Of a stretch of 13,144 nt of DNA, positions 1 through 13,144 are shown piece after piece. The stretch is taken from assembly GCA_043819075.1 (NCBI GenBank), contig JBDRFE010000011.1, forward strand, positions 1-13,144, given 5' to 3'. The translations under genes and the position numbers were made by a program. The DNA is from an archaeon (GTDB taxonomy: Archaea > Iainarchaeota > Iainarchaeia > Iainarchaeales > 1-14-0-10-31-34). Every line of letters starts with the position of its first letter. Position 1 is the first letter of the stretch. The notes under the pieces are model-generated. The model was given only the letters and a program-made list of their open reading frames with translations. It did not search any database and was not told where the DNA came from.

Positions 1-651
1 CCAGAAATGCTTTTCTTTTGAAAAAGCATGGTTCATTAAAGTGTGCGCCATTTCACTTAATTCTTCATTGGCTGTTACAACCATTCCGCCTTCTCCGGTA
101 GTAATTATTTTGTTTGCATAAAAGCTGAAGCAGCCGCAGTCTCCAATAGAGCCGACTTTTTTTCCTTTGTATAAGGCACCATGGGCTTCAGCCCCGTCTT
201 CTATAACTTTCAGGCCGTGTTTTTCAGCTATTTCCATTAAAGGGTCCATGTCAACTGGATGGCCGTAAGTGTGAACAGGCATTATTGCCTTTGTTTTTTT
301 GGTTATTTTTTCCTCTATTTTGGTTACATCCATATTCCATGTATCCATTTCAGAGTCAACTAAAACAGGTTTTGCTCCTGCATAAATAACTGAATTAGCT
401 GTGGCAACCATTGTGAAAGAAGGCATTATCACTTCATCGCCTTTTTTTATTCCAAGAGAAGCAACAGCCAAATGCAGTGCTGTTGTGCCGCTTGTAGCGC
501 TAATGCCGTATTTTGTGTCACAGAATCCAGCAAATTTTTCCTCAAACTCTTTCACAAAAGGGCCCATAGAAGAAATCCAGTTTGAATCAAAGCATTTTTT
601 TACGTACTCAAATTCTTTTTTCCCGATATTTGGTTCACAGACATGAATCAT
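1..651 (-). CDS. DegT/DnrJ/EryC1/StrS family PLP-dependent sugar aminotransferase, GDP-perosamine synthase-like (3' end runs off the window)
   Basis: Manual translation of the minus strand from ATG at 651 is open to base 1: MIHVCEPNIGKKEFEYVKKCFDSNWISSMGPFVKEFEEKFA...SGTTALHLAVASLGIKKGDEVIMPSFTMVATANSV...IMPVHTYGHPVDMD...IEDGAEAHG...FSFYANKIITTGEGGMVVT. This contains the SGTTALH, EDxAxAHG and SF...NK.ITTGEGG (PLP lysine) motifs. A GAGG SD-like site lies upstream. Not in the ORF track because it has no stop inside the window. Confidence 0.95.
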   Translation of the reverse strand, partial: MIHVCEPNIGKKEFEYVKKCFDSNWISSMGPFVKEFEEKFAGFCDTKYGISATSGTTALHLAVASLGIKKGDEVIMPSFTMVATANSVIYAGAKPVLVDSEMDTWNMDVTKIEEKITKKTKAIMPVHTYGHPVDMDPLMEIAEKHGLKVIEDGAEAHGALYKGKKVGSIGDCGCFSFYANKIITTGEGGMVVTANEELSEMAHTLMNHAFSKEKHFW

Positions 652-705
652 TGTAATCCCTCATACTAAAAATAAATATTAGTTCAGTATATTTATGTTA
701 GAAAA

Positions 706-724
706 TCATTTATATGCTTTTTCG
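706..724 (-). promoter_or_regulatory. Putative archaeal BRE + TATA box for the aminotransferase
   Basis: The minus strand reads CGAAAAAGCATATAAATG, a purine-rich BRE-like run followed by ATATAAAT, about 55-60 nt upstream of the ATG at 651. Confidence 0.5.
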
Positions 725-828
725 TACAAGAATCAAACAATCTAAAATTCTATACAGATGCCTTAATATATGATAAATTTGAATTATCAAATAAAAACAT
801 TTCTTAACATTTTATCTTATAGAATTCT

Positions 829-1452
829 ATGCAACTCAAAGAATATTACAAAGAATATGGAAGAAAAATGCCTGAAGAAAGGGAAAATGGAATCCCTTTA
901 TCTAAAGAAAGAATTCAAAAAATCCTGCCATTCTTTGAAGAACCTATGTTAGATGTTGGCTGTTCAAAAGGGTATGATGTAAGGTATTTTTATAACAAGG
1001 GTTTCAAAAAAACTTTTGGTTGTGACATTTCTGAGGAAGTTATTAGCGTTGCCAATTCGTTTTTGCCTGGCCATTTTTTTGTTCACAACTTTGAAGAAAA
1101 AAAAATTAAAAAAAAATTTAAAACAATTTATTCTTTTGACGTAATTGAACATTTGTTTTTCACAAACGAATTTTTGGAAAACATTTTTTACTCAATACTG
1201 CCAAAAGGCAAATTGATTATCACCTGCCCGAATGTTTTGTCAATAAGAAACAGAATTAATTTTTTGTTTGGCAAAGGAGAATACTTTATTCCAAAACACA
1301 ACTGTCCGCATATAAGATTTTTCAATACAAAAAGTTTAGAGCAAAAATTAAAACAAACAGGTTTCAGAAAAGTCCTTTTCTTTAATGCCTCAAAAATCCC
1401 TTTAATGCCAGATTCTTTAGTTGGCTCAATAACAGCTGTGGCATTAAAATAA
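829..1452 (+). CDS. Class I SAM-dependent methyltransferase (glycan-cluster type)
   Basis: 207 aa. Motif I LDVGCSKG, then GCDIS, FDVIEHL, LIITCPN and HIRFF, which are typical of Methyltransf_11/23-type proteins in polysaccharide loci. Confidence 0.9.
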   Translation: MQLKEYYKEYGRKMPEERENGIPLSKERIQKILPFFEEPMLDVGCSKGYDVRYFYNKGFKKTFGCDISEEVISVANSFLPGHFFVHNFEEKKIKKKFKTIYSFDVIEHLFFTNEFLENIFYSILPKGKLIITCPNVLSIRNRINFLFGKGEYFIPKHNCPHIRFFNTKSLEQKLKQTGFRKVLFFNASKIPLMPDSLVGSITAVALK

Positions 1453-1476
1453 CTTAAAAAAATTTTCTTAATCCTG

Positions 1477-2940
1477 TCAATTACTCCTTTCAATAATTTT
1501 TTTAAAGAAAATAATGTCTTTTTCATCAAAGCCCTTAATTAAAATCAAAACAACAAAATACAAAATAGAAGAAATGATAACCAAAAGAAATATGTTTAAA
1601 AAGAAAAAGAAATAAATAAAAATGAAAATTACAAAACTTGCAATTACACATTTTATTACATCTTTTAACAAAGAAGAAAAATTTAAAAAATGTTTAGAAA
1701 CAAAATATCCTCCTAAAATAAAAAGAGCCAACTCAGATAAAACGCTTGCAAAAGCCGCCCCTATAAAATCATAAATCGGGATTAAAATTAAACTCAAAAA
1801 AATGTTTATAATCAAGGAAATGCCAAAAAGAAAAGAAGCTCTTTTTTCAAAAACAGTAGACTGCAACACATTCAAAAAGACCATATTTAAAAAATTAAAC
1901 ACAGAAAGCCAGATTAAAATTGTCAGTGCCGTAGAAGCCGGGAAAAAATTATTTAACCCAGTAGTAGGGTAAACTAATCCTATAATTCTTTCTGAAAGCA
2001 GTGTTGTGGAAAAAGCTATGGGAAGAACAATAATTAACAAATATTTGGACGATTTTTCAACAACAGTGTTAAGAGACTTGTTAGAAACCGCATAAAAAGA
2101 TGCCATTACTGGAAAAACCACTGTCATAAAAGTTGCAGGCACAAAACCAATAACAGAAACCAATCTCATTGCTGCAGCATAGTAACCAACACTGACATTC
2201 CCCTTAAAAAATAAAAGCGTAATTAAAGCAATGTTCCCATAGATTGCTGTTAATAGGTACATTAAAGAAAACGGCAAACTCAACATAACAAGCTTTTTAT
2301 ATTTTTTAAAATTGAAATTAATTTTAAGTTTGGTAAATTTTCTTGTTACTACAAAGAAACTTAAAATAAAATTAAAAAAGCTTGAAAACACTGCCACAAA
2401 AAAAACTTCTTTTAGCCCATAACCAAAAAAAAGAACTCCGATTGTAAGAAATACAAGAATAATTTTGTAAAAAACATTCACAAAAAAATCATATTGCATT
2501 TCTTGAAAAGCAAAAAAAATCATTCTAAACAGGCCAGCCATTGAATCGAACAACAAAGAACATCCCGCGATCAAAATAAAAAAAAACATAGAAGAGAAAT
2601 ATTTTGTTCCATAAAAGAAATTAAGCAAAGTGCCTAAAACAAAAACAACAATAAGCACAACTAAGGATAAAAATATTTTAATTACAAAAGCATCTCCTAG
2701 AAGTTCACCTGCTTTGCTTTTATCTTTTGCGATTTCCCTGGAAATTAAGACTCCGATCCCTAAATCTCCAAAAACTGTGAAAATTAAAACAAAAGAAAAA
2801 GCAAAAGAATAAACACCAAAATCTCCAACCCCTAATTTTTGTGCAATGTAAATAACCATGCCAAGAGAAAGAATCCTTTGAACAATATTCCCTGCACTAA
2901 GAAAAAAAATATTTTTTCCTATTCTTCTTACAGTACTCAT
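1477..2940 (-). CDS. Wzx/RfbX-type oligosaccharide flippase (MOP superfamily polysaccharide biosynthesis protein)
   Basis: About 488 codons, very hydrophobic with many predicted TM segments. Family-typical segments: RRIGKN..., LGVGDFGVYSFA, DLGIGVLISREIAK, VGYYAAAMRL, LILIPIYDFIGAAFAS. Start placed at ATG 2940 (MSTVRRIGKN); ATG 2946 is an alternative. Confidence 0.93.
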   Translation of the reverse strand: MSTVRRIGKNIFFLSAGNIVQRILSLGMVIYIAQKLGVGDFGVYSFAFSFVLIFTVFGDLGIGVLISREIAKDKSKAGELLGDAFVIKIFLSLVVLIVVFVLGTLLNFFYGTKYFSSMFFFILIAGCSLLFDSMAGLFRMIFFAFQEMQYDFFVNVFYKIILVFLTIGVLFFGYGLKEVFFVAVFSSFFNFILSFFVVTRKFTKLKINFNFKKYKKLVMLSLPFSLMYLLTAIYGNIALITLLFFKGNVSVGYYAAAMRLVSVIGFVPATFMTVVFPVMASFYAVSNKSLNTVVEKSSKYLLIIVLPIAFSTTLLSERIIGLVYPTTGLNNFFPASTALTILIWLSVFNFLNMVFLNVLQSTVFEKRASFLFGISLIINIFLSLILIPIYDFIGAAFASVLSELALFILGGYFVSKHFLNFSSLLKDVIKCVIASFVIFIFIYFFFFLNIFLLVIISSILYFVVLILIKGFDEKDIIFFKKIIERSN

Positions 2941-3051
2941 AACCATCAATAAACAAGACAATAATAAAATCAACTGAATTTAATTAAAATACATTTGAAA
3001 ATCAGTTATTAAAAAGGATTTTGGTACAAAAATAAATACAAAAAAATCACA

Positions 3052-3097
3052 CTATTTAAATTGTTATGAGAACAATATAATAAATTGTTCCAAGTGA
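3052..3097 (+). promoter_or_regulatory. Putative TATA box (TATTTAAAT, 3053-3061), inverted-repeat operator (3070-3090) and GTGA SD upstream of the C-methyltransferase
   Basis: TTTAAA at 3055-3060; GAACAAT-N7-ATTGTTC palindrome at 3070-3090; GTGA at 3094-3097, before ATG 3102. Confidence 0.45.
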
Positions 3098-3101
3098 TTA
3101 A

Positions 3102-4385
3102 ATGAAGAAAGCGGTTGAAATAAAAAAATGCAGGGTTTGCGGTAAAAAAAAATTAATTAAAATACTTTCTTTGGGAAACCAATTTGTGTCAAATTTTGTT
3201 GCAACATCAAAAGAAAAACACGTAAAAATCCCACTGAAACTTGTTTTATGTGATAGCAAGGCAGGTGGTTGCGGATTATTACAATTAAGGCATACAACAC
3301 CATCTAATTTGATGTACCATAATTATTGGTATTTATCTGGGATGAACAAAACAATGATTCTCGCTTTAGCTGATATAACAAAAAAAGCAGAACAAATAAT
3401 TTCATTAAAAAAAAATGATTTGGTTCTTGATATAGGCTGCAATGACGGAACCTTGTTGCGAAACTATCAAACAAAAGGAATCAAACTTATAGGGTTTGAC
3501 CCTGCAAAAAACCTGCTTGCGTACTCTCAAAAAGGAACAACAAAAATAATAAACAATTTCTTTAATGCAAAAGAGTTTCAAAAAGAGTTCAAAGAAGAAA
3601 AAGCGAAGATAATTACAAGCATTGCAATGTTTTACGATTTGGATAAGCCAAACGATTTTGTTAAGGATGTAAAAAAATGTCTGGATGATAATGGTTTATG
3701 GGTAATTCAAATGAGTTACCTTCCTTTAATGCTTGAACAAAATGCATTTGATAACATATGCCATGAACACATAGAATTTTATTCTTTAACTTCACTTGAA
3801 AATTTGCTTAAAAGACATGAAATGGAAGTAATTGGAGTGGAATTAAACAATGTAAATGGGGGAAGTTTTAGAACATATATAAAACACAAAAGAGCCAAAA
3901 TAAAAGCTCTTGAAAAGGAAAAAGAAAAATTATTTGAATTAAGGGACCGCGAAAAAAAAATAGGGCTTGAAACAAAAAAACCTTATGAAGAGTTTGCAGA
4001 AAGGGTAAACAAAATTAAAAAAGAGCTAGTTGAATTCATAAAACAAGAAAATGCAAAAGGAAAAAAAATCTACGTTTATGGGGCATCGACCAAAGGAAAC
4101 ACTCTGCTGCAATTTTTTAACTTAAACAACAAATTGATCAAAGCAGCAGCAGAAAGAAATTTAGACAAAATAGGAAAAAAAACTACAGGGACACTAATTC
4201 CAATAATATCTGAGGAACAAGCAAGAAAAGAAAATCCAGATTACTTTTTAATTTTGCCATGGCATTTCCTGAAGGAATTCACGGAAAGAGAAAAAGAGTA
4301 TCTTGAAAACGGAGGAAAATTTATTGTTCCCTTGCCCGAGCCAAAAATAATAGGAGGATTTGGTTTTGAAGAAGTTCTTGATTAA
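3102..4385 (+). CDS. NDP-hexose C-methyltransferase (TylCIII/EryBIII/NovU/TcaB9-like, Zn-binding N-terminus)
   Basis: 427 aa. N-terminal CRVCG ... LC(x)GCGLLQL zinc site, SAM motif VLDIGCNDG, FDNICHEH, GGSFR, YGASTKGNTLL, ILPWHF and GGKFIVPLP, all characteristic of the three-domain sugar C-methyltransferase family. Confidence 0.92.
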   Translation: MKKAVEIKKCRVCGKKKLIKILSLGNQFVSNFVATSKEKHVKIPLKLVLCDSKAGGCGLLQLRHTTPSNLMYHNYWYLSGMNKTMILALADITKKAEQIISLKKNDLVLDIGCNDGTLLRNYQTKGIKLIGFDPAKNLLAYSQKGTTKIINNFFNAKEFQKEFKEEKAKIITSIAMFYDLDKPNDFVKDVKKCLDDNGLWVIQMSYLPLMLEQNAFDNICHEHIEFYSLTSLENLLKRHEMEVIGVELNNVNGGSFRTYIKHKRAKIKALEKEKEKLFELRDREKKIGLETKKPYEEFAERVNKIKKELVEFIKQENAKGKKIYVYGASTKGNTLLQFFNLNNKLIKAAAERNLDKIGKKTTGTLIPIISEEQARKENPDYFLILPWHFLKEFTEREKEYLENGGKFIVPLPEPKIIGGFGFEEVLD

Positions 4386-5025
4386 ATCCCTGTATTATTA
4401 CCATAAAATTTTTAAGCCTGGCTTTTATTTTAATGGAAAAAAATATACATATTTTGCTGAAAGAAAAGACAAAATGACCTGGAGAAATGAAAGAGCAGTT
4501 GAATTGCCTTTAATGTGGAGCGAAGTTCAAAAGTTTAAAGGAAAAAGAATTCTTGAAATCGGAAATGTTTTATCACATTATTTTTCTTTTGAGCATGATA
4601 TTGTTGATAAATTTGAAAAAGGCAAAGGTGTAATAAACCAAGACGTGGTTGATTTTAAACCCAAAAAAAAATATGATCTGATTGTAAGCATTTCCACTTT
4701 AGAGCATGTTGGCTGCGGCAGATTTAAAGACTGGGACGAATTCCCAAAAGAACCAAAAAAAGTGTTGAGAGCAGTAGAAAACCTAAAAAACAACTGTTTG
4801 GCTGAAGGAGGGAAAATGATTGTTTCAATGCCTGTCAACTATAATGTTGACATGGACAAAATGATAGAGAAAAACGAGATTCCATTTACAGAGAAATTCT
4901 GGCTGAAAAGAATTTCCTGGCTGAATGACTGGAAAGAAGCAGACTGGAATTCTGTTAAGGACGCAGAATTTGATTCACCGTATTCTTTTGCAAACGCACT
5001 GCTGATAGGAATCATCAGAAAATAA
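4366..5025 (+). CDS. SAM-methyltransferase-fold protein, DUF268-like
   Basis: NERAVELP, RILEIGN, YDLIVSISTLEHVGCGRF, LAEGGKMIVSMP. Start placed at TTG 4366 because AGGAGG (4352-4357) lies 8 nt upstream; the track's TTG 4360 is only 2 nt from that SD. Confidence 0.75.
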   Translation: MKKFLIKSLYYYHKIFKPGFYFNGKKYTYFAERKDKMTWRNERAVELPLMWSEVQKFKGKRILEIGNVLSHYFSFEHDIVDKFEKGKGVINQDVVDFKPKKKYDLIVSISTLEHVGCGRFKDWDEFPKEPKKVLRAVENLKNNCLAEGGKMIVSMPVNYNVDMDKMIEKNEIPFTEKFWLKRISWLNDWKEADWNSVKDAEFDSPYSFANALLIGIIRK

Positions 5026-5048
5026 ATAAAGAAAGGAAAAGAAACTAG

Positions 5049-6143
5049 ATGAAACCAAAAAAAGTTCTTCTTATATCTGATTTTGCTTTTCCTGTTAAAG
5101 CAGGGACTGAAAGACTGGTTTTTGGTGCAGCTGAATGGCTGAACAAAAACGGAATAAAAACTGACATTCTTACGCCAAATTGGGATAACTTAAAAGAACA
5201 TGAAATACAGGAAAAAGTAAATATTTACAGGTTCAACACACATGAAATAACGCGCACAAATCCGTTGAAAAGAATACAAGATTACATTAATGCAGGAAAA
5301 AAACTGGAAAAATATGACATTTACCACGGATTTTATACTATGCCACCGTTAATTGCGGCTATCCTGTTAGCAAAAAAAATGAAAGCAAAATCAGTAATTA
5401 CTTTTTTTGGAAGAGAGCAACTGGAAAAAAATTTTTCAAACCCAATAAAAAAATTTTTTCTTCTGAATGAACTGAAGAAAGCAGACAAGATAACAACATA
5501 TACCTGGAATTTGCAGGAATATTTTGAAGAAAAATATTTCAAGAACAAAAATATTACTACCTTGCAGGGCTGGTCTGAACACAAGTTTAGAAAAATTGAA
5601 TGCATTAAGCCTGAAAAAAAAATTGTTTTGTTTGTGGGAAGAATTGATGAAAGCAAAGGGGTTTTTGTTTTAGTTGATGCATTTGAAAAAATTAAGGACA
5701 GAGTTAATGCAAAACTTGTTTTTGTTGGCCCTCCATATGAAAAAGAAAAGCTTGAAAAAAGAATAAAAGAAAAAAAAATGGAAAGCATAGTTGAAATAAG
5801 AGGTTTTGTTTCAGATGAGGAACTCAACGAGCTTTACAGTTCAAGCGAAGTGGTGGCAGTTCCTGCATTGCACGGAGACGCATTTGGTTTAAGCTTAATG
5901 GAAGCAATGGCGTTAGGGAAACCTGTTATATGCACTGACTCAGCCGGATCTCCCGACAAAAAAAAGGAAGAAGAATTAATTGTTGAAAGAGGGAACTCAA
6001 ATGAGTTGGCAGAAATGCTTGAAAAACTTTTGACTGACAGGGATTTTTATGAAAAAGCAGTAAATGTCTCAAAAAAAAGAGCTAAATTATTTGAAAAAGA
6101 AAAAGTAATGCAAAAGTACGCAAATATCTACAATTCACTTTAA
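5049..6143 (+). CDS. Glycosyltransferase family 4 (GT-B fold)
   Basis: 364 aa. N-terminal FPVKAGTER, VLFVGRIDESKG, RGFVSDEEL, DAFGLSLMEAMALGKPVI. An AAGGA SD-like site lies upstream. Confidence 0.93.
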   Translation: MKPKKVLLISDFAFPVKAGTERLVFGAAEWLNKNGIKTDILTPNWDNLKEHEIQEKVNIYRFNTHEITRTNPLKRIQDYINAGKKLEKYDIYHGFYTMPPLIAAILLAKKMKAKSVITFFGREQLEKNFSNPIKKFFLLNELKKADKITTYTWNLQEYFEEKYFKNKNITTLQGWSEHKFRKIECIKPEKKIVLFVGRIDESKGVFVLVDAFEKIKDRVNAKLVFVGPPYEKEKLEKRIKEKKMESIVEIRGFVSDEELNELYSSSEVVAVPALHGDAFGLSLMEAMALGKPVICTDSAGSPDKKKEEELIVERGNSNELAEMLEKLLTDRDFYEKAVNVSKKRAKLFEKEKVMQKYANIYNSL

Positions 6144-6854
6144 TTTTATGTTTTTTATCATAGATGCTGCCCTGAATAATGACTCAAATGTTCCTGCATC
6201 ACTCCAATAGCCATTTAAAAAATTTGCCTTAAGCTTTTTTTTCCTGATAAAAGCATTATTGACATCAGTTATTTCCAGTTCGCCTCTTCCGGAAGGCTTT
6301 AATGACCTGATTATCTTGAATACCTCTGGAGGATACAAATAGATTCCGGTTACAGCAAAATTTGTTTTCGGTGTTTTAGGTTTTTCTTCAATTGAAACAA
6401 CTTCTTTTCCTTTCAGTTCTGCAACACCAAACCTTTTTGCATCAACAACTTCTTTCAAAAAAATAAAAGCCGAATCAGATGACGACTCAAATTCTTTTAC
6501 CGAAGAAGCAATTGAATCCTCTAAAATGTTGTCGCCTAAAACAACGGCAATTTTTTCGTTGTCAGCAAAATTTTCTGCCAAAGACAATGCCTGTGCAATT
6601 CCTCCTGCTTCTTCCTGGATTTCATAAGTAAACCTTGCATTAAATTCCTTTCCAGAGCCCAACAGCTTTAGGAAGTCACCTGCATGCTCTTTGCCTGAAA
6701 TAATCATAATGTCTTTTATTCCTGCTTCAAGAAGAGTATTCAAAGGAAAATAAATCATCGGCTTGTCGTAAACAGGAAGAAGGTGCTTATTGGTTACTTT
6801 AGTCAAAGGAAAAAGCCTGCTTCCTGTTCCACCTGCAAGAATTACGCCTTTCAT
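6135..6854 (-). CDS. rmlA: Glucose-1-phosphate thymidylyltransferase, short form
   Basis: GVILAGGTGSRLFPLTKVTNKHLLPVYDKPMI, LGDN, EEKP, AVTGIY, SGRGELEITDVN, WSDAGT. Overlaps the rmlD stop by 4 nt (ATGA). Confidence 0.92.
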   Translation of the reverse strand: MKGVILAGGTGSRLFPLTKVTNKHLLPVYDKPMIYFPLNTLLEAGIKDIMIISGKEHAGDFLKLLGSGKEFNARFTYEIQEEAGGIAQALSLAENFADNEKIAVVLGDNILEDSIASSVKEFESSSDSAFIFLKEVVDAKRFGVAELKGKEVVSIEEKPKTPKTNFAVTGIYLYPPEVFKIIRSLKPSGRGELEITDVNNAFIRKKKLKANFLNGYWSDAGTFESLFRAASMIKNIKLK

Positions 6855-7705
6855 AAGTTCATCTGCTTTTTTACTTTAATTAAACCTTCTTCCACCGAAC
6901 TCATTTTAATTCCTTGCAGCTGAATTTTCGTAATGTCAAGAGAAGAATCAACTGGCCTTTTTGCTTTCCAGCCAGGAACTCCAACAGCTTGTTTCACCAA
7001 AGAAGAATCCAATTCAAAAACCCTGCAGATCTTCATCAGCAAATCATATCTTGAACAGGACTCGCTTCCTGCAACATGAAACAAGCCAGAAAAATTTTTT
7101 TCAAGCATGAAATAAACTGCTTCTGCGGCATCGTCAATTAAAGTGGGAGAATTTGTTATGTTTGCTACAAGAACTTCCTTGTGGTTCTTCAGCTGTTCTA
7201 TTGCATAACACACAAAAGTGTTTTTGTCTTCAATAGAGTTGAAACCATATAACAATGAAACCCTTGCAATCAAAAAAGAATCTGTTCCTTTTACCAGTTC
7301 TTCTCCTTGAACTTTTGTTTTACCGTAAAAGTTTATTGGATTGGTTTTGTCGTTTTCAGTGTAATTCCCTTTTATTCCGTCAAAAACATAGTCAGTTGAA
7401 AAAAAAACAAGCTTTGAATTGAATGCACGGCAGGCATCAACAACATTTCTTGTGCCTTCAAAATTCACTTCAGTTGCCTGAATTTTGTGTGCCTCGCAAA
7501 AGTCAACGCTTGTTATTCCTGCAGTAAGCAAAACTATATCAGGGTTAAGGTCTTTAAACAAATAAATCAATGACTGCTCGTCTGTTATGTCAAGGGAATA
7601 ATCAACTTTTCCTGCAATGTCAGCTGTAACTATTTTTATTCCTTTTTTCCTGAAAACAGAAACAAGTTTTTCCCCTAAAAAGCCTTTTCCTATAAGGAAA
7701 ATCAT
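6851..7705 (-). CDS. rmlD: dTDP-4-dehydrorhamnose reductase family SDR
   Basis: IGKGFLG Rossmann motif, TSVDFCE, FSTDYVFDG, PINFYGKTK (YxxxK), SPT, RP..SSL. Start at ATG 7705 gives an ATGA overlap with the rmlB stop. Confidence 0.88.
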   Translation of the reverse strand: MIFLIGKGFLGEKLVSVFRKKGIKIVTADIAGKVDYSLDITDEQSLIYLFKDLNPDIVLLTAGITSVDFCEAHKIQATEVNFEGTRNVVDACRAFNSKLVFFSTDYVFDGIKGNYTENDKTNPINFYGKTKVQGEELVKGTDSFLIARVSLLYGFNSIEDKNTFVCYAIEQLKNHKEVLVANITNSPTLIDDAAEAVYFMLEKNFSGLFHVAGSESCSRYDLLMKICRVFELDSSLVKQAVGVPGWKAKRPVDSSLDITKIQLQGIKMSSVEEGLIKVKKQMNL

Positions 7706-8658
7706 TTTTTCTTCAATGGCTCCCACCACCAGGAATTCTGTTTATACCATGAAATTGTTTCCTTTAATGCAGTTTCAAAAGAATGCTCTGGCTTAAAGCC
7801 TAAATCATTTATTTTAGTGCAGTCCAAAGCATACCTTAAGTCATGGCCTTTCCTGTCTTCAACAAATTCAATCATGCTTTTATTCTTTCCTAATTCATTT
7901 AAAATAAATTCTGTTACCTCTAAATTTGTTTTCTCATTTCCTGCCCCGGCATTAAATGTTTCTCCTTTTTTTCCTTTCTCCATTACTTTAATTATTGCAT
8001 CACAGTTGTCTTTGACAAAAATCCAGTCCCTTGAATTTTTTCCGTCACCATAAACAGGCACTTTCTTGTTTTCAAGCAGATTGGTTACAAACAATGGAAT
8101 CAGTTTTTCAGGAAACTGGTTTGGACCGAAATTATTTGACGAACGAGTAATCTTTACATCTAAGCCATAAGTCTTGAAATAAGAAAAAGCAAGCCTGTCA
8201 GCTCCGGCTTTTGAAGCAGAATAAGGCGAAGACGGCATTAAAGGGCTGTCCTCGGAAAAAAAACCGTTGTTAATGCTGCCATACACTTCATCAGTTGAGA
8301 TTTGAATTATGCCAATGTCTTTTTTTCTTGCTTCCTCTAACAAGACAAATGTTCCAAAAACATCTGTTTTAATGAAGTCTTCAGGAGAAGTGATTGAACG
8401 GTCAACATGGGATTCAGCTGCAAAATTAATTATTAAATCAGAATCTTTTGCGGCTTTTGCAACAATTTTTTTGTCACAAATGTCGCCTTTAATGAAAGAA
8501 TAATTTTTGTTTGATTCAACTTCTTTCAGGTTTTCAAGCCTGCCGGCATAAGTCAGCTTGTCTAAATTTGTTATTTTTGCTTCAGGGTAAACAGAAAAAA
8601 AATGCTTGATAAAATTGCTGCCAATAAAGCCTGCCCCGCCTGTTACAAGAACATTCAT
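7702..8658 (-). CDS. rmlB: dTDP-glucose 4,6-dehydratase
   Basis: LVTGGAGFIGSN, DKLTYAG, FAAESHVDRSI, ISTDEVYG, PSSPYSASKA, NNFGPNQFPEKLIP, DRKGHDLRY. Start at ATG 8658 with a GTGG SD-like site. Confidence 0.96.
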   Translation of the reverse strand: MNVLVTGGAGFIGSNFIKHFFSVYPEAKITNLDKLTYAGRLENLKEVESNKNYSFIKGDICDKKIVAKAAKDSDLIINFAAESHVDRSITSPEDFIKTDVFGTFVLLEEARKKDIGIIQISTDEVYGSINNGFFSEDSPLMPSSPYSASKAGADRLAFSYFKTYGLDVKITRSSNNFGPNQFPEKLIPLFVTNLLENKKVPVYGDGKNSRDWIFVKDNCDAIIKVMEKGKKGETFNAGAGNEKTNLEVTEFILNELGKNKSMIEFVEDRKGHDLRYALDCTKINDLGFKPEHSFETALKETISWYKQNSWWWEPLKKK

Positions 8659-8690
8659 TTCAACCACAAAAATATAATCAAGCAAAACAA

Positions 8691-9626
8691 TTAAAGATTA
8701 TTAACTCCCTTAAAATAATCAATTGTAATCTTTAATCCTTCTTCTAACGGAACTTTTGGCTTCCAGCCGAGCTTTTCTACTGCAAGCGAAATATCAGGTT
8801 TTCTCTGCTTTGGGTCGTCTTTTAACGCAGGAAGGAATTCAATTTCAAGGTCTTTATTGCTTAACTTTTTTATTTTTTCAGCAAACTCAAGTATAGTGAA
8901 TTCTTCAGGGTTTCCTAAATTTACAGGCCCGGAAAAATCCGATTCCATCATTTTAATTAATCCTTCAACCATGTCAGAAACAAAACAAAAGCTTCTTGTC
9001 TGCTTTCCGTTTCCGTAAACTGTCAGAGGCTTGTTGTTTAATGCCTGAACAATAAAATTCGGAACAACCCTTCCGTCATCTGGCTTCATTTTAGGGCCAT
9101 AGGTGTTGAATATCCTAACAATTTTTCCCTTAAAAGAAAACTTTTTTTCATATGCCTTGATTAATGCCTCAGAAAAACGCTTTGATTCATCATAACAGGA
9201 ACGTTCGCCAACAGGATTAACATTACCCCAATAAGATTCTTTTTGCGGGTGCTCCAAAGGGTCGCCGTAAATTTCTGAAGTAGAAGTAAACAAAAATTTT
9301 GCCTTGTTTTTTAATGCCAGATCCAAAAGATTTTTTGTCCCAAGAGAACCAACCAGCATTGTTTCAACTGGCTTGGAAAAATAATCAACCGGAGAAGCAA
9401 GAGAAGCTAAATGATAAACTTCTTCAAATTTTTCTTCAAAAGAAAAACTATTAATGTCCTGCTGAATAAAATGAAATCTTTTATTTTCAAGCAAAAAAGC
9501 AATGTTTTTTTTGTTTCCTGAAATTAAATTGTCTGCACAAAAAACTTCTTTCTTTTTTTCAAGCAATGCCTCGCATAAATTGCTTCCGATGAATCCTGCC
9601 CCGCCTGCAACCAGAACTTTTTCCAT
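8691..9626 (-). CDS. uxs: UDP-glucuronate decarboxylase (UDP-xylose synthase)
   Basis: GGAGFIGS, HLASLASPVDY, TSTSEIYGDP, YWGNVNPVGERSCYDESKR, RIFNTYGP, DGRVVPNFIVQAL, QTRSFCFVSD, DDPKQRKPDI. Confidence 0.92.
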   Translation of the reverse strand: MEKVLVAGGAGFIGSNLCEALLEKKKEVFCADNLISGNKKNIAFLLENKRFHFIQQDINSFSFEEKFEEVYHLASLASPVDYFSKPVETMLVGSLGTKNLLDLALKNKAKFLFTSTSEIYGDPLEHPQKESYWGNVNPVGERSCYDESKRFSEALIKAYEKKFSFKGKIVRIFNTYGPKMKPDDGRVVPNFIVQALNNKPLTVYGNGKQTRSFCFVSDMVEGLIKMMESDFSGPVNLGNPEEFTILEFAEKIKKLSNKDLEIEFLPALKDDPKQRKPDISLAVEKLGWKPKVPLEEGLKITIDYFKGVNNL

Positions 9627-9635
9627 AAAAAAACC

Positions 9636-10511
9636 TTAAAGCAGGTTCCTCATGATTTCCCTTGCTTCTTTTCTCATGTCATCTCTTTGCATTGAATACT
9701 CAAGGCATGCTTTCAAGTAGCTTATTTTGTCTCCGACAGTAAGCCATTTGCCGTCTTTTATTTCATAAGCCATCATTTTGTCAATTTCATTTAAAACCCT
9801 TAATCCGTCAGTTAACTGCAGTTCGTTTCCCTTGCCAAAAGGCACTTCCTCTAAAATCCCAAAAATTTCAGGCTTCAACAAATATCTTCCGACAATAGCT
9901 AAATTTGACGGGGCTTTGCTTGCAACAGGCTTTTCAACCATGTCCTGCACAACAATTTCCCCGTCTTTTTTTTTGTATTTTATTACCCCAAATTTTGATA
10001 CCTCTGTTTTCGGAACTTGTGCAACACACAAAACAGAACTGTTGAATTTGTCATGAATGTCAATCAATTTTTTGAGTGCAGGCTCTTTTGAAAGAATTAA
10101 GTCATCGCCAAGCATTACAGCAAAAGGCTCATTGCCAATATGCTTTTTTGCGCATAAAACAGCATGACCTAAACCCAATGGCTCTTTTTGCCTGATGTAA
10201 TGAATGTCAGCCAAAGAATCAATTCTCTTCATTTTGCCAAGCAAATCTTTTTTCTGTTTTTTTTCAAGCAAGTCATATAATTCACTTGAATGGTCAAAAT
10301 GGTTTTCAATTGCAGTCTTGTCTTTTCCTGTGACAATAATAATGTCCTGAATTCCAGAGGCAACAGCTTCTTCAACTAAATACTGGATTGCAGGCTTGTC
10401 AACAACAGGAAACATTTCTTTTGGCACAGCCTTTGAAGCAGGCAAAAACCTTGTGCCTAACCCTGCAGCAGGAATAACCGCTTTCCTGACAAAATTTCTT
10501 TCTTTACCCAT
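9636..10511 (-). CDS. galU: UTP--glucose-1-phosphate uridylyltransferase
   Basis: KAVIPAAGLGTRFLPASKAVPKEM, IENHFD, RQKEPLGLGHAV, LGDD, VEKP, GRY, ELQLTD. ATG 10511 is preceded by a GGTGA SD (10518-10522) that contains the ugd stop. Confidence 0.95.
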   Translation of the reverse strand: MGKERNFVRKAVIPAAGLGTRFLPASKAVPKEMFPVVDKPAIQYLVEEAVASGIQDIIIVTGKDKTAIENHFDHSSELYDLLEKKQKKDLLGKMKRIDSLADIHYIRQKEPLGLGHAVLCAKKHIGNEPFAVMLGDDLILSKEPALKKLIDIHDKFNSSVLCVAQVPKTEVSKFGVIKYKKKDGEIVVQDMVEKPVASKAPSNLAIVGRYLLKPEIFGILEEVPFGKGNELQLTDGLRVLNEIDKMMAYEIKDGKWLTVGDKISYLKACLEYSMQRDDMRKEAREIMRNLL

Positions 10512-10517
10512 TTTCAA

Positions 10518-11783
10518 TCACCACGACAGCCCTACATAATTAACAATTTTCTTTTCTTTAAAAATGTTTCTGGCATCAAAAACAGGCTTTCCCCTGAAAT
10601 CCAGGCCAGAAAACTCAGGCCAGCCGGTCAAAACAAGGATTAAATCGCTTGAATCAATTGTTTTCTGGGCTGAATCGGCATAAGATATTCCTGAAATTTC
10701 TTTTTTCATGTTTTTTTCTGCTTTAGGGTCATGCGCCAAAACAACAGCTTTTTCTTTTAAAAGCAATTTAATTACCGGAATAGAACGGCTTTCCCTTACA
10801 TCATCTGTTCCGGGCTTGAAAGCCAATCCAAGCACACCAACTTTTTTTCCTTTAAGGCTGGTTTTAGACTTGATTAAGTCAAGAAAAATTTTTGGCTGTT
10901 CTTCGTTGACTTTCATCACAGAGTCAAGCAAAAAAGTTTTTACCCCAAGCTCTTTTCCTTTTGCAATTAAAGCAGAAACATCTTTTGGAAAACAGCTTCC
11001 TCCGAAGCCCAGGCCAGCATTCAAAAAATGAGGTGAAATTCTTTTATCCAAGCCAACTCCTTTTGCAACAGTATAAGTGTTAATTCCCAGCTTTTTACAG
11101 ATATTGCCTACTTCATTAATAAAAGAAATTTTTGCTGCAAGCAAAGAATTGGAAGCGTATTTAATCATTTCAGCTTCAGACAGCCCGCAATAAAACTTTG
11201 GAGAAGAAAAATCTGCATAAACTTGGTTCAAAACATTTTCTGTTTTTTTGTCGGTTAAACCCAAAATAATCCTGTCAGGGTTCAGAAAATCTTCAAGCGC
11301 AAAGCCTTCCCTTAATGTTTCAGGGTTCATGCACAAGCCGAATTCACCTGATTTTTTTCCTGAAAATTTTTCAAGCAAAGGCAAAACAATTTTTTCTGTA
11401 GTAGAAGGCACCACAGTGCTTTTCACAACAACAACATGAAAAGAATTTTTTTCTTTTAACGCCAAAGCAAGCTGTTTTGAAACAGACTCAACTGCACTCA
11501 AATCACATTTGCCTTTTTCATCACAAGGAGTTCCCACACAAATAAAAGATACATCGGATTCAAGAACTGATTTTTTTAAGTCAGCTGAAGCAGTCAAAGA
11601 AACAGGGACAACCTTGTTTAATGCTTCCTGCAATCCTTCTTCAAAAATAGGGGGAATTTTATTGTTAATCATTTCAACTTTTTCAGTATTGTTGTCAACA
11701 CAGACAACTTTATGGCCTTTAAGCGCAAAGCCGACTCCGGTAATAAGGCCGACATAGCCTGTTCCGATAACAGAAATATTCAT
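10518..11783 (-). CDS. ugd: UDP-glucose 6-dehydrogenase (UDP-glucose/GDP-mannose dehydrogenase family)
   Basis: IGTGYVG, ICVGTP, KSTV, NPETLREG, AEMIKYASN, GFGGSCFPKD (catalytic Cys), GLAFKPGTDDVRES, DARN. ATG 11783 with GGATGTGA upstream. Confidence 0.94.
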   Translation of the reverse strand: MNISVIGTGYVGLITGVGFALKGHKVVCVDNNTEKVEMINNKIPPIFEEGLQEALNKVVPVSLTASADLKKSVLESDVSFICVGTPCDEKGKCDLSAVESVSKQLALALKEKNSFHVVVVKSTVVPSTTEKIVLPLLEKFSGKKSGEFGLCMNPETLREGFALEDFLNPDRIILGLTDKKTENVLNQVYADFSSPKFYCGLSEAEMIKYASNSLLAAKISFINEVGNICKKLGINTYTVAKGVGLDKRISPHFLNAGLGFGGSCFPKDVSALIAKGKELGVKTFLLDSVMKVNEEQPKIFLDLIKSKTSLKGKKVGVLGLAFKPGTDDVRESRSIPVIKLLLKEKAVVLAHDPKAEKNMKKEISGISYADSAQKTIDSSDLILVLTGWPEFSGLDFRGKPVFDARNIFKEKKIVNYVGLSW

Positions 11784-11794
11784 TAAATCACATC

Positions 11795-11807
11795 CATAAG
11801 CAGTATG
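11795..11807. promoter_or_regulatory. Putative operator 1 (CATA-N5-TATG), next to the ugd start
   Basis: CATAagcAGTATG, 11 nt upstream of the ugd ATG; matches operator 2 at 10 of 13 positions. Confidence 0.55.
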
Positions 11808-11820
11808 TAATAAAAAAAAC

Positions 11821-11840
11821 AAGAAAAGGCTTTAAAATAA
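11821..11840. promoter_or_regulatory. Putative (bidirectional) BRE/TATA element of the divergent ugd / regulator promoter
   Basis: AAGAAAAGGC TTTAAAATAA: a purine-rich BRE-like run, then the palindromic TTTAAA at 11831-11836, lying between the two operators. Confidence 0.55.
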
Positions 11841-11846
11841 GAATGA

Positions 11847-11863
11847 GTCATATGAAGTATGAC
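11847..11863. promoter_or_regulatory. Putative operator 2 (GTCATA-N5-TATGAC)
   Basis: Perfect 6-5-6 inverted repeat ending 5 nt before the ATG of the RHH-fusion gene. Confidence 0.65.
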
Positions 11864-11868
11864 AGTGT

Positions 11869-12675
11869 ATGAGAAAAAGGGTTACAATCACAATAAAAGA
11901 AGACATTCTCAGGCAGGTTGACAGGATAGTTGACGGATTAAGCATCAGGAGCAGGAGCCAGGCAATGGAATACCTTTTGTCAAAAACCCTTTCTGATTAC
12001 AAAATAAAAAATGCACTGGTTTTAGCAGGGGGAAAAGAGCTGATAAAAGGAGTGGAAGAAAAAAGCAGGTTTTTGCTTGAAATAAACGGGAAACCCCTCC
12101 TTGAAAAAGTGATAAATCATTTAGAGGAATTCAATGCAGGCAAAATAACTGTGAATGTTGACTCAAACAAAGAAAAAATAATTAATGCATTAAACAGGAA
12201 AAAAATTTCAGCTGACTTTCTTGAACTCGAAAAATCTTCGGGAACAATTGAACCGCTTTCTAGGATGAAAAACCAGTTCACTGACACTTTTATTGTGGTT
12301 AACGGCGACACATTATCAAGCATTAACTTAAATGAAATGCTTTCCTTTCACAGAACAAACAAATCTATTGCAACAATTGCATTGACGACAGTAAACAATC
12401 CAAGGGATTACGGGGTGGCAATGCTGCAGGGGGAAAAAATAACTGATTTTACAGAAAAACCGAAAAAAGAGGCAGGAAGCTATCTGATTAGCGCAGGATA
12501 TTATATTTTTGAACCAGAAATATTCAGATACATTTCCAGGAACATGAAAAGCATTGAAAAAGACTTGTTTCCAAGGCTGGTGGAAAAAGGGCTTTTAATC
12601 GGCTATCCTTTTCAGGGAATGTACTTTAACATCAACACAAAAAAAGACTTTGAGAAAGCAAAAAGAATTTTGTGA
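11869..12675 (+). CDS. Ribbon-helix-helix (NikR/CopG-like) domain fused to a degenerate sugar-phosphate nucleotidyltransferase domain; putative transcriptional regulator
   Basis: Residues 1-42 MRKRVTITIKEDILRQVDRIVDGLSIRSRSQAMEYLL have the RHH pattern (alternating beta-strand, LxxxD helix, SRS turn). The remainder is NTP-transferase-like (LVLAGG, INGKP, VNGD, DYGV, FTEKP, AGYYIF, SIEKDLFP) but lacks the GxGTR and PK motifs. Confidence 0.85.
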   Translation: MRKRVTITIKEDILRQVDRIVDGLSIRSRSQAMEYLLSKTLSDYKIKNALVLAGGKELIKGVEEKSRFLLEINGKPLLEKVINHLEEFNAGKITVNVDSNKEKIINALNRKKISADFLELEKSSGTIEPLSRMKNQFTDTFIVVNGDTLSSINLNEMLSFHRTNKSIATIALTTVNNPRDYGVAMLQGEKITDFTEKPKKEAGSYLISAGYYIFEPEIFRYISRNMKSIEKDLFPRLVEKGLLIGYPFQGMYFNINTKKDFEKAKRIL

Positions 12676-12684
12676 GGCTCATCC

Positions 12685-12720
12685 AAAAAACCTTTTAAAA
12701 AAAGGTTTAACAAAAAAAAA
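12685..12720 (-). terminator. Putative terminator between convergent genes (AT-rich hairpin plus T-tracts)
   Basis: AAACCTTTT-aaa-AAAAGGTTT inverted repeat at 12688-12708. On the minus strand it is preceded by T9 (12712-12720) and ends in T6 (12685-12690). Confidence 0.5.
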
Positions 12721-12727
12721 CAGCGAA

Positions 12728-13144
12728 CTACGCATAAAAACTTTCAAACAATTCTTTTTCCTCTAAAACCTGTTTTTCTGTAATACCCTTAAAGTGCTCG
12801 ATTATAACAGGAATTTTTTTAATCTGCTTTATTGGCTTCAATAATTCAAGCTCTTTTTCTGTTACAGGCTGATGGATTTTTTTTCCAACAGGCCTATGCA
12901 AATGAATCTCATTAATTTTTCCGCTGAACTGAATTAAATCAGGATAAGTTTTGTCCGACAAGGAATGCCCTAAATCAAACAATAAACCAAGCGAAGGAAA
13001 AGAACTGAATACTTTTTCAAAGTTTTTTCCATAAACCAGGGCTTTTTCTTCTGTTGAAGTAATGTTTTCAATTACAAGCTCAAACTTGTTTCCGGGATTT
13101 TTTTCAGAAAAATATTCAAGAACTTCAAACAAATTTTTCCAGGA
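12728..13144 (-). CDS. Sugar phosphate isomerase/epimerase / AP endonuclease 2 family TIM-barrel protein, C-terminal part (5' end outside the window)
   Basis: The frame stays open to the window edge (SWKNLFEV...). Metal-ligand pattern LVIENI, LLFDLGH, EIHLH, H, VIIEH. Confidence 0.8.
   Translation of the reverse strand, partial: SWKNLFEVLEYFSEKNPGNKFELVIENITSTEEKALVYGKNFEKVFSSFPSLGLLFDLGHSLSDKTYPDLIQFSGKINEIHLHRPVGKKIHQPVTEKELELLKPIKQIKKIPVIIEHFKGITEKQVLEEKELFESFYA

Follow-up and report, generated by a model that had tools for sequence, protein, structure and literature searches.

A conserved three-box operator beside a predicted RHH-nucleotidyltransferase regulator of Iainarchaeota and its possible place in a carbon regulon

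A three-box operator, conserved in orthologous loci of Iainarchaeota, lies between the divergent genes ugd and P1 in the window, by which we mean the whole 13,144-nucleotide stretch of DNA that was analysed. Its sequence and position suggest, with what we judge to be about an even chance of being right, that one site bound by the regulator P1 represses the P1 gene and probably activates the divergent ugd-galU-uxs-rmlBDA operon, and that the same 15-mer serves a carbon regulon in one genus. The nearest named relatives of the locus are Candidatus Iainarchaeum MAGs (79% protein identity; DPANN, Iainarchaeota). The intergenic stretch, 11784-11868, separates ugd (minus strand, start at 11783) from P1 (11869-12675), and the genes on its two sides are:

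6135..8658, minus strand: rmlB, rmlD and rmlA of the dTDP-rhamnose pathway (rmlB above cut-off, best matches of rmlD and rmlA below cut-off)
8691..9626, minus strand: probable uxs, UDP-xylose synthase (SDR matches, PRK11908 among them, all below cut-off)
9636..10511, minus strand: galU (TIGR01099 above cut-off)
10518..11783, minus strand: ugd, UDP-glucose dehydrogenase family, first gene of the divergent operon (TIGR03026 above cut-off)
11869..12675, plus strand: regulator P1, 268 aa, a predicted RHH head (aa 1-45) fused to a nucleotidyltransferase fold that has no catalytic loop (from profiles, alignment and residue counts)

The gene at 8691..9626 we take to be uxs from its sequence motifs. 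Two relatives (L001:1335-1793, L002:1344-1808) carry, between uxs and rmlB, a 150-aa gene that is absent from this position in the window (8658-8691); we presume it to be rmlC-like, and a family search with it gave no match at E 1e-25. Window 829-6143 holds a surface-glycan cluster of methyltransferases, a flippase-like polysaccharide protein, a C-methyltransferase and a group 1 glycosyltransferase, the likely users of the NDP-sugars. Duplicate regions were seen in the window's genome (G000), namely contig C43 against window 9665-12490, C50 1-738 against window 1-738, and nadA on both C41 and C70; the identities are 78% and 96%, with 78% for the C43 copy of the P1-ugd region. Contigs of a sister species, C43 among them, are probably included in the bin. 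Contig X1, from a near-identical strain of another study, spans the region with no listed change in 11784-11872, which is uninformative because its overall identity is 99%.

The elements of the intergenic stretch are:

11794..11808, no strand: degenerate distal copy CCATA-N5-TATGT, over the predicted ugd start (0.8 bits)
11823..11830, plus strand: purine-rich BRE region of the P1 promoter (forward against reverse BRE scores)
11831..11838, plus strand: TATA box of P1, with the palindromic TTTAAA core at 11831-11836 (spacing to the operator conserved)
11836-11829, minus strand: likely ugd TATA, the TTTAAA core read in reverse
11837..11844, minus strand: weak BRE predicted for the ugd promoter, rich in pyrimidines and next to the operator (BRE scores)
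11848..11862, no strand: operator palindrome TCATA-N5-TATGA, boxes 1 and 2, conserved in orthologous loci (17.6 bits)
11867..11872, plus strand: third box, GTATGA, 10 bp after box 2 (4 nt past the palindrome), overlapping the P1 ATG

The proximal palindrome is perfect, GTCATA-N5-TATGAC, at 11847-11863, with the inner core CATATGAAGTATG at 11849-11861. An initial annotation had paired it with a second core, CATAAGCAGTATG at 11795-11807, 54 bp away, on the other side of TTTAAA (11831-11836), and had placed a further GTATGA at 11867-11872; all of these positions were exact. Among the 29 non-redundant orthologous loci of other genomes, all from Iainarchaeota, 28 have the palindrome within 150 nt of P1 at no more than two mismatches. 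At the 29th (G057) it lies farther upstream of P1: a methyltransferase gene (L022:850-1500) separates operator from P1, and the TATA-operator cassette still stands beside ugd. Removed before counting were duplicates (L018, L019, L032) and two distant homologues (L004, L005) that have no site at one mismatch or fewer; L022 was left out of the distal-copy, third-box and promoter-geometry counts, and L029 out of the third-box and base-preference counts. Seven of the ten outer positions are invariant, and G precedes TATGA in 26/28 loci. Scored with the operator matrix, the proximal site is the fifth-best in the genome.

Conservation upstream of homologues, which the initial annotation had proposed as a check, was found for the 5+5 proximal site in 29/29 loci; its 4+4 core is not enriched genome-wide. 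TCATA-N5-TATGA occurs 8 times in the 1.24-Mb genome, against 0-3 times for the other spacers from 0 to 21, and all eight occurrences directly precede genes (two are on duplicate contigs). CATA-N5-TATG, tried as the motif, was rejected, with 18 genomic matches against 17, 13 and 17 at spacers 6-8.

The third box is at most one mismatch from GTATGA in 22 of 28 scored loci (the window counted), and those that keep it include six in which the ATG inside the box is either out of frame or followed by a stop. The box centres are 9 and 10 bp apart, a spacing that would allow up to three RHH dimers on one helix face. In one family (f20; L003, L021, L023, L024, L026) the third box opens a conserved upstream ORF of ~13 codons that reaches or overlaps the P1 start; these short frames carry further half-site-like letters, and the P1 start of L023 is seemingly ATA. 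Distant RHH-nucleotidyltransferases of families f10 and f8 (L180, L181, L183, L179, L182; 27% identity) have a K-x-S-x-T strand, and their loci show a TATA-like box followed by TCCTAC/TCATAC repeats, one of them with a perfect palindrome.

Genome-wide, TATA-to-ATG distances peak at 29-30 nt, which puts the predicted starts at ~11860-61 forward and 11806-07 reverse. Both palindrome copies touch these positions, the proximal one forward and the distal one reverse, in agreement with the initial placement of each near the start site for its direction. Of 30 loci examined, 27 have a TTTAAA-type box at a distance of 11-12 nt to the operator (11 nt in the window), as found by a search confined to 14-21 nt upstream of the operator (two loci had no TATA there and one no ugd start). 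The reverse TATA is 30-110 nt from the ugd start codon, at least 30 nt in 27/27 loci. The forward BRE score exceeded the reverse one in 27/27 loci (purine fraction 0.77 vs 0.38), as scored by a model that is weak (116 training promoters, low information). Four nt before the ugd ATG, 11788..11795 (minus strand) is what we take to be a Shine-Dalgarno-like element, implying a leadered ugd mRNA and arguing against a separate leaderless ugd promoter. A literature search on bidirectional archaeal TATA boxes found nothing relevant.

Seen from P1, the operator covers the predicted start, the position of a putative repressor; seen from ugd, it abuts the predicted weak BRE upstream of TATA, the position of a putative activator. 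In Pyrococcus, binding of TrmBL1 downstream of TATA leads to repression and binding upstream to activation, and the two effects may be combined at a single promoter region (excerpt of PMC4706686); TFB-RF1 binds just upstream of weak BREs and recruits TFB (excerpt of PMC5937170). From the position rule of the one and the weak-BRE binding of the other we infer autorepression and probable ugd activation; with the operator upstream of the ugd-facing TATA, at a weak BRE, activation of ugd-galU-uxs-rmlBDA appears likelier than repression. The autorepression proposed in the initial annotation is thereby retained as the probable role of a conserved site that has a fixed distance to TATA and covers the predicted start. 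Its proposal that the ugd operon is repressed through the distal copy is disfavoured, the conserved operator lying upstream of the ugd TATA, a position linked to activation in archaea (PMC4706686).

Profile searches define the domain structure of P1. Its head is below cut-off for Pfam RHH_1 (E 0.003) and at cut-off in a second profile search (20.7 bits); a profile of the head family matches NikR and CopG, and its best PDB match is E. coli NikR (E 4e-5), which bears out the NikR-like head noted initially. The body matches NTP_transferase (E 4e-22), with mannose-1-phosphate guanylyltransferases among the best PDB matches. By these profiles, P1 is predicted to join an RHH head to a nucleotidyltransferase fold. 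R4 (35/36) and T6 (34/36) of the head are near-invariant in the alignment. Active sugar-1-phosphate nucleotidyltransferases are marked by a glycine-rich loop with a catalytic arginine, GxGTRL, and GD and EKP are their sugar-pocket residues. The loop GxG[TS]R[LM] was found in 0 of 120 P1 homologues listed and a looser form in 1 of 36 aligned; the window's RmlA has the loop, and GalU has it in the form GxGTRF. The sugar-pocket residues are kept, namely D147 (35/36), E or Q196 (36/36) and K197-P198 (36/36), and P1 has Asn at 254 and 256. Loss of the loop and retention of the pocket fit a ligand-binding pseudo-enzyme, like GMPPA.

The head profile found 623 cluster representatives at E <=0.001; near-full-length relatives numbered 331, and a quick tree gave one P1 clade (support 97). 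P1 had no TrmB domain match; the TrmB matches of the genome are on other contigs. A literature search whose scope excluded most subscription journals found no description of an RHH-nucleotidyltransferase family; the excerpt of PMC6393860 concerns toxin-antitoxin genes.

P1 has a paralogue, P2 (contig C42 of the window's genome), which is ~40% identical to it, has the catalytic loop intact, usually lies one gene beyond P1 and precedes a gmd-like gene. The same quick tree places P2 together with stand-alone intact enzymes, but with weak support (77). The palindrome stands before P2 as well, exact in 5/6 genus genomes, with one mismatch in G074 and G001, and exact in G083.

The 15-mer extends beyond the two regulators. 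Exact sites in the six genus genomes, which are kin and not independent, number 8, 7, 7, 3, 5 and 4, a total of 34, against 0, 0, 0, 1, 1 and 1 for the control pattern read in reverse, which sums to 3; genomes outside the genus mostly hold 0-3 exact sites, with no evident excess over control. All but one of the 34 precede nine gene types: P1, P2, gap, ppdK, gdh, fbp, tkt, nadA and ald. The 34th (L053, G033:C3:84373) lies 27 nt before a gene we take, by recall, to be uppP-like; none was seen before the orthologue in the window's genome. At one mismatch or fewer, sites precede gap in 5/6, ppdK in 4/6, gdh in 5/6, nadA in 4/6 copies, fbp in 3/5, tkt in 3/5 and ald in 1/1. This amounts to 25/35 upstream regions in the genus against 1/67 outside it (searched without tkt and ald, which were covered within the genus only), and other spacers gave 0-1 of 35. 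Since these targets were picked from their own matches, a fairer held-out test takes genes from the window's genome alone (gap, gdh, fbp, nadA): the site was present upstream of 12 of 18 orthologues from the other five genus genomes, against 1 of 47 outside the genus. The window's genome has no ppdK site. Rows left out were ppdK G144 and P1 G129; gap G144, ppdK G135 and gdh G025 (no gene N-terminus); gap G060 (too short), a tkt paralogue of 26% identity and the truncated tkt of G000.

The position of the site relative to TATA is conserved for each target gene and falls into two classes. Counted from the TATA start, the site follows after 31-36 nt at gap, 33-37 at gdh, 26-29 at ppdK and 23 at ald; it precedes TATA by 11 nt at nadA, 6-12 at tkt and 15-25 at fbp. 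The upstream gap of 11-12 nt seen at ugd recurs at 4/4 nadA and 2/3 tkt sites; TTTAAA is also found upstream of the site in three of four nadA promoters, so that the nadA geometry is ambiguous. From these positions, we predict repression of gap, ppdK, gdh and ald, and activation of fbp, tkt and nadA.

Several further sites were observed. The only carbon-gene site outside the genus (L096, the gap promoter of G032) has one mismatch, is P1-type and lies upstream of a TATA-like box. Three gap leaders (L069, L072, L073), 100-150 nt long, share an inverted-repeat element as an insertion that separates the site from the start of gap. In G101 the gene that follows a perfect palindrome is not nadA but an unrelated one of secreted type, and two sites occur in genomes with no P1 found. 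At C2:87724-88014 of the window's genome, a small RHH gene stands beside a PIN-like gene; TCATAT/GTAATA-type boxes of its own follow a TATA box and may reflect a related recognition code.

The base before TATGA differs among the sites: G in 38/58 half-sites of P1, A or T in 14/14 of P2, T in 36/42 of the carbon genes, which also have A-tract centres, and G in 8/8 of nadA. On matrices built from 6-29 related sites, 17 of 21 carbon-gene sites score higher with P2's than with the all-P1 matrix, and 4/4 nadA sites higher with P1's. These preferences make it likelier that P2 reads most carbon-gene sites and P1 reads nadA; against this assignment, G001 and G083 have P2 and lack regulon sites at the genes tested.

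Other readings of the site have to be weighed against this one. The initial annotation saw a symmetric pair of operators, so that in this species the distal copy would repress ugd at its start site. The distance from the reverse TATA start to the copy, ~28 nt, does resemble that at the ppdK sites; among 20000 dinucleotide shuffles of its 47-nt stretch, just 23 produced the exact 4+4 core, which counts against pure chance; its score is the highest of the loci tested; and strain X1 keeps it, uninformative as that is at such identity. Nevertheless, both of its outer bases are off consensus, including the terminal A that is present in 28/28 operators, and at 0.8 bits it is equalled or bettered at 429 of 1.23 million genomic positions (~1.6% per 45 nt). 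CATA-N5-TATG was found between ugd and the TATA box in 0/27 loci of other genomes and is absent from the sister-species contig C43. The first C of the copy also overlaps the presumed Shine-Dalgarno-like element of ugd. These comparisons indicate that a symmetric twin design is no feature of the system, that twin operators are quite improbable even here, and that the distal copy is probably due to chance; a weak species-specific second site, which could coexist with the one-operator model, is unlikely. That the conserved letters are core-promoter and start-codon elements (initiator, ATG) and nothing else is barely credible: box 2 overlaps the predicted start and box 3 holds the ATG in many loci, but conservation is as strong in box 1, box 3 is retained also in loci whose gene starts at a codon other than its ATG, and the motif occurs at only 8 genomic places, at varied positions relative to TATA.

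With operator and protein kept, P1 could instead repress in both directions, hindering TFB on the ugd side or bending the shared TATA, or could do no more than regulate itself. The operator begins 3 nt beyond the 8-nt reverse BRE region, making a steric clash possible, RHH regulators are mostly repressors, and autoregulation alone suffices to explain why the site is conserved. We nonetheless hold these variants to be unlikely on balance, given the weak reverse BRE in every locus scored, the equal gap upstream of TATA at nadA and tkt, and an operator that remains with ugd where P1 has been displaced (G057). A separate matter is whether an unrelated regulator of Lrp or TrmB type that shares the palindrome reads the carbon-gene sites, or indeed every site. 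The T before TATGA and the A-tract centres of the carbon sites set them apart from the P1 sites, which prefer G, the genome holds TrmB-like and other RHH genes, and the regulon is narrower than the distribution of P2; yet the 10-base core and its spacing are identical throughout, P2's own sites likewise have A or T before TATGA, P1 and P2 are the sole regulators among the recognisable genes at the 22 top-scoring genomic sites, and no exact site lies upstream of three other RHH and two TrmB genes. An unrelated reader is therefore improbable.

In the reading we prefer, a single three-box site read by P1, up to three RHH dimers would sit on the boxes along one DNA face. On the P1 side they would cover the start site and block RNA polymerase, and on the ugd side they would abut the weak BRE and help to recruit TFB. 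When NDP-sugars are low, ligand-free P1 would occupy the three boxes, limiting its own synthesis and raising transcription of the ugd operon; once products had built up, an NDP-sugar or a sugar 1-phosphate might occupy the dead enzyme domain, and the DNA would then be released. P2, for its part, would hold back the lower pathway as well as amino-acid deamination; by favouring FBPase, aldolase and transketolase it would direct triose phosphate into hexose-phosphate precursors. The full picture is tentative, and we think it somewhat less likely to be right than wrong: the dead sensor P1 and the active-enzyme-type P2 would form a master switch that senses nucleotide sugars and controls carbon flux in a DPANN genus; acting from individual sites next to TATA boxes, it would repress gap, ppdK, gdh and ald (lower glycolysis, amino-acid deamination) and activate fbp, tkt, nadA and the ugd operon (hexose phosphates, pentoses, NAD, surface-glycan precursors). 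If true, it would be TrmB-like logic built from unrelated parts, with an archaeal RHH activator acting through a bidirectional TATA box. To our knowledge, gene regulation in DPANN archaea is almost undescribed. The analysis offers a regulator pair, a precise operator and predicted targets with a predicted sign of control for each; it suggests how a local autoregulator of nucleotide-sugar genes could expand, inside a single genus, to control a central-carbon regulon, and it draws attention to proteins annotated as enzymes in databases.

Among known systems, the P1 system would work like TrmBL1 and AmrZ with a NikR-like head, and is a member of none of these. P1 shares with NikR (E. coli 1q5v, P. 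horikoshii 2bj1) the RHH head with an RVTIT strand, a GTATGA half-site and a C-terminal ligand-binding domain, in P1 a predicted one. It differs in having no nickel domain (TIGR02793 23 bits against a cut-off of 175; NikR models match only aa 3-43) and in its site, TCATA-N5-TATGA plus a direct repeat. The E. coli NikR operator is GTATGA-N16-TCATAC (excerpt of PMC7055735), so that the half-site type is alike and its orientation and spacing are not, as initially proposed; GTATGA-N16-TCATAC has 0 sites in the genome. In TrmBL1/TGM of Thermococcales, a palindrome before or after TATA activates or represses glycolytic and gluconeogenic genes, and one site is able to act in both directions (PMC4706686). 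TrmBL1 is of the TrmB family, not RHH, has the motif TATCAC-N5-GTGATA and carries an unrelated sensor domain; what our regulon shares with those of the TrmB family, site positions per target in two classes, supports likeness of working, not membership. The product of the Pseudomonas gene algD is a nucleotide-sugar dehydrogenase that belongs to the ugd family. AmrZ of Pseudomonas binds as an RHH dimer of dimers to half-sites 5 bp apart (A/T linker), represses its own gene and activates algD (excerpt of PMC3325190). The P1 model is like it in RHH binding to half-sites with a 5-bp spacer, repression of its own gene and activation of a dehydrogenase gene; AmrZ is bacterial, with GGC half-sites, separate activator and repressor sites and no fused nucleotidyltransferase fold. 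Human GMPPA, a catalytically inactive paralogue that still binds NDP-sugar, stands beside active GMPPB (excerpt of PMC11228364), an inactive and active pair comparable to P1 and P2, although GMPPA acts on an enzyme, not on DNA, and has no RHH domain.

Follow-up and report, generated by a model that had tools for sequence, protein, structure and literature searches.

P0001, annotated as a sugar-activating enzyme, very probably encodes a DNA-binding regulator whose enzyme half carries out no chemistry. It lies in the 13,144-nucleotide stretch of archaeal DNA that we analysed (the window), and we consider it likely that its product senses a nucleotide sugar or a sugar phosphate, represses its own gene and controls the divergent operon. 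That operon had been described as one of six genes, and six same-strand genes from ugd to rmlA do occupy the strand opposite P0001 (Table 1). The SDR enzyme encoded there is presumably a UDP-xylose synthase, a label that we assigned from its motifs and position. Between this gene and rmlB (8685-8691) rmlC is absent; congeners have rmlC there.

Table 1. Features of the P0001 locus, in window coordinates
Feature	Position	Strand	Basis or remark
rmlB-, rmlD- and rmlA-like genes	6135..8685	-	Translations and profiles
SDR enzyme, UDP-xylose-synthase-like	8691..9626	-	SDR by profile; no specific model passed
GalU	9636..10517	-	TIGR01099 over cut-off
UDP-glucose dehydrogenase (ugd), first gene of the divergent operon	10518..11783	-	Pfam
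Ribosome-binding-site-like sequence of ugd	11788..11795	-	Promoter inspection
TATA-like box	11831..11839	.	10-12 nt from the operator in 15/18 ugd loci scored
One-mismatch fourth subsite	11838-11842	.	Abuts the TATA-like box
Predicted operator TCATA-N5-TATGA-N5-TATGA (TCATA 11848-52, TATGA 11858-62, TATGA 11868-72, the last including the start codon)	11848..11872	.	
RHH-pseudo-nucleotidyltransferase gene, P0001, 268 aa	11869..12675	+	ORF and translation, Pfam, homologue search, AlphaFold2 model
NikR-like ribbon-helix-helix domain, aa 1-44, recognition strand R4-V-T6-I-T8	11869..12000	+	Profile and alignment; model helices 11-21, 29-43
GDP-mannose-pyrophosphorylase-like domain, aa 46-268, without beta-helix	12004..12672	+	Structure match, Foldseek, alignment
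Decayed pyrophosphate-binding loop, aa 56-66	12034..12066	+	Mean column identity 0.33, variable length
Asn254, replacing the second catalytic Asp (VTC1 Asp219)	12628..12630	+	116/116 homologues; alignment to VTC1
Xylose-isomerase-like TIM-barrel gene, C-terminal half; between the P0001 gene and the intact-loop paralogue on contig C42	12728..13144	-	

The fusion of an N-terminal ribbon-helix-helix (RHH) domain to an NTP-transferase domain, proposed in the initial annotation, was confirmed. The Pfam model NTP_transferase (PF00483) matched residues 65-242 with E=4e-22. RHH_1 (PF01402) fell under its cut-off on the full-length protein (residues 4-37, E=0.003); residues 1-44 searched alone scored 22.2 bits, over the cut-off of 20.5, and 35 of 36 N-termini of the family matched the same model. 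No NCBIfam model passed its cut-off among the 25 matches listed. In the AlphaFold2 monomer (116-row alignment, mean pLDDT 89.9) the two RHH helices precede the enzyme fold at pLDDT 82-87 and the N-terminal strand is extended and unpaired; the homodimer prediction scored 0.17 and 0.01 against a mark of 0.42. The best PDB match of the family RHH profile was Escherichia coli NikR (E=2.4e-4), which shares with P0001 the N-terminal RHH, the RVTIT strand and an RS-E/Q-A second helix (PDB 1q5v, 2bj1). Unlike NikR, P0001 has no nickel-binding domain (PF08753), and its residues 46-268 form a nucleotidyltransferase fold. Human GMPPB (7d72_K) superimposed on the model with Z 28.0 and an rmsd of 1.9 A over 221 aligned residues, in agreement with Foldseek. 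A scan of positions 12600-12800 for sigma-70 promoters and terminators found nothing, and two RNA runs contributed 0 and 1 short piece at the locus.

A protein search with P0001 gave 331 matches; the best 120 were listed, nearly all full length, and 116 of those were aligned. Active-site residues were mapped by transferring the description of the plant enzyme VTC1, as given in the accessible text of PMC9168903, through the P0001-VTC1 alignment. Over the 116 homologues the RHH is the best-conserved part of the family, with a mean column identity of 0.77 versus 0.48 in the N-lobe and 0.72 in the remainder of the enzyme domain; in the phosphate loop it was 0.33. VTC1 residues Gly85 and Gly146 correspond to G125 and G182 (116/116 each), Asp111, the first catalytic Asp, to D147 (115/116), Glu195 to E230 (115/116), and the EK after strand 10 to E/Q196-K197, with the Lys in all 116. 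Lys23 of VTC1 falls on position 67, which is Lys in 88 homologues and Arg in 27. The family has lost the loop pair Thr12-Arg13, which binds pyrophosphate, and Asp219, which is Asn in every homologue. The loop pattern GG.G[TSEK]R occurs in one homologue of the 116, P0001 lacks the GxG(T/S)R loop, and loop length varies from 4 to 16 residues. Loss of the second Gly and of the triphosphate-binding Arg, and the change of the C-terminal metal-ligand Asp to Asn, had been noticed in P0001 and turned out to be family traits. All motifs quoted for RmlA, GalU and P0001 are present in the translations; the change of the catalytic Lys to Arg holds in P0001 but is no family trait, and retention of NGD and EKP holds in P0001 but not family-wide (YGD in 100/116, QKP in 41/116).

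This residue pattern bears on two other readings. It is highly improbable that P0001 is still active, as a bifunctional enzyme-regulator of unusual chemistry, because the pyrophosphate loop ranges so widely in length and the second catalytic Asp is absent throughout, even if Lys67 (or Arg) and Asp147 are kept, a few members such as P0013 retain the loop Thr-Arg, and intact-loop relatives exist. A regulator blind to any ligand, with the enzyme domain as a mere scaffold for dimer-dimer contacts, would fit members that lost far more of this domain, such as the 209-aa protein of L073, but is very improbable given a pocket that stays near-invariant, Asn254 included, while the N-lobe drifts. VTC1 reads guanine through an acidic residue that has no counterpart conserved in register here (position 120 is variable), so the alignment does not say which nucleotide would be bound. 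P0001 shares the fold of active NDP-sugar pyrophosphorylases (PF00483) and differs from them in having neither the pyrophosphate loop nor the second catalytic Asp.

The closest folds are those of GMPPA/GMPPB and plant KONJAC/VTC1 (PDB 7d72, 8yre, 7x8j), where an inactive paralogue likewise stands beside an apparently active one. P0001 might accordingly be a GMPPA-like subunit, its dead domain binding GDP-mannose and inhibiting the neighbouring intact-loop enzyme through RHH pairing, with DNA binding secondary. GMPPA does bind GDP-mannose and inhibit GMPPB, according to the accessible part of PMC11228364, the nearest solved relatives are GMPPB and VTC1, and most Iainarchaeota loci carry an intact-loop nucleotidyltransferase within a few genes. 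However, GMPPA and GMPPB assemble mainly through the left-handed beta-helix domain (PMC9168903, same text), which these proteins of 268-281 aa do not have, P0001 ending at its catalytic domain. In all but one family the neighbouring enzyme lacks an RHH, and the operator accompanies the gene even in loci without a nearby intact partner. P0001 also has a DNA-binding domain and a predicted operator, whereas GMPPA acts allosterically on an enzyme. We therefore regard the subunit reading as improbable, although such a role could coexist with DNA-binding regulation. GMPPA was the analogy drawn earlier; NrtR is the closer functional model.

Evidence for regulation came from the promoters. Upstream alignments placed TCATA-N5-TATGA-N5-TATGA between a TATA-like box and the start, and a matrix built from other genomes' promoters ranked the assembly's three promoters of RHH-nucleotidyltransferase (RHH-NT) genes 1 to 3 among 2.47 million positions. 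Exact TATGA/TCATA pairs with a 10-bp period were found in 39 of 64 family promoters from archaea and Patescibacteria (start codon excluded) and were missing from 25; nine other periods gave 0-1 of 64. Neighbouring control promoters carried such pairs in 6 of 518 cases, and four of these six represent two displaced family operators at or beside gmhA and one before another gene. The 64-promoter set and the five-genome Woesearchaeota-type set below each include the unpublished genome G160, on which no conclusion rests. A start-codon artefact was rejected: the signal persists without the ATG-containing subsite, and in four loci (L035, L036, L121, L126) a considerable distance separates the upstream repeat from the start codon. 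Where the divergent gene is present, the ugd promoter carried the exact site in 13 of 16 genomes; where it is absent, 0 of 13 had a site even within one mismatch. This comparison is among kin, over an intergenic region common to ugd and the regulator, and thus not independent of self-regulation. In three Woesearchaeota-type loci inserted genes part the regulator from the operon, and the site is found apart from the regulator, in two cases 29 nt ahead of gmhA; the operator is therefore not only autoregulatory.

GTATGA is the NikR operator half-site in the accessible part of PMC7055735 and occurs in the P0001 family operator too. The family half-sites follow a 10-bp period, direct or inverted, whereas those of NikR are 16 bp apart (same source). 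Woesearchaeota members have a K-x-A-x-S strand yet the same half-site, which calls for caution on the match of strand and half-site with NikR. NikR itself was rejected as the binder in four genomes (G000, G002, G005, G006), where NikR_C was not found; it was found in G007. Each of five Woesearchaeota-type genomes has the local palindrome only once, and five Patescibacteria-labelled genomes carry 1, 1, 1, 0 and 4 copies of the direct repeat, none of the three extra sites being linked to sugar genes. Ten genomes outside the source genus held 12 exact palindromes versus 10 in the reversed control, no genome-wide excess; seven of the 12 belong to RHH-NT promoters. What we observed directly are the domains, the residue pattern, and the conservation and co-occurrence of the sites. 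The conserved divergent layout, the operator that travels with the gene and the NikR-matching recognition strand argue, at the level of sequence, for the one-component regulator of a divergent nucleotide-sugar operon proposed earlier.

Gene neighbourhoods vary among lineages. The decayed gene of Iainarchaeota loci nearly always stands head-to-head with ugd, behind which come galU-like and SDR genes and sometimes fbp, fba or pgm. Woesearchaeota-type loci have the family facing gmhA and heptose genes near aglB; in L050-L082 the operon opposite is ADP/GDP-heptose-like (gmhA, pfkB kinases), and the family member adjoins a GT9 heptosyltransferase and aglB, a neighbourhood hinting at heptose in N-glycans. 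A family member lies upstream of glmS and glmU-like genes in three Patescibacteria-type loci, with gap directly after it in two. In these loci (L041:7995-15420, L042, L043) the RHH fusion heads gap, a helix-turn-helix gene that we take to be TrmB-like, glmS and glmU-like genes, and three GTATGA-type repeats lie over a sigma-70-like promoter. Positions 1-6143 of our window carry more surface-glycan genes (DegT aminotransferase, two methyltransferases, Wzx-like flippase, sugar C-methyltransferase and GT4), where no operator was found within one mismatch.

Close homologues of P0001 are labelled Ca. Diapherotrites/Iainarchaeum and Aenigmarchaeota, which points to an Iainarchaeota origin for the window. 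Among 148 cluster representatives, 121 have the RHH, 114 of these without the loop pattern, a strict pattern under which partly decayed loops count as lost. A midpoint-rooted FastTree of 177 enzyme domains joined the Iainarchaeota and Aenigmarchaeota clade containing P0001, all decayed, into one group (support 0.989). The RHH profile matched 42 of 151 genomes of the source phylum. When the intact-loop paralogue was the query, the RHH was found in 61 of 119 proteins, and 54 of the 61 keep both loop and Lys, so the RHH-NT architecture is not confined to pseudoenzymes. One intact-loop fusion (P0315), on a 2.76-Mb contig, carries the Asgard label Ca. Atabeyarchaeum deiterrae. Databases name the family nucleotidyltransferase or mannose-1-phosphate guanylyltransferase, as had been foreseen of automated annotation.

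That paralogue is a second RHH fusion of the same assembly (C42:451-1296, the same as L111:451-1296), 38% identical to P0001, with GxGTR loop and Lys intact and a GDP-mannose-dehydratase-like gene directly after it. Contig C42 follows on from the window. One TIM-barrel gene is split between the two contigs, as residues 1-122 and 135-260, and in a near-identical strain a 5,545-bp contig crosses the window end, with the matching stretch 989 letters on. The paralogue thus lies some 1.7 kb downstream of P0001, and relatives show the same order. Its residues make enzymatic activity likely rather than certain because the last motif is a variant, WFPTD, present in RHH-less relatives too. Iainarchaeotal intact-loop nucleotidyltransferases with or without RHH (L111:451-1296, L119, L038-L040, L034, L123) have WFPTD for WxDxG, the Asp being shifted two places. 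A single-sequence model of the paralogue reached pLDDT 41. Downstream of it (L113-L130), Iainarchaeota loci share conserved neighbours for the salvage of purines and methylthioadenosine (APRT, MTAP, MtnA, amidohydrolase). A 79%-identical copy on C43 is probably from a congener, since the bin (G000) has 25 gene pairs at 65-98% identity, among them a second ugd, galU, P0001 gene, nadA and DegT aminotransferase. The duplicate regions include C43:1-2872, C41/C70 and window 1-651 versus C50, and the bin is probably a mixture of congeners.

We also looked for the operator elsewhere in the genomes. TCATA-N5-TATGA occurs 8 times in this assembly against an expectation of 0.52, and 0-2 times at 12 other spacings; the eight sites lie at three RHH-NT promoters, gap-pgk, fbp-fba, gdh and two nadA copies. 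Five congeners held 26 exact sites versus 3 in the reversed control, 25 of them at RHH-NT (6), ppdK (4), gdh (4), gap (3), transketolase (3), fbp (2), nadA (2) and ald (1) promoters and one elsewhere. Across the six genus genomes, 33 of 34 exact sites were thus at carbon/nadA or regulator promoters. In this assembly ppdK has no site and the region upstream of transketolase is off the contig. Leaving out fragment or second-copy loci (L198-200, L226, L229), gap, ppdK and gdh promoters had the exact site in 13 of 18 cases within the genus and in 0 of 66 outside it, where one had a site with one mismatch; a phylum-wide carbon regulon was accordingly rejected. nadA had the site in 4 of 6 genus loci versus 0 of 15 others, several of which covered less upstream sequence. 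Outside the genus, a TCATAC-N4-TCATAC direct repeat precedes gap in G022 (L187) and a family palindrome precedes a dehydrogenase gene (L070:5374), possibly independent regulon gains.

Two operator matrices, from 17 decayed-type and 8 intact-type self-operators, separated 24 of 25 on leave-one-out, these being few and related sequences. Of 25 distant sites scored, 19 were intact-like and 6 decayed-like (all four nadA sites and, narrowly, two ppdK sites); carbon-gene sites thus resemble the operator of the intact paralogue, and nadA sites that of P0001. The intact-loop paralogue is the likelier binder at the central-carbon sites, while P0001 probably also controls nadA in the genus; cross-binding or mixed dimers are possible. 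Another genus-specific factor could instead bind TTCATA-N5-TATGAA at the carbon genes, their likeness to RHH-NT operators being convergence, since the sites are limited to the genus though two sister genera (G006, G007) have both paralogues. This we find unlikely, for within the genus the sites hardly differ from the operator of the intact paralogue itself, and RHH-NT genes are the only regulator genes among the 34 exact sites.

Returning to control by the two paralogues, site placement gives some indication of its sign. At most of the gap, ppdK, gdh and ald sites, a TATA-like box lies 23-37 nt upstream, a position suited to repression; transketolase and fbp are less clear. At the nadA sites a conserved box of this kind follows 10 nt downstream, matching the ugd geometry, which favours activation of ugd and nadA. 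The weak fourth subsite abuts the box, both nadA copies in this assembly have a TATA-like box on the other side too, and elsewhere the family would, by position, repress; for these reasons we leave activation and repression of the operon about equally likely.

RHH proteins bind DNA as dimers through a two-stranded sheet. Going by this binding mode, each RHH dimer would read one GTATGA/TCATAC-type subsite, and subsites every 10 bp would place two or three dimers on one face of the DNA. Because the operator covers its own start, P0001 would repress itself, and with the operator 10 nt upstream of the TATA box common to the ugd-galU-uxs-rml operon, it would control this operon as well; the box probably serves both directions. 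Since ugd consumes NAD, control of nadA might match NAD supply to the NAD-using ugd step. The dead pyrophosphorylase domain would bind a ligand and tune DNA binding. In VTC1 the pyrophosphate loop takes no part in product binding, as reported in the accessible text of PMC9168903, and by analogy a product-like nucleotide sugar would be the best guess, one that we put slightly above even; a sugar-1-phosphate is a clearly weaker candidate, and another ligand, or none, a little weaker again. The clues diverge, with ancestry pointing to GDP-sugars and the operon to UDP-sugars. Binding, ligand, sign and assignment of paralogues to sites are what we infer from the observations above.

In the accessible text of PMC2330246, NrtR is likewise an enzyme-derived sensor joined to a DNA-binding domain, annotated as an enzyme and encoded beside its pathway genes, with a catalytic signature that has decayed in many members but survives in some. 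NrtR differs in being a bacterial Nudix-winged helix protein that senses ADP-ribose, whereas the P0001 family combines an RHH with an NDP-sugar pyrophosphorylase fold in DPANN archaea and Patescibacteria; the analogy is functional only. The regulon proposed for the genus resembles that of TrmBL1 and TrmB, which also regulate archaeal glycolysis and gluconeogenesis through a palindrome with a 5-bp spacer, but they are unrelated proteins (winged helix plus sugar-binding domain) with the motif TATCAC-N5-GTGATA (PMC4706686, accessible part). TrmBL1 represses from downstream and activates from upstream of the TATA box (same part), and targets of TrmB/TrmBL1 have been rewired between relatives (PMC10817205, accessible part). 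We found no description of an RHH-NT fusion in the open literature, subscription journals being outside the search, nor any mention of one in the accessible part of PMC6393860, so the earlier remark that no characterised regulator of this architecture was known stands within the literature searched.

The RHH-NT proteins would be a new family among enzyme-derived one-component regulators. More tentatively, and at rather less than even probability, they would form a regulator family of DPANN archaea and Patescibacteria (with one Asgard-labelled member) that reads nucleotide-sugar status. In the genus, the dead copy would control the UDP-sugar/rhamnose operon and nadA, and the intact copy would be catalytically active and at the same time repress the pathway leading from amino acids through gluconeogenesis (gdh, ald, ppdK, gap-pgk, fbp, transketolase). 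For uncultured lineages with reduced genomes, about whose gene regulation little is known, this would provide a family of transcription factors together with an operator and a regulon open to testing. Hundreds of database entries that now read nucleotidyltransferase or mannose-1-phosphate guanylyltransferase would be corrected. The intact, decayed and RHH-less forms of the family would offer a natural series for the change from enzyme to sensor, and a DNA binder that responds directly to nucleotide sugars, if it is one, would be a useful biosensor part. If the division of labour between the two paralogues is true, surface-glycan precursor levels would set central carbon flux, the role that TrmB plays in other archaea.
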